A stretch of DNA of 62,669 nucleotides, the filler included, from an uncultured bacterium (GTDB taxonomy: Bacteria > Hinthialibacterota > Hinthialibacteria > Hinthialibacterales > Hinthialibacteraceae): the NCBI GenBank assembly GCA_964449065.1. It is 16 parts of 16 records of this genome, joined end to end, with 100 filler letters (N's around TTAATTAATTAA, not from the genome) between each part and the next. Parts side by side here need not be neighbours in the genome. Positions count along the whole stretch, not along the records: positions 20,026 to 23,883 come from CAYVAZ010000424.1; 15 more parts are not named here. The stretch is one strand, 5' to 3'. How positions within the stretch are numbered: the stretch's first letter is position 1; each line of letters opens with the position of its first letter. Below the pieces are notes generated by a model, which was given only the letters and a program-made list of their open reading frames with translations, was not told the origin of the DNA and did no database searches. The position numbers and the translations under genes were made by a program. Of this stretch, positions 1 to 62,669 are shown piece after piece.

Positions 1-141
1 AAGACCTGGAAATACCCCCGCAGTCATTCGCGCACATTCGCGTTCATTCGCGGTTTAAACTTGTGCTGCAGGCATCCAGCCTATTGCTATATACTATTCA
101 GCCCGTAAAGTGAGTCATTCCGTCCTGCCCCACCGCTCATG

Positions 142-366
142 TCAAGGCGCTTCCGTTTTGGTAAGAAATTTCATAGCCAAGTCATATCGTTTGAGTGAGC
201 AATTCAAGTATGTGAGTGTTTCAAACTGAACAAAATCCGATAAACAAACGCGGTAGTTTTTTAATAATGGGTGTAATGAGCTTTTTGCAGCCTCAAAATT
301 TTGATCCCGTTTGTCGAGCAAGGCAATCCAATAACTGCTGTCAATGAATACATGTTCTTGCATCAA
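142..366 (-). pseudogene. C-terminally truncated PIN-domain (VapC-like) toxin
   Basis: VFIDSSYWIAL and ETLTYL PIN N-terminal motifs; only 74 aa versus about 130-140 for the family; repeat lies downstream; overlaps upstream antitoxin. Confidence 0.7.
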
Positions 367-578
367 GTGCCTTTAGTTATGTATTGATCATGATTTGTGG
401 AACCATCCTCACGGGAAGATACCGCACCAACTAAATCATCAAACAGGGAAATATCTACGGTTCCCTCCGGTTCTTCTTTTTCGAGCACGGTAACGATCAC
501 GTTTGCTTTTTTTGTATTGGGGATTTTTTCAAGCAAAGTGATTTGACCGTTTTCATAGATTCCATTAACCGACAGCAT
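363..578 (-). CDS. Antitoxin-like small protein (AF2212/DUF104-like N-terminus)
   Basis: GIYENGQI motif; GGAG RBS; stop overlaps the PIN start. Confidence 0.7.
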   Translation of the reverse strand: MLSVNGIYENGQITLLEKIPNTKKANVIVTVLEKEEPEGTVDISLFDDLVGAVSSREDGSTNHDQYITKGT

Positions 579-785
579 GATTTCTCCAATCGTTTTTTTT
601 GAACTCCGTATTAATCATACTCCTTCTCATACCGTTTGCAATTAGGATTTTGTATGTCCATCCAAGCAAGCGTAGGATAGGTTTCGCTGTTCTGTCTTAC
701 CACTCACGAAGCGAATCAAATGACAATCGCAACGGGGTTGAGACTCATACCAACACCGACTGTATAGAACGTCGCGTACCATCCG

Positions 786-1616
786 TTAGTTGATTTCAAC
801 CACCATAAACGTAACGTCATCGTGCTCCCACTTGGATTGGGTAAACTCATTCATCGATTGGAGAATATGATTCTTTACCTCTTCCATCGTTCCATTGGAT
901 TGGTTTAGCACGTTCAGGATATGATCTTTGCTGAAAAACTCCCCGGATGGATTTCGGGCTTCAATAACACCATCCGTATAAGCAAATATCCGGTCTCCGC
1001 TTTTGAGTTGTAAGGTACGCTGGTCATAATCCACCTCTTCCATGATCCCCAACGGAATATTGGATTTATCCTCATTAAACGGCAGAAACAATTCCTGCCA
1101 TTCCCAATCATTTTGCCGTTTGAGCACAAAAGGATGATGGCCGGCATATGAAAAGGTGAAGGTTTTGCTGGTTTCGTAATACGTAAAAACAGCCGCCGTG
1201 GTTAACGCGTCCAACCCCCGGTGATAGGCTGTGTGGTTGATTCGTTGCAGCAAACCAGAGCAATCGGGCTTGTTGATGTACTCGTTCATGCTTTCATAAA
1301 GCCATTGACTGACATTACTCACCCCTTCACCATGACCAACCACATCCGCTAGGGCAACACGGGAAATATTATTCCCTTGGCATGAACTAAAATAGTATAT
1401 ATCTCCGCCTTTGCCGCCATCGCTGGATTGCGAAAACAAACAAGCCGTGATCCCCGTGGTACGGGTGCAGGCATCAATGGCTTCGATCCCACCCCACACC
1501 TCCGCGCACTGTAAGCAATATTCTTTGCCGGCGTCTTTTTCTTGGCTGCTGTATTGGCTGCTTTCATGCCGCGTAAGTGGCTCCAATGATTTCTTGGATT
1601 CTTCGATCGTTTGCAT
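786..1616 (-). CDS. PP2C/SpoIIE-family Ser/Thr phosphatase without sensor domain
   Basis: GGDIYY, ADVVGHG, YTDGVIE, DDVT motifs. Confidence 0.9.
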   Translation of the reverse strand: MQTIEESKKSLEPLTRHESSQYSSQEKDAGKEYCLQCAEVWGGIEAIDACTRTTGITACLFSQSSDGGKGGDIYYFSSCQGNNISRVALADVVGHGEGVSNVSQWLYESMNEYINKPDCSGLLQRINHTAYHRGLDALTTAAVFTYYETSKTFTFSYAGHHPFVLKRQNDWEWQELFLPFNEDKSNIPLGIMEEVDYDQRTLQLKSGDRIFAYTDGVIEARNPSGEFFSKDHILNVLNQSNGTMEEVKNHILQSMNEFTQSKWEHDDVTFMVVEIN

Positions 1617-1702
1617 GATAAATAAACTCTCGACTTCCTTTATATAGACTTGCTTTTATTATACCAAATAAAATCCCAAATGCATGGAAAAATCCCTTTC
1701 GC

Positions 1703-2419
1703 ATGAAAAATGGAACTGTTCTAATCACTGGAGCCGCAAAGCGGGTCGGCAAATCGGTGGCAATCGAATTAGCCAAACATGGGTATGACATTGCCATCCA
1801 TTTTAACCGCTCCAAAACTCACGCGGAAGAATTGCGGCAAACCATACGCGAATTTGGAGTCCATTGCGAGATATTCCCCTGCGATTTAACCCAAACCGAT
1901 GATCTGCAACCTATGATGAATTCGGTGTTTTCTCAGTTCCCCGATTGCAACGTTTTAATCAACAACGCTTCGGTGTTTGAACGAACGTCTTTTACCGATA
2001 CAAGACTCTGTGATTTCAATAAAAATTTCTCTCTACATGTAAAAGCGCCGTTCTTCTTGTCGCAGGCGTTCGCGAAACACTGTACCGCAGGCAATATCAT
2101 TAACATGGTGGATACCAAAGTTTACAAAACGTTGACAGCCTATTTTGCCTACACGCTCAGCAAAAAAACCTTGTTTGAATTCACCAAAATGGCGGCGAAA
2201 GATCTGGCACCCAATATTCGCGTCAATGGCATTGCCCCGGGCTATATTCTCCCGCCGATTGATGGCAGCGATACGGATGAAGACCGGGTACAGAACCGCA
2301 TTCCACTCAAGCGGTTGGGGAACCCCGAATGGATCGCGCAGACGGTGTTGTACATCCTCAATAATCCCTTCATCACCGGCGAATGCATTACCGTGGACGG
2401 CGGGGAAAGGTTGAAGTAA
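1703..2419 (+). CDS. SDR oxidoreductase, pteridine reductase/FolM-like
   Basis: TGAAKRVG, NNAS, YTLSK, VNGIAPG; adjacent to folB. Confidence 0.85.
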   Translation: MKNGTVLITGAAKRVGKSVAIELAKHGYDIAIHFNRSKTHAEELRQTIREFGVHCEIFPCDLTQTDDLQPMMNSVFSQFPDCNVLINNASVFERTSFTDTRLCDFNKNFSLHVKAPFFLSQAFAKHCTAGNIINMVDTKVYKTLTAYFAYTLSKKTLFEFTKMAAKDLAPNIRVNGIAPGYILPPIDGSDTDEDRVQNRIPLKRLGNPEWIAQTVLYILNNPFITGECITVDGGERLK

Positions 2420-2422
2420 GCA

Positions 2423-2797
2423 ATGCGTCTAACAATCGATGAACTACGGGCGGAAGCGATTATCGGCATCCACCGCCATGAACGAAAAACCAAACAGCCG
2501 ATTTTGATCAATTTGGATATTGAGATCAAGCATGAAGTAAAAGACGATGAAATCAAAACCACGCTGGATTACGAAGACCTTTCCAACCGGATTGTGGATT
2601 TTGTTGAAACATCTTCCTTCAATTTGCTGGAAACCTTGGTGGAAAAGGTATTGGATATCATTTTTGAATACGACATGGTGACCGCGGCGGAAGTGGAGAT
2701 CGAAAAGCCGCAAGCGTTAAAAAGCGCGCAGAGTGTTTCCGTGATATCGAACCGAAAGCGAAATCATTCAGTGCCTGCGCTTGTACCAGATATCTAA
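2423..2797 (+). CDS. folB: Dihydroneopterin aldolase
   Basis: IIGIHRHER, TLDY, FNLLETL, IEKP motifs. Confidence 0.9.
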   Translation: MRLTIDELRAEAIIGIHRHERKTKQPILINLDIEIKHEVKDDEIKTTLDYEDLSNRIVDFVETSSFNLLETLVEKVLDIIFEYDMVTAAEVEIEKPQALKSAQSVSVISNRKRNHSVPALVPDI

Positions 2798-3487
2798 ATG
2801 CTTGCGGCTTTTGAGGACGCGCCTTTGCATGACCATCATTTTTAAGAAAAAGGTTGTGAATTCCCAGGTTGAGAATTGATGCACCTTTCGCGGTGATGTT
2901 TTCACCGGGTGCTTGACGATCCGAAGTTTGCCGTGTTTCTTCAGTTTGAATCCCAAATCCAATTCCTCCGAAGCATAAAGTTCTTCATTAAAACCGCCAA
3001 CCGCGTCGAAGATTTCTTTCTTTGCAAAAAGATATGATCCTGCTGGAAGTTTGAATATCCGCGAAATTGTATTCCAACATGAAAGGACACAATCCGCCCA
3101 GAAGTGAGTGTGACCGTTCCAAGCGATTCTCGCCCCCCCGCCGACAGATCCGCTTTCGATGGCTTCCACCGTTTGCTTTACGGTGTCATATTCGATGACG
3201 GTATCGGCATCGACAAACAATACCCATTCTCCTTGAGCCGCGGCCGCCCCGACATTGCGTGTCGCGCCGATATTGCGTTTGCCGGAGAGAACAACCTTCG
3301 CCCCAGCTTCCTGTGCGAGTTCACCGGTTCCATCATCAGAAGCATCGTCCGAAACAATGACCTCCAATAATGGGACACTGGCATCGCTAAAGGCCTGTTG
3401 AACCGATTGTACCGTATCAACAATATGATCTTTTTCGTTGTACGCGGGGATGATGACAGAGATAGAACAATTTACAGGAGGTGCCAT
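2768..3487 (-). CDS. Glycosyltransferase family 2
   Basis: SVIIPAYNE, DDASDDGT, FVDAD, GGFNE motifs. Confidence 0.9.
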   Translation of the reverse strand: MAPPVNCSISVIIPAYNEKDHIVDTVQSVQQAFSDASVPLLEVIVSDDASDDGTGELAQEAGAKVVLSGKRNIGATRNVGAAAAQGEWVLFVDADTVIEYDTVKQTVEAIESGSVGGGARIAWNGHTHFWADCVLSCWNTISRIFKLPAGSYLFAKKEIFDAVGGFNEELYASEELDLGFKLKKHGKLRIVKHPVKTSPRKVHQFSTWEFTTFFLKMMVMQRRVLKSRKHLDIWYKRRH

Positions 3488-3632
3488 ATCTTCTTTTACG
3501 CGGTTTGATTTAAGGGGTTATATGTTTTTCAATTTCTTTCATAACTCCATTGTGATTGAAAGCCAGCGAAAATGTAGGGTGACGTTGAGCGATGCGCAAC
3601 CCGCCTTAATCACCGGCAACTTATTTATTTCC

Positions 3633-3886
3633 TTCGCGTTCATTCGCGTTCATTCGCGGTTGAAAAATATGGTGCAGGCTTCCAGCCTGCAAAAGCATTT
3701 GGGAGAGATGTCCAACGCAAGGAGGACAGAGGGGGCGCGGCCACGTATCAAAATAACCGGGCAGCCGGTATTTCGTAGGGTGGGCTCAACACTCTCAAAA
3801 CGATGATTACGCTTTATATCAAAGCGGGTGTATACCTGAATCAACTCGTTCCGCTTCTGTCCGGTAGCCAACCAATCACGCAAGCG
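3633..3886. repeat. Composite dispersed repeat CR1; other copies or partials at 1-82, 12058-12227, 15816-15955, 16091-16230, 16262-16626
   Basis: Shared modules ATTCGCGTTCATTCGCGGTT, GTGCAGGCTTCCAGCCTGCA, GGGGGAGATGTCCAACGC, AGCCGGTATTTCG, GGGCTCAACAC and a conserved ~73-bp non-palindromic core. Confidence 0.9.
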
Positions 3887-3933
3887 AGACACGGGAACGC
3901 AAAGAACCCGCCGTTGTTGCCCCCCTTATTAAG

Positions 3934-4033
3934 NNNNNNNNNNNNNNNNNNNNNNNNNNNNNNNNNNNNNNNNNNNNTTAATTAATTAANNNNNNNNNNN
4001 NNNNNNNNNNNNNNNNNNNNNNNNNNNNNNNNN
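3934..4033. other. Artificial contig linker (N run + TTAATTAATTAA + N run); also at 7957, 11958, 15956, 19926, 23884, 27831, 31766, 35694, 39601, 43498, 47376, 51245, 55085, 58891 (100 nt each)
   Basis: Identical 100-nt spacer with stops in all six frames; contig lengths decrease monotonically. Confidence 0.98.
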
Positions 4034-7000
4034 CTGTCTGACATCTTCTGACCGCATTGTTTCTTAGAATATCTACACAGACTGCTTCCCCTGCAACCAG
4101 ATCCGTATCTGCTGAATAGAAGTATTCGGCGTAGTCGGCGCCGCCGTTGTTAAACGCACCATCGGCGTACACATTGCCGTCACCCTGAACTTTAAAAGCA
4201 ATACCGTCTATACCGGGTCCGGTCGAAGTGCCGACTTCCAAAATATTGGTACCGGCTCCGGCTGAAGTATTGACAATGGATAGTCTGGCTTCCGGACTGG
4301 TGGTACCGATGCCCATATTAATACCATCCTGTGACAGATACATGGTTGACTGAAAAGCTGAATTGGCCATTAAGAAACCATGGTCATCCATACCACCTAA
4401 ACTACCGGTATCGTTATACATGTACCATTCATTTGTTCCCTGGCTCTGCCAAGTCAAACCTGAATCTCTCGGTGTAGAATCATCATTATTAATCTTCATG
4501 CCAATATAATTGTCTCCGGCGGTATCGATGGCTAAACCGGGATAGCTGACGCCATTGGGTGTGGTAATATGGACTTTTCTTTGCGGAGTCGAAGTATTAA
4601 ATCCGAAAAATCCCTTGTTGTCGATAACCATAATCTGTTGGTTGGTACTAGTCGCAATTTGAAAAACACCACTTGCTCCAGCCACAGTTTCAACTGACAT
4701 ACCATAACCGCCGCTAGCGGACGCTACTTCTATAGCCATGCCATAACCACCAGAACCAGACGGAACTTCGACTGTCAGACCATACTTAGGTGTGGTTGTG
4801 CCCAAGCCAATTTTCAAACCATTTTCATTATCTATTATGAAGACATCGGATTCATCTACAGTGACATCTGAAGTGGCATAATTCCAAACAAAACTCCTGT
4901 CCGCCGTATCTGCTATCGTAACGCGACCACCGGCAATACTATAATCACCTCCATCTATTTCAACATTATTACCTCCTAAAACATGGGCATTGGTATCATT
5001 TACTTCATTTTCCATGCCACCCAAAATACTGCTGTATGATGTAGTGATATCGTTATCATAACCACCAAAGACAACGCTACTATGGCGAGTCACACTATTT
5101 AATTCTCCTCCCAAAACTGTCATATAAAATCCATTAGTCGCTGCATAAGCATAGTTATAAGAACCACCACCAATAAATGACCTGTCTCCCAAAGAATTAC
5201 TGTAACCGCCCAACACCGTACCGGCCAACATGGCTTGCACAATATTATTTTGACCTCCGCCGATAGTTCCATACATGTATTGAGATAGATTATCTGAACC
5301 ACCCAAGACAGTGGCATAACCGGCTCGTACCTGACTATTCTTTCCGTAAGCCACTGAATATTCCCCGATATTACTGTCATTCCATTGAACACCATCTACA
5401 TAGCCGGCTCGAAAGGCCGCATTGTTGGGCAGCCACATCATACGAGTCCCAGCTCCTGAGACAGCATCTACAACTATACCGTTATTATATGTACCATTTG
5501 CTATTAAATGATTGGTTGTGGTTACCCTGCCATCCACCAACAAACCGCTTGCCATATACACATTAGTGTTGGTTGTAGTGGGTCTAAGATAATTACTGGT
5601 GTGCAAAGCTGTGCTGTTCTTGTCAACCGCTGTTTGACGCCAAGCGGCTTCCAAAAAAGCCGCGATTACGGTATTTAAATCTGTCCAATCATTAATATAC
5701 TCAGTGTTCAAACCTAAGGTCGTCTTGGCATAGTAACTGGAAGAGGTGGTGGTATCCAAGTTAGTGGAAGTGGCATTAATCGTACCTACTCGAATTGAGT
5801 TATCAAAATCATAATGAGCTGAATTACCCACAAATTCCAAATCAGACTGATTGTCAACTTGTAAGGTGGCATAATTACCAAAACCAACATCAATTAAAGT
5901 AACAAAAGGATAAGAACTTCTGACTAAATTCAAATCCGGAGTTTGAAAGTTGGTGTACCAATAGCTAGTATTACTGATAGTTAAATCTTCACCCACCCTC
6001 ATAGCTGCTTGAGTGTTTAAGTTGCCGGTTGAAGTTAAGCTGCCGCTGGCCGCCAAATTATTACCCACGTTTAAATCTCCACTGGCATAACCGGTTCCGG
6101 TTGGAGCTGACCCGATAGTCATATACTGAGTACTGGTAGCTGAACCGTTTAGTAAACTATTGCCATCTACCGTAAAGGTTTCACCATACCAACCTCCTGG
6201 AGTAGTCGTATTGACCCCGAATTTTAAACCGAAATAATTATAGAAAACAGCGGCATTGGGAGTCTCAACTTGAATAAAATCCGAACCACCCCCATCACGG
6301 AATCCCCAGACAAAACTGTTTACTGCAGTGGGTTCGGTATACATCCGATCCCCGAAAATAAATGAATGATCTGCCTTGTTCTGGGAATATCTACCCATAA
6401 GTATGCCATTGGTCGCATGAACTGAACTGGTAGCACTTGGAGATAACAGAAAGGAATTATTGCCGCTAACTTTAGTGCTGTAGCCTAAATTGAAAGACTG
6501 GTTGCCAATTTCAGCGTCTGTCCATTTATTCTCACTAGCTAGACTAAAACCGCTGAAAAAACTGCCCTGCTTATTCGGTAGAAACATGGAATAGAAACCA
6601 TTGCCCAAGCCGGGCGTTTGGCCAACAGTTGTTTCTGCTCCAATTAAGAGTCCTCCTTCCACCGTTAGAGTACTGCTGACATTAGCAGTACCAATACTCA
6701 TCACATTTGCAGCATAAACATCTCCGGTAGTCGTAGCGCTGTTGAAACTCATACCCAAACTGTTATCGACGGCCAAGACAGAATTAGCTTGAGCAGTACT
6801 GCTAGCGTTATAGCCATCCACTAAGCCGGCATTAAAAGCGTAGGGTGAAGCGGTTAATCTTTTTCTGGGACTGAAAACCTCTTCAAAACTGCCGTTATTA
6901 TCCGCATCCAAACTGACTTGTAAATACAGCTCATCACTGGCTAAGATATTAGCGCTAATTGAAGTTGAAGTGCCTAAAGCAACGGAAAAGACGCCATTGT

Positions 7001-7340
7001 TTATTGTAACTTGACCGGCTACTGAACCAGCGTTCCAAGTTTCTTCCCAGAGTGGACTGCCCCCAGCCTGACTGGCATACAAAGCAAAATGAAAATCATA
7101 AGCACCATCAGACAGAGCAATGCCAGAACTTCTGGCTATTTTTCCCTGATAATTCAACTGGCCATTAATGCCAGTTGCAGCTTGGGTAAGTTGAACTAAT
7201 GAGGTTTCGTCAAACACATCCATTAAAACCCAAGCTGCTAACAGTATCATGGGCACGACAAGCAAAAGTATAGTCAAGACTAACTTTTTAATGATTTTGC
7301 CTTGTGAAGACTGGTATTTTTCAATCGTTAAAAATGACAT
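4034..7340 (-). CDS. Large Gly/Thr/Ser-rich surface or fibre-like protein, 3-prime truncated, Patescibacteria-type
   Basis: N-terminal TM; RKRLTASPYAFNA; repeated GTTTP/ATST motifs; YadA-head-like GGxxN repeats; GADYAEYF near the C-terminus. Confidence 0.75.
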
Positions 7341-7361
7341 AACTGGTAATATCTAAAGAAA

Positions 7362-7956
7362 TTAGATAGCTGGTTCTGGTGCTGGAGTAGGAGGTACAAC
7401 TGGCTCAGGAACAGGCGTTAAGGCCGGTTCAGGCATTGGTTCTGGAACGGATTCTGGTTGTGGTTCAGGAGTTTCAGCTGGTTCAGGAGTCATGACTGGC
7501 TCAGGTTCAACAGCTTCTTCAACTGCCGGTTCAGAAGTTGGTTCTGGAACGGGTTCTGGTTGTGGTTCAGGAGTTTCAGCTGGTTCAGGAGTCATGACTG
7601 GCTCAGGTNNNNNNNNNNNNNNNNNNNNNNNNNNNNNNNNNNNNNNNNNNNNNNNNNNNNNNNNNNNNNNNNNNNNNNNNNNNNNNNNNNNNNNNNNNNN
7701 NNNNNNNNTCAATAACCGGTTGCATAATAATCGTTTCTTCCATGGATTCATCAACACCCAATACTGTACCTGTATAGCCACTAACTGCCACGGCTTGCCA
7801 GTTGAAGGTTAATTCTGTTGCGAGTGGTTGATCTATTTCAATGCTAAAGCCAGTTGTCCTTTCTTTAACAACTATATACTCTCTGCCTTGAGGATTGTTT
7901 CTGGGCGTCACGACAATAATCGGTTGCCAGGCATACTCTTGGTCAAAGACAACTTG
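7362..7956 (-). CDS. C-terminal part of a second large surface protein with a Pro/Glu-rich tail (spans N gap 7609-7708)
   Basis: PIIVVTPRN...TTGFSIEI...FNWQAVAV domain followed by PEP repeats; open to the contig end. Confidence 0.65.
7438..7608. repeat. Intragenic tandem repeat, period 102 bp (34 aa, PEPVMTPEPAETPEPQPE)
   Basis: 7441 and 7543 start near-identical units; array runs into the N gap. Confidence 0.85.
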
Positions 7957-8159
7957 NNNNNNNNNNNNNNNNNNNNNNNNNNNNNNNNNNNNNNNNNNNN
8001 TTAATTAATTAANNNNNNNNNNNNNNNNNNNNNNNNNNNNNNNNNNNNNNNNNNNNTGCATAAAAGATAACTCACTTTTTATATGTAACTTGGTATAATC
8101 CATTATCCACGAAGCGGAAATTTTATCAATTATAACATAGCCGATTTTTTAAACGGAAT

Positions 8160-11100
8160 TTAAATTTGGGAAGGTGTAAAGGTATATTGGTTGTTCTCGT
8201 GGGTTTCTTCATCCACAATTTCATCGGGATCAACCGTGATGGTAAATGATTCAATATCAGCCGGCAGGTTGAAAGTATGGGCGTATTCGCCGCCAACGTC
8301 TATCGTCATGGGTTCAACTTGCCGGGTGGACCGGTTCAATGGAAAACGAAGAATCTGTTCATTTCCATTGCGCACCACCGAAATTTCTAATACTACCCGT
8401 TCCGCTTTGCTTTCTCCCCGATTGATGACTTTATACGAAACATGGTATTGATTGCCGCTTCGGTTAACCGATACATTCTCTTCGTTTAACACCAAATCCG
8501 CTTTTTTGCGGACGGAAACGAGAGAGGCAATCGAATTATTATCATCGTTCGATTCGTTAATTTGCAAATTGGAATCGGCTTTGATGATTAAGGTGTGCTC
8601 GCCCGCGTTGGCAGTACCATCCCACCGGAGTTTGACTGTTCTCCTTTCTCCAGGGTTGAGTTGATCCACACGGATACTGCGTTCTCCAACCACGACTTCA
8701 AACGCGGTTTCGTTCCCGTCTCCGCTATTTCGAAATCCCTGCACGGTGAAGTTTTCCGCGGAGCCTTTTCCCTGATTGATGAGTTCCGCCTCAACAAAGA
8801 TGGTTTCACCGGAGCGGGGGGATTGCGGTGCGATTTTCATGCTTCCATCCCGAAACGTCAGGTCCGGAAGTCTGCCGGTAGTGGGGGCAACATATTCCGT
8901 TGCCGATTTTTGACTTGGAATTGGAACCGCTCCATGCCCTACAACAATTTTTCCATTGTCTGTTGTTATAAAGTATTCACCCGCTTTTCCATTTTCAAAC
9001 TGTTTCGCATATTCCTTGCTTAAACCGGCTGCAAACGCGCGATGCCCCTGCATGTTTTCTTTTTCTAAAATTTCAAATTCCGAGCCGTCTTCATTTTGAA
9101 TCCAAGCGCCGCCATCAAGGGGATTTTTAAACAAGTCATTGCCCTCAAAGCGGTATTTATAACGGGAATCATCCTCCAACAGTTCTCCTTCTAAATGGAT
9201 AAAACGGGGCATTGGCAGCGCCGGGTCGCCAAAGATCGCAAACTGATCGATGGGCTCAAAGGTTTCTTTAAAGGCCAAACTCATCAATTGCGCGGTGTAA
9301 TATTGCAGGCCGAATGTGGAAAGCCCATATTCAAACGCGGCTTCATGCAGCCCGCGCCCCAACACAATATGATCTTGGGGATACCCTCTACCGGCCGCGC
9401 CCACAATGGCAATGGAGCCGCCATTGGGCAGTGTCAACAAATCTTCGCCGATGGAAATATTCCACTTTTCATGGGGATAATCAAAGCGGGTGGTCTCGCA
9501 GGAAAATGACCAGAGGATATGCGGTTTTTGGCTGCTCATCAGTTTTTTGACATCGGAAAATTTTGAGCCGCCGCCAAAGAACATCCGTTCATGCCCCATC
9601 ACATTGGGAGCCCCATGACCGAAGAACTCCCATAAGAAAACACCTTGGTTAAGCCGGTTGATAATGTCTTCGGTTGCTTCCAAACTGGTTTTCGCGCGCA
9701 GGGCGGCGCGCTGTCTTGCCGGAAGATAAATGTTGTCCACAAGGGGATAATCCGCAATATGGCGTTCGGTGACTTGAAAGCCTTGGGGAATCCAATCATC
9801 CAAGAGTTCTGCCGTGTATTGTTCAAACTCGTTATCGGTAATAACCAACACCCGGTTCAACCATTCATCCAAGGGCCGGTTGGTTCGATAGTCTTCCGTT
9901 TTTTGCAGAACGTTCAACAGTTCTGATGAGCTACGAACCGGAATCCGGGCAATAACCATATCGGGAACCATGTCGCTTGGATCGTCGCAGCGCACAAACC
10001 AGTTTTCGATCGCGTAATTTTCATCCCCTTGATACGATGGCACGATATTCCCAATGCCATTGTTAAACCGTCCCCAATAATCCCAGGTGGCATCGCCGGC
10101 CAGCAGTACATACGAAGGCTTGGGTTCTTGCCAGTGCAGGTAGGCATGGCGAATGAAATCTTTGATGGCTTGCGGAGAAAGCCTGCCGTTGCCGAACACA
10201 TCGTAGATATCTTCAACCGCGATCACTTTTGAGGTGAGAGACTGCTGTTGAGTCAATAGATCCTGATACGCGGAAAACAACGGCTGCCATTCGCGGGGAG
10301 AGACAATCAGAACATCCGCTTGCGGCGTATGTTTTGATAACACGGTTCGGTTGGCTGCGGACATGGATTTTTCGATGGTCGCGGAAGCAATCTGAGCAGC
10401 CGGGGAAAGGCAATACAAAACGGTTTCTCCTTCAGGAAGTTCAATTGCATTCGACGGGGTTTTATCTCTAACCAAAAGTGAATGTGTATCATCTTTATGG
10501 TGTTGAACGGCAATCACCAAACCGGCATCATTCGGGATTGTTACGTTTTGATATCCCAGCGGATTGGTATACGCGTTCGAAGAGTTTTTGATCTCCGTTG
10601 GATAATACAAATCCACCGAATCCAAATGGACGGTGTTGGATAGTTGAAACGCATCTTGGATATCTAGGGTGAATGTGTTATTTTTTGCCAGCGCGGATGA
10701 CAGGACTTGTGATTGAAGAGTGAATTTGTTATTGCCGGTGTGGATTACGGTTGCGGATGTGATAACACGGGCATTAATCGAAGCCGTTATGTTTTTGGGT
10801 TGGATGGCGTAATTGCTGTTGCGCAGGTCTAAATGAATATCCGCGAACGCGGTGGCATCTTTTATCTCCTCAACAACCGGGAATGGAATATGAATTTCAC
10901 CGTCCGAAAAATTATGCCACATCCAATATTGGTTTTGCTCTTCATTGCGCTTGCGGTCTGCCAAATGGAATTCATCTTGTTCTAAATGGATATGCCGGTG
11001 GAGAGTCTCCGTCCCGGTTTGCGCGTTTCTCAACGCGGCAGCCGTCTTTACTGAATCGCGATGCACTGTTATCCATGTGACGACATTGGGTGAGAACGAC

Positions 11101-11957
11101 GATTGCGATTGGGGCGAATAGTAATAGATCGCATCGGCCGGCTCGAGATTACCGGATGTTTTTTGACTTGCATTTTCATCCACGATAACCCGTTGGATTG
11201 GTTTTTGATTTTGAAAGAGGGCGATTGCATCCACCGGAATGAAGGATTGGTTGATTCCATCCAACACCTCTTTCCCGGAAAGACGGTACATTCCTGGTTG
11301 ACGCGCCGTTCGTTTTATGGAGGGATGGGTGATGTAAGGAAAATCTTGCTGCGGAACCGCAGCCGAATCCATTTGTCTCGTTGGGGGATAGTTGACAAAA
11401 ACGGTGCGGGCGGATTCATCCAATGCTTGAGAGAATCCTTGGAACGTGTCTTCATCTTGTTCGGAAAAAATCATCGTGATACGGCCTAACGGAAAATCCA
11501 CAACCGTTTCTCCACTTTCACGGGCATAGGTTTGCCGTTGAATGCGCAGAGTTAACACTGCCACCCGGCAGCCGGACATCAAGCCGATCTCACGCCATTT
11601 CACGGTGGGTACGCGCAGTTTATATTCATCGGGTATATTGCTTTCATCGCCGTTTGCTCTTGTTTGTCCATCTTCTTTTTGCACCCATTGATAAGAACGG
11701 ACAAAACAAGTGGCGGAATCAACCGGGCCGGGAACAAACAATAGAATGGTTTGTTCCGTTTCCGTTGGAGGTACATCGAAATTCCATTGCAGTTCAACGG
11801 TTTCCGGCGTGTTTACAATGGGTTGGAAATAGGGGGAAAGCAAATCCTTGGTGGAATCACTAACGGCATGTTGTGGTCTGAATACGCCAGCCAATAGCAC
11901 AATCCAGCAGAGATTGACACACAAACATTTCCAAACGCGGCTGTACAGACCAGCGTT
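8160..11957 (-). CDS. Peptidase C25 (gingipain-like) with two C-terminal CARDB domains, 5-prime partial
   Basis: VEDIYDVF, YVLLAGDA, ARIPV, FFGHG (His), SFSCET (Cys); PDL/ADL...INESNDDNN and VDEETHENN CARDB motifs; frame open to the contig edge. Confidence 0.88.
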   Translation of the reverse strand, partial: NAGLYSRVWKCLCVNLCWIVLLAGVFRPQHAVSDSTKDLLSPYFQPIVNTPETVELQWNFDVPPTETEQTILLFVPGPVDSATCFVRSYQWVQKEDGQTRANGDESNIPDEYKLRVPTVKWREIGLMSGCRVAVLTLRIQRQTYARESGETVVDFPLGRITMIFSEQDEDTFQGFSQALDESARTVFVNYPPTRQMDSAAVPQQDFPYITHPSIKRTARQPGMYRLSGKEVLDGINQSFIPVDAIALFQNQKPIQRVIVDENASQKTSGNLEPADAIYYYSPQSQSSFSPNVVTWITVHRDSVKTAAALRNAQTGTETLHRHIHLEQDEFHLADRKRNEEQNQYWMWHNFSDGEIHIPFPVVEEIKDATAFADIHLDLRNSNYAIQPKNITASINARVITSATVIHTGNNKFTLQSQVLSSALAKNNTFTLDIQDAFQLSNTVHLDSVDLYYPTEIKNSSNAYTNPLGYQNVTIPNDAGLVIAVQHHKDDTHSLLVRDKTPSNAIELPEGETVLYCLSPAAQIASATIEKSMSAANRTVLSKHTPQADVLIVSPREWQPLFSAYQDLLTQQQSLTSKVIAVEDIYDVFGNGRLSPQAIKDFIRHAYLHWQEPKPSYVLLAGDATWDYWGRFNNGIGNIVPSYQGDENYAIENWFVRCDDPSDMVPDMVIARIPVRSSSELLNVLQKTEDYRTNRPLDEWLNRVLVITDNEFEQYTAELLDDWIPQGFQVTERHIADYPLVDNIYLPARQRAALRAKTSLEATEDIINRLNQGVFLWEFFGHGAPNVMGHERMFFGGGSKFSDVKKLMSSQKPHILWSFSCETTRFDYPHEKWNISIGEDLLTLPNGGSIAIVGAAGRGYPQDHIVLGRGLHEAAFEYGLSTFGLQYYTAQLMSLAFKETFEPIDQFAIFGDPALPMPRFIHLEGELLEDDSRYKYRFEGNDLFKNPLDGGAWIQNEDGSEFEILEKENMQGHRAFAAGLSKEYAKQFENGKAGEYFITTDNGKIVVGHGAVPIPSQKSATEYVAPTTGRLPDLTFRDGSMKIAPQSPRSGETIFVEAELINQGKGSAENFTVQGFRNSGDGNETAFEVVVGERSIRVDQLNPGERRTVKLRWDGTANAGEHTLIIKADSNLQINESNDDNNSIASLVSVRKKADLVLNEENVSVNRSGNQYHVSYKVINRGESKAERVVLEISVVRNGNEQILRFPLNRSTRQVEPMTIDVGGEYAHTFNLPADIESFTITVDPDEIVDEETHENNQYTFTPSQI

Positions 11958-12478
11958 NNNNNNNNNNNNNNNNNNNNNNNNNNNNNNNNNNNNNNNNNNN
12001 NTTAATTAATTAANNNNNNNNNNNNNNNNNNNNNNNNNNNNNNNNNNNNNNNNNNNNACAAAACCAGTATAAAACTCTAAGAACTGGAAATGCCCCCGCT
12101 GTTATTCGTGTTCATTCGCGTTCATTCGCGGTTGAAAATGTGGTGCAGGCTTCCAACCTGCAAAAGCCATTGTTTCCCCCAAAGCATTTGGGGGAGATGT
12201 CCAACGCCAGGAGGACAAAGGGGGCGCAAAGAGAGCCATAAACCATAAAGATTCATCCCCTTTTAAGAACCATTTCCCTTGACAATCAAACGAAGCAATC
12301 GGTTAAGCCGTTTTGATTTAAGTAAACAACCCAAATTGGAAATGGTATGACAAGACCATCTCTGATCACTCGATTTAAACCAACATTCTTATGGCAACTT
12401 CCTCTATTGATAGAAAAAAGGTATGGACGGAAAACCGCATGATCTATGGACCCAATAAATTCTCTTCGATAAAAACCA

Positions 12479-13828
12479 TTATCCCTTAATAATCCCCAAT
12501 ATCTCGTCGGTCTTTTGCTTCAACAAATTCTGATTCCCACGCGATTCAATATTTAACCGCAAAATCGGTTCCGTATTCGATTTGCGCAAATTAAACCGCC
12601 AGTCCGGAAACTCAAAACTCACCCCATCCGTATGATCCACCACCGGATTGAAACGCGCGTAGTGTTTGGATATCCGCTCCATCATCTCATCCGCGTTATC
12701 CACGGTGTTGTTGATTTCCCCGCTAATCGGATACTTCTGAATCCGCTCTTTCACCAACTCCGACATCGAACGGCCGGTCGTGCCTAAAATTTCCTGCATC
12801 ATCAAAAACGGTATCATCCCGCTGTCGCAATACGAAAATTCTTTAAAATACAAATGACACGACATTTCCCCGCCAAATTGCGCGTCCTCTTCCCGCATTT
12901 TCTCCTTGATAAACGAATGCCCCGAACAGCACAGGACCGGAACGCCGCCGCTGTTTTCAACCATCTCGATCGTGTTCCATGTCAATCGTGGGTCGTGAAC
13001 AATTTTTGATCCGGGATTCTTTTTCAAAATCGTCTCCGCCAAAAAGCCGACAATGTAATAACCCTCAATATAATTTCCATACTCATCAAAAAAGAAACAG
13101 CGGTCATAATCGCCATCCCACGCGACTCCCAGCGCGGCCCGGTGCGTTTGAATCGCCTCAATCGTCGAAGCACGGTTTATCTCCAACATCGGGTTCGGCA
13201 CCCCGTTCGGAAAGGTCGAATCCGGCTCAAAATTCACCCGAACCATCTCAATCGGCAATCGGGATTCCAACTTCTCCAACACCGGCCCGGCACACCCGTT
13301 CCCCGGATTCACCACCACCTTCATCGGCTTTAAATTTTCTGTATTGATAAACGTTAACAAATGAGAAATATAGTCATCCATCACATTCACATTGACCGCG
13401 TTTCCTGTGGAAGCCGCCGGTGAAAACCGGTTCTCTATCACCATCCGCTCCATCTCCTTTAAACCACTGTTGGAACCAATCGGCTTGGCTTCTTCCCGCA
13501 CACATTTCATGCCATTGTATTCCGGCGGATTGTGGCTCGCCGTGATCATAATGCCGCCATCCGCTTCCAAATGATTCACAGAAAAATACACCATCTCCGT
13601 CCCGCACAACCCGATGGAATACACCTCCGCCCCCGAATCGGTGATCCCTTTCATGATCGCGTCACACAACTCCAAACTGGATTCACGAACGTCATATCCA
13701 ACCACCACTTTTTTTGCCCCCAACAACTGCACCATCGCGCGTGCACTGCGGTAAGCGATATCCGTATTCAAATCCTCAGGAACTCTCCCGCGAATATCAT
13801 ACGCTTTATAACAGGAAAGACTTTTCAT
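12479..13828 (-). CDS. Phosphomannomutase/phosphoglucomutase
   Basis: AYDIRG, TASHNP, DGDYDR, GEMS, RKSNTEP motifs. Confidence 0.95.
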   Translation of the reverse strand: MKSLSCYKAYDIRGRVPEDLNTDIAYRSARAMVQLLGAKKVVVGYDVRESSLELCDAIMKGITDSGAEVYSIGLCGTEMVYFSVNHLEADGGIMITASHNPPEYNGMKCVREEAKPIGSNSGLKEMERMVIENRFSPAASTGNAVNVNVMDDYISHLLTFINTENLKPMKVVVNPGNGCAGPVLEKLESRLPIEMVRVNFEPDSTFPNGVPNPMLEINRASTIEAIQTHRAALGVAWDGDYDRCFFFDEYGNYIEGYYIVGFLAETILKKNPGSKIVHDPRLTWNTIEMVENSGGVPVLCCSGHSFIKEKMREEDAQFGGEMSCHLYFKEFSYCDSGMIPFLMMQEILGTTGRSMSELVKERIQKYPISGEINNTVDNADEMMERISKHYARFNPVVDHTDGVSFEFPDWRFNLRKSNTEPILRLNIESRGNQNLLKQKTDEILGIIKG

Positions 13829-14018
13829 TCCGTTTCATCCTCTAGGTTCAGATTTTCCACTCACCTCACTTTAAAGGAATTCAAAAATTGGTCAACAAGA
13901 ACAAATACGTCAAAATGGCTCTCTACGCATTCTTCTTCCAAAATACCGAGCCAAACAGGCACACACTTTCCCATAAACCATATTTATATAACATGCTCAT
14001 ATTACTGGATATATATAA

Positions 14019-14035
14019 TTGGCACACTAATTGAT
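14019..14035 (+). promoter_or_regulatory. Putative sigma54 (-24/-12) promoter of the Hsp20 cluster
   Basis: TTGGCACACTAATTGAT (GG-N10-GA) about 60 bp upstream of the start, after an AT-rich tract. Confidence 0.45.
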
Positions 14036-14095
14036 TATTGCAGAAATAGAATTTATGGCACAAACATAAAACCAATAGGTTTAAGGAGGATGACC

Positions 14096-14539
14096 ATGAT
14101 TACATGGACCCCGGTAAACGAAATGGATGCTTTACGCAACGAAATCAACAGTATCTTCAACACCTTCTATACCCCCAACCGGTGGGATAGAAGAAAAGGC
14201 CGCTACTCCAGCGAGTACCCGAAAGTGAACATCTACGAAGATAAAGATCATTACTTTATCGAAGCCGTCGTTCCCGGTATGGATACCGAAAAGTTCGATC
14301 TATCCGTTCATGACCAAGTCGTTTCCATTAGCGGCGAAAAAGCCCACGCTGAACCCGCAGAAGGCGAATCACTCCTGCGCGGCGAACGCGCCTACGGCAA
14401 ATTCGCGCGCACCGTGGAATTGCCCAATAAAATTAATGCCGACAACGCCGAAGCCCAGTACCGCCATGGAATCCTCTACATTACGGTTCCCAAAGCGGAA
14501 GAAGCCAAGCCGAAAAAAATCGAAGTCAAAGTTTCGTAA
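14096..14539 (+). CDS. Hsp20/alpha-crystallin small heat-shock protein
   Basis: YPKVNIYE, ER-YGKF-R, AQYRHGIL, PKKIEV; AAGGAGG RBS at 14083 sets the start (ORF-track start 13532 is a spurious extension). Confidence 0.92.
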   Translation: MITWTPVNEMDALRNEINSIFNTFYTPNRWDRRKGRYSSEYPKVNIYEDKDHYFIEAVVPGMDTEKFDLSVHDQVVSISGEKAHAEPAEGESLLRGERAYGKFARTVELPNKINADNAEAQYRHGILYITVPKAEEAKPKKIEVKVS

Positions 14540-14572
14540 CCAAAACATTCACAATCTTTGGAGGTCATGAAA

Positions 14573-14962
14573 ATGGTACAAACTCAAGTTCCAGCAACCC
14601 ATACACAACAAGGCCTTACGCAGGAAACCAATAATTTCCAAACCGTCATTCCACCGGTCGATATCTTCGAAAGCAATGATAACGTCATTCTCATCGCCGA
14701 TATCCCCGGTATCGAACGCGATCATTTGGATATCAACGTCGAAAACAATGTGTTAACACTCTATGCCACCACACAAGAACGCAAACCGGCTGACCAAGTC
14801 TACCGCGAATTCCGCCCCGTCCACTTCTACCGTCAGTTCTCGCTCTCGGAACGGGTCAACGCGGAACACATCTCAGCCGAACTCAAAAACGGTGTGGTTC
14901 GCATTACACTCCCAAAACAAGAAGATGCAAAACCAAAACGCATTGAAGTCAAAACGCAGTAA
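14573..14962 (+). CDS. Hsp20 family protein
   Basis: PPVDIFE, ADIPG, AELKNGV, PKRIEV; GGAGG RBS at 14560. Confidence 0.92.
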   Translation: MVQTQVPATHTQQGLTQETNNFQTVIPPVDIFESNDNVILIADIPGIERDHLDINVENNVLTLYATTQERKPADQVYREFRPVHFYRQFSLSERVNAEHISAELKNGVVRITLPKQEDAKPKRIEVKTQ

Positions 14963-15177
14963 CACAAAAAAATACGGTTCCTTCAATCGTTTCAATTCAA
15001 TCAGAATCGATCCACCAGTCCTCCCCCAATACAATGGGGGAGGTTAGGTGGGAGGGAATTGAAGAAAGCATTCAACACGAAGATTCTTTTTTGATGGAAC
15101 GCAAAATATTACCGTAACAGACCATTGAGGTTCAAGAAATCGCATCCATAAGAATTTCTTGAGAAAGGAGACGCATC

Positions 15178-15639
15178 ATGAACCTGATACCAAAACCAAG
15201 ACAAGATATGTTTTCGGACTTACACCGTGAAATTGACTCCATCTTTTCACGCTTTACCCCGAATTTGTTGAACCAGGAATTTGGAACGTTCGCGGGTGAA
15301 TCCCTCATCGAATTCACCCCGGTAGTCGATATAAATGAATCAGATGACGCCGTACATGTTCGTGCCGAATTGCCCGGATTGGAAAAAGATCAAATCTCGA
15401 TCGATGTGAGCGGACAAACCCTAACCCTCTCCGGTGAAAAGAAACACGAAGAAGAAAAGAAAGAAGGGGGATACTACAGCCGTGAACGTTCTTTCGGCCA
15501 TTTCAGCCGCCAAATCACACTCCCGGCTGAAGTCGATATGGACAAAACGACAGCCGATTACAAAAACGGCGTGCTGCACATCAATCTGCCAAAAACCGCA
15601 AGCGCGGCCCGCAAAAAAATCAAAGTCAAAGTAAACTAA
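15178..15639 (+). CDS. Hsp20 family protein
   Basis: PVVDINE, AELPG, ERSFGHF, ADYKNGVL; AAGGAG RBS. Confidence 0.93.
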   Translation: MNLIPKPRQDMFSDLHREIDSIFSRFTPNLLNQEFGTFAGESLIEFTPVVDINESDDAVHVRAELPGLEKDQISIDVSGQTLTLSGEKKHEEEKKEGGYYSRERSFGHFSRQITLPAEVDMDKTTADYKNGVLHINLPKTASAARKKIKVKVN

Positions 15640-15669
15640 CCGGTAAATTGCAGGAGACTTCATAAACGT

Positions 15670-15697
15670 GTAGGGGCATGTTGCAGCGTGCCCCTAC
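15670..15697. repeat. GTAG-type REP palindrome
   Basis: GTAGGGGCATG-TTGCAG-CGTGCCCCTAC. Confidence 0.7.
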
Positions 15698-16645
15698 ATT
15701 CATTAATACCAAAATGTCATCACGAACCCCCAACCACCCTTCGCTCGGCAATTTATACCATTTGCAAATAGAAACGTTCTCTATAAATGACGAAACGGAA
15801 AATGTTTTTTACAATAGTGCATGCTTCCAACCTGCAAAAGCCATTGTCTCCCCCAAAGTTAATGTCTCCCCCAAAGCCTTTGGGTGAGATGTCCAACGCC
15901 AGGAGGACAGAGAGGGCGCGGCCGCGCATCAAATAACCGGGCAGCCGGTATTTCGNNNNNNNNNNNNNNNNNNNNNNNNNNNNNNNNNNNNNNNNNNNNT
16001 TAATTAATTAANNNNNNNNNNNNNNNNNNNNNNNNNNNNNNNNNNNNNNNNNNNNACTTGGTCTCGGAGACTCTTGACACACAGCATCATAGATGGGCTC
16101 AACACTCTTAAAACGATGATTACACTTTATATCAAAGCGGGTGTATACCTGAACCAACTCGTTCTGCTTTTGTCCGGTAGCCCGCCACTCGCGAAGTATA
16201 TCCCTGGAAGGGCGAGGCTCCCGCCGAGCCAGCGGCACGCTTTCCTTCCCCGATAATCCAAAATAAAACCGATATGAAACTCTCAGAACTGAGTATGCCT
16301 CCGCTGTTATTCGCGTTCATTCGCGTGTATTCGCGATTTAAAATGTGGTGCAGGCTTCCAGCCTGCAAAAGCCATTGTCTCCCCCAAAACATTTGGGGGA
16401 GATATCCGACGCAAGGAGGACAGAGGGGGTTGCGGCCGCGTATGATAAAAAAAGGGTAGCACCGCCTCCCAGCCGGTATTTCGCAGGATGAGCTCAACAC
16501 TCTTAAAACGATGATTACACTTTATATCAAAGCGGGTGTATACCTGAACCAACTCGTTCTGCTTTTGTCCGGTAGCCCGCCACTCGCGAAGCGCAGCCCT
16601 AGGAGGGCGAGGCTCCCGCCGAGCCGGAAGCACCGTTCGATTGCA

Positions 16646-18316
16646 TCATCCCCCCTGTTTAATCTTCATCACCTCATTGATCTTAGGCATGGCAAAGCGC
16701 TCCGTCTCACCCCCCAGCCATTCCACCACAACTTCATCCACTTGCTCTTCCTCTCCCAACCCGAAGCGCAAAGCCAACTCCGATTGCGAGGCATACCCAA
16801 ACGCCCCCCGGTGATACTTCGTATATTTTTTCGTTGGCGTCTTCACCGTCACCCAACTGCCAAAGCCGTTGCGGTTGATCTTAGTCCCCTCCAACCGTAC
16901 CCCCAGCCAGTTGTTTTTTAACGCGCTCATATTTTCATACACCGTCGGCGGCGCGTCCATATTGCTGACGACAATATCCTGGTCGCCGTCGCCGTCCAAA
17001 TCGCCGAACGCGCACCCCCGCGATGACTCTTTTATCCGAAACGCGCTCCCCGCCTGTTCCGATACTTCTACGAATTGCCCGGAACCATCATTCAAATACA
17101 ACTGGTTCAGCTGCTTATACCCCAACTTCGCACTGGTTTGATCCACCTGGGGCAGCACATGCCCATTCGCCAAAAACAAGTCCAAATCCCCGTCAAACTC
17201 GGCATCCAAAAACAACAGTCCCCACCCCAAATGATGAAACGACGGAAAATACACGTTCGCTTCCTTCGAGGCATCCGCAAAAAACCCGTCGCCTTCATTG
17301 CGGTAGATGGTGTTATAATCCTGCGCGTAGTTCAGCACCATAATGTCATCGAGCCAGTCGCCGTTCAGGTCGCCCGCGTCCACCCCCATACCCGATTGCG
17401 ATTCGCCCATCGCGTTAAAACTGATCCCCAACAGCAGGCCCAGCTCCTCAAACGTCCCGTCCCCGTTATTGCGGAACAAGTAATTCGGATACTGATCGTT
17501 CGCCACATAGATATCCGGCAGGCCGTCCATATCGATATCGATAAACACCACGCCCAGTCCAAACGCCTTCTCCACATTCGTGAGGCCCGATTGCGCGCTG
17601 ATATCCGTAAACGTTCCGTCACCGTTGTTGCGGTATAACACGTCATGAATGGCCGGCAGCCCCTTCGGCCCGCAATGCACCGGAATCGACCCCGCCAACA
17701 CGCAACTCGCCCGCTCCCCCCGCGCCGGAATATTTTCGGTATCGAACTCAATGTAATTCGTCACATACAAATCCAAATTACCGTCCAAATCGGTGTCGCC
17801 AAACGCACAGCCCGCGCTCCATTGCAGGTAATCCACGCCCGCCTGCTTCGCCACATTGGTAAACGTTCCATCCCCATTGTTCCGGTACAGATGGTTCGGT
17901 CCCCAGTTGGTGACATACAAATCCAAATCGCCGTCGTTGTCATAATCGGCCGCCGCCGTGCCGCAGCCCCATTCGGTCGAACCCAGCCCGGCCTCCTCAG
18001 TTACATCAGTAAAATTCCAATCGCCGTCATTGCGGTAAAACCGGTCCCGTGGAGGCTCTGCACCTTCCGGCAAATCGCGCACCGATCCGTTCACGAAATA
18101 CACATCCAAATCGCCGTCGCCGTCATAATCAAACAAGGCGACACCGGCCCCGTTCACATCGATGATGTAATCCTTCTCTACGTTGCCGGAAATATGCTCA
18201 AACCCAAACCCGGCCTTCGCGGTTGCATCATCAAATTGCGGAATAGGAATTCTATCGAAATAATTGGACGAAGATACAGATAGGCATATTACCCATGGTA
18301 TACCGAGCAGCTTCAT
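16646..18316 (-). CDS. CRTAC1/ASPIC-UnbV protein with FG-GAP (VCBS) repeats
   Basis: Repeated DYDGDGDLD / YRNNGDGTF; C-terminal GYASQS...FGLG...VVVEW; start uncertain. Confidence 0.92.
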   Translation of the reverse strand: MKLLGIPWVICLSVSSSNYFDRIPIPQFDDATAKAGFGFEHISGNVEKDYIIDVNGAGVALFDYDGDGDLDVYFVNGSVRDLPEGAEPPRDRFYRNDGDWNFTDVTEEAGLGSTEWGCGTAAADYDNDGDLDLYVTNWGPNHLYRNNGDGTFTNVAKQAGVDYLQWSAGCAFGDTDLDGNLDLYVTNYIEFDTENIPARGERASCVLAGSIPVHCGPKGLPAIHDVLYRNNGDGTFTDISAQSGLTNVEKAFGLGVVFIDIDMDGLPDIYVANDQYPNYLFRNNGDGTFEELGLLLGISFNAMGESQSGMGVDAGDLNGDWLDDIMVLNYAQDYNTIYRNEGDGFFADASKEANVYFPSFHHLGWGLLFLDAEFDGDLDLFLANGHVLPQVDQTSAKLGYKQLNQLYLNDGSGQFVEVSEQAGSAFRIKESSRGCAFGDLDGDGDQDIVVSNMDAPPTVYENMSALKNNWLGVRLEGTKINRNGFGSWVTVKTPTKKYTKYHRGAFGYASQSELALRFGLGEEEQVDEVVVEWLGGETERFAMPKINEVMKIKQGG

Positions 18317-18522
18317 AACTTTCTTCCCAGAAGTTATCCATTTTGGTTCATAACGGTCAGTCAAATTATAGCGCGTTTATTTGGAGTTTGTTGAGGGCAA
18401 TACCAAAAACTTTATAGCGATTGGTTAGCGGTTTCCAACACTTCGTTTGGATTATCTTCCCCTTGGTCGGGGTGACGTCCGCTTCTTTCAGCAGACCGGG
18501 TTGCCCGCTTCGCTGGGCAAAC

Positions 18523-18550
18523 AAAAAGCGGAGCAGCTAAGCCCCGCTTT
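18523..18550 (-). terminator. Rho-independent terminator of the 18593-19597 gene
   Basis: AAAGCGGGGC-TTAGCT-GCTCCGCTTTTT on the minus strand. Confidence 0.7.
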
Positions 18551-18592
18551 GATCATATCGTTTATGCATCATCTCATTTATATCATATGCAA

Positions 18593-19597
18593 TTAATACA
18601 GTTCCCAGGTTTCCACGGCTGAGCCGCCGCTGGTCGCTGCCGGAACAATCGCCATGTTAAAGAAAGACCGGAAAACATGGTCCGCCGGTAATCCCACATC
18701 TTCAAACCCATCTGTAATGGCTATCACGCGGGGCAATTCCGTAAGATCAAGCGCATTATAGATCGCAATTTCATTGAATGAATCCGCAACATTGTGGCTT
18801 CCGAGGATGATGTTGTTCGTACCGGGAATTTCCGCAATGCCCCATAAGCCGACAAACCCATCCGTTGACGTGCTGAATTCTTCTTCTAACTCGCCATCTA
18901 AACTGACACGCACTAACGTTTCTTGGTCTTGCAGGGAAGCGACAATACTTCCAATTTCTTCGTTATACGTTAAAGAACGAACGGTTCTGCCGTCATCCCA
19001 CAACTTGCCGATGGGATCGCCGCCGGCAATGTCATATAGGATGATACCGGAATCGCCATTATCTCCCATAACCAAACGGCCGTCCGGCAGCAATAACGCT
19101 TCACCATGGCCGGCTTTGTTGTAATCGGTGAGGGTTGCGTTTCCGCTGGCATCCACTTGCACGCGTTGCGCCAACGTTTCATCCCCCGCGTTGCTATTGA
19201 CGATGACATCGTTCACCCCAATGGCGGCAGTGTGAGTCGATTTGATGAGGTCTAAATCCCAGGATGTTTGTGTTCCGTTTCTTTCGATCCGCAATACCTG
19301 GCCGATTCCTTCAGGGAATTCGCTTTCCGCATCACCGGTCCAGGTGATCCCGACCCAAACATTTCCGGACGGGTCAACATCCAATCCCAGCGCGCGACGG
19401 CGTACCGCACCGTCCAACCCCCATTTTACAGCATTAATGATGGTTGCGGTGTCGTCATCATTGATCTGCAATTCGACGATTTGACCATCCGGTGTAAAGA
19501 AGGGATCCGCAAAAATCAGGTTCCCCGGTTCAAACAACTGGCTCCACCCGCTGAGGGGCAGCGCGCACACGACGAGAGCAATAAAAACTTTTTTCAT
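18593..19597 (-). CDS. Secreted beta-propeller-like protein with C-terminal AVETWELY tail
   Basis: Signal peptide MKKVFIALVVCALPLSGWS; NHL-like GLDVDPSGNVWVG; GGAGG RBS. Confidence 0.7.
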   Translation of the reverse strand: MKKVFIALVVCALPLSGWSQLFEPGNLIFADPFFTPDGQIVELQINDDDTATIINAVKWGLDGAVRRRALGLDVDPSGNVWVGITWTGDAESEFPEGIGQVLRIERNGTQTSWDLDLIKSTHTAAIGVNDVIVNSNAGDETLAQRVQVDASGNATLTDYNKAGHGEALLLPDGRLVMGDNGDSGIILYDIAGGDPIGKLWDDGRTVRSLTYNEEIGSIVASLQDQETLVRVSLDGELEEEFSTSTDGFVGLWGIAEIPGTNNIILGSHNVADSFNEIAIYNALDLTELPRVIAITDGFEDVGLPADHVFRSFFNMAIVPAATSGGSAVETWELY

Positions 19598-19767
19598 AAC
19601 TTTCCTCCAAAATTAAATAGTAATTAACCCACAAATGGGTTTAATTGCAAAATGGGTATCAACAGCGATCACCAATACATCGTAATTGCTAACGATATTC
19701 TCATACAATTTATTGTTTGTCAACTGGATTTGCAAAATTGATTGTTTTAATCGAATTTATTTTTTGT

Positions 19768-19925
19768 CTAGTAGATTGTCAGTCAAAAAATGACGACTGG
19801 CTATCCGTTGTTACCCCCCTTGTTAAGGGGGGTAGGGGGGGATCGAAGCACGCTTCCAACGACGCAAAATCCCCGGAGCCTACGGCTCCACCCCCTTATG
19901 CAAGGGGGTCGTGGCACTGCGCTTC
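19768..19925. repeat. Inverted MITE-B variant fused to another hairpin module (matching partial at 43598-43690)
   Basis: CTAGTAGATTGTCA end; CCCCCTTGTTAAGGGGGG hairpin; GGAGCCTACGGCTCC. Confidence 0.8.
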
Positions 19926-20112
19926 NNNNNNNNNNNNNNNNNNNNNNNNNNNNNNNNNNNNNNNNNNNNTTAATTAATTAANNNNNNNNNNNNNNNNNNN
20001 NNNNNNNNNNNNNNNNNNNNNNNNNGCGTCTTGAACACCGCCATGATATGCCGCCTACTTCAGGCCATCACCAACTTTCGCGCATAACTCCAAGACTGGC
20101 CATTGTGGCACG

Positions 20113-20350
20113 TCAGGGCCAAATCCATATCTGCTGGTTCAGGTGGTGTCGTTGGACTTGCGCGCGGCTTTGAGCCAGGCGATAGCTCTCGCTATTCATC
20201 TTCTTGGTGAGGAGGACCGTGGCCGAAGGCCGCGTACGCCGACGAACGACTTGGCGGGTCAATCGGTCGAGCAGTGCACCGATGAGACGCTCGGTGCCGA
20301 AAGTTTCGGTTCATTCGTCGAATGACAGGTTGGTGGTGAGAACAGGCGGC
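20113..20350 (-). pseudogene. IS21-family IstB ATPase C-terminal remnant
   Basis: Hand translation LTTNLSFDE*TETFGTERLIGALLDRLTRQV...MNSESYRLAQSR; conserved Trp replaced by TGA. Confidence 0.75.
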
Positions 20351-20665
20351 GTCCTGTGGCGCGTCTGGATCGAACTCTCTATCCTCGACCAAATCGAAAC
20401 GGGATCGTCAGAAGACACGAAATGATCCTGCAGCGTCTCGCCCAAGCCCGTGGGACGCAAAAACGTGCGTGGAAGGCTGGGCGTCATTATTTGATTGCAG
20501 GCAGTGCAGTTGCCTATACGGCTCCCGAGCCAAAATGCCAATCGGCGCTGGTTTCTGACCGCAAATGTCTGGACCGTCGTCACTCTTATAATGAGGGGTC
20601 ACCGTCTGAATAGAGACTGGCTCACATAAAAACACTCGGCCCTCTCCCAGCCAAGAATGCCCTGA

Positions 20666-21228
20666 TTACCGGCGCATCTTATGTCTCAAAATTGCGCGCG
20701 GGCTGCCATAGCTGCCCAGGCTGAGACGGGACTGTTCTTTGATGTGGGCCAGCGTGACCAGATCAGAGCGCTGTCTGCGACTGGCGGGCCGACTGCGGAA
20801 CGCCCGCAAGCCGCGTGGGCTGACACCAACGACACTGCACAATCGCTTGATTGAAAAGCTGGCTATGTGTTCCTCAATGAACCTAAACCTCATGGCTTTT
20901 GACCCGCGAAGAACTGCGTTGCCTTTTTTAGGATGTCCCTCTCCTCCTTGAGAATGCGGTTCTCGCGTCGAAGCCGGTCATTCTCTTGGGCGAGGCTCAA
21001 ATCTTCTTTCGACACTACATCCGTGTCTCGGTGCGCGGTGATCCATTTGTTAAGCGTTGACATGCCGACACCCAGATCATTCGCCACCTGTTTACGCGTA
21101 AGCCCGCTTGTCAGCGCAATCCGCACCGCATCTTGGCGGAATTCGTCCGTCCGTTTCAGTCCCATAATTTGTCTCCTTTGTTGCAGTAAATGCTATCAAA
21201 GGAGCGGCATCAAACTGTGACAGGTCCA
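20666..21228 (-). mobile_element. Truncated IS3-family element (IRL, orfA 20890-21165, truncated orfB)
   Basis: TGGACCTGTCACAGTTTGATGCC left end at 21228; OrfA HTH + ENDRLRRENRILKEERDILKKA; A6G slippery site 20923-20929; OrfB breaks after YGSPR. Confidence 0.9.
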
Positions 21229-21876
21229 AAGTGTGACGTGCACCATCAAACATGGATTAGCTCACTTCTGCTTTGTCTATGCTCAAAAACCCCTGATACG
21301 CCCGTTCAACATGTTTCACCACCGCCAGAAGTTCGGACTTTTTCCACCCTTAGGCTCCCAATACGTTGATCTGCGCAAAAGTTCAAACATTGTCGAGGAG
21401 TAAAATTGAAAAGCGTGGAAGACAACGGGGCGCACCCATCGGTGGCCGCTGTGATTCCGCCATTATTAATTGTTTCTCCCATGCGCCCGCCAAAATGCGA
21501 GATGCTATGCACGAAATCGTTTTAGCGACAACGCGGTGATTGCGTTTCAGTGGCCTTTGCCCCTCGCATCCATCGTTCATTTCGAAGACGTCATCCAAGA
21601 GCGGAAAATCGTGCATTCGAATCTTCTGGTCAGGCATCACGCAAATCGACCAGAGATTCGAAGCTTCATCAATCACTTTTCTCTTCGCCCCCCCCCTGCG
21701 CCCATTTCTGCCAACCTCAGCCGTACGAAATCCGGCTATTCATCGCCGAAGACGGACATCGGCCGTTTGTCACCGAATGACTGGCCACATGCGCGTAGAC
21801 TAGGTGGACACATGCCGTGATACCCAATGACAGATTTGGAGAAAATTTTCGACTTAAATTCGGGACCAATCGGGGC

Positions 21877-22374
21877 TCAGGTCACTGTGTTCTCGAGCAC
21901 TTCCGCCAATGCCCGCAGAGCATAATCTGCCGTACTCATTTGCATCTTTCTCCGACTTAGACCCTCCCCACGAAACATGTCACAGAATTCGGACTTTTCG
22001 GAGATAGCCGAGTAAACTGCGACGTAAGCGTGTGGCACCGAAACTGATTGCTCAGGGTAGGGTTCAGCATATCCGGTTGTGGCGACACCAAAGTCGGCTC
22101 CAAACAATTCGCAAACCCCACGCGCCATCTGGACCGCAATCTCGGCTGAAACCGCATCGCAACTTGCCGCCGCAATGGGATCGACATTAAGGAGATCAGC
22201 TTTGATAGGTATCGTATATGCTGTTATTCCACCTTTGAAGTATTTGGAGGCACCAGAACGGGCCCCAATCAGAGCTTGCAGATTCCCTGTGGTGAGGCTT
22301 TCGGCGAATGCGAGTGTCTGACCGCTTTCGCTCAAAATGCGATGAACGATGTCAGCGCCACTTTTCTTAAACAT
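21877..22374 (-). CDS. pncC: CinA-C/PncC-family NMN deamidase
   Basis: AESLTTG (catalytic Ser), GASKYFKGG, conserved Lys in IKADLL, AVS-MARG, TTGYAEP; ATG overlaps the upstream stop (ATGTTTAA). Confidence 0.85.
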   Translation of the reverse strand: MFKKSGADIVHRILSESGQTLAFAESLTTGNLQALIGARSGASKYFKGGITAYTIPIKADLLNVDPIAAASCDAVSAEIAVQMARGVCELFGADFGVATTGYAEPYPEQSVSVPHAYVAVYSAISEKSEFCDMFRGEGLSRRKMQMSTADYALRALAEVLENTVT

Positions 22375-23320
22375 AGGTTCTGCCCCAGGTGGTCGGCCAA
22401 AGGTCGGCTCCGTACTGGCCAACGTGGTAGGAAATCTCGCTCGTCTTGTTAAATTTATGGACGTTTGTGTGCTCCGAAAGCTGTCCAATATTTTGTAATG
22501 CGTAGGGGAGGTCTTCGGTGTCCCGCACAAACAGGACAGCGGGTAGCCCTAAGGCTAGTGCAAAGCCCGCCTCCACAAACGAACTCGTTGCAAGCTTTTC
22601 AGGTAAAATCATCAAGAAGCGATCCGAACTTGCGAGCGCGCGCATGTCCCGTTTCGCGCCAACTAGGCTGTCGTCAAATTCGCGGATGTCTCCGAATGAC
22701 CTTCCTGCAAAGTAGAAACGACTGAGTGAGGGATTTTTCTCCAGCATCTCGATTATTATGTTGAGAGATTTTCGGAATCCGCGGTACCGCAATCCTCTCA
22801 GCGATGACATTGGCGCTGAGAGAAAGACGTCAAATCTATTCGCATCCTGGCGAGCTCCCTCCAACGTTCGTTGTACCTTTTCCACCAGCTCATCGTCGTT
22901 TGCGGGCATCGAGGGCGCTACTCCGAGGACTTCCCTCATGGTGCGCACCAACTGCGTTCCAAAGTCTGGGTTGGCTACGCCGAGCCCCTGAAATGCGGAG
23001 AGTGGGCTAGGTAGGTCTGCGACGGCCAGACCAGAATGACATACCGGCAAGAGGCGAACGTTGCGTCCCCAAGCGCCACCTGCCTCAAATATGACCCAAG
23101 TTTTGCGGACGGAAAGAGGGCTGCATAAGACAACCACAAGGCTTGCATCGCGAATTGCGGACTCAACCGCCTGAAGCCACTGTGCACCTGCGGTAATATC
23201 AGATTTGCTGACAAAAGTTTCTACTTCACCTGAAAAGTGCGAATCGATCCAGCCCTTCAGCAATAGCGCCAATGGTGCTTCTTGACTGGTATGACTGATA
23301 AAGACTTTCCTAACGTCCAT
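22367..23320 (-). CDS. TIR domain fused to a nucleoside 2-deoxyribosyltransferase (Ndt)-like domain
   Basis: N-terminus VFISH...ITAGAQW...CSPLS..WVIFEAGGAW (TIR, catalytic Glu); C-terminus DVFLSAPM...DMRALASSD...SSFVEAGFALALGLP (Ndt/RCL fold); GGAGG RBS before ATG 23320. Confidence 0.8.
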   Translation of the reverse strand: MDVRKVFISHTSQEAPLALLLKGWIDSHFSGEVETFVSKSDITAGAQWLQAVESAIRDASLVVVLCSPLSVRKTWVIFEAGGAWGRNVRLLPVCHSGLAVADLPSPLSAFQGLGVANPDFGTQLVRTMREVLGVAPSMPANDDELVEKVQRTLEGARQDANRFDVFLSAPMSSLRGLRYRGFRKSLNIIIEMLEKNPSLSRFYFAGRSFGDIREFDDSLVGAKRDMRALASSDRFLMILPEKLATSSFVEAGFALALGLPAVLFVRDTEDLPYALQNIGQLSEHTNVHKFNKTSEISYHVGQYGADLWPTTWGRTYV

Positions 23321-23519
23321 TGTCCCTCCGAAAGTTTGTAACACAGCCATCGCCGAAATCACGGGTGAATCTCGGAGCCCCCGCAGTGTGACCGTCTTCG
23401 GTAAGATTAGATCTGTGAGAATTGCGCTGGCAAGCGATTTTATCCGGATTGTCTGCAACCTTTGCTTGGGTCAACCAAAAAAATTGACCCCCGGCCGTTC
23501 TAACTTGGGTGGCACGAAA

Positions 23520-23650
23520 AACCCGGGTCACGGCCAGCGAATACGGCGCTGACCTGATCGTGATCGGCTCGCGCGGGCAGAACATGATCCGCGGGCTGTT
23601 TCTCGGCTCGGTCGCGCGTGAGGTGATCCGGCTCAGCACGCTGCCAGCAA
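23520..23650 (+). pseudogene. Universal stress protein C-terminal remnant
   Basis: ADLIVIGSRG...LFLGSVAREVIR..LP without the N-terminal part. Confidence 0.65.
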
Positions 23651-23983
23651 GGAAGCCGCTAAACAATGGCCTGCTGAAAGCAGGACCCATGATTTGCGCC
23701 ATGGCTGTGTACACATCCAATTACGTCTTGTGCCTGCGCCACACCTTCAGAGCGAAGTGCTATTTCGCGCCAGGACCAAGGATTTTGTTTGACCGCAACC
23801 ATCAGAGCAAAGATGCCCGACTTCGTTCAAAGCTCGATGCTCTCGGCCAGCGCGAGCGCATCCTCGACCTCCACCCCGAGATANNNNNNNNNNNNNNNNN
23901 NNNNNNNNNNNNNNNNNNNNNNNNNNNTTAATTAATTAANNNNNNNNNNNNNNNNNNNNNNNNNNNNNNNNNNNNNNNNNNNN

Positions 23984-24080
23984 AACCTACTAAACCAATT
24001 CGAATTTTATATTCATTATCACCACAAGAAGTAAAAATAATTATAAATACTATAAATATTAACTTTCTCATTTTTTTCAT
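23984..24080 (-). CDS. Lipoprotein, probably solute-binding; N-terminal fragment only (not in ORF track)
   Basis: MKKMRKLIFIVFIIIFTSCGDNEYKIRIGLVG: lipobox FTS-C, IRIGLVG resembles type-1 periplasmic binding proteins. Confidence 0.65.
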
Positions 24081-24084
24081 AACG

Positions 24085-24139
24085 AAAAAGCACCCTTCAA
24101 ATTTAGTATAGTAAATTATAGTATGAAGGATGCTTTTTT
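24085..24139 (-). terminator. Long hairpin/terminator downstream of the peptide gene
   Basis: AAAAAGCACCCTTCA ... TGAAGGATGCTTTTT inverted repeat with A/T tails. Confidence 0.65.
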
Positions 24140-24158
24140 GTTAGTAGTAAGACTTTTT

Positions 24159-24227
24159 CTATTCTACAAAATACGGGCAACCTGCCGTGGTGCTGTCGGT
24201 TTGTGGTTTGACAACTTTAACTTTCAT
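24159..24227 (-). CDS. Putative RiPP precursor peptide MKVKVVKPQTDSTTAGCPYFVE (22 aa, geopeptide-like)
   Basis: GGAGGTG RBS (24234-24240) 6 nt before ATG; 51 bp downstream of the rSAM/SPASM stop; followed by a hairpin. Confidence 0.75.
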   Translation of the reverse strand: MKVKVVKPQTDSTTAGCPYFVE

Positions 24228-24278
24228 TGGATACACCTCCCTTCTTCAAATTGGATTTTTTATGTATGTCAACGATTG

Positions 24279-25589
24279 CTATTGGCTAGCAACGGCATGC
24301 ATAAACGGTTTTAAGGTGGTATCGAAATACGGCATTTCACAGGATTCGGCTTGGTCGTCTCCGGTTTCCATATAGGCGGCGTGGCGGCAGCCGCTGGCGC
24401 AGATCGGCATGTAATGGCACGCTTTGCATTTGGCGTTCAAATCAAGATTACGGTACGATTTTTCCGGGTCGATAATCCCGTCGCGTACATGGCCGACCTT
24501 GAAGTCATAACGGCCGACAAACCCGGGGCACTTAAAGATGTTCCCCAGCGGATCCACGACATAGCTGTGGTACATCAATGCCTGGCAGGGGCCTAATGCC
24601 ATCCGGTCTTTTACGTTAAAGCCTTTTTCCATCGCGTATTCGGTCAGAGTGACAATATCCCGGCACTCGGTTTCCGACATCTTGCAAACGGTGCACTGTT
24701 GGGAAATAGCCGAAGCGATCTTATCGCCGATGGTGGAGAGAATCGGCTTGGCGTAAAAGGTTTCTAATTTTTCATGCAGTCCCAAATCATGCAGGTAATC
24801 AATGAGCGTGGTTACGCTATGGTAATTCTCTTGGTTAAAGTTGGTGCCGACTGTCACTTTCAGATGATCGGCGGCATAGAGAATATTGGTGATGATCTTA
24901 TCGAAGGTCCCCTTGCCGCCCAGCGTCGGCCGCTTGGCATCGTGCTCATCACCATAGCCGTCCAGCGTAATCTTCACGGATTCGATGCCGTGCTCTTTTA
25001 ACGCGTGCACCGTTTCTTGATCCATCAACACCCCGTTGGATATCATCCGCAGGGTTTTTCTTAGTTGATACCGTTCTGCCAGCAGGCAGATTTCATCGCA
25101 AAGGTGATACAGTTCTTTTTTGTTGAGTAAGGGTTCGCCACCGTAAAAGGTGATACGCAGTTCCTTGGATTGATCTTCTTGAATGAGTCCTTCCACCCAA
25201 CTAATAATTGAATTGGACGTGTCGCGTTTCAAAAAGATGCGGTTTTTTACGCCATTTTCAACACAGTATGGGCAGGCTAAATTACAGGAATAGGTTGTAA
25301 GAATCGTAAGATCAATTATGTCTTTATTTGTTCTTACATTTTTGTACCACTGATACCCTTTGTCGTCATCGTTTTCATTTTCTTCAACCAATACCCCCAT
25401 TTCCTGCAATTGATCCATGGCTTCCTGAAGCTCTTCATTGCTTTCTGATAATCCAGCATCCGAATCTAATAATTCAATAAAATTTGATTCCAATTCAACA
25501 ATAGATCGATTAATTGTGTTATAGATTAGTACGGTGTCATTGCCGTTATCTGATGGAATTGAATATTTGGAAAGACGTAATTTTTTCAT
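24279..25589 (-). CDS. Radical SAM/SPASM peptide maturase with N-terminal RRE-like region
   Basis: CNLACPYC, FYGGEPLL, ITLDG; SPASM CQA..VDPLGNIFKC...CKAC..MPICASGC...C. Confidence 0.9.
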   Translation of the reverse strand: MKKLRLSKYSIPSDNGNDTVLIYNTINRSIVELESNFIELLDSDAGLSESNEELQEAMDQLQEMGVLVEENENDDDKGYQWYKNVRTNKDIIDLTILTTYSCNLACPYCVENGVKNRIFLKRDTSNSIISWVEGLIQEDQSKELRITFYGGEPLLNKKELYHLCDEICLLAERYQLRKTLRMISNGVLMDQETVHALKEHGIESVKITLDGYGDEHDAKRPTLGGKGTFDKIITNILYAADHLKVTVGTNFNQENYHSVTTLIDYLHDLGLHEKLETFYAKPILSTIGDKIASAISQQCTVCKMSETECRDIVTLTEYAMEKGFNVKDRMALGPCQALMYHSYVVDPLGNIFKCPGFVGRYDFKVGHVRDGIIDPEKSYRNLDLNAKCKACHYMPICASGCRHAAYMETGDDQAESCEMPYFDTTLKPFMHAVASQ

Positions 25590-25625
25590 GTATATATCCT
25601 GTATTTTGATGTTGCTATCTTTATA

Positions 25626-25642
25626 TACAAATACAGTGCCAA
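25626..25642 (-). promoter_or_regulatory. Sigma54 promoter of the rSAM-peptide operon
   Basis: TTGGCACTGTATTTGTA (GG-N10-GT) 36 bp upstream of the ATG. Confidence 0.65.
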
Positions 25643-25790
25643 TAGTTACACTAATTTATAAGTTATATAATCTCAGATAGATATAACATATTTTGCAATA
25701 TATTCTTATTTGGAAAATTGATGCGGAAGCGGGCAGTAAATTGAGGGGAAATTGAGAATTAAGTAAGAATAGCAGTGCAATTGTTGCAAC

Positions 25791-25823
25791 TGCCCACTTT
25801 CGGTCACTGCCCATTAGTGGGCA
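25791..25823. promoter_or_regulatory. Tandem 16-bp enhancer-like palindromes
   Basis: TGCCCACTTTCGGTCA and TGCCCATTAGTGGGCA, 17-bp period, about 150-180 bp upstream of the sigma54 site. Confidence 0.55.
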
Positions 25824-25866
25824 ATGGATAAGATGAGTTTTCCGGCGGAATGACTAAGATGTTGAA

Positions 25867-27228
25867 CTAATCATTTAAATTGTATTTGTTCATACGCCGT
25901 TGCAGGGAAGTACGCGAAATCCCCAAGAGTTTCGCTGCCTTGGTTTGATTCCAATTGGTATCGGTTAAGCTTTGTTGGATGATATCGTGTTCCACCTGCT
26001 CCAGGGAGGAAATCAGGTTGTTGGACGAGAGTAAATTGTTGTATATCGATACGGTGGGAAACTGGATGTTCAACGGCAAATGAGCGGCAACAATGGTTTT
26101 CGTATCACCATACAAAATGCAGATTTGTTCGATAATATTCTTTAATTCGCGGATATTACCCGGCCACGAATAATCCATAAAAAGCTCCAAAGCCTTTTCC
26201 GAAACGTCTTCGATTTTTGACCCAAAGCGTTTCGAACACTCTTGCAAAAAAAACCGTACCATCGGCACGATATCCTCCGTCCGCTCCCGCAGCGGCGGCA
26301 AATAAATCGGAAACCGGTTGAGACGGTAAAATAAATCTTCTTTAAATTTCCCCTGATCCACCAGCCGTTTTAAGTTTTTATTGGTGGCCGCTAAAATACG
26401 CACATCCACCTGAATCGGCCGCTCCCCTCCAATCCGGTAAAACTCGCGTGTTTCCAACACCCGCAGCAGCGCGGATTGCAATTCATCGCTGATATTTCCG
26501 ATCTCATCCAAAAACAAGATGCCGCCATCCGCCAGTTCAAATTTGCCCCGCCGGCGTGAGACCGCGCTGGTAAACGATCCCTTTTCGTGTCCGAATAACT
26601 CGCTGGTCAGCAATTCTTGTGAGATGGAACCGCAATCCACTGTGATAAAAGGCGATTGGTTGTTCAGCCGCAATTCGCGGATCGAGTTGGCGATTAATTC
26701 TTTTCCCGTTCCGGTTTCCCCATAGATCAGCACATCCACATCATGCTTGGCGGCTTTTTCCACCTTTTCCATCACTCTCTTGAACTGCTCGCTTTTCCAG
26801 ATCAAGTTCTTATTGCCGGAAATGCGGTGCAGATTTTCTTCCAGAGAAGCCACTCGATTATTTAATTTCTTGAATTGCAGTGACCGTTTCACGGTTTCAA
26901 TCAGTTCATCCGGATCAATCGGTTTTACACAATAATCGTGCGCTCCTTCCTTCATGGCCTGCACCGCGGTGGCCGCTTCATTCAATGCCGTATACATAAT
27001 CACGATCATATCCTGATCGATCTCGCGGATCTTCATCAGCGTTTCAATCCCGTCCATTTCCGGCATCATCACATCCAAAATCACGACATCGATAATTTCT
27101 TGCTCTATTATATTAATCGCTTGGGTGGGGACCGTACTGGTAAACGTACGGAAATGATGGCGTAATACCGCGTTAAGACCGCGAACGGTTGATTCTTCGT
27201 CATCTACTATTAACACACCTGGCAGCAT
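25867..27228 (-). CDS. NtrC-family sigma54-dependent response regulator
   Basis: REC (VDDE, LDVMMP, KP), GETGTGKE, GSFTSA (GAFTGA variant), FLDEI, DLFYRL, WPGNIREL, Fis HTH. Confidence 0.95.
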   Translation of the reverse strand: MLPGVLIVDDEESTVRGLNAVLRHHFRTFTSTVPTQAINIIEQEIIDVVILDVMMPEMDGIETLMKIREIDQDMIVIMYTALNEAATAVQAMKEGAHDYCVKPIDPDELIETVKRSLQFKKLNNRVASLEENLHRISGNKNLIWKSEQFKRVMEKVEKAAKHDVDVLIYGETGTGKELIANSIRELRLNNQSPFITVDCGSISQELLTSELFGHEKGSFTSAVSRRRGKFELADGGILFLDEIGNISDELQSALLRVLETREFYRIGGERPIQVDVRILAATNKNLKRLVDQGKFKEDLFYRLNRFPIYLPPLRERTEDIVPMVRFFLQECSKRFGSKIEDVSEKALELFMDYSWPGNIRELKNIIEQICILYGDTKTIVAAHLPLNIQFPTVSIYNNLLSSNNLISSLEQVEHDIIQQSLTDTNWNQTKAAKLLGISRTSLQRRMNKYNLND

Positions 27229-27677
27229 TTTATTGTCAACCTATTATTTTTTCTAAATTTGCAATAGAGATATCCCTAGAACTCTTACTTTTATAGTAGT
27301 AAAAAAATGTTAAAATATCAAATGGTTGATACAATATAAATAAATTATTTGGAGTAAAGTCTAAATTCTATCCACTATTTTTTAACGATTTAAAATGACT
27401 GAAAGATTATTGTTTTTTTTAAAGTTCATTTCTATCAACGTCTAAGGTTAAAATTTTGTTTTGGAAATTCAATGTACAAATTATTGGGAACATCCCGCGT
27501 TTGTGATGAAATCCTTTCAGTAAACTTATCACCCATTATCGTTACATTTTTACACAAAGATCATGAATGAAGATTTCCGTTCTGTCTACTGGAATCGTTC
27601 AAAAAATATAAGCATAATATATTCAATCCGTTATGAGAAATAATGTATTGGTATATGGCTTGCAGGTTATTTACAAA

Positions 27678-27830
27678 CTGATGTTACGCAATCCATGATT
27701 GACGATTGCTTGAAAAATGGTTTTTGTTGTGAGCCAACTATTCTAAGTCAAACGCAGTGTCTATCGTCTTCTCCTTTTGGGAGAAGATAAGAGATGAGGG
27801 CGAAGAGAGCGATTGCTCCCCATGACGCAG
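27678..27830. mobile_element. MITE-A partial (about 280 bp; TIR CTSATGTTACGCA); also 39478-39600, 39715-39752, 43446-43497, 55185-55241, 58702-58890, 62496-62669
   Basis: Near-identical copies in both orientations at contig ends; overlapping halves reconstruct both TIRs. Confidence 0.8.
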
Positions 27831-28124
27831 NNNNNNNNNNNNNNNNNNNNNNNNNNNNNNNNNNNNNNNNNNNNTTAATTAATTAANNNNNNNNNNNNNN
27901 NNNNNNNNNNNNNNNNNNNNNNNNNNNNNNGTCGAAATGGATGAATGTAAAGGCCAATCAGCGAATCACAATCATGGAAGAATAACCGGCAAATAGTGGT
28001 GTTAAGAAATCGTTTTATTATTGGGTAGCATCGGCTTCCAGCCGGTACGTCAATTCGTTGGACTCAATAATTAACGTGCTTACTTGTTAAACTCTGCCAA
28101 AGAGACTGATTAGGGATTACAGGG

Positions 28125-29381
28125 ATGAAAAGGATAACTACAATTTCGCTCTTACTTTTGATTGGCGTGATCAATGCGATTGGCATTGAACTATCTCCAG
28201 TGATCAAGAATCCGCAATTGCAGTCAGAAGAAACCCGTTTGATTCAGCAGGTTCAAAACCATCCAAATAATAGAGAAAGACTCTATGAACTGGCCGAATT
28301 TTATGCTGGCCACAATTACTATCCTGATGCAGTTGAACTGTTGCAACACATCACAACTAAGAATCCCCAATTCCACCAAGCCCATTTTCTATTAGGCAAG
28401 TTGTTGGGCAGCCAAAAAACCGACCCTGAAGGCTCATTATCCGCCCTCAATAAGGCGATTGAATTGCAGCCGGAAAACGTGAAATACCGCGAGGAAATTG
28501 TTAAAGTTTATCACCGCCTGCAGCGCTTTCCCCCGGCATTAGAACATCTCGAAATCATCCTTCAACTTGAGCCCAATAATATAGACGCGCAATACCGCAA
28601 AGCCGTAATCCTCTACACACAAGGCAATGTAGAAAAGGCGGTAAACATAACGAAACAACTTCCAGAACACGAACATGCTCAAGTGTTGTACGCTCTCATA
28701 CAACAACAAACCGGAAATGAATCGCAATCCCTATGGGAATCAATCGTAGAACGCTATCCCAACAACATCCGCGCCCGCTATGAATTGGGCAAAATCTGGA
28801 TGAAACAAAAAAAGTGGGATCAAGCCCAAAACATTTTTGAAACCATAATCGATCAAGACCCCTTCTATCAACACGCCTTGTTTCAATTGGTGAAAATCTA
28901 TTCGGTCAAACAAGAGAAAAAGAAAGCCCAATTGGCAAAACAAAGCCTTGATGTCATCAACCGCATGGGGCGTGATCAGCGCAATTTCTACCGCAGTTAC
29001 TTACAGCATCACCCCGATACAGCCGAATCTCATTTCAACATGGCAAATATCTATCTCGAAATCGGTAGAGGGGATTTAGCCGCGGATGAATTGCGAACCG
29101 TGATTGAGAGGGACGGAGATCATGCCGACGCCCATTTTTATCTGGCGCAAATTTATATGGCAAGCGGTGACTTTCAAAACGCGGTTCCCATTTTAGAAAC
29201 CTGTACCGGCTTGCATGAAAATAAAGCGGTTATGCATTCGCTTTTGGCGCAGTGTTATCTTGAATTGAAAAAAGCGAATGAAGCAAAAGAACATCTGACC
29301 AAGGCATTAAAAATAAACCCAACTGAACCTTTTGCGCTTCGATTAAAGCAACTGATACTGAAGGCGCAATCTAAACCGTAG
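28125..29381 (+). CDS. Secreted tetratricopeptide-repeat protein
   Basis: Signal peptide; repeated AHFLLG / ARYELG / AHFYLA TPR motifs. Confidence 0.9.
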   Translation: MKRITTISLLLLIGVINAIGIELSPVIKNPQLQSEETRLIQQVQNHPNNRERLYELAEFYAGHNYYPDAVELLQHITTKNPQFHQAHFLLGKLLGSQKTDPEGSLSALNKAIELQPENVKYREEIVKVYHRLQRFPPALEHLEIILQLEPNNIDAQYRKAVILYTQGNVEKAVNITKQLPEHEHAQVLYALIQQQTGNESQSLWESIVERYPNNIRARYELGKIWMKQKKWDQAQNIFETIIDQDPFYQHALFQLVKIYSVKQEKKKAQLAKQSLDVINRMGRDQRNFYRSYLQHHPDTAESHFNMANIYLEIGRGDLAADELRTVIERDGDHADAHFYLAQIYMASGDFQNAVPILETCTGLHENKAVMHSLLAQCYLELKKANEAKEHLTKALKINPTEPFALRLKQLILKAQSKP

Positions 29382-29715
29382 AATAATGAGGGACTTTGCT
29401 GACGCTTGATGATTTAGCAAAGTTGCCCAGTCTATGAGCGATTTCGTCTAAAAAGCCGCTTAATTCTCCGGTATCGAACCAAATGAATTCATAATAGCGC
29501 AACGATAAATACAACCCGTTGTGATGGGTAGAGATATGAAGTTCCATGGCGGCTTTTTTTCCATCGATAAAAAATAATTTTCCCGGTTTGCGAAATACAA
29601 TATGACTTTCATTGACTATATGCTCATGAAATCCAAATTCGCTTACAATTCCACGCGCTTCTTCCAATGACTTAGCATCTTTAATGATTCCTTCCGCTGA
29701 TTTGTATCCCCACAT
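29371..29715 (-). CDS. Hypothetical protein
   Basis: 114-aa ORF with GAGG RBS filling the intergenic space. Confidence 0.55.
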   Translation of the reverse strand: MWGYKSAEGIIKDAKSLEEARGIVSEFGFHEHIVNESHIVFRKPGKLFFIDGKKAAMELHISTHHNGLYLSLRYYEFIWFDTGELSGFLDEIAHRLGNFAKSSSVSKVPHYSTV

Positions 29716-29806
29716 ATTAACCTCTTTTTAACTGGAATTTGATCGGATTATATGTTACATTCATCAAACAAGTCAAGAATTTATTTTAATTTATGAGGAA
29801 AGTACA

Positions 29807-30406
29807 ATGTTGGGAAAAAGAAATCCAAACGGTTTTACTTTGATTGAACTGCTTATCGTAGTGGCGATTATCGGTATTTTGGCGGCGATTGCCGTGCCAA
29901 ACTTTCTACAGGCTCAAATGAAAGCCAAAGTTTCAAAAGCCGTCAGCAATCTTCGATCCATCAGCACCGCCCTAGAGATGTATCAGCTGGATAAAGGCAC
30001 CTATCCCCGCTGGGCCTGGGACAGCAGCAATGCCGCGCAAGACTATATGGGGTACCGGGATTTAACCACGCCGGTTTCCTATATCTCCGGCGGCGACACC
30101 TTTACCAATCCATTCAAATCGAAGCATATTAAGGGCAACACCGCCGGCGCGCTGGGAGAAATTGATCCCAATTATGAATTGGCAACTTGGCAGGCATCCG
30201 GGCAAAGTTATGACCGCAGTCCCTGGCCGCGCAATTCGTTTTTGTTAGAGAGTTCCGGCCCGGATACCTTCGACAGTTATAACGCCAACAATTATCCCCA
30301 AAGAGGCATCCCCTATCAACCTTCGAACGGTTTATTAAGCTGGGGCGATATCTACCGCGCGGGCGGCGCCAGTGTCCCCGAATGGGCAGCCACCCTGACA
30401 TACTAA
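29807..30406 (+). CDS. Prepilin-type N-methylation domain protein (GspG-like)
   Basis: GFTLIELLIVVAIIGILAAIAVPNF; LTTPVSY; SSGPD; YQPSNGL-S-GDI. Confidence 0.92.
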   Translation: MLGKRNPNGFTLIELLIVVAIIGILAAIAVPNFLQAQMKAKVSKAVSNLRSISTALEMYQLDKGTYPRWAWDSSNAAQDYMGYRDLTTPVSYISGGDTFTNPFKSKHIKGNTAGALGEIDPNYELATWQASGQSYDRSPWPRNSFLLESSGPDTFDSYNANNYPQRGIPYQPSNGLLSWGDIYRAGGASVPEWAATLTY

Positions 30407-30474
30407 TCCTACCCAAAATCGCTGAGACTGTTATCATCCTTACTCAAACATGGGTAAGGATTTTTTCTGTTTAC

Positions 30475-31380
30475 ATGATGAATAAAACACTTACAGGAGC
30501 ATTGATTGCTTTCGCTATCGGTTTGGCTGTTGCCGGCGGGATGATTTACCTTGGCAAATCGCGATCAAAAATCAATTCCGATAGAAATGAAAATTCATCC
30601 TATCAACGTGTCATCTGCGCTGTCCCCAACATCACCGAAATCGCATTCGCGCTGGGGCAGGGAGACCGGGTAGTCGGTGTCAGCGATTTTGTCACCTACC
30701 CCCCGGAAGCATTGGGAAAAGAAAAAATCGGCGGCTATATCGATCCCAACATGGAACGCATTATCGCCCTGCTGCCCGACCTTATTATCGTCATCGGAAT
30801 GAACAGCAAACTCATATCGCTTTGCGAAGAAAAAGGCATCGAACTCCTGCATGTCGAAATCGAAGACATTGCCACTCTTTATGAAGGGATCCAAACCATA
30901 GCTGCCAAGTTGGATTGCGAACCAAAAGGCAGCCAACTGATCGCGGAAATGAAAACCGGATTGAAGAACGTTCAACAGAAAGCCGAAAAAGCCGGCCAAC
31001 AACCGGATGTATTCTTGTGTATCAGCCGCATGGAAGGCGAACTCACTGATATGTTCACCGTCACCAACAAAGCCTTTTTAGGAGAACTCGTTCAATTGGC
31101 TGGCGGCAACAACATCTTCGGGGATTTGAATGACCGCTATCCCCAAATCTCGAAAGAATCGCTGATGAAACGCGAGCCCGATGTGATTATTGAAACGCGG
31201 CCGGAAGACATCAACCAAACCCGCTCCATCGAGGATATCAAAAACGACTGGAAGGGATTGCATTCCATGCCCGCTTCGCCCCGCGTTCATGTAGTGACCG
31301 ATGATTACATAAAGATTGCCGGCCCGCGAATTGTACAATCCGCCCAACGCTTGTATGATTTGATCCATCATCATGAATGA
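30475..31380 (+). CDS. Helical-backbone metal receptor (BtuF/Fe-siderophore-binding)
   Basis: RVICAVPNITEI, PNMERIIALLPD, AGGNNIF, GPRI motifs. Confidence 0.88.
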   Translation: MMNKTLTGALIAFAIGLAVAGGMIYLGKSRSKINSDRNENSSYQRVICAVPNITEIAFALGQGDRVVGVSDFVTYPPEALGKEKIGGYIDPNMERIIALLPDLIIVIGMNSKLISLCEEKGIELLHVEIEDIATLYEGIQTIAAKLDCEPKGSQLIAEMKTGLKNVQQKAEKAGQQPDVFLCISRMEGELTDMFTVTNKAFLGELVQLAGGNNIFGDLNDRYPQISKESLMKREPDVIIETRPEDINQTRSIEDIKNDWKGLHSMPASPRVHVVTDDYIKIAGPRIVQSAQRLYDLIHHHE

Positions 31381-31765
31381 ACCGCAATCCATACAACTTG
31401 AAATCCACAATCTCGCCTACCAATATCCAGGCTCTGATTGGACGCTGCACGTAGACCGCTTCAAAATTGCGGCAGGCGATTTGAAAGCGGTTATAGGCCC
31501 AAACGGCTCCGGCAAAAGCACATTTCTCAAACTCATGGCGGGTATTATCCGCTCTACAGATGGCGGCCCAATTCTCAACGGCAATCCGATGAAAAAAATG
31601 AAACGCAAGGAAATCGCCAAATCCATCGGCTATTTGCCGCAATACCTGCCCAGCGATTACAACTACCGTGTCAGCGAACTGATTTCGATGGGGCGATACC
31701 CCCACATGAAGGGCAGCAACATGCTGGATCAACACGATTGCAGCGTTATTCAGCACTGCATGGAA
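31373..31765 (+). CDS. ABC transporter ATPase (iron/cobalamin type), 3-prime truncated
   Basis: GPNGSGKST, GYLPQ, MGRYPH. Confidence 0.88.
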
Positions 31766-32435
31766 NNNNNNNNNNNNNNNNNNNNNNNNNNNNNNNNNNN
31801 NNNNNNNNNTTAATTAATTAANNNNNNNNNNNNNNNNNNNNNNNNNNNNNNNNNNNNNNNNNNNNCGAAACCGTAAATTCATCATTTTTTTCTCCTAAGA
31901 TTTGGTGTTTTTGTTTTTTTTCGAACTTTCTTTTACATCTTGCGTGTTACAAATCTTGACGGTTCAAAAACACCAGGGCGGAGAACGGCTGCGTTGTTGT
32001 TGGTGAATAATCCGTTGACTATTCCCAACAAATCTACACCGTAATTAGTTATAGAGGGTTCTTACATAAGAACCTTCTTTCGGGCGGGTACACATCGGGT
32101 CGGCAAACCTTTTGAGATGTGTACTCTTTTATTTTGTAAACTTTTGTTGCTGTGTTACGTTTTGTTTCAAAAAAAACGTATATATGATTACGTATCAATA
32201 AAGACGTTATCACAACTCAAGTATAATTTCAACAGGTTTTTGTATAAATTTCGTTATGAAATAACTCATATTTAAACATATTACTCATAAATAGAAACAA
32301 ATCAGTATATTGTTTTAATTCGACTGAAACAAAATTGTTTTCACTTGAAACGGTTGAAGAATCCCGGTAAGGGTTGATCAATGCAAGAGATCACATAAAT
32401 ATAAACATACATATCTCTTATATTGGAAAATAACC

Positions 32436-33452
32436 ATGACAAAACTCCGTTTTGGAATCACCGGCAGCGGCATGATCGCCGAAGTCATCACCAAAGCCAT
32501 TCAGGCAAGCGAAAGCGCGGCCGTCACCGCGGTATGCAGCCGTCTCGAAGAAAACGCCAAAGCCTTCGCCAAAGCACACAACATCGATCATCCATTCGCA
32601 TCGTGGAATGAAATGGTACGCAGCGGTGAAATCGATGCCGTCTATATCGCCTGCCCCACCATTTTCGAAGAAGAAATCGCCCTAGCCGCCGCCGAAGCCA
32701 AAAAGCATCTCCTGGCGGATAAACCCTTTTTAAGCGCGGCATCGGTCGAAAAGATGATCCAGGCAGCCAAATCAAACGGCGTGTTGTTTATGGATGCCAC
32801 CCATTTCTCTCATCACCCCCGCACGCATCACATCAAAGAGAACATGTTAAGCGCCATCGGCGAACCGCAGACCATCGTATCCAGCTTCTTCTTCCCCTTT
32901 GATGACACCTCCAACATCCGTTTCAATCCCGAAAAAGAACCCATGACCGTTGTGGGCGATATGGCATGGTACTGCATGAGAGCGGTGACCGAATACATGC
33001 CCAAAGCCGAGACCGTCAAAACCGTATCGGGCTTTGCGCAGAAGTTGGAAGGGACCCACGCCTTCATTCGCGGATCGGGATTCATCGAATTCAATGACGG
33101 ATTAACCACAACCTTCAACTATGGCTACAACATCGGGGCCTGCTTGATGGATTTGGATATCCACGGCCACACCGGCTCACTCTATCTGGATGATTATGTC
33201 CTCGATTGGCAGTCCAGTTTTCCGTTTGACAACCCTAACCACCAAGTCGGCTTCACCAAGAAAAGCGAAATGAACAAACCGGATGACTGCCCCTACATCT
33301 ATATCCCGAATCAAATCCCCCAGCACCAGCGCATGATCGACCGCTTCGCCGAACTCGCGCAAAACCCATCCAGCCCGGAAGCGCAGGTGTGCATGGCAAT
33401 TGCATTAAAAACGCAGCAATTCTTGGACGCAGTGTGGGAGTCGGTGAAGTGA
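32436..33452 (+). CDS. Gfo/Idh/MocA oxidoreductase
   Basis: GITGSGMIA, IDAVYIACP, KHLLADKP. Confidence 0.9.
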   Translation: MTKLRFGITGSGMIAEVITKAIQASESAAVTAVCSRLEENAKAFAKAHNIDHPFASWNEMVRSGEIDAVYIACPTIFEEEIALAAAEAKKHLLADKPFLSAASVEKMIQAAKSNGVLFMDATHFSHHPRTHHIKENMLSAIGEPQTIVSSFFFPFDDTSNIRFNPEKEPMTVVGDMAWYCMRAVTEYMPKAETVKTVSGFAQKLEGTHAFIRGSGFIEFNDGLTTTFNYGYNIGACLMDLDIHGHTGSLYLDDYVLDWQSSFPFDNPNHQVGFTKKSEMNKPDDCPYIYIPNQIPQHQRMIDRFAELAQNPSSPEAQVCMAIALKTQQFLDAVWESVK

Positions 33453-33481
33453 ATACGAATGCTTCTGAATTTCAACATGCA

Positions 33482-33826
33482 TCATACCGCGACACCTTCA
33501 CGGTCAATCACTTTAAAAAATGCCGAATCTTCCGTAACGCTTTGTTCCCGTTCCTCTTTGGTATAGATTTGAATAGAAGGGACTACATCATTTCCGATTG
33601 ATAGATCATACCCCAAATAACGCATTTCCTTTTTGGTTTGCTTATTGCCTTGGTCGATGATCAATAACAAATCAAGATCAGAATACTGTTTTGCATCCCC
33701 TCTCGCTTTCGAGCCAAAGAGAACCATTTCGTCAACCAAACCGGGGAAGCACTCGTCTAAAGACCGCTTATAATCCTCCAGCCATTTTTGTTCATCTGGA
33801 TGCAATGCAATCGTGGCTTCATTCAT
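33482..33826 (-). CDS. Minimal nucleotidyltransferase (MNT)
   Basis: LFGSKARGD...SDLDLL; IDREG. Confidence 0.9.
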   Translation of the reverse strand: MNEATIALHPDEQKWLEDYKRSLDECFPGLVDEMVLFGSKARGDAKQYSDLDLLLIIDQGNKQTKKEMRYLGYDLSIGNDVVPSIQIYTKEEREQSVTEDSAFFKVIDREGVAV

Positions 33827-33973
33827 TTCATCACCTTAAGATTGAGAAACATAAAAATTGCGAAAATATGATTACTCCAAATGTTATAAATCCATTTTAG
33901 CATATTCAATGAGTACATACCAAAATTCAATCTAATACAACATCCTCTTCCTCAAATCAATTCGTAAATCGTT

Positions 33974-34387
33974 TTATTTTGGTGGATAGCGCTTTAATTC
34001 AATCAATAATCGCCGTTCTAAAATACGATCTATGTGATTGAAATGCAATATCCTTGCTGTCACTTCTCCTATTGAGTCAAGAGGTTCGATAAGAGAATCA
34101 ACTAAACGAAAATGTTGATTCCAATTATCCGTTCTCGGATTATAAAATCGTATAAATTCACTGGTTTCAACATGAATAGAGCCTATATCACTGCCCTTAT
34201 GACGATTACAGAAGAAACAACTGTAAGCCAAGTTGTTCAGTTCATTTGAACCGCCATGTTTAAGACTGATTATATGATCGATTTCACATCCGAAATATGT
34301 ATCATCCTCATGAATAAGGCAATATTCACATTGAAAATTTGCTCGGACAGATATTTGATTTCGTAAGGTTGCATTGATCTCAGGCAT
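33974..34387 (-). CDS. HNH endonuclease
   Basis: CEYC, IDHIISLKHGG, NLAYSC..CNRHKG, FYNPR. Confidence 0.9.
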   Translation of the reverse strand: MPEINATLRNQISVRANFQCEYCLIHEDDTYFGCEIDHIISLKHGGSNELNNLAYSCFFCNRHKGSDIGSIHVETSEFIRFYNPRTDNWNQHFRLVDSLIEPLDSIGEVTARILHFNHIDRILERRLLIELKRYPPK

Positions 34388-34613
34388 TTTGCAGGATTTG
34401 GCGGGCGCGTGATTTTGCCATTCTCATAATATGTTCGATTTCCATATAATGATTGAGTTCCGATTGCTCTTCCGGTGTAAGGAATTCTTCTTTTTCTTTT
34501 TGGAGCAATTCAGAGACACGAAATTTCGTCTCGCGTGAAGGCGTAAAATCGCTGATGGTTTGCGGACTGCTGCCTGTCGCGATGAGTTCTATGATTTCTT
34601 CGTATGCTTTCAT
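34380..34613 (-). CDS. Small helical partner of the HNH (antitoxin-like)
   Basis: RVSELLQKEK..LTPEEQSELNHY; GGAG RBS; overlaps the HNH start. Confidence 0.75.
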   Translation of the reverse strand: MKAYEEIIELIATGSSPQTISDFTPSRETKFRVSELLQKEKEEFLTPEEQSELNHYMEIEHIMRMAKSRARQILQNA

Positions 34614-34852
34614 TGAATTTCTCCGTTTTTTATTATTATACCAAATCGATAGCAAATTTTCAATGATGCACTCCAAATACAGATAACTAGATCAAATATT
34701 GTTAATTATTCATAAAAACGCCACCCAACCACATAGCGCAACTTTACAAAATATGATATGTATTAGAATTGTATTAAGAGCGCGTTTCGCTTTTGATTTT
34801 TAATAGCCCCAACGCCCTTTGGATGCGATTACAGCAGTAGGGAGGATTGTTC

Positions 34853-35693
34853 ATGGTCGAAATTGCCAAAAAACGCAATATCGCCGTGGTCGGCCACCAC
34901 GGTTCCGGAAAAACCACACTCATCGAGGCCATATTGTTTCACACAGGAGTTATCAAATCGTTAGGATCCGTAGACACAGGAAATTCCTTCTCTGATTACC
35001 TCGCCGAAGAAATTGATGATAAACACAGTATTTCCACCAAAGTCATGCACTGCAACTACAAGGGTTGCGAAATCGCCCTGCTTGATACCCCCGGCTATTC
35101 CGACTTCGCCGGCGATATCCGCAACGCGGTCCATGCCTCTGACGGTGTTTTACTGGTCATCAACGCGCAATCTGGCGTCGAAGTCGAAACCATCAAAATT
35201 TGGGAATACCTCGAAGAACTCAAAATTCCGCGGTTGATCGTCGTCAACCAGATGGACAAAGAACGGGCTGATTTTGAAGCCTGTATGAACTCACTGGAAG
35301 AAAAACTCGAAGCCAAAATCTGTCCGGTGCGTCTGCCGATGGGGGAAGGAGAAAACTTCTCCGGTGTGATCGATCTCATCACCGAAAAGGTTCTTCGTTT
35401 CGATAAAAAAGGCGGCGTCAGCAAAGAAGAAGACATCCCGCCCGAAGTGCGGGAAGAAGAACAAGACATGCACGACAAAATGGTCGAATCATCCGTCATG
35501 AACGATGAAGCCCTGATGGAACGTTTTCTAGCCGATGAAAAACTGGAGTATGACGAAATTCGCCACGGCCTGCACGATGGCGTGCTTAACGGCGATATTG
35601 TCCCGATTTTCGTGACCGACGCGCATGAATGCATCGGCATTTCCAGCCTGCTGGACGGCTTGGTCAACTACATCCCTGAACCCGAAGAACGCC
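34853..35693 (+). CDS. Elongation factor G-like (EF-G2) GTPase, 3-prime truncated
   Basis: RNIAVVGHHGSGKTT, DTPGYSDF, NQMD; lacks RGITI. Confidence 0.85.
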
Positions 35694-36353
35694 NNNNNNN
35701 NNNNNNNNNNNNNNNNNNNNNNNNNNNNNNNNNNNNNTTAATTAATTAANNNNNNNNNNNNNNNNNNNNNNNNNNNNNNNNNNNNNNNNNNNNGAGTGAT
35801 AAGTCCAACGAATTCAAGAAATTCTACGATTGACCGCTCTCACCCTTTGGTGATTATTTTTCAACTGCTCCGCATTTCATAATTATATTATATTCAAATA
35901 GTTATGGCATACTTTTCAATATCAACTGCTTTTTTTAGGTTGATGTAAACATGATCTGTAGGGAGAGTGGCCAACCTGGAGAAGAAGAAAGAAAAAGTCC
36001 AGTCGGTATATTGATAAAGCGCACCATAGCGCTAACCTGTTATATACATAACATCATCCCCCTCCTTTAAATACCCCTTTAAATACGCTGGAAATAATGT
36101 GAATAATATAGTATGATGATGATATATGGTATCAATTTAATTTTGTATGATGCGAATTCTCCCTTCAAGACTAGGGAGGATTGGGGTGGGATTGACCGTT
36201 CGATCATCACCCCCCCCTCTAACTTCCCCCAATCTTGGGGGGAGAATATTGAGGCCTTCGAAAGATATATTAGCCGCGCATCAAACATTATTTTTTTGAA
36301 AAGGTATTAGTCAATTATGCAGGCGGAGCAGGTTTCTGCACGACCAATATAAT

Positions 36354-39300
36354 ATGGGGAGAAAGCGTATGAAGAGGTTTGTATTTCGAATCTTTTCCTT
36401 TTTGCTAGCAAGCGGATTTTTTGTTAGCGCTGCGAAAGCGGAAGCACCGGGTTCCGGTATTTTAATCTTTGAGAACTCCATCCAACCGGTTTTCGCGGAG
36501 AATTGTTTTTCTTGTCACGGGACACAACAACAAACGTTAGGCTTGCGTCTGGACAAAAAAGCAGGCGTGATGAATGGGGGGCTTTCCGGCCCGGCGGTGA
36601 TACCCGGGGACAGTAAAAACAGTCTGTTGTTTCAGATGATCAGTGGAGCGCATGAAACCCTAATGCCCCCCGAAGGCGGCCCATTGCCGGAAGATCAAAT
36701 CAATCTCATCAAAACATGGATTGACCAAGGCGCTCATTTCGAAGCGGATACGGGTGATGAAGACATCATCAACGTGCGCGAGCATTGGGCCTATCAGCCG
36801 GTACAGCATCCAAAAATCCCCACCGTTAAAAACACAGAATGGGTCCAAAACCCCATTGACGCGTTTGTATTGAAGAAATTGGAAGACGAAGGGGTATCCC
36901 CCTCTCCACGCGCGTCAAAAGAACTGCTGATCCGCCGCTTGTATTTGGATATCACCGGTTTGCTGCCTTCTCCGCAAGAAGTGGCCGCGTTTGTAAACAG
37001 TGATGATCCCGACGCGTATGAACAGTTGGTAGACCGGTTGCTGGCATCCCAGCATTACGGTGAACGCTGGGGACGGCACTGGCTCGATTTAGCCCGTTAC
37101 GCCGACAGCGACGGCTATGAAAAAGACCGCATTCGCCCCTATGCCTGGCGTTACCGCGATTGGGTGATTGATGCCTTCAACAATGATATGCCCTTTGACC
37201 GCTTTACCGTTGAACAAATCGCCGGTGATTTGTTGCCTGATCCATCTATCGATCAATTAACCGCAACCGGGTTCCACCGCATGACGCTGACCAACACGGA
37301 GGGCGGTGTCGATCAGGAAGAGTTCCGTATTAAGGCGGTGAAAGACCGTGTCAATACCACCAGCACCGTGTGGTTGGGCTTAACCATGGCCTGCGCGGAA
37401 TGCCATACACACAAATATGACCCGATCACCCATAAAGAATATTATCAGTTCTACTCATTCTTCAACACGGCGGAAGAAAAAGACATCAAAGCTCCCTTCC
37501 CGGATGAGTTGGCACGCTATGAAACTCAAAAAGAGAAGTTCGACAAAGTTCACAACACGCTTCAAGCAAGTGTGGAAGCCTACCGCCAGGTGCAGCTTAA
37601 AGAGAAATTCGAAGAGTGGCTGCGCAACAAAAAGAGCGAAGGCGTAAATTGGAAGCCGCTGAACCCGGTTGATGTCACATCCACCAACGGTACGTCTTTC
37701 GAGATTGATGAAGAAGGCGTCATCAAAGTTGAAGGGAAAGAGCCGGGTGAAGACACCTACTCGATTTTGGTCAACACAAATCTTGATGACTTATCCGCCC
37801 TGCGGCTGGAAGTTTACCCAACCGAAGACGGCAAAGCGGGACCGGGACGCGCCGGACACGGCAATTTTGTTTTGTCCGAATTTCAAGTATTCACGACGCA
37901 ATACAGCAAAGGCGGCGAGTTGTATCAAGTTCCGCTAAAATCGGCGCGGGCGGATCATTCGCAAAACAAATACGATGAATCCAACGCGATCGATGGACGG
38001 TTGGAAACCGGCTGGGCCATTGGCGGGCAGGAACGCATGACTCACTCTGTCATATTTGATCTAACCGATACCGTTCAACTCTCCGGCGATGTTACTTTAA
38101 AAATCCAAATCGATCAAAACTATGGCAACAAGCATACCATCGGGCGCTTTCGCCTGTTTGCCACCAATGATAAAAATCCAGGATTCGACGGACTGCCGTA
38201 TGAACTCTCATCCGCTTTGAATAAACCGGAACGAACCGAAGAAGAAACGAACCAATTGATGCGTTTTTACGAGCGTGAAGACCCCGTCTTAATCAGTTTA
38301 AACGAGACCATTGAGACACACAACAAAACCAAGCCGGATTATCCCGGCAGTTTCATCATGGGATTTACGCAACCGGAAGAGTCCCGGAAATCCTTCATGC
38401 ATGTTCGTGGGGACTTTTTGCGCAAAGGCGACCGGGTTGAACCGGGAGTGATACAAATCCTGCATCCCATTCAAACCCCGAAACCAAAACCCAACCGCTT
38501 GGATTTGGCATACTGGCTGGTTTCGCCGGATAACCCGCTAACCTCGCGGGTGGCGGCCAACCGCGTGTGGCAGTATTTGTTCGGCGAAGGGATTGTGCGC
38601 ACGCCAAATGATTTCGGCGTACGCGGCGATAAGCCTACGCATCCCGAACTATTGGATTGGCTGGCGAACCAATACATCCGCCTTGATTGGAGCCGCAAAG
38701 CGCTGATCAAAACCATCGTAATGTCAAACACCTATCAACAGGCGTCTCTAAACCGGGCAGACCTCAAAACCCGTGATCCCCAAAATTACTGGCTGGCACG
38801 GCAAAACCGCTACCGCCTTTCGGGCGAAATCGTTAGGGATATCAGTTTGGATGCCAGCGGATTGCTGTCCGAAAAAATCGGCGGTCCCAGCATCCGCCCT
38901 CCATTGCCATCGGATGTAGCGGCATTGGGATACGCGAATTCCGTGAAATGGAAGAGCAGCGAAGGCGAAGACCGCTACCGCCGCGGCTTGTACATCTTTT
39001 TCCAACGGACCGTTCCCTATCCTATGCTGGTTACCTTTGACGCCCCGGAAGGAACGGTGACCGAGACGGAACGCGAACGCTCCAATACACCCTTGCAGGC
39101 GCTGACGATTTTGAACGATCCCGTCTTCTTTGAATGCGCCCAGCATTTGGGGTTGCGGATTGCCGAATATGAAAGCAATGATCTTAGAGAGAAAATCCGC
39201 TATGGCTATCAACTCGCTTTAAGCCGCGCTCCCAGTGACCGCGAGGTAACCATCCTGGCAAACGCCTATCAAACATTCTTTGATCAGTTTAAAGAAGATC

Positions 39301-39425
39301 GTTCCCGCGCGGAAAAAGTAACAAAGGGATTGGATGTTGATGACGAAAATGTAAGCGATATTGCAGCGTATATTTCATTAGGCAGAACGTTGATAAATGT
39401 GGAAGAGTTTTTTACACGACAGTGA
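36354..39425 (+). CDS. Planctomycete cytochrome c / PSD1 (DUF1549 + DUF1553) protein
   Basis: CFSCH and CAECH haem motifs; YGERWGRHWLDLARYADS; THPELLDWLA; NTPLQAL. Confidence 0.93.
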   Translation: MGRKRMKRFVFRIFSFLLASGFFVSAAKAEAPGSGILIFENSIQPVFAENCFSCHGTQQQTLGLRLDKKAGVMNGGLSGPAVIPGDSKNSLLFQMISGAHETLMPPEGGPLPEDQINLIKTWIDQGAHFEADTGDEDIINVREHWAYQPVQHPKIPTVKNTEWVQNPIDAFVLKKLEDEGVSPSPRASKELLIRRLYLDITGLLPSPQEVAAFVNSDDPDAYEQLVDRLLASQHYGERWGRHWLDLARYADSDGYEKDRIRPYAWRYRDWVIDAFNNDMPFDRFTVEQIAGDLLPDPSIDQLTATGFHRMTLTNTEGGVDQEEFRIKAVKDRVNTTSTVWLGLTMACAECHTHKYDPITHKEYYQFYSFFNTAEEKDIKAPFPDELARYETQKEKFDKVHNTLQASVEAYRQVQLKEKFEEWLRNKKSEGVNWKPLNPVDVTSTNGTSFEIDEEGVIKVEGKEPGEDTYSILVNTNLDDLSALRLEVYPTEDGKAGPGRAGHGNFVLSEFQVFTTQYSKGGELYQVPLKSARADHSQNKYDESNAIDGRLETGWAIGGQERMTHSVIFDLTDTVQLSGDVTLKIQIDQNYGNKHTIGRFRLFATNDKNPGFDGLPYELSSALNKPERTEEETNQLMRFYEREDPVLISLNETIETHNKTKPDYPGSFIMGFTQPEESRKSFMHVRGDFLRKGDRVEPGVIQILHPIQTPKPKPNRLDLAYWLVSPDNPLTSRVAANRVWQYLFGEGIVRTPNDFGVRGDKPTHPELLDWLANQYIRLDWSRKALIKTIVMSNTYQQASLNRADLKTRDPQNYWLARQNRYRLSGEIVRDISLDASGLLSEKIGGPSIRPPLPSDVAALGYANSVKWKSSEGEDRYRRGLYIFFQRTVPYPMLVTFDAPEGTVTETERERSNTPLQALTILNDPVFFECAQHLGLRIAEYESNDLREKIRYGYQLALSRAPSDREVTILANAYQTFFDQFKEDRSRAEKVTKGLDVDDENVSDIAAYISLGRTLINVEEFFTRQ

Positions 39426-39908
39426 TGAGTGATGAGTGATGAATCACGACGAATTGGAATAAAAGTAGTATTAATAACTGATGTTACGCAATCGGTGATA
39501 GACGATTGCTTGAAAAATGGTTTTTGTTGTGAGCCAACTATTCTTAGTCAAACGCAGTGTTTATCGTCTTCTCCCTTTGGGAGAAGATAAGAGATGAGGG
39601 NNNNNNNNNNNNNNNNNNNNNNNNNNNNNNNNNNNNNNNNNNNNTTAATTAATTAANNNNNNNNNNNNNNNNNNNNNNNNNNNNNNNNNNNNNNNNNNNN
39701 TCGCGAAAATCGGTGTTCAAGCAATAGACAATCATGGATTGCGTAACATCAGTTACTAATTTCAACGCCCCAATGCTCCCCGCGATATTTGCTGAAGTCA
39801 TTTGGTAAATGATGATGTGATGTAGTTCCTTACCGCCATTGATCTTCTCACTTTCATTTCCCTTCTCCGCGTATACGATATTACAACCTTATTTCGAGGG
39901 AGAATTTT

Positions 39909-41060
39909 ATGCCATCTTATGATATAAAAGCGGCCGTGGCCGGGACGGGTTTAATCGGGCCGATTCATATTGAAGCGCTGCGGCGGTTGGGGATTACCGT
40001 CGTTGGGGTATTGGGTTCAACTCCGGAAAAGTCGGAGCAGGCGCGGCAGCGGTTTGGGCTTTCCAAAGCCTACCAAAATTATGATGATTTCGTAGCGGAT
40101 GATGATGTGGATGTGGTGCATATCTGCACGCCCAATGTGCATCACTTTGATATGGTGTGCAAAGCGCTGGAGGCGGGAAAGCATGTGTTGTGCGAGAAGC
40201 CGCTGGCGATGAACGCGAGAGAAACCGATCAGTTGGTATCGCTGGCAGATTCAAAACAACTTGCTGCCGGCGTTTGTTATAACGTGCGCTTTTATCCGTT
40301 GAATTTGGATGCGCGCGAGAAAATTCGAAACGCGGAAGTCGGTGAGATTTTTCATATCAACGGCAGCTACGCGCAGGATTGGCTGTTTCATCCGACCGAT
40401 TACAACTGGCGGGTGCTGTCCGAACACAGCGGCAAATTGCGGGTGGTGGCGGATACCGGAACGCACTGGATGGACCTGATTTGCAGCATGACCGGACTGC
40501 GCATTCAAGCGGTGTTTGCCGATATCAAAACCTTCCATCCCGTGAGAAAGCGTCCCAAAGGTGAGGTGGAAACCTTCAGCAGCAAGATTCAATCCAGGGA
40601 CGATCTTGAGCCAGTGAAGGTGGATACAGAAGACTACGGCAATATCCTGTTTCGTTTTTCGAACGGGGCGCTGGGCAGTTTGTATGTTTCGCAAATCACC
40701 GCCGGGCGCAAAAATTGCATTCGTTATGAAATCACCGGTTCCAAATGCACGGTGGCTTGGAACAGCGAATCGCCCAATGATTTATGGATCGGACACCGTG
40801 ACCAGCCCAATAAATCCGTCATTCGTGACCCGGCGCTATTGGCGGAACCGGCCTGCCATTTCGCGGATTATCCCGGCGGGCACAATGAGGGCTATCCCGA
40901 CACGTTTAAGCAGTTGTTCCGGGCGTATTATGAGTATATTCACGCGGGGGATTTTTCCGCCGAACCTCTCTTCCCCACCTTTGCCGATGGCCATGAAGAG
41001 GTCAAAATTTGTGACGCGATCCTGGAAAGTTACGAGAAACAAGCTTGGGTCGAGATATAG
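39909..41060 (+). CDS. Gfo/Idh/MocA oxidoreductase
   Basis: GTGLIG, HICTPN, GKHVLCEKP, DTGTHWMD. Confidence 0.92.
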   Translation: MPSYDIKAAVAGTGLIGPIHIEALRRLGITVVGVLGSTPEKSEQARQRFGLSKAYQNYDDFVADDDVDVVHICTPNVHHFDMVCKALEAGKHVLCEKPLAMNARETDQLVSLADSKQLAAGVCYNVRFYPLNLDAREKIRNAEVGEIFHINGSYAQDWLFHPTDYNWRVLSEHSGKLRVVADTGTHWMDLICSMTGLRIQAVFADIKTFHPVRKRPKGEVETFSSKIQSRDDLEPVKVDTEDYGNILFRFSNGALGSLYVSQITAGRKNCIRYEITGSKCTVAWNSESPNDLWIGHRDQPNKSVIRDPALLAEPACHFADYPGGHNEGYPDTFKQLFRAYYEYIHAGDFSAEPLFPTFADGHEEVKICDAILESYEKQAWVEI

Positions 41061-41069
41061 GAGACCATT

Positions 41070-41996
41070 ATGAAACTTGGATTTGTCAGCGCGATATTGC
41101 CGGACCTTACGTTGGAAGAAGTCTTTCAAATCGCCAAAAATGAGGGCTATGATTGTGTGGAAGTCTGCTGCTGGCCGAAAGGCAATGCCGAACGGCGGTA
41201 CGCGGGTATCACCCATATCGATGTCGCCGGGTTTGACGGCACGCACGCTAAAGTTGTCCATGATCTGGCGAAGAAGTATGAGATTGAAATCAGCGCGCTG
41301 GCCTATTACCCCAATCCCCTCACACCGGATGAAGACGAATCGAATGCCTATTGCGAGCATATCATGAAAGTGATCGATGCCGCATCCATCTTGGGCGTCA
41401 ATCAGATGAACAGCTTTGTGGGGCGCGACTGGACTAAATCAGTCGATGACAATTGGGAGCGGTTCTTGGCCAAGTGGAAACCGATCATCCAACATGCCGA
41501 ACAACAAAACGTGAAAGTGGGAATCGAAAACTGTCCGATGACATTCACCAAAGACGAATGGCCGGGCGGCAAGAACCTGGCCTTCAGCCCCAGCATCTGG
41601 CGGCGGATGTATCAAGACATCCCCAGCAAAAACTTTGGGTTGAATTACGATCCATCGCATTTGGTATGGATGCACATGGATTATTTAAAACCGATGCAGG
41701 AATTTATTGACCGTATCTTTCATGTTCATGCCAAAGACGTTCGCATCGATCATGACCGGTTGAACGATGTGGGGATTTTGGCGCATCCAAACGATTTTCA
41801 TACGCCCAAGCTGCCCGGAATGGGCGAGGTGGATTGGGGGAAATTCTTCTCTGTCTTAACCGATACGGGATACGAGGGGCCGGTGTGCGTGGAAGTGGAA
41901 GACCGGGCGTATGAAGGTTCGCTGGAAAAGCGTGTATTATCCTTGCGGCAAAGCGCTGTGTATCTGCGCCAGTTTTTACCCAAACCCTCAAAGTAA
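41070..41996 (+). CDS. Sugar phosphate isomerase/epimerase (xylose isomerase-like TIM barrel)
   Basis: [29 protein letters not shown]. Confidence 0.9.
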
Positions 41997-42005
41997 GGAA
42001 GCAAA

Positions 42006-42689
42006 ATGGACTACAACTACTTAGATATCGCCAAGATGATCGATCATTCGCTGCTGAATCCCACTATGACGGATCAGGATTTAGAAGACGGCTGTAAACT
42101 GGCATTGGAATACGATGTTGCCAGCGTGTGCATTATGCCCTTTGCGCTGCCCCGCTGCGCTGAGATATTGAAAGGGAGTAATGTCAAAGCCAGTACAACG
42201 ATTGGTTTCCCGCACGGGGGACAAACGACCGCATTGAAGTTACGCGAGACCGAAGAGGCTTTAACTAACGGCGGCGAAGAACTGGATATGGTGGTGAACA
42301 TCAGCAAAGTGCTGAGCGGCGATTGGGGATATGTTGAGCAGGAGATTAACGTCTTAACCAACGCCACCCATCAAAGCCGGCAGCGAATCAAAGTAATTTT
42401 TGAGAACTGCTATCTAAATGACGAGCAAAAAATCAGGTTATGCGAAATTTGCGCCGGGCAAAATGTTGATTGGGTGAAAACGTCAACCGGATACGGCACC
42501 GGCGGGGCGACAATTGAAGACCTCAAACTCATGCGGCAGCATTCGCCGGATCATGTGCAGGTTAAAGCGGCAGGCGGTGTACGCGATTTGGATAAATTGT
42601 TGGAAGTGCGCGCGCTTGGGGTCAGCCGCTGCGGGGCCAGCCGCACGTCAGATATATTGGATGAATGCAAAACGCGTTTGGGTATGTGA
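42006..42689 (+). CDS. deoC: Deoxyribose-phosphate aldolase
   Basis: IDHSLL, GFPHG, ELDMV, KVIFE, VKTSTG, VKAAGG. Confidence 0.93.
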   Translation: MDYNYLDIAKMIDHSLLNPTMTDQDLEDGCKLALEYDVASVCIMPFALPRCAEILKGSNVKASTTIGFPHGGQTTALKLRETEEALTNGGEELDMVVNISKVLSGDWGYVEQEINVLTNATHQSRQRIKVIFENCYLNDEQKIRLCEICAGQNVDWVKTSTGYGTGGATIEDLKLMRQHSPDHVQVKAAGGVRDLDKLLEVRALGVSRCGASRTSDILDECKTRLGM

Positions 42690-42769
42690 TTTTACTTTGT
42701 TATAATCATGGAAACGGAAACCAGGGGTATTGCTCTTGCTTTTCTTTATCATCTAATTCGATCATTGAT

Positions 42770-43258
42770 ATGAAAAAATTGTATAAAAAAATGCTCGTGT
42801 ATATCCTCATCGTCTTTGCATTTATCCTATTGGTTCTTCCCGCGGCAATGGTGAAATGGGGCGGCGCGCCCTTGCTGGTCAAGCCGGGACTCATCACGAG
42901 AATGCAGACGTACTTTACCACAAATGTGGCGGAAACCCGTGATGAATCGATTTACCCGGAATTGCAAACTCCAACCTACGAAATCTCTGCTGATGACCTT
43001 TGGGCGAAAGTTCAAGAAACTGTTGAAAAGTTGAATTGGGAGATTGAATCGGTGGATGAAGATCGGCATGAGATTCATGCCGTGGTGACGACATCAATCA
43101 TGCAATTTAAAGATGATTTTATTGTGCGGGTTAAAGAAAGCGGCGGGCAGCAGAGTGAATTGTACATTCAATCGTCTTCCCGTGTGGGTAAAGGCGATTT
43201 GGGAGCCAACACCGGACATGTTTTGCGGTTTCTTGAGGAGTTAAACCGTTCTCTTTAA
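42770..43258 (+). CDS. DUF1499-like membrane-anchored protein
   Basis: FKDDFIVRV, SSSRVGKGDLGAN motifs. Confidence 0.8.
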   Translation: MKKLYKKMLVYILIVFAFILLVLPAAMVKWGGAPLLVKPGLITRMQTYFTTNVAETRDESIYPELQTPTYEISADDLWAKVQETVEKLNWEIESVDEDRHEIHAVVTTSIMQFKDDFIVRVKESGGQQSELYIQSSSRVGKGDLGANTGHVLRFLEELNRSL

Positions 43259-43264
43259 ATTTCT

Positions 43265-43375
43265 CTAGTACAGTGTCAACGATTTATTGACGGGTATCGA
43301 TCCCCCCTAGCCCCCCTTAACAAGGGGGGAAACAACGGATAGCCAGCCGTCATTCTTTGATTGACAGAGTACCAG
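43265..43375. mobile_element. MITE-B (about 110 bp); also 48691-48800, 55497-55607, partial 47650-47705
   Basis: Imperfect TIRs CTAGTACAGTGTCAA / TTGACAGAGTACCAG around a CCCCCCTTAACAAGGGGGG hairpin. Confidence 0.8.
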
Positions 43376-43735
43376 TGATTTCCCTTCTTTTTGCGATTCA
43401 TTCCTACAACCGTGCGATTCCTTTTGAATCAAATATAATGATTAACTGATGTTACGCAATCCATGTTTGACGATTGCTTGAAAAATGGTTTTGTTGTNNN
43501 NNNNNNNNNNNNNNNNNNNNNNNNNNNNNNNNNNNNNNNNNTTAATTAATTAANNNNNNNNNNNNNNNNNNNNNNNNNNNNNNNNNNNNNNNNNNNNGAG
43601 CCGTAGGCTCCGGGGGATTTTGCGTTGTTGAAAGCGTGCTTCGATCCCCCCTGCCCCCCTTAATAAGGGGGGGATCAACAACGACAGTCTCTTCGCTGCG
43701 TAACATGAGATATTTAATTTAAAGAGGTGTTTTTT

Positions 43736-43942
43736 ATGGAGACACTAACCATTTCGCCAGATTTCCAAGTATTGATTCCGGAAAGTTTTCGAGATCAATT
43801 AAAATTAAGTCCAGGACAGCAGATTCAGGCCATCTTATTTGATAACCGCGTGGAGTTGATCCCGGTTAAACCGGCAAAACAGCTGCGCGGATTTCTGCGC
43901 GGAATTGATACGAATGTCCCTCGGGATCAGGATCGATTATGA
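43736..43942 (+). CDS. AbrB/MazE-type antitoxin
   Basis: ISPDFQVLIP..R..LKL.PG; overlaps the toxin start. Confidence 0.88.
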   Translation: METLTISPDFQVLIPESFRDQLKLSPGQQIQAILFDNRVELIPVKPAKQLRGFLRGIDTNVPRDQDRL

Positions 43943-44316
43943 ATGTAGTTGATTCATCCGGTTGGCTGGAATACTTTGCTGATGATCCCAATGCGGATTT
44001 TTTCGCTTCTGTTATAGAACAAACATCGGACTTGGTTGTTCCAACTATTATACTTTATGAAGTTTTTAAACGGATTCATCAACAACGAGATGAAGACTCT
44101 GCCTTACAAGCCATTGCGCTCATGCAACAAGGAAAAGTAATTGACTTAACGTCTAATATAGCTTTGTCAGCATGTCATATCAGTTTAGAACTTGATCTTC
44201 CTTTAGCAGACAGTGTCATTCTCGCATCCGCCCGATATACAAATTCTGTTTTATGGACTCAAGACTCAGACTTTTCGAATATTCCAGATGTCAAATTCAT
44301 CCCTAAACAAAAATAG
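43939..44316 (+). CDS. VapC PIN toxin
   Basis: VVDSSGWLEYF, LYEV, LADS, TQDSDF. Confidence 0.92.
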   Translation: MNVVDSSGWLEYFADDPNADFFASVIEQTSDLVVPTIILYEVFKRIHQQRDEDSALQAIALMQQGKVIDLTSNIALSACHISLELDLPLADSVILASARYTNSVLWTQDSDFSNIPDVKFIPKQK

Positions 44317-44399
44317 AATGATTTCAAATTCTTATTCCACTCATCATTCTTCTTATCCGTTATATAATTATTGAAAGTACAAAATTCAAGCGAGACTCT

Positions 44400-46166
44400 A
44401 TGCCGAATCATCCGAACATGCTGCGGGTTGCGGCGGCGCAACTGAACCCGATTGTGGGCGATTTGCCGGGCAACACCGAAAAGATCAAACAGGCGATTGC
44501 GCGCGCCAGATCGGAAAAAGTGCAGCTCTTGGTCATGCCGGAACTGGTGCTGTGCGGCTATCCTCCCAAAGACCTGCTGCTGAAACCGCAGTTTATTTCC
44601 GAACAAAAACGCCTGCTGGATCAGATTATCCCCGAAACCCAGGGGATGATTGTAATTTTGGGCATGGTGTGGGGGGATGGCGATTCCTATAACGCCGCCG
44701 CCATGATCCACGACGGCCGATTAGCGGGGGTCGCCAAAAAGGTAGGCTTGCCCAACTACCGCGTGTTTGATGAGAAGCGCTACTTCGAGCGCAGCGATCA
44801 TCTATCCGCATTAAAAACCGATATCGCCAATATCGGCGTACTGATTTGTGAAGATCTCTGGCATCCTGAAATCTGCGCCAATATTGCATCAGCGGGTGTG
44901 GATATTATTGTGTGTGCTTCATCGTCTCCGTTCAGTGTGGGGAAATCAATTGAACGAGAAATCATGATCAAATCACGATGCCAAGATCACAGCGTGCCGA
45001 TGGTATTCGCCAACCAAATCGGCGGGCAGGATGAGTTGATTTTTGACGGGCGCAGCCTGATTGTGTCATCGACCGGTAGAATCAAAGCCGAGGGCAAAGC
45101 GTTTGAAGAAGACTTCATCACTGCCGATATCCACTTTGAAGAGGTGCGGCGCAGACGGCTGGCGGTGCCGGTGCAGCGCGACATCATCCCCGGCGATAAA
45201 CCCGGTAAAGAACCGGTGAAGGTGTTTGAATCCACCGGAAAAACCGACTGGCTCGATCACCCGCCCTCCACCAAAATCAAAACCTACTTCATGCCGGAAG
45301 CCGTGATGCAAGAGTATGACCCGGTTCCCGACGCGTATAATGCCTTGCTGTTGGGTGTCCGCGATTATGTGCAAAAGAACGGGTTTAAAGATGTGATTAT
45401 CGGTCTGAGCGGGGGGATTGATTCGGCGCTTACCGCTGCCATTGCTGTAGACGCTTTGGGAAGCGAACACGTGGTTGGGGTATCGATGCCCAGCCAGTAT
45501 TCTTCCGATCACAGTAAAACCGATGCGCAGAAGTTGGCGGAGAATTTCGGCATACAATATTATCAATACGCGATAGAGAATATTTATAAGAGCTTTGAAT
45601 CGGCACTGGCAGAGACTTTCAAGAATACCGAACCGGATGTGACCGAAGAAAACATCCAATCGCGCATCCGCGGCATGCTGCTGATGTCGCTTTCCAACAA
45701 GTTCGGCTATATGGTGCTGGCGACGGGCAATAAATCGGAACTGGCGGTGGGGTATGCCACGCTGTACGGCGATATGTGCGGCGGGGTGGCGGTGCTGGGC
45801 GATGTCCCCAAAACCTGGGTTTACCGCCTGGCGGAACACTGCAACCGGCGTCACGGAAAAGAGATGATCCCGGAAAACACAATCAAAAAGCCGCCGTCTG
45901 CCGAGCTGCGTGCCGGCCAGCTCGACACCGACAGCCTGCCGCCGTATGATAAGTTGGATGAAATTCTCCATGCCTATATCGAACTGGACTGGAGTATCGC
46001 CGAAATTACCGAATTGGGTTACGAACGCCAATTGGTGCAGCGGATCATCAATATGGTAGACCGGGCGGAATACAAGCGCCAGCAGGCCGCGGTGGTGCTG
46101 CGGGTGACATCAAAAGCATTTGGCAGCGACAGGCGCCTGCCGATTACCAATAAATATCAGTCGTAG
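44400..46166 (+). CDS. nadE: Glutamine-dependent NAD+ synthetase
   Basis: Nitrilase domain (PEL, LPNY, ICED) + SGGIDS, ENIQSR, TGNKSE, PSAEL. Confidence 0.96.
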   Translation: MPNHPNMLRVAAAQLNPIVGDLPGNTEKIKQAIARARSEKVQLLVMPELVLCGYPPKDLLLKPQFISEQKRLLDQIIPETQGMIVILGMVWGDGDSYNAAAMIHDGRLAGVAKKVGLPNYRVFDEKRYFERSDHLSALKTDIANIGVLICEDLWHPEICANIASAGVDIIVCASSSPFSVGKSIEREIMIKSRCQDHSVPMVFANQIGGQDELIFDGRSLIVSSTGRIKAEGKAFEEDFITADIHFEEVRRRRLAVPVQRDIIPGDKPGKEPVKVFESTGKTDWLDHPPSTKIKTYFMPEAVMQEYDPVPDAYNALLLGVRDYVQKNGFKDVIIGLSGGIDSALTAAIAVDALGSEHVVGVSMPSQYSSDHSKTDAQKLAENFGIQYYQYAIENIYKSFESALAETFKNTEPDVTEENIQSRIRGMLLMSLSNKFGYMVLATGNKSELAVGYATLYGDMCGGVAVLGDVPKTWVYRLAEHCNRRHGKEMIPENTIKKPPSAELRAGQLDTDSLPPYDKLDEILHAYIELDWSIAEITELGYERQLVQRIINMVDRAEYKRQQAAVVLRVTSKAFGSDRRLPITNKYQS

Positions 46167-46176
46167 AGGATGAACC

Positions 46177-46722
46177 ATGAAAACGATTATTATTACTTTA
46201 ACTGCTTTTCTTCTATCCATACCGTTGGCATTCGCGCAGCGCTATCAAGAAAGCTTTTGGGATACCTACCTGCCCATCGCGAAGTTGTTTGATTCGCCGG
46301 TGTTTTTCGCAATCGTGGTAGGCAGCGGCATCGCGTTCTTTGGTGCGTCGTTTATCTTTATGAAGTATATGAAGGCCAAGATAAAGCGGGTGGAGGAATG
46401 GGGCAAAGCAAAAGACACGCAAGAACTGATTGATCTGCTCGACAGCCCGGTCCCGGAAGAAGCCAACATGGCCTTTATGTATCTGCGCAAGTTCAGCGAT
46501 GAAAAAACCGGCAATCTTGTCGTCCAAAAAATGCAGGAACAGCGTAAAACCAAGGCCAGCCAGGTGAATCCTTACCTCATCTATTTGGCGGAAGACATCG
46601 GCGTGTCCTCGGCGGTGGAAGTGCTGCAAGCCATCGCGAAGGGCAAATCAAAATCCGCGCAACTGGCGGAAGAGACGCTTGACCGTTTTGGGGTTGCAAC
46701 CGCCGGGGAAAAAAGCAAGTAA
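46177..46722 (+). CDS. Hypothetical membrane protein with HEAT-like C-terminus
   Basis: Signal peptide + one TM; GAGGA RBS; in operon. Confidence 0.7.
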   Translation: MKTIIITLTAFLLSIPLAFAQRYQESFWDTYLPIAKLFDSPVFFAIVVGSGIAFFGASFIFMKYMKAKIKRVEEWGKAKDTQELIDLLDSPVPEEANMAFMYLRKFSDEKTGNLVVQKMQEQRKTKASQVNPYLIYLAEDIGVSSAVEVLQAIAKGKSKSAQLAEETLDRFGVATAGEKSK

Positions 46723-47375
46723 ATGAAGATGCTAACGCGAATTTCCATCCTACACATCCTTCTATTCTTTTTTCTGTTGACGAACAGTTCTGCTGTTTCT
46801 CAAGAATCGGCTATGTTACGTGTGCTGACCTACAACATCCATCACGGCGAAGGTGTGGATGGGAGACTCGATCTCAACCGCATTGCTTCTGTTATCAATT
46901 CAGTTACTCCCGATTTGGTCGCGCTGCAAGAAGTGGATGTAAAAACCGGGCGTACTAACGGGGTTGATCAAGCCGCAGTGCTTGCCGGGAAAACGGGACT
47001 GCATGTCGCGTTCGGCAAAGCGATTGATTTTTCCGGCGGCGCGTATGGCAACGCGATTTTATCCCGCTACCCCTTATCTAACATTGTCATTCACCCATTG
47101 CCGGATCCGGGGGAGAATGAAGACCGGATTTTATTGCAGGCGGATGTTGAGATTTCAATTGAGGATGAAAAACGGTTGGTTTCGTTTATCTCCACTCATT
47201 TAGACAACCGCAGTGCCGAATACCGCATGACGGCTGTACCTGCATTGCGAAAGATTATGCTGGATAGGCCGGAAGTTCCGTTAATCCTGGCGGGCGATTT
47301 GAATGCAACGCCGGATTCTGAATTGCTGCAAAAGATTGGAGAGATGTTTTCATCCGCGATTTTGGATGAGGTGTT
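46723..47375 (+). CDS. Endonuclease/exonuclease/phosphatase family protein, 3-prime truncated
   Basis: LTYNIHHG, ALQEVD, YGNAILSR, STHLD, AGDLNA. Confidence 0.9.
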
Positions 47376-47475
47376 NNNNNNNNNNNNNNNNNNNNNNNNN
47401 NNNNNNNNNNNNNNNNNNNTTAATTAATTAANNNNNNNNNNNNNNNNNNNNNNNNNNNNNNNNNNNNNNNNNNNN

Positions 47476-47552
47476 CCCAGCCTTGAAAGGCTGGGCTATT
47501 CTAACATGTCCCTAAAGGGACAGTTGTAATAGCCCAGGGTTTTAACCGTGGG
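47476..47552. repeat. REP-like multi-hairpin
   Basis: CCCAGCCTTGAAAGGCTGGG, GTCCCTAAAGGGAC, AATAGCCCAGGG. Confidence 0.6.
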
Positions 47553-47738
47553 ACTTAAGCTGAACGTTACGACATTGCCTCTGGCTAGCTTATCTTACCC
47601 CGTTGGGGTATATAACAAAACAAGGAAAACTTTTGGGTAAACCTTAGTATCAAGGGGGGGAACAACGGATAACCAGCCGTCATTTTTTGATTGACAGACT
47701 ACCAGTTATTATAAAATACTTCAAATACAAGATACTGA

Positions 47739-48092
47739 TTATAATGAAAATACAACACGCAATGCTTGATCGATCATCTCCATATCTAAAAGTGAGATTT
47801 CTCCTCTAATCTTAACCATTCTTTTTTGGTGATCGATTGGTCTGGTTTGCAGGCAATCAGCAATAGAAGGTTTTGTCAATCCATTCTGTTCAGTGGGCTG
47901 TAATGTGATATTGGTAACAATTTTACTTTTCTTTTCACTCCAGGCAGTGATGGGAACGACTTGAATGACTGGTACTTTTGCATTGTAGGTATTATTGGTT
48001 ACGATAATACACGGACGGATTTTTCCGGTTTCTGATCCTTGTACGGGATCAAGATTCACATCAATTACACTTCCCCGCTTTAGATTGCTCAT
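47739..48092 (-). CDS. PemK/MazF toxin
   Basis: RGSVIDVNLDPVQGSETGKIRPCIIV. Confidence 0.92.
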   Translation of the reverse strand: MSNLKRGSVIDVNLDPVQGSETGKIRPCIIVTNNTYNAKVPVIQVVPITAWSEKKSKIVTNITLQPTEQNGLTKPSIADCLQTRPIDHQKRMVKIRGEISLLDMEMIDQALRVVFSL

Positions 48093-48322
48093 TCAGGCCA
48101 ATCCTGTGAAGCGGAATTTGTTAAACGCTGCAAATCTTCATCTTGTTTATAAACATCGGAATATAAATCTGCGGATGTTTCAAGATTCTTTTTCTCTAGT
48201 TCACCTTGTAATTTTTGTAGAGCCGTTTCTACCATTTCGTTTTTGGTTTTGAATCCATATTTATTGTGTTTGCTGATGAACTCACTGGCCGCAGGAGATA
48301 ATTCAAATTCTAATTGCTTCAT
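48089..48322 (-). CDS. Antitoxin of the MazF toxin (RHH-like)
   Basis: ATGA overlap with the toxin; size and acidic C-terminus. Confidence 0.75.
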   Translation of the reverse strand: MKQLEFELSPAASEFISKHNKYGFKTKNEMVETALQKLQGELEKKNLETSADLYSDVYKQDEDLQRLTNSASQDWPE

Positions 48323-48351
48323 GCTTTCACCGCCCTAACCGTTTTTTCATT

Positions 48352-48543
48352 TTATAGCCTATCCGATTTGATTGGCTCTTTAAAGTCAGCCGGTTTTTTG
48401 GTAGAGATGGAATACCCGTATTCTTCCATAAATTGCTTTGCATCCTTTTGAGTGTTGACAAAATAGTCATGGATATCGGTTGCGGATTCAGCAAGTATTT
48501 TTTGTACCCGGCTTTTTTCTTTTAAGATTTCGTTATCAATCAT
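48352..48543 (-). CDS. Small antitoxin-like protein downstream of the PIN pseudogene
   Basis: DNEILKEK..VQKIL; start abuts the pseudogene stop. Confidence 0.6.
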   Translation of the reverse strand: MIDNEILKEKSRVQKILAESATDIHDYFVNTQKDAKQFMEEYGYSISTKKPADFKEPIKSDRL

Positions 48544-48544
48544 T

Positions 48545-48960
48545 TTAAACCTCTTCGAACAATTCCATCGGCGTAGTGATTACTGGAGTTTCCAATCCTA
48601 GAGAAATTTAGGTTTGCGTAGAGATACAACGTGTACATCCATGTACCGGCTGGAAGCCGATGCTACCCGGCTATTCAACTCTGAAACGCTCTAGTACTTT
48701 GTCAACGATTTATTGACGGGTATCGATCCCCCCTACCCCCCTTAACAAGGGGGGCAACAACGGATAACCAGCCGTCATTTTTTGATTGACAGACTACTAG
48801 TTCTTGCAGAACAGCTTCGGATATCCAAAGATTATACCGGTTCGATTCTTCTGTCCACCAACGTTTTGTTATTTCAACAAACGTTTCCAATGATGATCTT
48901 TCATCAAAAAAAATAACTTGGGATAGTCGAATCCACGTATATATTTTCTTTCTTCGCCAT
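48545..48960 (-). pseudogene. Disrupted PIN-domain toxin
   Basis: MAKKENIYVDSTIPSYFF (T8 frameshift) ...ITKRWW..LWISEAVLQEL, then repeats 48598-48800, then LGLETPVITTPMELFEEV*. Confidence 0.75.
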
Positions 48961-48961
48961 T

Positions 48962-50086
48962 TCAATGAACCTTTAGATATTCTTCAATATATTGGCGGAT
49001 GCGTTGGGCGGCTTTGCCGTCTCCAAAGACGGTGGCCGGGGCGGCGTATTGTTGGTAGAAGCTCTCATCCGTTAGGAATTGATGGGTGAGTTTAACGATT
49101 TTCTCGGTTTCGGTTCCAGCCAGGATGCCGGAGTTTGCAGAGAGCAGTTCATCGCGTTCGGTGTGGTTGCGCAGGACCAAAACCGGTTTGCCGAGGGTGG
49201 GGGCTTCTTCTTGAATGCCGCCGGAATCGGTTAATACAAGATGAGCGTGTTTCATCCATACCGCCATTTCGTCATACTCAACCGGGGCTTTGAGGAGGAT
49301 GTTGGGTACACCATCCAATTTTGAATGCACGGAATCTTTTACAATTGGGTTGGGATGTACGGGAAACACGATTGCCAATTCATCGTGTTTTTCTGCAATC
49401 CGTTTGAGGGCTTCGCAAATTTGTTCTATGTTTTTTCCCCAGTTTTCGCGGCGGTGGCAGGTGACCAGGATTATTTTTTGATCCGGTTTGATTTCCGATA
49501 GGATTGTTGTTTCTTTTTCTGGATTAATGTTATTAATGACGTAATGAAGCGCATCGATGCCGGAGTTGCCTACTACACGGATGGTGGATTCATCGATGCC
49601 TTCGCGCAATAGATTTTCTTTGGCTTTGCGGGTGGGTGCCATGTGCAGGCCGGCGATGTGTGTGATTAGGGTGCGGTTCATCTCTTCGGGAAAGGGTTCG
49701 TTGCGGTTGAAGGTGCGCAGGCCAGCTTCGATGTGGACAATGGGCACTTTGTGGTATGCCGCTGAGAGCGCGGCGATGAAGGCGGTGGTGGTGTCTCCCT
49801 GCACGGCGATCATGTTTACCGGATTGGCGAGAATGTATTCGCAGAGTTTTGTCCATACTTCCCGGACGAGGCGAACTAAATCCGGTTTGGCGGCCATCAG
49901 GTCGAAATCAACATCCGGGACTATGTTAAATAGATTAAGCACACCGTATTGCAATTCTTTGTGCTGCGATGTAACGGCCAGTTTCGTGTTGAGTTGAGTT
50001 GAGTTTTTGCACTCCAAAATGACTGGAGCGCATTTGATGGCTTCGGGGCGGGTACCAACAACGAATAAAAGAGTAGGCTTAGTCAT
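48962..50086 (-). CDS. wecB: UDP-N-acetylglucosamine 2-epimerase (non-hydrolysing)
   Basis: GTRPEAIK, QGDT, HIEAGLR, PFPEEMNR, TDSGGIQEE. Confidence 0.95.
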   Translation of the reverse strand: MTKPTLLFVVGTRPEAIKCAPVILECKNSTQLNTKLAVTSQHKELQYGVLNLFNIVPDVDFDLMAAKPDLVRLVREVWTKLCEYILANPVNMIAVQGDTTTAFIAALSAAYHKVPIVHIEAGLRTFNRNEPFPEEMNRTLITHIAGLHMAPTRKAKENLLREGIDESTIRVVGNSGIDALHYVINNINPEKETTILSEIKPDQKIILVTCHRRENWGKNIEQICEALKRIAEKHDELAIVFPVHPNPIVKDSVHSKLDGVPNILLKAPVEYDEMAVWMKHAHLVLTDSGGIQEEAPTLGKPVLVLRNHTERDELLSANSGILAGTETEKIVKLTHQFLTDESFYQQYAAPATVFGDGKAAQRIRQYIEEYLKVH

Positions 50087-50186
50087 TTGGATATCACTTC
50101 AAGATTGTGAACGGATCATTTCGTATGGCAACAGAGCCGATATACTATTGTAACCAATTCATATATCAATACATGGAAAATAGACC

Positions 50187-50981
50187 ATGCCGGAACAAAA
50201 AATGGGAAAAGTGTATATCACGGGGGCGGGGCCGGGTGATCCCGGGCTGTTGACTCTGAACGCGAAAAAAGCCTTGGAAGAGGCTGATGTGATTATTTAT
50301 GACCATTTGGTTACGGAAGAGTGTATGCGGTTTTGCCAGGAATCCATCCGTAAGATCTATGTGGGAAAAATGCGGGGGAAGCATACGTATCCGCAAGAAG
50401 AGATTAACCGGATGATTGCGCAGGAAGCCGAAACCGGGCATATTGTGGTACGGCTTAAAGGGGGAGACCCGTTTATCTTCGGGCGCGGCAGTGAGGAATG
50501 TCTGTATTTGCGTGAACGGAACATCGAGTTTGAAGTGGTTCCGGGAATATCGGCGTTATCCGCAGTGCCTGCTTATGCGGGGATACCGCTGACCCACCGC
50601 AATGTGAGTACACATTTTACGGTCGTGACCGGGCATGAGCGGTTTGGGAAAGAGCCGTTATCGGTGAATTGGAAGGCACTGGCGGAAATGGGGGGCACGC
50701 TGGTGATTTATATGGGCGTTACCAATATTCGCGGAATTGCAAACGCCTTGATGCAGCATGGGAGACAGCCGGAAACACCTGTATCCGTAATTCGGTGGGG
50801 TACTACGCCTGAGCAGGAAGAGATTGCAGGCACGCTGGATTCTATCGCGGACCAAATTGAGGGAATTAATTTACGCCCTCCCGGACTCATCATCATCGGT
50901 GAAGTGGTGCGGTATCACGATCAAATCAATTGGTTCCATCCAGAAGAATTCAACGAAGTAACTTCTGAAAAGGAAGATTAA
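50187..50981 (+). CDS. cobA: Uroporphyrinogen-III C-methyltransferase
   Basis: GAGPGDPGLLT, RLKGGDPFIFGRG, GIPLTHR. Confidence 0.95.
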   Translation: MPEQKMGKVYITGAGPGDPGLLTLNAKKALEEADVIIYDHLVTEECMRFCQESIRKIYVGKMRGKHTYPQEEINRMIAQEAETGHIVVRLKGGDPFIFGRGSEECLYLRERNIEFEVVPGISALSAVPAYAGIPLTHRNVSTHFTVVTGHERFGKEPLSVNWKALAEMGGTLVIYMGVTNIRGIANALMQHGRQPETPVSVIRWGTTPEQEEIAGTLDSIADQIEGINLRPPGLIIIGEVVRYHDQINWFHPEEFNEVTSEKED

Positions 50982-51244
50982 CGATGGGCATGTGCGGAAT
51001 CCAATTGAGGCTGCCGTTCCGTCACGCTGATGTTGATATCCACTTGTTGATCTAATTTGTTGAGAATGGTGATTAAGCGGTCTATGGTGAATCGTTTGAG
51101 GTCGGGTTTGCGAATACGTTGAAAAACATTTTCTTCAAGACCCGTTAGTTTTGCCGCTTTTCTCGGCGTAAGTTTTCGTTTATCCATAATCCCAATTATA
51201 TCGGAAGCCAATAAGGCCTTGGTTTGCAATACATCCGCATTCGG
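50978..51244 (-). CDS. XRE/HigA-like HTH regulator, 5-prime truncated
   Basis: KALLA..I..RKLT..KAA..TG; FTIDRLI..L. Confidence 0.75.
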   Translation of the reverse strand, partial: PNADVLQTKALLASDIIGIMDKRKLTPRKAAKLTGLEENVFQRIRKPDLKRFTIDRLITILNKLDQQVDINISVTERQPQLDSAHAHR

Positions 51245-51344
51245 NNNNNNNNNNNNNNNNNNNNNNNNNNNNNNNNNNNNNNNNNNNNTTAATTAATTAA
51301 NNNNNNNNNNNNNNNNNNNNNNNNNNNNNNNNNNNNNNNNNNNN

Positions 51345-51713
51345 TATAGTAAAGAGGGCATACTATTTACACTCAAAACATCTGGTGTCCTATTAGATAG
51401 GTTTGAATCATATTATTCTAACAATAATGTTCTCTTCACAAAAACTAATGGTTTTCGTTTGATATCAACATATATTAATAATAAAAAATTTATCTCTAAA
51501 TATTTAGACAATCAATCTATCTCTATAATAAATAACCTAGTTAAGGAACATAATGAATTTGAAAACATTAAGTACTATATAAATTATCTTCACAATTTAA
51601 AAATTGCTGGATGTTATTATGAATATTTAGAAATGTCATATATAATCAAGTCTACAATAATAAATTATAGTAATGACGCCCCGGTAAAAAGTCAGATTTC
51701 GGATTTGGGTTGA
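51345..51713 (+). CDS. AT-rich ORF fragment whose 3-prime end runs into an IS end
   Basis: Frame open from the contig start; last codons come from the IS terminus at 51671. Confidence 0.45.
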   Translation, partial: YSKEGILFTLKTSGVLLDRFESYYSNNNVLFTKTNGFRLISTYINNKKFISKYLDNQSISIINNLVKEHNEFENIKYYINYLHNLKIAGCYYEYLEMSYIIKSTIINYSNDAPVKSQISDLG

Positions 51714-52050
51714 AATGGGTTGTTGTGATCTCCTAGTGAGCCGGTCTGTCTTGTTTTATCCGGCAATAGGTTAACTCAGTTGGTTTGGAGAAAGTTTCTG
51801 GGGAATCTCATACTGAAATCCGCAGAAACCAGCGAAACCCGGCGCATTTTACGCCCTCGCCGTCTGAAAGATGTACCAGCCCAGCACTTTCAGCATCACC
51901 GCGAAGCGCACCGCCCCCAGTCCTTTTACCCGTAAGTGCCCCATTCCCAGCATCCGTTACAGTTTCGCCTTCAGCGCTTCTCCCTGACCACCACCGGTAC
52001 TTCTCGCGGAACTCATCGGTCTCTTTCGCCACCCGCTGCTGCGTCAACGG
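51671..52050 (-). mobile_element. Degenerate IS1182-like remnant (transposase C-terminus + right end)
   Basis: Frameshifted ETDEFREKYRWWSG and GMGHLRVKGLGAVRFAVMLKVLG; end GACTTTTTACCGGGGCGTCA. Confidence 0.65.
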
Positions 52051-52148
52051 CGTTTTGTTATCAAAGAATTGGCGATCAAAACATGGTAAAGCATTTGACA
52101 GCCACTTTACAGACAAGTGGTGTATAGCCAAAGTTTTTTGCTTGGTTG

Positions 52149-53372
52149 CTATTTTCCTCCCCGCCGCACCACACTTTCGATCCGCGTCGGCAAACCAAAT
52201 AGGCGAATAAACCCTTCCGCATCATGCTGGTTGTAAACTTCGTCTTCGCCGAAGGTGGCGTATTCTTCGCGGTAGAGCGAATGCGGCGATTTTCTTCCCA
52301 CCACCGTGCCGTTTCCTTTGTACAGCTTCAGGCGTACCGTTCCGGTCACGTATTGTTCGGTTTCTTGGAAGAACGCGTCCATGGACCGGCGCAGGGGTGA
52401 GTACCATTGGCCGTAATAAACCAACTCGGCATAGCGTTCGGCCAGCAGGTCGCGGTAGTGCATCACCTCGCGTTCGCACACCAACGTCAGCAAGGCTTGG
52501 TGGGCGGCATACAGCAGCGTTCCGCCCGGGGTTTCATATACCCCGCGCGATTTCATCCCCACCAGGCGGTTTTCCACGATATCCACACGGCCGACTCCGT
52601 TTTCGCCGGCTGCTTTGTTGAGCGTTTCCAGCAACGGTACCGGAGCCAACGTTTTGCCATCTACTCCAACGGGTATTCCTTTTTCAAATTCTATTTCCAC
52701 ATAAGTTGGGGAATCCGGCGCGTCTTCGGGATTGGTGGTGAGGATGAACATATCCTTCGGCGGTTCGTTCCAAGGGTCTTCCAATATGCCGCCTTCGAAG
52801 GACAGGTGCCACAGGTTGCGGTCCATGGAGTAGGGTTTGGCGGCGGTTACCGGCACATCGATGCCTCGCGCTTTGGCGTATTCCATGCAGTCTTCGCGGG
52901 ATTTTAGATCCCATTCGCGCCAGGGTGCGATGATTTTTAAATCGGGAGCCAAGGCTTGGGCGGTCAGTTCAAAGCGTACTTGGTCGTTGCCTTTGCCGGT
53001 GGCTCCGTGGGCGATGGCTTGGGCACCTTCATCGCGGGCGATTTCGACCATTTTCTTGGCGATCAGCGGGCGGGCGATGGAGGTTCCCAGCAGGTATTCT
53101 CTTTCGTAGACGGCGCCGGCCTGCATGGTGGGAAAGCAGAAGTCGCGGACGAATTCCTCGCGCAAATCTTCGATATAGATTTTGGAGGCTCCGGTTTTGA
53201 CGGCTTTTTCGTTCAGCGGATCAAGTTCTTCTCCCTGGCCGACATCGGCGGCGAACGCGATGACCTCGCAGCCTTCGTAGTTTTCTTTCAGCCAGGGGAT
53301 GATGATGGAGGTATCCAATCCACCGGAATAGGCCAAGACGACTTTATTTACTGAAGGGTTTACCGAACTCAT
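52149..53372 (-). CDS. argG: Argininosuccinate synthase
   Basis: [33 protein letters not shown]. Confidence 0.97.
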
Positions 53373-53560
53373 TTGAAATGCTCCTTTGTTGCACAGGGGA
53401 ATTATACCGATTCATGAAATAAACGCAGCATTTGGTGGGCTACCGAACGAAGATATTGATTGATGGATACATGTTACCCCGTATGTAAAATCGGCGTGTT
53501 CACCAACACCATTGCCAGTTGAGCCCTACTTTCACTCTACTTTTATTTTTGCAATTGGTA

Positions 53561-53932
53561 TTATTGCTTTTTTTTACGGGTTTGATAGGCATCGTAAATG
53601 CCGTAAACGTAGAGTACAACACTGACCACAAGCAGTGTGATGATAGAATATTGCCGTTCATTCAAATGTGTAAAGGGGTTGGCGTCTTGAAACGCGGGAT
53701 TGAACGAGGGTGAATTGGGATTGCTGATGCCGGTGTAATATAAGATGGCGTCATAAGTTAAGGGGATTAACAGGCTGAGGGAGGCGACGGTGAAGATCAC
53801 GGCGATAAAGATGCCTTTTACCCACTGGCGGTTATAGAGCTGGCCGGCGCCGGGGATAACCAGGGCGGAAAGAAGCGCCGATTTGGCGGCATCGCTCCGC
53901 TTTTGTTTTGTTGGAGTGAAAGGGTCGCCCAT
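53561..53932 (-). CDS. Small membrane protein
   Basis: SALLSALVIPGAGQLYN..KG; YGIYDAY. Confidence 0.75.
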   Translation of the reverse strand: MGDPFTPTKQKRSDAAKSALLSALVIPGAGQLYNRQWVKGIFIAVIFTVASLSLLIPLTYDAILYYTGISNPNSPSFNPAFQDANPFTHLNERQYSIITLLVVSVVLYVYGIYDAYQTRKKKQ

Positions 53933-54167
53933 GATAGATTACCGGAAAATACTTTTTCTTTTTTGATGGTGCCAAATAATTATTTTAACCGCGAATACAC
54001 ACGAATACACGCGAAGAAAAGGCATTAAATCACCGAAAATTGTGTGTGTTTATCCGCTTTATTGCCTGTGATTGATTGCGGATGTAAAAGCAGCAAGGGC
54101 ACTTTGTACTCTGTGGTAATTGTTGATCGAAAGTATCCCTTGCGTAACATCAGTTATTCAATTTTAT

Positions 54168-55007
54168 TTACTTGTCTTTCTTTTGAAATTCCGCCCGAAC
54201 CCGTTCCAGGTCTTCTTCGGTGTTTACGCCCGGCCAGGGGTGGCTGGTAGTGATCATTTTTATTCGGACCCCGTTTTCGACCGCGCGAAGTTGTTCCAAA
54301 CTTTCGCTGAGTTCCAAAGTTCCCCGGCTCCAGCAGGAGTATTGCCGCAGCGTTCTTGCTTGAAACGCATAGACGCCCAAATGCAGCCAATAGCTGGCGG
54401 GATGCTGGGTCCATTCCATGTCTTCCTTGCGCCGCCAATAGGGGACCGGACTGCGGGAAAAGTATAGTGCGTTTTGGTTTTGATCGACAACCACTTTGAC
54501 CATGTTGGGGTTTTTGACATCCTCTTCGTCATACAGCCGCGACATCAAACTGGTCATTTGGGTGCGGTTGTATTTTTCGAACGGTTCAATCAGCCGGTCT
54601 AAATCGCCAGCGTTAATAAGCGGCTCATCGCCCTGCAAGTTGATGATGACTTGGTGTTCGAGTTTTTGATTTTCTTGTACCCATGCCACGCGGTCGGACC
54701 CGGTCGGCAGTGAGGCGGGGGTTTTGACCACTTTGCCGCCGAACTGTTTGACGGCATCTTCAATGCGCTCGTCATCAGTCGCGACAATAATCTCTTGGAT
54801 TTTTTTGGCTTGCGAAGCGCTTTCGTACACGCGTTGAATGAGCGGTTTGCCTGCGATATCAAGCAAAGGCTTGCCGGGCAGGCGTACGGAAGCATAACGG
54901 CTGGGAATGACACAAACGGCTTTCACGGGCTGATCCCTCTTTTGTTTGGGTTTGTTTTTAGGCTTTTGCAGGTCTTTCTGCAAATCGCGAAACGACGTGT
55001 ATTTCAT
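54168..55007 (-). CDS. kdsB: 3-deoxy-manno-octulosonate cytidylyltransferase
   Basis: IPSRYASVRLPGKPL, TGSDR, QGDEP, ALYFSR, ESLEQLR; start uncertain. Confidence 0.93.
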   Translation of the reverse strand: MKYTSFRDLQKDLQKPKNKPKQKRDQPVKAVCVIPSRYASVRLPGKPLLDIAGKPLIQRVYESASQAKKIQEIIVATDDERIEDAVKQFGGKVVKTPASLPTGSDRVAWVQENQKLEHQVIINLQGDEPLINAGDLDRLIEPFEKYNRTQMTSLMSRLYDEEDVKNPNMVKVVVDQNQNALYFSRSPVPYWRRKEDMEWTQHPASYWLHLGVYAFQARTLRQYSCWSRGTLELSESLEQLRAVENGVRIKMITTSHPWPGVNTEEDLERVRAEFQKKDK

Positions 55008-55690
55008 GGATACGTTTATTCCATCATTCAATTTTTGTAATAGGTCAGCCGCTTGAAGAGAAATTTCCCCTCCCAAAGGTGGGANNNNNNNNNNNNNNNN
55101 NNNNNNNNNNNNNNNNNNNNNNNNNNNNTTAATTAATTAANNNNNNNNNNNNNNNNNNNNNNNNNNNNNNNNNNNNNNNNNNNNAGAATAGTTGGCTCAC
55201 AACAAAAACCATTTTTCATGCACTAGACAATCATTGATTACGTAACATGAGTCAATTCAATTTAAAAATGCCCGTTATCATTGCGTGGGCTCAACACTTT
55301 AATGACTTAGATTACAATGACTAAGATTACGCTCTTTGTAAAACTGGAAGCAAGTCAATGTCATATCAAACGGCTTATGTCTGGTAGCCCACCAGTTGTA
55401 TCGAAAGCAGACTTATAATTTTTCTTCTGGTATCATACCAGTTCTATATTGAATAGCCGGATCAGTCCAGCAAAAAATCTTTGCAAAAGTAAGACGTAGT
55501 ACCAGTGTCAACGATTTATTGACGGGTATCGATCCCCCCTAGCCCCCCTTAATAAAGGGGGAAACAACGGATAGCCAGGCGTCATTTTTTGATTGACAAG
55601 CTAGTAGTGGGATCATTCTCTGATAATTTATTGTATTTGTATACCAAAATATCATAAGATTCAGGTAGAGTGGAGGCGGACACAATTCGC

Positions 55691-56350
55691 TTAAGGGCTC
55701 GTTATCAAATCCATCATCGTTTGAATGGCCTTGGCATAGTTGGAATGCTTAAACACGGCGCTGCCGGCTACCAATTCTTCCGCACCGGCTTGCGCGGCAA
55801 TGGCAATGGTCTCAGGCTTTATCCCTCCATCAACTTGGATAATGTATGAAAGCCCTTCTTCCTGCTTGCGGCGTGCCATATAGCGGATGGATTCCACCGT
55901 TTCCGGGATAAAGGCCTGCCCGCCTTTTCCGGGGAAAACCGTCATGACTAAAACTTGATCGAATAGGTTCAAATAGGGTTCTAATTCTGTTGGTGAAGTG
56001 TTGGGATTGATCGAAGCCCCGGCCTTCTTCCCCCGGCGGCGAATTTCGTTTAAATCCCTCGCCATATCTTTTGAAGCTTCTACATGAATGGTAATACTGC
56101 GTACGCTGGGTAGATCAAACCAGTCAATCTGTTCCTCCGGGTTTGTTACCATTAAGTGAACATCAAATTGGCTTTGGACTTTATCCTGCAAGCTGTTGAT
56201 TATAAGAGGCCCCATCGTCAGGTTCGGCACAAAATGGCCATCCATGACATCATAATGCAGTAACCGGACACCCGCATCTTCGAGAGAAGCCACCGCTTCA
56301 CCCAAGCGGTCAAAGGGGGCAGACAATAACGAGGGGACAACAATCGGCAT
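55691..56350 (-). CDS. rpe: Ribulose-phosphate 3-epimerase
   Basis: HYDVMDGHFVPN, DVHLM, VDGG. Confidence 0.95.
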   Translation of the reverse strand: MPIVVPSLLSAPFDRLGEAVASLEDAGVRLLHYDVMDGHFVPNLTMGPLIINSLQDKVQSQFDVHLMVTNPEEQIDWFDLPSVRSITIHVEASKDMARDLNEIRRRGKKAGASINPNTSPTELEPYLNLFDQVLVMTVFPGKGGQAFIPETVESIRYMARRKQEEGLSYIIQVDGGIKPETIAIAAQAGAEELVAGSAVFKHSNYAKAIQTMMDLITSP

Positions 56351-56360
56351 GATCAATATA

Positions 56361-57092
56361 CTATGGGCACAAAACGGCGCTGCGCATAATCTCTTTCATA
56401 TCGCGCACGGCTTTTTCCATACCACAATAGACGGCTTGGGCGACAATGCTGTGGCCGGTGTGCAACCAGGCGATTTCTTTTAACGAGGCGATCTTTTTGG
56501 AGTTTTGATAATGCAGGCCATGGCCGGCATTCACTTGCAAATCCAGTTCTTTGGAGAACCGGGCGGCAAATATAACTTCTTCCAGTTTTTCATCTTCTTC
56601 TTCGGGAGAAGCCGCCAGCGAGTAAGGTCCTGTATGGATTTCGACAAAATCCGCTCCAATGTTTTTGGCGGCTTGAATTTGCTCTTTGTCTGTATCAATA
56701 AAAATACTAACCAAGATTCCCGCATCCAACAAGCGCAAGACTTTCGGCTGCAATACCGATTCATTTCCTACCACCGCCAATCCGCTTTCGGTGGTTTGTT
56801 CTTCCCTCGATTCCGGTACGATGGTGCACATATAGGGCTTGATCTCAAGCGCCAGATCGATCATTTCATCGGTGAGCGCCATTTCAATGGTTAAGGGAAC
56901 CTGAATGGTCTCCTTTAACAGTTCGACATCGCGGTCTTGGATATGCCGCCGGTCTTCGCGGGGGTGAACGGTAATTCCATCCGCTCCACCCAGTTGGGCC
57001 AGCACCGCGGCATGGATCGGATCCGGATACGCCGTGTGCCGGGATTCCCGCAATGTGGCAACATGGTCTATGTTTACGGATAATTGCTGCAT
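56361..57092 (-). CDS. pdxJ: Pyridoxine 5-phosphate synthase
   Basis: VNIDHVATLR, HPREDRRHI, NAGHGL. Confidence 0.96.
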   Translation of the reverse strand: MQQLSVNIDHVATLRESRHTAYPDPIHAAVLAQLGGADGITVHPREDRRHIQDRDVELLKETIQVPLTIEMALTDEMIDLALEIKPYMCTIVPESREEQTTESGLAVVGNESVLQPKVLRLLDAGILVSIFIDTDKEQIQAAKNIGADFVEIHTGPYSLAASPEEEDEKLEEVIFAARFSKELDLQVNAGHGLHYQNSKKIASLKEIAWLHTGHSIVAQAVYCGMEKAVRDMKEIMRSAVLCP

Positions 57093-57097
57093 TGTCC

Positions 57098-57871
57098 CTA
57101 CTTCTGACTGGCATGAATAATCACAGTCGCTTCCCGAATATTTTCGTTTACCGGCATAACATCGGCATTGGCCGGTACATTCAAAGGAGTGAATACCGGA
57201 AAAGTATTTCCTCGAATGTTGTTCAGATCAAGTGTCGTCGTCGAAACCGACTGCAATTGTTCCAATGCTTCCCGTCTTCCGGTAAACAATACCGTTTCCG
57301 GCTCAATGGAATAGCCTTGGTATTTCACATCAAACGGGGGAGTGCCTGTAATGGGAACAATAATCGGCACTGCTTTTTCCAAACGGTATAGCGGCATTTC
57401 ATATTGGCTGATATCGGCCTGATCCGCAGAAAACTCAGGCTGTTCCTGTTCGATATTCCATGAACGGGTATGTAGAACAATCCTTTGGGGAGTGGTTGAA
57501 TCGTTATCAATCCAAAATTGCCGCATGGCTTCCGTATCCAAATTGGTACGAAACATGTCCGGGGTAAGAGTAACCGGAATCTCAGAAGGGACCTTTTGAA
57601 AGGGGAAAGAACCTGCATCCACCCGAAAGGACGATTCACTGGATAAGATAGAATCAATAATATTTTTGGGGCCAAATACCTCTATCTGAATCATCGGGGA
57701 AAACCAATTGGGCGGCACCCGGAAGTTGGGCGGAATATTTTCAAATTCCAGTTGGATATTTCGAACCACGCGGGATGCTATCCGCTCCTGCGCCTTGATG
57801 AATACGATCCCCAAAGCCATCAGCAGCGCGATTAACTTCAACCCCCAATGGGCGGTGATCCAACGAATCAT
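57098..57871 (-). CDS. CdaR/YbbR-like protein
   Basis: N-terminal TM, YbbR-like VPII.PITG.P..IEPETV; coupled to cdaA. Confidence 0.7.
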   Translation of the reverse strand: MIRWITAHWGLKLIALLMALGIVFIKAQERIASRVVRNIQLEFENIPPNFRVPPNWFSPMIQIEVFGPKNIIDSILSSESSFRVDAGSFPFQKVPSEIPVTLTPDMFRTNLDTEAMRQFWIDNDSTTPQRIVLHTRSWNIEQEQPEFSADQADISQYEMPLYRLEKAVPIIVPITGTPPFDVKYQGYSIEPETVLFTGRREALEQLQSVSTTTLDLNNIRGNTFPVFTPLNVPANADVMPVNENIREATVIIHASQK

Positions 57872-58632
57872 GATGCGCTCCCTTTCATCAGGTTGGTGAT
57901 GATGTGCTGTATGCGGGATGAATCGATCTCACGGGTTAACCGCCCATTAATTGCAATGGATATACCTCCGGTTTCTTCAGAGACAATCACAGTAACCGCA
58001 TCTGTTTCTTCCGCCAAGCCTAATCCGGCCCGGTGCCGGGTACCCAAATCGCTGTCAACTTCTTCGCGTTGGCTTAGCGGCAGTAAACAAGCGGCAGCGG
58101 CAACCCGCCCCGCCCGCAAAATCACGGCGCCATCATGCAGCGGGGTTAACGGCGAAAAAATCGAAACCAACAATTCCGAAGAAATATGACTTTCCAAAGG
58201 GATACCGGTATCGATAAAACCTTGCAGGCTGTTAGAACGCTCAAACACAATCAACGCGCCGATATGCCGTTTGGATAACGCAATCACTGCTTGGCCGACT
58301 TCGTCTAAGATGGGATCGGCATGTTTGCGGGACCGGCGCCAAAAAAAAGGGGCCTGCGCCAGTTTTGAAACCGTGCGCCGCAGTTCGGGCGCATACAAAA
58401 TCACCAATCCCACAAATAGAGGAAGTTGTACCGAACTCAGCAGCCAATGCACTGTGGTTAATTTAAAAAGCTTGCATAGATAAACGGCAATCACCAACAG
58501 GGTGATAAACACAACCACTTGAGCCGCACGGGTCCCCCGCACGGTCTTTAAGACCGTATAAAACAGTATCCAAAGAATACCGATCTCTATGAGCGTTCGG
58601 GGGAACTCAAACCCCAGGTTGGCAAGTGTCAT
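57868..58632 (-). CDS. cdaA: Diadenylate cyclase CdaA
   Basis: Three TMs; TPLHDGA; GTRHRA; VSEETG. Confidence 0.95.
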   Translation of the reverse strand: MTLANLGFEFPRTLIEIGILWILFYTVLKTVRGTRAAQVVVFITLLVIAVYLCKLFKLTTVHWLLSSVQLPLFVGLVILYAPELRRTVSKLAQAPFFWRRSRKHADPILDEVGQAVIALSKRHIGALIVFERSNSLQGFIDTGIPLESHISSELLVSIFSPLTPLHDGAVILRAGRVAAAACLLPLSQREEVDSDLGTRHRAGLGLAEETDAVTVIVSEETGGISIAINGRLTREIDSSRIQHIITNLMKGSAS

Positions 58633-59068
58633 ATTCTTTTATATTTTAAACCGATTAAACGATTCAAACAGTTGTGTACGTAAATGCAATACAATTAAGA
58701 GCTCACGTTACGCACTACATTTATGATATGCCCGTTTTTCTCATCGTACGCTGAATCCATCGCCCTCGCCCTCCGGGAGAGGGTCGGGGTGAGGGTTCGG
58801 GAGGAATAAACCTCTAATTACGCTACTGCGTCATGGGGAGCAATTGCTCTCTTCGCCCTCATCTCTTATCTTCTCCCAAAGGGAGAAGACNNNNNNNNNN
58901 NNNNNNNNNNNNNNNNNNNNNNNNNNNNNNNNNNTTAATTAATTAANNNNNNNNNNNNNNNNNNNNNNNNNNNNNNNNNNNNNNNNNNNNTAGATTCAGC
59001 GAACGATTAGAAAAACGGGCATATCATAATGTAGTGCGTAACGTGTCTTAATAAAGGAGATTTTTGAT

Positions 59069-59362
59069 ATGAAAAATGTTGTATCTCTTCCTGCAACTTC
59101 TTCTACTGTTCGATATGCAAGCCGGCTAAAAACCTCAGGGGTAAGATGGACATCGACAGAAAAGCGTTTATTGGATACCGTGGAATTTTTGGAAGCGATG
59201 ATCATTGTTTTGAACGATGTAAAAGTGAAAAATATCAAAGACCGTGATTATGCGATGGCGCAGATTGTCGCTGATGAATTGAAGCAATATGAAGCCCGCC
59301 TTCAATCTGTTACGGATGAGTTGAACGCTCATCGGCAAAGTTTTCTTGCTTCGGTACAATAA
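59069..59362 (+). CDS. Hypothetical protein
   Basis: AAGGAG RBS; helical 97-aa ORF. Confidence 0.55.
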   Translation: MKNVVSLPATSSTVRYASRLKTSGVRWTSTEKRLLDTVEFLEAMIIVLNDVKVKNIKDRDYAMAQIVADELKQYEARLQSVTDELNAHRQSFLASVQ

Positions 59363-59456
59363 AAACCGGCAAGAACGACAATTCCATACCATTCTCCTCT
59401 CGATTTCTTTACAAAATCAGTACACTATAGCCCTACTTACCTATTCGGATGGGTGA

Positions 59457-59918
59457 ATGAAAAAGAAAGAGAAAGCCATCATCGGTTGGAGTGAACAGGT
59501 GGATTTCCCGGAATGGGGAATATACCGGTTGCCAGCCAAAATCGATACGGGTGCCCGAACGAGCGCGCTGCATGTAGAGGAAATCAAGCACTTGCCGAAT
59601 GGATACATTGAGTTTGATGTGGTTGTCGATGGAAACAATCCGGAAAAGCATGTACGGGTGATTTCCAAGTTGGTCAAGATTGCCAAGGTGCGTTCCAGCA
59701 CGGGGGTGTATTCAAAGCGGTGTTTTGTTAAAACCACAATCAAAGTGGGGCCGGTCAAAAAAGAAATTGAAGTTTCTTTGGTTTCACGGGAAAAAATGGT
59801 GTTTCGCATGCTGCTGGGCCGCCGGGCACTGGAAAAAGATTTTTTGGTCGATGTGATGCTCCGCGATCATCTAACCGAATCTCCAAAAAAAACAAAAAGG
59901 AAAACCATGGCAATATGA
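59457..59918 (+). CDS. RimK-associated retropepsin-like protease (RimB-like)
   Basis: IGWSE, AKIDTGARTSALH, MLLGR. Confidence 0.88.
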   Translation: MKKKEKAIIGWSEQVDFPEWGIYRLPAKIDTGARTSALHVEEIKHLPNGYIEFDVVVDGNNPEKHVRVISKLVKIAKVRSSTGVYSKRCFVKTTIKVGPVKKEIEVSLVSREKMVFRMLLGRRALEKDFLVDVMLRDHLTESPKKTKRKTMAI

Positions 59919-61087
59919 AAATAGCGATATTATCCCGCCAGCCCAGAGGGTATAGTCCTAAACGGTTAAAAGAGGAAGCCAAAAAGATGGGGCATACAGC
60001 GGTGGTGCTGGATCCCTTAAAATTTTCAATTGAATTAGAAAAAGAAAACCCGGATCTTTTTTATAAAGGGAAACGGTTGTCTCATTACGATGCTGTTATT
60101 CCCCGGATTGGCGCTTCGATCACCTTTTATGGGGTCGCGATTGTTCGGCAGTTTGAACAAATGGGAGTGTACAGCACCAATGAATCGATAGCGATTGAGC
60201 GTTCGCGCAACAAATTGAGGGCAAGCCAAATTTTAAGCCGCTACGACATCGGCATCCCCAACACGGCGTTTGTCCGGGATAAGTATGATGTGCTGCCGGC
60301 GATTCGGCGTTTGGGAGGGGCGCCGGTGATTATCAAAGTGTTGGAAGGAACGCAAGGGGTTGGGGTGATTTTGGCGGAGACAGAGAAGGTTGCGGAAGCC
60401 ATTGTAGAGACCCTGCAATCGGCGCGTCAGAACGTATTGCTGCAAAAGTTTGTAAAAGAAAGCAAAGGCAAGGATGTTCGGGCGATTGTGGTGGGCGACC
60501 GCGTCATTGCGGCAATGCGCCGGCGCGCGGTAGGAGATGAATTCCGCAGCAATGTGCACAAAGGCGGAATGACGGAATCGATTACTTTGGATGCGGAATT
60601 TGAGTATACGGCGATACGTGCCGCGCAAATAATGGGGCTGGGCGTAGCGGGTGTGGATATGTTGGAGGGCAACGAAGGGCCGCAGGTGTTGGAAGTGAAT
60701 TCATCGCCTGGCATGGAGGGGATTGAAGCGGCATCTGGCGTGAATGTCGCACGGGCGATTATTGAAGAGATAGAGCATAAAGTTCTGTTTCCCGAGGTGG
60801 ATTTGCGGCAGCGGCTTCGGTTGGCGGCCGGGTACGGGATCGCGGAATTTCCGGTTCATAACATGCCGGAGATTGAGAATAAAGCGTTACGGGACAATCA
60901 TCTGGATGAAAAGAATATTCGAGTGATTCACATTAACCGGAACAGATATATTATTGCGAATCCAAACGGAGACGAGATGATACAAACCGGGGATTGGCTG
61001 CTTTGCTATGGGCCGTTGGATGAACTGCGCGGCTTGATTCCACCCAAACCGAAGCGGAAAAAGAAAAAAAAGAATGCATCCGCTTAA
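59915..61087 (+). CDS. rimK: RimK alpha-L-glutamate ligase with C-terminal TrkA-C (RCK_C)-like domain
   Basis: DAVIPRIG, GTQG, FRSNVHKGG, EVNSSPG; extra 90 aa with NPNGDEMIQTGDWLLCYG. Confidence 0.9.
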   Translation: MKIAILSRQPRGYSPKRLKEEAKKMGHTAVVLDPLKFSIELEKENPDLFYKGKRLSHYDAVIPRIGASITFYGVAIVRQFEQMGVYSTNESIAIERSRNKLRASQILSRYDIGIPNTAFVRDKYDVLPAIRRLGGAPVIIKVLEGTQGVGVILAETEKVAEAIVETLQSARQNVLLQKFVKESKGKDVRAIVVGDRVIAAMRRRAVGDEFRSNVHKGGMTESITLDAEFEYTAIRAAQIMGLGVAGVDMLEGNEGPQVLEVNSSPGMEGIEAASGVNVARAIIEEIEHKVLFPEVDLRQRLRLAAGYGIAEFPVHNMPEIENKALRDNHLDEKNIRVIHINRNRYIIANPNGDEMIQTGDWLLCYGPLDELRGLIPPKPKRKKKKKNASA

Positions 61088-61176
61088 AACGGGCTAAAAT
61101 ATTGCTTTCCACACTGCATCGAATCCCGTATGAGAGATCAATTCTGCGAAATGATAGTTGAAAATGATAGTTGAAA

Positions 61177-62238
61177 ATGATAGAAAAGAATAAACCGTTT
61201 ACCATTGGCGATACTGTGATTCAGCCGGGTGAGCGTGTCAACATAAACCTGCCGGTCGCATCTCTCAGCACGCAAACCGATTTCAGTATGCCCGTCACCG
61301 TAATCAACGGAAAAAAAACGGGCCCGGTGTTGTTTGTCAGCGCCGCGATCCATGGGGATGAAATCAATGGGGTTGAAATTGTGCGCCGCCTGCTGAATGG
61401 GCATCGAATGAACCGCATTCACGGGACTTTGATTGCGATTCCGATTGTCAATGTATTTGGATTTATCAACCATGAACGGTATCTGCCGGACCGGAAAGAC
61501 CTAAACCGCTTTTTTCCGGGGACGACGAACGGGTCGCTTGCTTCCCGCATGGCCAATATTTTTGTTAGTGAAATTGTGAAAAAAAGCACACATGGTATTG
61601 ACCTGCATACGGGCGCGATTCACCGGACGAACTTTCCTCAAATACGTGCCCGTCTTGAGAATACCGAAACCCTTCAACTGGCGCAGGCTTTTGGCGCCCC
61701 GGTGATCATCAACAGCAACTTACGGGACGGATCGCTGCGGCAATACGCGACCGAGGAGGGGCTGCCGATGTTGTTGTATGAGGCCGGAGAGGCGCTGCGG
61801 TTTGATGAAGCCTCCATCCGGGTGGGATTGCGCGGGGTGTTGGCTGTTATGCATTCCATTGGTATGTTTCCCGAATCCAAACGACGCCCCCGCTTAAAAG
61901 AACCGATCATAATCCGCTCCAGCCAATGGGTTCGTGCGCCTGAAAGCGGAATTTTAATGCATAAAGGAAAACTAGGGGCGCTGGTGAATGTGGGAGATAC
62001 TCTGGGCGTGATATCCGATCCGTTCGGCGGCAACCGGGTGGAAGTGAAAACCGATGAAGAGGGGATTGTTATTGGTTTAATCAACAACCCGATTGTAAAT
62101 GAGGGCGAGGCGCTCTTTCACATCGGCCAAACGACACACCATGCGGATTCGGTTAAATCCATTGCGGACTTTTTGGATTACATCAACCCGCTTCAACCGG
62201 AAAATTACTTCATTGAACCGCCATCGGATTCCGAATAG
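61177..62238 (+). CDS. Succinylglutamate desuccinylase/aspartoacylase family protein
   Basis: IHGDEING, DLNRFFPG, IDLHTG, YEAGE. Confidence 0.92.
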   Translation: MIEKNKPFTIGDTVIQPGERVNINLPVASLSTQTDFSMPVTVINGKKTGPVLFVSAAIHGDEINGVEIVRRLLNGHRMNRIHGTLIAIPIVNVFGFINHERYLPDRKDLNRFFPGTTNGSLASRMANIFVSEIVKKSTHGIDLHTGAIHRTNFPQIRARLENTETLQLAQAFGAPVIINSNLRDGSLRQYATEEGLPMLLYEAGEALRFDEASIRVGLRGVLAVMHSIGMFPESKRRPRLKEPIIIRSSQWVRAPESGILMHKGKLGALVNVGDTLGVISDPFGGNRVEVKTDEEGIVIGLINNPIVNEGEALFHIGQTTHHADSVKSIADFLDYINPLQPENYFIEPPSDSE

Positions 62239-62320
62239 GAATAAAGAATTATTTCATGCCGAAGAGACACATTGCATATTGCATCGTGCCCCTGCCGGTG
62301 GAGTCCAAACAATATTAATG

Positions 62321-62375
62321 GGAGGGCAAGGCTCCCGCCGAGCCAGGTTTGGGAGGGCAAGGCTCCCGCCGAGCC
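62321..62375. repeat. Tandem REP-like units GGGAGGGCAAGGCTCCCGCCGAGCC (also 16206-16229, 16602-16625)
   Basis: Direct repeats visible in the sequence. Confidence 0.8.
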
Positions 62376-62669
62376 GGAAGTACCGTTCATTCCAATCCAA
62401 ACGTATTGCAACAATCTAGCGATGCAAAATGTAGGATGGGCTCAAAGCGAAGCGTATCCCATCACGACCAGCTACGTTCATTTTTGTTTAACTAACTCAT
62501 GTTACGCATACGTAATGATATGGCCGTTATTCTCATCTACCGCTGTTTCTATCGCCCTCGCCCACCGGGAGAGGGTCGGGGTGAGGGTTCGGGAGGAATA
62601 AACCTCTAATTACACTACTGCGTCATAGGGAGCAATCGCTCTCATCGCCCTCATCTCTTATCTTCTCCC

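Follow-up and report, generated by a model that had tools for sequence, protein, structure and literature searches.

The gene pair analysed here lies on one short contig (C424, window positions 20026-23883, 3858 bp), which holds sequence on both sides of it. The window, meaning the whole stretch of 62,669 nucleotides that was analysed, is otherwise a string of short contigs. The features on C424 are as follows.

22367..23320, minus strand: gene 1, a TIR-NDT fusion (P0001), 317 aa, intact open reading frame
22916..23314, minus strand: TIR domain of gene 1 (about aa 3-135; Pfam TIR_2), with the catalytic-position Glu79 at 23084-23086
22400..22843, minus strand: predicted MilB-like N-glycosidase (NDT/DrHyd) domain of gene 1, domain 2 (about aa 160-307; family profile against the PDB, 4JEN)
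22571-22573, minus strand: nucleophile-position Glu250 of domain 2
21877..22374, minus strand: gene 2, a single-domain PncC/CinA (P0002) of the TTGYAEP subfamily, 165 aa, intact, with Ser26 and Lys58
22367..22386, minus strand: coupling signal, with GGGG at 22383-22386 (likely ribosome-binding site), an 8-nt spacer and the cinA ATG within the last codons of gene 1
20094..20339, minus strand: flank, IS21 istB remnant with in-frame stops
20696..21229, minus strand: flank, IS3-family remnant (Pfam HTH_Tnp_1 and nucleotide identity to plasmid copies)
23530..23646, plus strand: flank, C-terminal fragment of a universal stress protein (Pfam Usp, 1.4e-9, profile positions 98-136 of 141)

The original prediction described two intact, overlapping genes on a contig otherwise made of IS3, IS21 and universal stress protein (USP) debris, and we recovered both open reading frames and a remnant or fragment of each flanking element. 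The two genes overlap by 8 bp (ATGTTTAA, 22367-22374). A longer TTG start for gene 1 at 23458 was discarded, as the close relatives start near 23320. We notice that gene 1 and gene 2 are both intact while the surrounding IS and USP sequence has decayed. The gene junction is crossed by contigs of two public runs with 0 differences; as both runs possibly come from the source sample, the agreement is a check of the assembly only. No RNA runs are present among the sequencing runs listed.

The GC content of C424 is 0.536 against 0.474 for the bin, and among 122 short contigs it ranks 20 by tetranucleotide distance. A blastn comparison of C424 with the rest of the genome gave no match. The IS3 remnant shows 82-85% nucleotide identity to the 15 listed of 253 plasmid records, and those 15 all belong to Rhodobacterales genera. 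Among 30 relatives of the window genome, no close match to gene 2 was found (0/30); the best matches reach E 6e-21 or weaker, and their open frames are mostly 426-496 aa, as expected of two-domain CinA. The C424 cassette is likely alphaproteobacterial rather than from the binned genome, being either mis-binned or recently imported.

Gene 1 contains two glutamate motifs, as predicted: WVIFEAG holds E79 of the TIR domain, and SSFVEAG holds E250 of domain 2. Pfam TIR_2 matches aa 6-99 with E 9.6e-15 (55.6 bits against a cut-off of 28), and the PADLOC TIR-TM profile matches with E 3.7e-9, restricted to aa 5-115. Both glutamates are invariant in 41/41 full-length TIR-NDT relatives. This set comprises 9 close-clade proteins and 32 full-length TIR-NDT proteins picked from 150 listed matches of a profile search on 50% representatives. 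We used the HMM-found set for conservation because the loci found by pattern had been preselected by F166, P170 and E250. A word-indexed search returned eight close relatives of gene 1, with 49-73% identity. From family knowledge, the TIR domain is a putative NADase.

The AF2 model of full-length P0001 (pLDDT 83.0, pTM 0.79) displays two alpha/beta domains and an unstructured C-terminal tail. Foldseek with this model was mostly uninformative, with two-domain alpha/beta proteins at the top ranks (rmsd >13 A), and the best local structure matches were TIR chains of SPARTA, over about 160 columns with an rmsd of 5-6.5 A. TIR-NDT relatives were also sought on mobile elements: none was confirmed among 55 pattern matches in viral contigs, and the plasmid scan gave just 4 partial matches, all TIR-only.

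Domain 2 is matched by Pfam Nuc_deoxyrib_tr at aa 222-279 below the cut-off (E 4.7e-4, 20.7 bits against 28.8), and PF05014 is matched by 35/47 members of the domain-2 family (E<=0.05). When the profile of these 47 sequences was searched against the PDB, the CMP N-glycosidase 4JEN was found with E 9e-7, across the VFLxxP motif, followed by MilB 4JEM (7.6e-4); deoxyribosyltransferases were weaker, at 0.09 or worse. The domain had earlier been likened to a retron effector. The closest proteins are instead the MilB-type ribonucleotide-monophosphate glycosidases, and no retron NDT effector appeared in those searches. An ESM Atlas feature search led to NDT-domain clusters scoring 0.90-0.91, in which 56% and 45% of the members carry PF05014. 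In AF2, domain 2 alone gives pLDDT 87.1 and pTM 0.85, again with an unstructured tail.

According to the available text of PMC4081090, E103 of MilB is the nucleophile, D78 contacts the ribose and F17 acts as the switch between ribo- and deoxy-specificity. The same text assigns R23 and E62 to the cytosine base, and S97 and G99 to the phosphate. By manual count on the HMMER alignments, E103, D78 and F17 correspond to E250, D225 and F166 of gene 1, so that the nucleophile Glu, the ribose Asp and the F-L-x-x-P motif are shared with MilB/4JEN. F166 is Phe in 39/41 full-length relatives and Tyr in 2, and D225 is kept in 9/9 close and 21/32 distant TIR-NDT proteins.

On the other hand, the alignments place the base-reading R23 and E62 at S172 and about F209, and the phosphate-contacting Ser97/Gly99 at A244/S246. 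Domain 2 thus falls outside MilB proper, with P-M-S for P-F-(R/K), about F209 for Glu62 and A244/S246 for Ser97/Gly99. It keeps none of R23, E62 and S97, is fused to a TIR domain, lies outside an antibiotic cluster and resembles MilB/4JEN at the profile level with low identity. The close-clade NDT is set apart in the tree by a long branch, at 1.47 changes per column with an SH-aLRT of 100. Domain 2 is likely a ribo-mononucleotide N-glycosidase, with the MilB type as the closest. Its base is probably other than cytosine, as the equivalents of R23 and E62 are changed; on the sole ground of the partner gene's identity, the base may be nicotinamide or nicotinate.

Gene 2 is a divergent member of the PncC/CinA family. 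Pfam CinA (PF02464) matches with E 1.1e-33, and among the domain calls first made (TIR, Ndt-like and CinA), TIR_2 and CinA lie above their cut-offs and Nuc_deoxyrib_tr lies below. Gene 2 scores 98.5 bits against TIGR00199 (PncC domain, cut-off 68.9) and 55 bits against the PncC equivalog PRK03661, below its cut-off of 212. It retains 10/10 of the active-site positions listed in the available text of PMC3855486. The residues kept include Ser26 and Lys58, the Ser and Lys that had been noted at the outset, as well as Gly41, Ser43, Tyr53, Thr100, Gly101 and Arg141. From family knowledge, gene 2 would be an NMN deamidase.

Against the canonical blocks YxNxxK, GAVS, TG[IV]AGP and KPVGT, gene 2 shows several changes: YTIPIK for YxNxxK, with the Asn gone, DAVS for GAVS, and TTGYAEP for TG[IV]AGP. 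Gene 2 also has no glycine in block P-VII, a residue called 'strictly conserved' in PncC in the accessible part of PMC3855486. The subfamily is marked by the motifs AESLT, YTIxxK, [ND]AVS and TTGYAEP and by the absence of the P-VII Gly. In a PncC tree of 46 rows, a 99/99 branch splits 27 TTGYAEP-type sequences from 19 canonical ones, and the seven operon-type copies form no clade of their own among the 27. G001 and G002 each also carry a housekeeping PncC (182 and 169.5 bits, against 111 and 112 bits for the operon copy), which makes the operon PncC an additional copy in each of the two. The branch and the extra copies set this CinA apart from housekeeping PncC, in line with the original prediction. 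Operon-type PncC was found in 0/400 other genomes of G001's class; L097, the only other match in the phylum sample (1/400 other genomes), has no TIR link.

Members of the TTGYAEP subfamily also sit on viral contigs of 290-536 kb (five, of which four are distinct) and on four records of Vibrio plasmids about 0.9 Mb in size. The four viral records include two classified as proviruses. An NAD-dependent ligase domain, together with an NAD synthase and a HIGH nucleotidyltransferase, is encoded on 4/5 of the mobile elements tested, and a NAPRTase-family protein on 1/5, in a count made with no control set. The co-occurrence of ligase and NadE fits the recycling of ligase-made NMN, and hence a real deamidase activity of the subfamily, as far as gene content can suggest it. 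On the Vibrio plasmid, the gene that lies upstream of the variant cinA was considered as a TIR-NDT gene and is a CoiA-like nuclease-domain protein.

The gene pair recurs beyond the window. Pattern scans gave 22 loci in 185,579 species genomes and 43 in JGI metagenomes, and the species genomes contain 2 close matches. We found cinA at 2/26 in-frame TIR-NDT loci, namely L001 (a Hyphomonadaceae MAG) and L002 (a Rhizobiaceae MAG), which are both alphaproteobacterial and are the only two from the close clade. The pair is thus seen directly in DNA at three loci, the window, L001 and L002. In both of the latter, the two genes again overlap by 8 bp, with a run rich in G upstream, so the pairing proposed from one contig does exist elsewhere. 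This overlap persists despite a divergence to 49-55% identity in gene 1 and 48-54% in gene 2. The C-terminal tail WGxxY[V/A/E], whose codons spell the likely ribosome site and the cinA ATG, is present in 9/9 close-clade proteins and in 0/32 distant TIR-NDT proteins.

Further cases can be reconstructed from protein records. P0021 and P0024 are the best CinA homologues, and P0003 and P0006 are relatives of gene 1. The N-terminal extensions of P0021 and P0024 can be encoded over the last 15 codons of P0003 and P0006 with 0 mismatches; in the shuffle control, with 300 shuffles each, the minimum was 5 mismatches for P0003/P0021 and 6 for P0006/P0024. The longest contig is also shared in size within each couple (15,746 for P0003/P0021 and 10,669 for P0006/P0024), and we reconstruct the pair as probably present on these contigs. 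For P0022, the fit to a close-clade tail has 1-2 mismatches. Gene 1 and gene 2 give concordant trees, which group the window with P0003/P0021 and L001 with P0006/P0024. The pair is seen or reconstructed in 5/9 close-clade clusters, the remaining four being unseen; because L001 and P0006 are near kin, this amounts to about four lineages. The cassette is real, conserved and rare, with about nine 90% clusters, and its rarity limits its ecological weight.

CinA was found beside 0/18 distant TIR-NDT loci with at least 600 bp of downstream DNA, and beside 0/39 other NDT loci. As none of these 18 distant loci carries PncC, we regard PncC as a clade-specific accessory of a wider TIR-NDT family, and the idea of PncC as a general defence subunit does not hold.

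In L001, an HNH nuclease, a TIR-TPR protein and a further multi-domain TIR protein are all located at most 6 kb away. The 441-aa TIR protein adjoining the pair there does not clearly belong to the same NDT family (hhalign probability 3%). L002 is surrounded by core genes, which from their translations we take to be glyA, nrdR and ribD, with a single PIN-domain gene close by. In a scan of selected ORFs, with no background rate and with crude ORF calling in GC-rich loci, 5/14 distant TIR-NDT loci have a defence-type neighbour (Wadjet, bSEFIR, SIR2, STAND-WD40 or CHAT-TPR-S), and the neighbours of the remaining ones look metabolic or unnamed. No NAD-salvage gene flanks the pair at the window, L001 or L002. 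The neighbourhoods are therefore mixed, defence-like in L001, weak in L002 and IS debris in the window, and are suggestive of a conflict system. Meanwhile, the NDT module is also fused to a Ser/Thr kinase (L014, L036), a PNP phosphorylase (L049), a metallophosphoesterase (L055) and likely membrane segments, and to an HTH beside a SLOG gene (L021, L062).

Gene 1 shares the TIR fold and the catalytic-position Glu with TIR anti-phage effectors (SPARTA TIR-APAZ, the TIR of Pycsar and CBASS, the TIR retron) and with Thoeris ThsB, to which its profile matches are weak and at the level of the domain. Unlike Thoeris, CBASS, Pycsar, retrons and short Argonautes, the three loci seen contain no Argonaute, cyclase, reverse transcriptase or ThsA. 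We know of no Thoeris, CBASS, Pycsar, SPARTA or TIR retron system with a PncC. System-level profiles of NCBIfam and PADLOC are far below cut-off on the pair or match the TIR only. PADLOC matched no system, consistent with the prediction that the pair has no named counterpart, and gave no match at all for gene 2. The TIR of gene 1 is of the PADLOC TIR-TM type (PDLC03016, presumably part of a 2TM-1TM-TIR system), with distant relatives reaching 2.7e-57, but for this profile as for Aga_TIR-PNTD1-PNTD2 the match covers the TIR only, the C-terminal part is a predicted glycosidase and the partner genes are absent.

Retron Ec86 (Eco1) has an NDT-fold effector in defence, which depletes NAD+ according to the available text of PMC13276650. 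In contrast, the cassette has no reverse transcriptase or msDNA, and the Ec86 effector is absent from the results of the domain-2 PDB sequence search. The YgaD-type PncC of E. coli shares its fold, Ser26 and Lys58 with gene 2, which sits in a separate subfamily across the 99/99 branch. YdeJ, NMN-inactive in the accessible part of PMC3855486, has the P-VI Tyr in common with gene 2, but gene 2 retains phosphate-binding residues that YdeJ has lost.

The available text of PMC9503650 describes DrHyd domains as NADases, cyclases or sensors and does not mention PncC. Likewise, the DUF4062 TIR-like NADases in the available text of 10.64898/2026.05.01.722283 come without PncC, and the Ec86 NDT effector in that of PMC13276650 comes without a deamidase. 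No paper describing PncC as part of a TIR or NDT system came up in full-text literature searches, and an earlier bioinformatic mention in subscription papers or supplements is possible. The pair is likely an undescribed anti-phage cassette. By its predicted parts, it would work like a TIR NAD-targeting defence, yet it fits no named system among those tested. Some form of conflict role is quite probable; we infer a defence function from the domains and the mixed neighbourhoods. The analysis also highlights two uncharacterised families, a mobile MilB-like module with many effector fusions and a subfamily of PncC that occurs on jumbo phages.

NAD+-depleting defences are common. For this cassette, we tentatively prefer a reading that we consider plausible, in which the overlapping genes form a mobile anti-phage cassette directed against both NAD+ and the intermediate from which it is rebuilt. 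NAD+ would be cleaved by the TIR domain and NMN deamidated to NaMN by PncC, and hydrolysis of NaMN or NMN by the fused glycosidase would leave free base and ribose-5-phosphate. The loss of mononucleotide would close NMN-based rebuilding of NAD+, such as that by phage NARP2; a phage trigger and a NARP2-type target are assumed here. As the available text of the NARP preprint reports (10.1101/2024.02.11.579819), phages counter NAD+ depletion by rebuilding NAD+, with NARP2 working via NMN, and PncC is a host route from NMN to NAD+.

The original prediction let PncC block NAD reconstitution by removing NMN. We find this insufficient, since NaMN feeds NAD synthesis and PncC alone would aid rebuilding, not block it. 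PncC would help defence only if NaMN is then destroyed, which falls to the glycosidase, or if NMN is a signal. Several points count against the preferred reading. A glycosidase acting on NMN directly would make PncC redundant, and one acting on neither nucleotide would leave PncC aiding NAD+ recovery. The PncC pocket is changed (Asn, P-VII Gly, P-VI Tyr), as is the phosphate site of domain 2 (A244/S246). No sensor domain or trigger is evident in the cassette. If joint destruction of NAD+ and its rebuilding intermediate is correct, a 1.4-kb two-gene cassette combines a TIR with two predicted mononucleotide enzymes as a candidate answer to phage NAD+ rebuilding, and PncC would gain its first immunity role within the literature searched.

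The second possibility is that NMN is a signal. The animal TIR NADase SARM1 is activated by NMN, which it senses via its ARM domain. In a comparable arrangement, which we regard as possible if somewhat unlikely, domain 2 would bind and slowly hydrolyse NMN and switch the TIR on, and the coupled PncC would act as a brake by keeping NMN too low for this. NAD+ destruction would be tripped once a phage stops host expression or drives NMN up (NAD ligase, Nampt). The NDT module has interchangeable fusion partners, a pattern typical of nucleotide-sensor domains, and tight translational coupling suits a toxin-and-brake pair. Inactive TIR-DrHyd-SLOG domains serve as sensors in the available text of PMC9503650. 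In that of PMC8295901, a bacterial NMN deamidase protects axons through low NMN and so alters the TIR outcome, which for our cassette is an analogy only, with homology confined to the TIR. However, promiscuous fusions are equally seen for TIR-like catalytic domains, and the nucleophile Glu of domain 2, invariant in 41/41 relatives, favours an enzyme. PncC is moreover absent from most TIR-NDT loci, and the hosts own a housekeeping PncC.

We consider it unlikely that the cassette is a bacterial immune switch reading phage-made NMN from NAD ligase and NAD+ rebuilding, with a glycosidase-fold sensor, a TIR that fires and a dedicated deamidase that restrains it. Should the NMN-sensing reading be true, bacteria would have a counter-counter-defence aimed at NAD reconstitution that parallels the control of SARM1, and its brake deamidase would come from the very subfamily on which jumbo phages rely to recycle NAD.

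PncC may alternatively serve self-protection or recovery: TIR-NDT would leak an NAD+-consuming or signal-making activity, and the extra PncC would recycle NMN via the host's NadD and NadE, into NAD+. PncC is a route from NMN to NAD+ in the available text of PMC3855486 and 10.1101/2024.02.11.579819, and its subfamily accompanies NadE and NadD-like genes on 4/5 mobile elements. We nevertheless rate this quite unlikely, as the preprint's available text has TIR NADases giving nicotinamide and ADP-ribose, not NMN, and a housekeeping PncC is present already.

Both partner enzymes come from nucleotide-salvage families and core genes surround L002, so the pair could be imagined as a metabolic pyridine-nucleotide salvage route, from NAD+ through NMN and NaMN to nicotinate, with no defence role. 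Its distribution makes this improbable, being very sporadic (2 close matches in 185,579 species genomes; operon-type PncC in 0/400 genomes of G001's class and 0/30 relatives of the window genome), and the window, L001 and L002 show no NAD-salvage gene beside the pair. A catalytic TIR is also unusual in salvage.

The nucleotide itself may be a different one, for example NAD+, a derivative of ADP-ribose made by the TIR or another carboxamide nucleotide; PncC and the glycosidase would then process a signal within a conflict system. Both pockets depart from the characterised models, and the close-clade NDT sits on the long branch described above. The available text of PMC9503650 presents the DrHyd domains of conflict systems as NADases or cyclases, and in that of PMC13276650 the NDT of retron Ec86 depletes NAD+. 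This reading is nonetheless highly doubtful, given that gene 2 keeps the ten listed PncC active-site positions and that its subfamily co-occurs with an NMN-producing ligase and NadE on mobile elements.

The least probable account, and a very improbable one, is hitch-hiking after a single capture of cinA downstream of a TIR-NDT gene, with no function shared between the two: both trees are compatible with a single origin in one clade and cinA is missing from the other relatives, but the pair and its 8-bp overlap outlast the divergence of both genes (49-55% and 48-54% identity), and both genes remain intact amid decayed IS and USP sequence.

The 3858-bp contig that carries the TIR-NDT gene 1 and the overlapping PncC/CinA gene 2 (C424, window 20026-23883) is likely foreign to the binned genome or recently imported, because its GC is 0.536 against 0.474 for the bin, its tetranucleotide distance ranks 20 among 122 short contigs of the bin, its IS3 and IS21 remnants are alphaproteobacterial, and no PncC of the gene 2 type was found in 30 relatives of the binned genome. 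The bin also holds several short contigs more extreme than C424, with a GC of 0.60-0.68. At the contig end (window 23826-23883), we noticed a high read depth and a weak resemblance to mobile sequence, one match of which lies under a tyrosine recombinase gene. The next contig is unrelated, and its ORF was assigned from cysteine motifs by eye:

window 24279-25589, minus strand, radical-SAM/SPASM-like ORF, 436 aa

Members of the divergent PncC group to which gene 2 belongs, the TTGYAEP subfamily, occur on jumbo phage and megaplasmid sequences:

L091-L095, viral contigs of 290-536 kb
L088-L089, Vibrio plasmids of about 0.9 Mb

NAD ligase, NAD synthase and a HIGH nucleotidyltransferase are also encoded by four of the five carriers tested, and one of the five has an NAPRTase-family gene. 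Beside this PncC, the ligase, synthase and nucleotidyltransferase set may provide a recycling route from NMN through NaMN to NAD.

The N-glycosidase domain of gene 1, a MilB-like module, is also fused to a kinase, an HTH, a PNP phosphorylase or a metallophosphoesterase, and probably to membrane segments. The HTH fusion adjoins a SLOG cluster4 gene.

Loci of the fusions: L014, L036, L021, L062, L064, L049, L055
Proteins of the fusions: P0015, P0016, P0055, P0126, P0154

Outside the close clade in which the pair with PncC occurs, stand-alone TIR-NDT genes at L010, L013, L026, L007 and L012 adjoin defence-type genes, namely Wadjet jetA/jetC, bSEFIR, a SIR2 protein, nSTAND1-WD40 and CHAT-TPR-S. 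The copy at L020:10001-10778 appears to be frameshifted, since its TIR and NDT matches fall in different frames.

The Hyphomonadaceae locus with the TIR-NDT and PncC pair, L001, also encodes this multi-domain TIR protein:

L001:8338-9663, minus strand, 441-aa TIR protein, divergently transcribed

Its TIR is followed by apparently two more TIR-like alpha/beta domains with an EAG motif at the end, and the protein weakly matches PADLOC Aga_TIR-PNTD1-PNTD2.

Follow-up and report, generated by a model that had tools for sequence, protein, structure and literature searches.

A single-cysteine precursor peptide beside a radical SAM/SPASM maturase in an uncultured Hinthialibacterota bacterium: a possible ring-forming, self-sensed signal

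The described enzymes that most resemble the system reported here are the ranthipeptide synthases CteB and Tte1186, which act on SCIFF peptides, and PapB (freyrasin). In vitro, CteB and Tte1186 are described as linking Cys32 to Thr37, five residues apart, and one study in E. coli obtained from CteB a Cys32–Thr34 bond, not one at +5 (PMC8172795, PMC8326336). PapB is reported to abstract a hydrogen from the carbon adjacent to a carboxylate, for which the C-terminal one can serve; among the C-terminal residues covered in that account, Gly and D- or β-residues were accepted, and neither L-Ala, Lys or Phe nor Asn, Ile or Gln was processed (PMC12373016). A His/Arg pair has been modelled as the carboxylate site of PapB (PMC10739248), the seven-Cys scheme of SPASM ligands in CteB and PapB is laid out in PMC10177961, and the auxiliary clusters of SuiB, PqqE and anSME are given as fully ligated (PMC8326336). 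The chemistry of SbtM is described in section 5 of PMC9204691. On the side of signalling, agr-type quorum sensing by means of cyclic peptides has been described in Gram-positive bacteria, with autoinducing peptide (AIP) rings made of a Cys and four or five mostly hydrophobic residues, the staphylococcal rings having five residues (PMC12312760). The geopeptide type (TIGR04229/TIGR04280, a “hypothetical equivalog”) is a RiPP system that is catalogued but uncharacterised, and the single-Cys system treated in this work is related to it. Literature searches, with most subscription journals outside their reach, found nothing on geopeptide, TIGR04280/TIGR04229/TIGR04279 or FlmE/OhkG, and no publication on a single-Cys radical-SAM signal circuit.

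The window, that is, the whole stretch of 62,669 nucleotides that was analysed, is made of unrelated contigs of ~3.9 kb each, with N runs and a TTAATTAATTAA spacer between them, and adjacency across a gap is uninformative. The locus lies on contig C425 (positions 23984–27830), which has only 3,847 bases, so that genes beyond the N gaps are not its neighbours. The genome assembly is 87%-complete, and none of the 60 relatives drawn belongs to the same genus. The genes and signals of the contig share one orientation, on the minus strand: a 453-aa NtrC-type sigma-54 response regulator with receiver, AAA+ and Fis HTH domains (25867–27228), a sigma-54-type −24/−12 promoter site, TGGCAC-N5-TTGT (25627–25641, ~50 nt before the maturase), a radical SAM/SPASM maturase of 436 aa whose N-terminus carries an RRE-like domain (24279–25589), a 22-aa precursor peptide gene (24159–24227), a stable hairpin followed by a U-rich run (24080–24143), and the first 32 codons of a lipoprotein truncated at the contig end (23984–24080).

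The precursor ORF, MKVKVVKPQTDSTTAGCPYFVE followed by a stop codon, reads from 24227 to 24159. It begins with a β-strand-like leader, MKVKVVK, contains a single Cys at position 17, and its core, CPYFVE, ends at Cys+5. A ribosome-binding site, GGAGGTG, is located at 24240–24234, 6 nt ahead of the ATG, and the gene starts 51 nt past the maturase stop, which ends at 24279. An alternative listing of 25 residues starts at a GTG within the ribosome site, which makes the 22-aa form the likely one. The hairpin has a folding energy of −22.9 kcal/mol (z = −3.85), equalled by none of 200 shuffles; a terminator scan did not flag it, and it may act as a partial terminator or as an mRNA stabiliser. The initial annotation had drawn attention to this unannotated ORF with its GGAGGTG site, to the 51 nt between it and the maturase and to the hairpin, all of which were found at the positions it gave, and the neighbouring enzyme, which it had called a radical SAM/SPASM protein, has both domains. 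A sigma-70-like site (10 of 12; 24144–24115, minus strand) overlaps the hairpin ahead of the binding-protein gene that the lipoprotein start represents (see below) and could drive that gene, in a transcript that would be without the 5′ arm of the hairpin; the scan returned six such sites when 5.6 were expected, and the site is therefore not relied on.

Scans of the peptide with NCBIfam and Pfam gave no match. A profile built from the other peptides of the survey, leaving this one out, put it at the head of the 167,490 six-frame segments taken from its genome (E 0.0018; next segment 0.2). The enzyme is present in 3 of 19 same-family genomes (55, 53 and 39% identity), each time followed by a 22–23-aa peptide, with the endings CPFYIA, CPFFVT or CTFVLQ. 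Related loci were drawn from genome and metagenome scans, and at 88 of 131, a set that takes in loci with the peptide upstream of the enzyme, a small ORF with leader, Cys and ribosome site was found downstream; the same search found 1/131 on the opposite strand and 4/615 in random windows. Since this first filter required a Cys, the loci were recounted with the group set by enzyme motifs alone. A leader-type ORF then lies downstream at 113 of 118 loci, and all 113 contain a Cys; the peptide is upstream at two loci, and none was found at the remaining three. The proposal of a RiPP precursor–maturase pair, for which similar peptides beside radical-SAM homologues had been named as the check, is borne out by these homologous peptides. 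The pair is almost certainly genuine, and the 22-codon gene is likely to encode the substrate of the neighbouring enzyme.

Some of the related loci have additional small genes. Tandem, near-identical precursor genes follow the maturase at L013 (three copies), L097, L113 and L114 (two copies). At L097, L020, L114, L021, L163 and L279, and also at L104, L099 and L030, a second small ORF that lacks Cys and has the core RPWLVD is placed between the enzyme and the Cys peptide, just past the maturase stop. Its register is that of CPWxxD, with Arg replacing Cys, and its leader is different; it might serve as decoy, inhibitor or second substrate.

Regarding family, TIGR04280 is the best model for the maturase and covers its full length, but the score is 265.1 bits against a cut-off of 400, a value that none of 40 related enzymes scanned reached. 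The peptide gave no match to TIGR04229 (cut-off 30 bits) at E up to 10, nor did a six-frame search of its genome at the peptide locus; among 40 peptides scanned, one upstream Cys-Cys peptide touched this model (16 bits). Other models score lower with the maturase (PapB, NF047865, 137 of 340 bits; SCIFF, TIGR03974, 90 of 425). Over-cut-off members of TIGR04280 were found in 21 of 301 genomes of one phylum and are 25–30% identical to our enzyme. An upstream peptide was recovered at 15 of these 21 loci, with CC in 14 and CKC in one; the Cys-Cys peptide upstream is a criterion derived here from these members and not a curator’s definition. In a FastTree tree of 76 enzymes, the over-cut-off members form their own clade within a group having upstream Cys-Cys peptides, a second group holds most downstream single-Cys systems, and our enzyme with its three orthologues makes up a third (99% local support), the branching order among the groups being unresolved. 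The resemblance to geopeptides suggested in the initial annotation therefore stands as far as the working of the system is concerned: the short peptide, the leader with a hydrophobic strand, the Cys near the end and the linker Cys302 are common to both. Membership does not stand, since both cut-offs are missed and the peptide type and gene order differ: geopeptide members have a Cys-Cys peptide upstream, whereas here a single Cys, a downstream gene and a fixed end at +5 are found. By sequence, then, the system is a sister single-Cys branch and not a member of the family. Three over-cut-off geopeptide maturases (L193, L194 and L197) carry a C-terminal extension of ~260–300 residues.

The peptides were surveyed at 124 single-Cys loci, one peptide being counted per locus, which gave 123 distinct peptides; L010 and eleven loci among L218–L278 had been dropped as duplicates, L200 and L211 as not of the single-Cys type, and L002/L003 because their enzymes are unrelated. 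The Cys is the sole invariant residue, and the residue that precedes it varies. The 46 short peptides stop at Cys+5 in 36 cases, at +6 in six and at +4 in four, and the 36 that stop at +5 do so with 12 different last residues, Gly among them. In the 77 long peptides, position +5 is Asp or Glu in 72. A carboxylate is therefore found at Cys+5 in 108 of 123 peptides, either as the C-terminus itself (36) or as an acidic side chain (72), and is absent from 15. Twelve enzyme clusters (45% identity) make short peptides, and nine of them show the stop at +5; the long peptides are kin and not independent, 75 of 77 tracing to one enzyme cluster, labelled mostly acidobacterial. Our peptide combines both features, Glu22 being at once position +5 and the last residue. 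The carboxylate rule has exceptions among long peptides at L038, L144, L150, L151 and L286, where +5 is Ala, Thr or a second Cys (CPWMIC...).

A fixed Cys, a varying core and a fixed carboxylate at +5 are most simply accounted for by a thioether to the carbon next to that carboxylate. On this pattern a Cys thioether is probably formed; closure of the ring at Cys+5 is a more tentative proposal, for which we would not claim even odds. The initial annotation had described a C-P-Y-F-x-E core and a crosslink through Cys or through Tyr/Phe. A conserved aromatic core does not hold, as aromatic residues occupy no invariant position and 28 of 123 peptides, such as CVILR, CRPAVF and CSPVVY, have none at Cys+1 to +4; of the two crosslinks, the part concerning Cys fits its invariance, and with only the Cys invariant a Tyr/Phe link is unlikely. 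A crosslink through Tyr19 or Phe20, whether an aromatic C–C or C–O bond or an S-aryl one, is accordingly very improbable, even though aromatic residues are frequent at +2 (62/123) and +3 (54/123), all six peptides ending at Cys+6 (L090, L091, L164, L205, L212 and L250) have Trp at +2, and auxiliary cluster I of the enzyme is possibly fully ligated, as is given as typical of C–C crosslinkers (PMC8326336).

The ring could also be closed one residue earlier, on Val21, in which case it would have five residues, like the rings of most AIPs, and the spacing of PapB, the +5 carboxylate being an anchor only. A residue is present at +4 in every peptide and the +5 residue is missing from four of 123; Val or Ile occupies +4 in 68 of 88 peptides, and five is the ring size given for staphylococcal AIPs (PMC12312760). 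We nevertheless consider this closure improbable, since it is at +5, not at +4, that the stop codon is fixed, and the carboxylate-guided thioether enzymes described in PMC12373016 attack the adjacent carbon. As a further variant, for this peptide alone, closure might take place on the C-γ of Glu22; a link to the Glu side chain cannot be general, as the orthologues end in Ala, Thr or Gln. In small numbers, the ends of the peptides vary together with their enzymes: four of the six enzymes of peptides ending at +6 have Arg rather than Lys at position 281, and two upstream CVILR peptides, which end at +4, pair with Arg at position 206.

The maturase contains the radical-SAM motif CxxxCxxC (C102/106/109), all seven CteB-type SPASM cysteines (335, 354, 388, 391, 397, 401 and 417) and an N-terminal fold that we take to be an RRE, a layout common to CteB, Tte1186 and PapB. 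Its nearest solved sequence is that of the thioether synthase CteB (E 5.5e-38; next 2.6e-23), to which the predicted model aligns across residues 7–435. The fold does not decide the chemistry, as CteB (Z 22.9), ChlB (22.2) and TigE (22.1) are tied at the top of the fold search and anSME (21.5) is close. Compared with CteB and PapB, the enzyme has an extra linker CxxC, C299/C302, and CPG replaces CHQ after the AuxI Cys: it reads FKCPG where CteB has YPCHQ, the His being Pro here, so that, if these positions are equivalent, it probably lacks the PapB-type His/Arg carboxylate pair. C299 is found in 102 and C302 in 104 of 114 single-Cys enzymes, and neither occurs in eight SCIFF-type enzymes; C302 is also present in 48 of 52 enzymes of the Cys-Cys branch. 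The three CteB-equivalent ligands of auxiliary cluster I are kept, with C299/C302 as a possible fourth in or next to a region, 285–301, where the model has pLDDT under 50; the pair could fill the iron site on this cluster that thioether synthases leave open. The enzyme also carries K206 and K281. At position 281, where a barrel strand of the model ends, all 114 of 114 single-Cys enzymes have Lys or Arg, against 3 of 52 from the Cys-Cys branch and 0 of 8 of the SCIFF type; geopeptide members have Asp, Ser or Ala there and the clades are separate. Position 206 is basic in both the single-Cys and the Cys-Cys branches.

The extra linker pair gives a place to another chemistry, in which the Cys itself would be oxidised through removal of hydrogen from its C-β, as by anSME and SbtM. 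The product would be a thioaldehyde, a formylglycine or a thio-oxazole, and the +5 carboxylate would be merely a ruler of register. As with SbtM and anSME, Cys is the only fixed residue of the substrate; with the conserved C302, auxiliary cluster I could be complete, no CteB-type His follows the second AuxI Cys, and anSME is the second-best PDB sequence match, with a fold that is similar. SbtM, however, acts in a Gly-Cys motif, and our peptides have no Gly-Cys/Sec motif; the second AuxI Cys of anSME has no counterpart in the alignment, our enzyme has an RRE, and it reaches 74 bits with the model for anaerobic sulfatase maturases, where TIGR04280 gives 265 and PapB 137. Cysteine oxidation is thus unlikely, and it ranks first of the alternative chemistries, ahead of the Val21 ring and, last, the aromatic link.

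For the preferred thioether at Cys+5, the following course is proposed. The RRE-like domain would bind the MKVKVVK strand of the leader, and a lysine at the mouth of the barrel, K281 together with K206, would hold the Cys+5 carboxylate, a role suggested for K281 by its co-occurrence with the single-Cys peptides and by its position where a barrel strand ends. The 5′-deoxyadenosyl radical would then take a hydrogen from the carbon adjacent to this carboxylate, that is, the C-α of the terminal residue in short peptides and the C-β of Asp in long ones. Attack by the Cys sulfur would leave the product 2 Da lighter, with a six-residue thioether ring (Cys17–Glu22). The spacing predicted here is that of CteB in vitro, and the guidance by a carboxylate is that of PapB, but SCIFF peptides have six Cys where ours has one, and the CX3D motif of PapB substrates, with its acid at +4, is missing, the acid being at +5. 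If this closure is right, the family does natively what PapB could not, and the enzyme is a natural C-terminal macrocyclase for L-residues; ring closure on natural L-residues would be useful in peptide stapling. The fixed carboxylate and K281 offer a sharp and cheap handle on the chemistry of the never-characterised geopeptide superfamily. Neither this carboxylate nor the context of sigma-54 activator, binding protein and kinase, to which we now turn, was contained in the initial annotation.

The sigma-54 response regulator is 61% identical to its counterpart at the orthologous locus L213. Promoter sites were searched with a −24/−12 consensus that we assume for sigma-54. The site of our contig is not significant by itself, 36 of 200 shuffles being as good, but sites with at most one mismatch occur upstream at 43 of 101 loci, compared with none in antisense and one inside the gene, and the site aligns across four same-family loci; RpoN is present in the genome. 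Two 17-nt copies of a GCCCA-N4-TGGGC-like palindrome (25789–25822, without strand) are candidate binding sites for the activator, and similar palindromes are found in two same-family loci. The cut lipoprotein matches the N-terminus of a family-5 solute-binding protein that follows a same-family peptide (14/30 identical, E 2e-6), and this orthologous protein finds its best PDB match in AppA, an oligopeptide binder (119 bits; next 79).

The downstream genes can be followed further at related loci, where neighbours were counted by tblastn. Downstream of the peptide at L213, a same-family locus, come a family-5 binding protein, a dCache-HAMP kinase and two further regulators; this pair of binding protein and kinase recurs at L216 and L217, which belong to other phyla, in one case together with a TonB-dependent receptor. 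A binding protein lies downstream at 100 of the 108 loci with 1.2 kb, and at the 45 loci with 3 kb both the binding protein and the kinase are always found. The sigma-54 regulator is upstream at 40 of these 45 long loci, and one locus has a LytTR regulator in its place. At 32 distant radical-SAM loci, the counts, obtained by a different method, were one, four and zero for binding protein, kinase and sigma-54 regulator, respectively. Several other recurring neighbour clusters were set aside, as they proved to be shadow ORFs antisense to GC-rich genes. In our own assembly, there is no orthologue of the remaining part of the binding protein, a different family-5 protein being present on contig C331, and no kinase matches the sensor domain of the cassette kinase. 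The sensing half of the circuit rests on the relatives, as the contig holds no more than 32 codons of our binding protein and a matching kinase is missing from the assembly.

The peptide is probably a self-made signal, as related clusters combine it with a binding protein and a sensor kinase as well as a sigma-54 switch, and the gene order suggests a feedback loop of making and sensing. The trimmed ring would probably be the autoinducing signal; in relatives, the order of the genes is consistent with its capture by the orphan family-5 binding protein, phosphorylation of the sigma-54 activator by the dCache kinase, and an increase of maturase and peptide transcription by the activator, a positive feedback loop like agr. 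We give the complete reading, with a leader-bound enzyme, a Cys17–Glu22 ring and the trimmed ring as autoinducing signal, a probability of roughly 40%; a self-sensing circuit, taken on its own and judged from gene content, is somewhat favoured over its absence.

The peptide might instead be an output, with a role within the cell or else as metal carrier or antimicrobial, and what the binding protein and kinase sense would be a different ligand, such as nutrient peptides or a metal complex. No ABC exporter was matched at the surveyed loci, none of the widely recurring neighbours is a peptidase, family-5 binders have nickel and other compounds among their ligands, and the TonB-dependent receptor is upstream at only 5 of 45 long loci. 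What makes an output rather unlikely is that the genes for synthesis and for sensing keep one fixed order across phyla, and that the core varies between lineages within a fixed frame, in the manner that the specificity groups of PMC12312760 suggest for signals.

The self-sensed ring would share with Agr a kinase and a regulator beside the peptide gene and, as predicted here, a ring of Cys and four to five hydrophobic residues; several of the surveyed cores resemble AIPs in the list of PMC12312760, CPWII and CVLVTL among these AIPs. It would differ in the enzyme, Agr having AgrB and a thiolactone where a radical-SAM enzyme and a thioether are predicted here, and in sensing, where the predicted route leads from a family-5 binding protein by way of a dCache-HAMP kinase to a sigma-54 activator. 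No AgrB was found on the contig or among recurring neighbours. A PF04647 search of five genomes gave one match, partial and at 24.1 bits (cut-off 23), which falls in a frame of 638 aa on a different contig of our own genome. SCIFF peptides are said to take part in clostridial quorum sensing. Were both the terminal thioether and the circuit to hold, this would be an undescribed and widespread peptide quorum sensing of Gram-negative-type bacteria, its single Cys stapled to the α-carbon of whichever L-residue is the last, a broad claim that we regard as doubtful. Its product would imitate the Agr thiolactone with a thioether that resists hydrolysis, and would be sensed by way of an orphan binding protein, a dCache kinase and a sigma-54 activator. 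Such a radical-SAM-made counterpart in Acidobacteriota, Nitrospirota and further poorly cultured phyla would give diderm bacteria an additional signalling chemistry.

Elsewhere in the window, inspection by eye revealed three consecutive ORFs that resemble small heat-shock (Hsp20-type) proteins (14558–15639, and a frame at 13532–14539). A GC-rich contig (20890–21165 and 21877–23458, minus strand) shows, also by eye, the start of an IS3-like transposase, a CinA-like ORF and another, of 363 aa, whose N-terminus is TIR-like; its composition is unlike that of the contig of the peptide, and it may therefore be mobile or misbinned.
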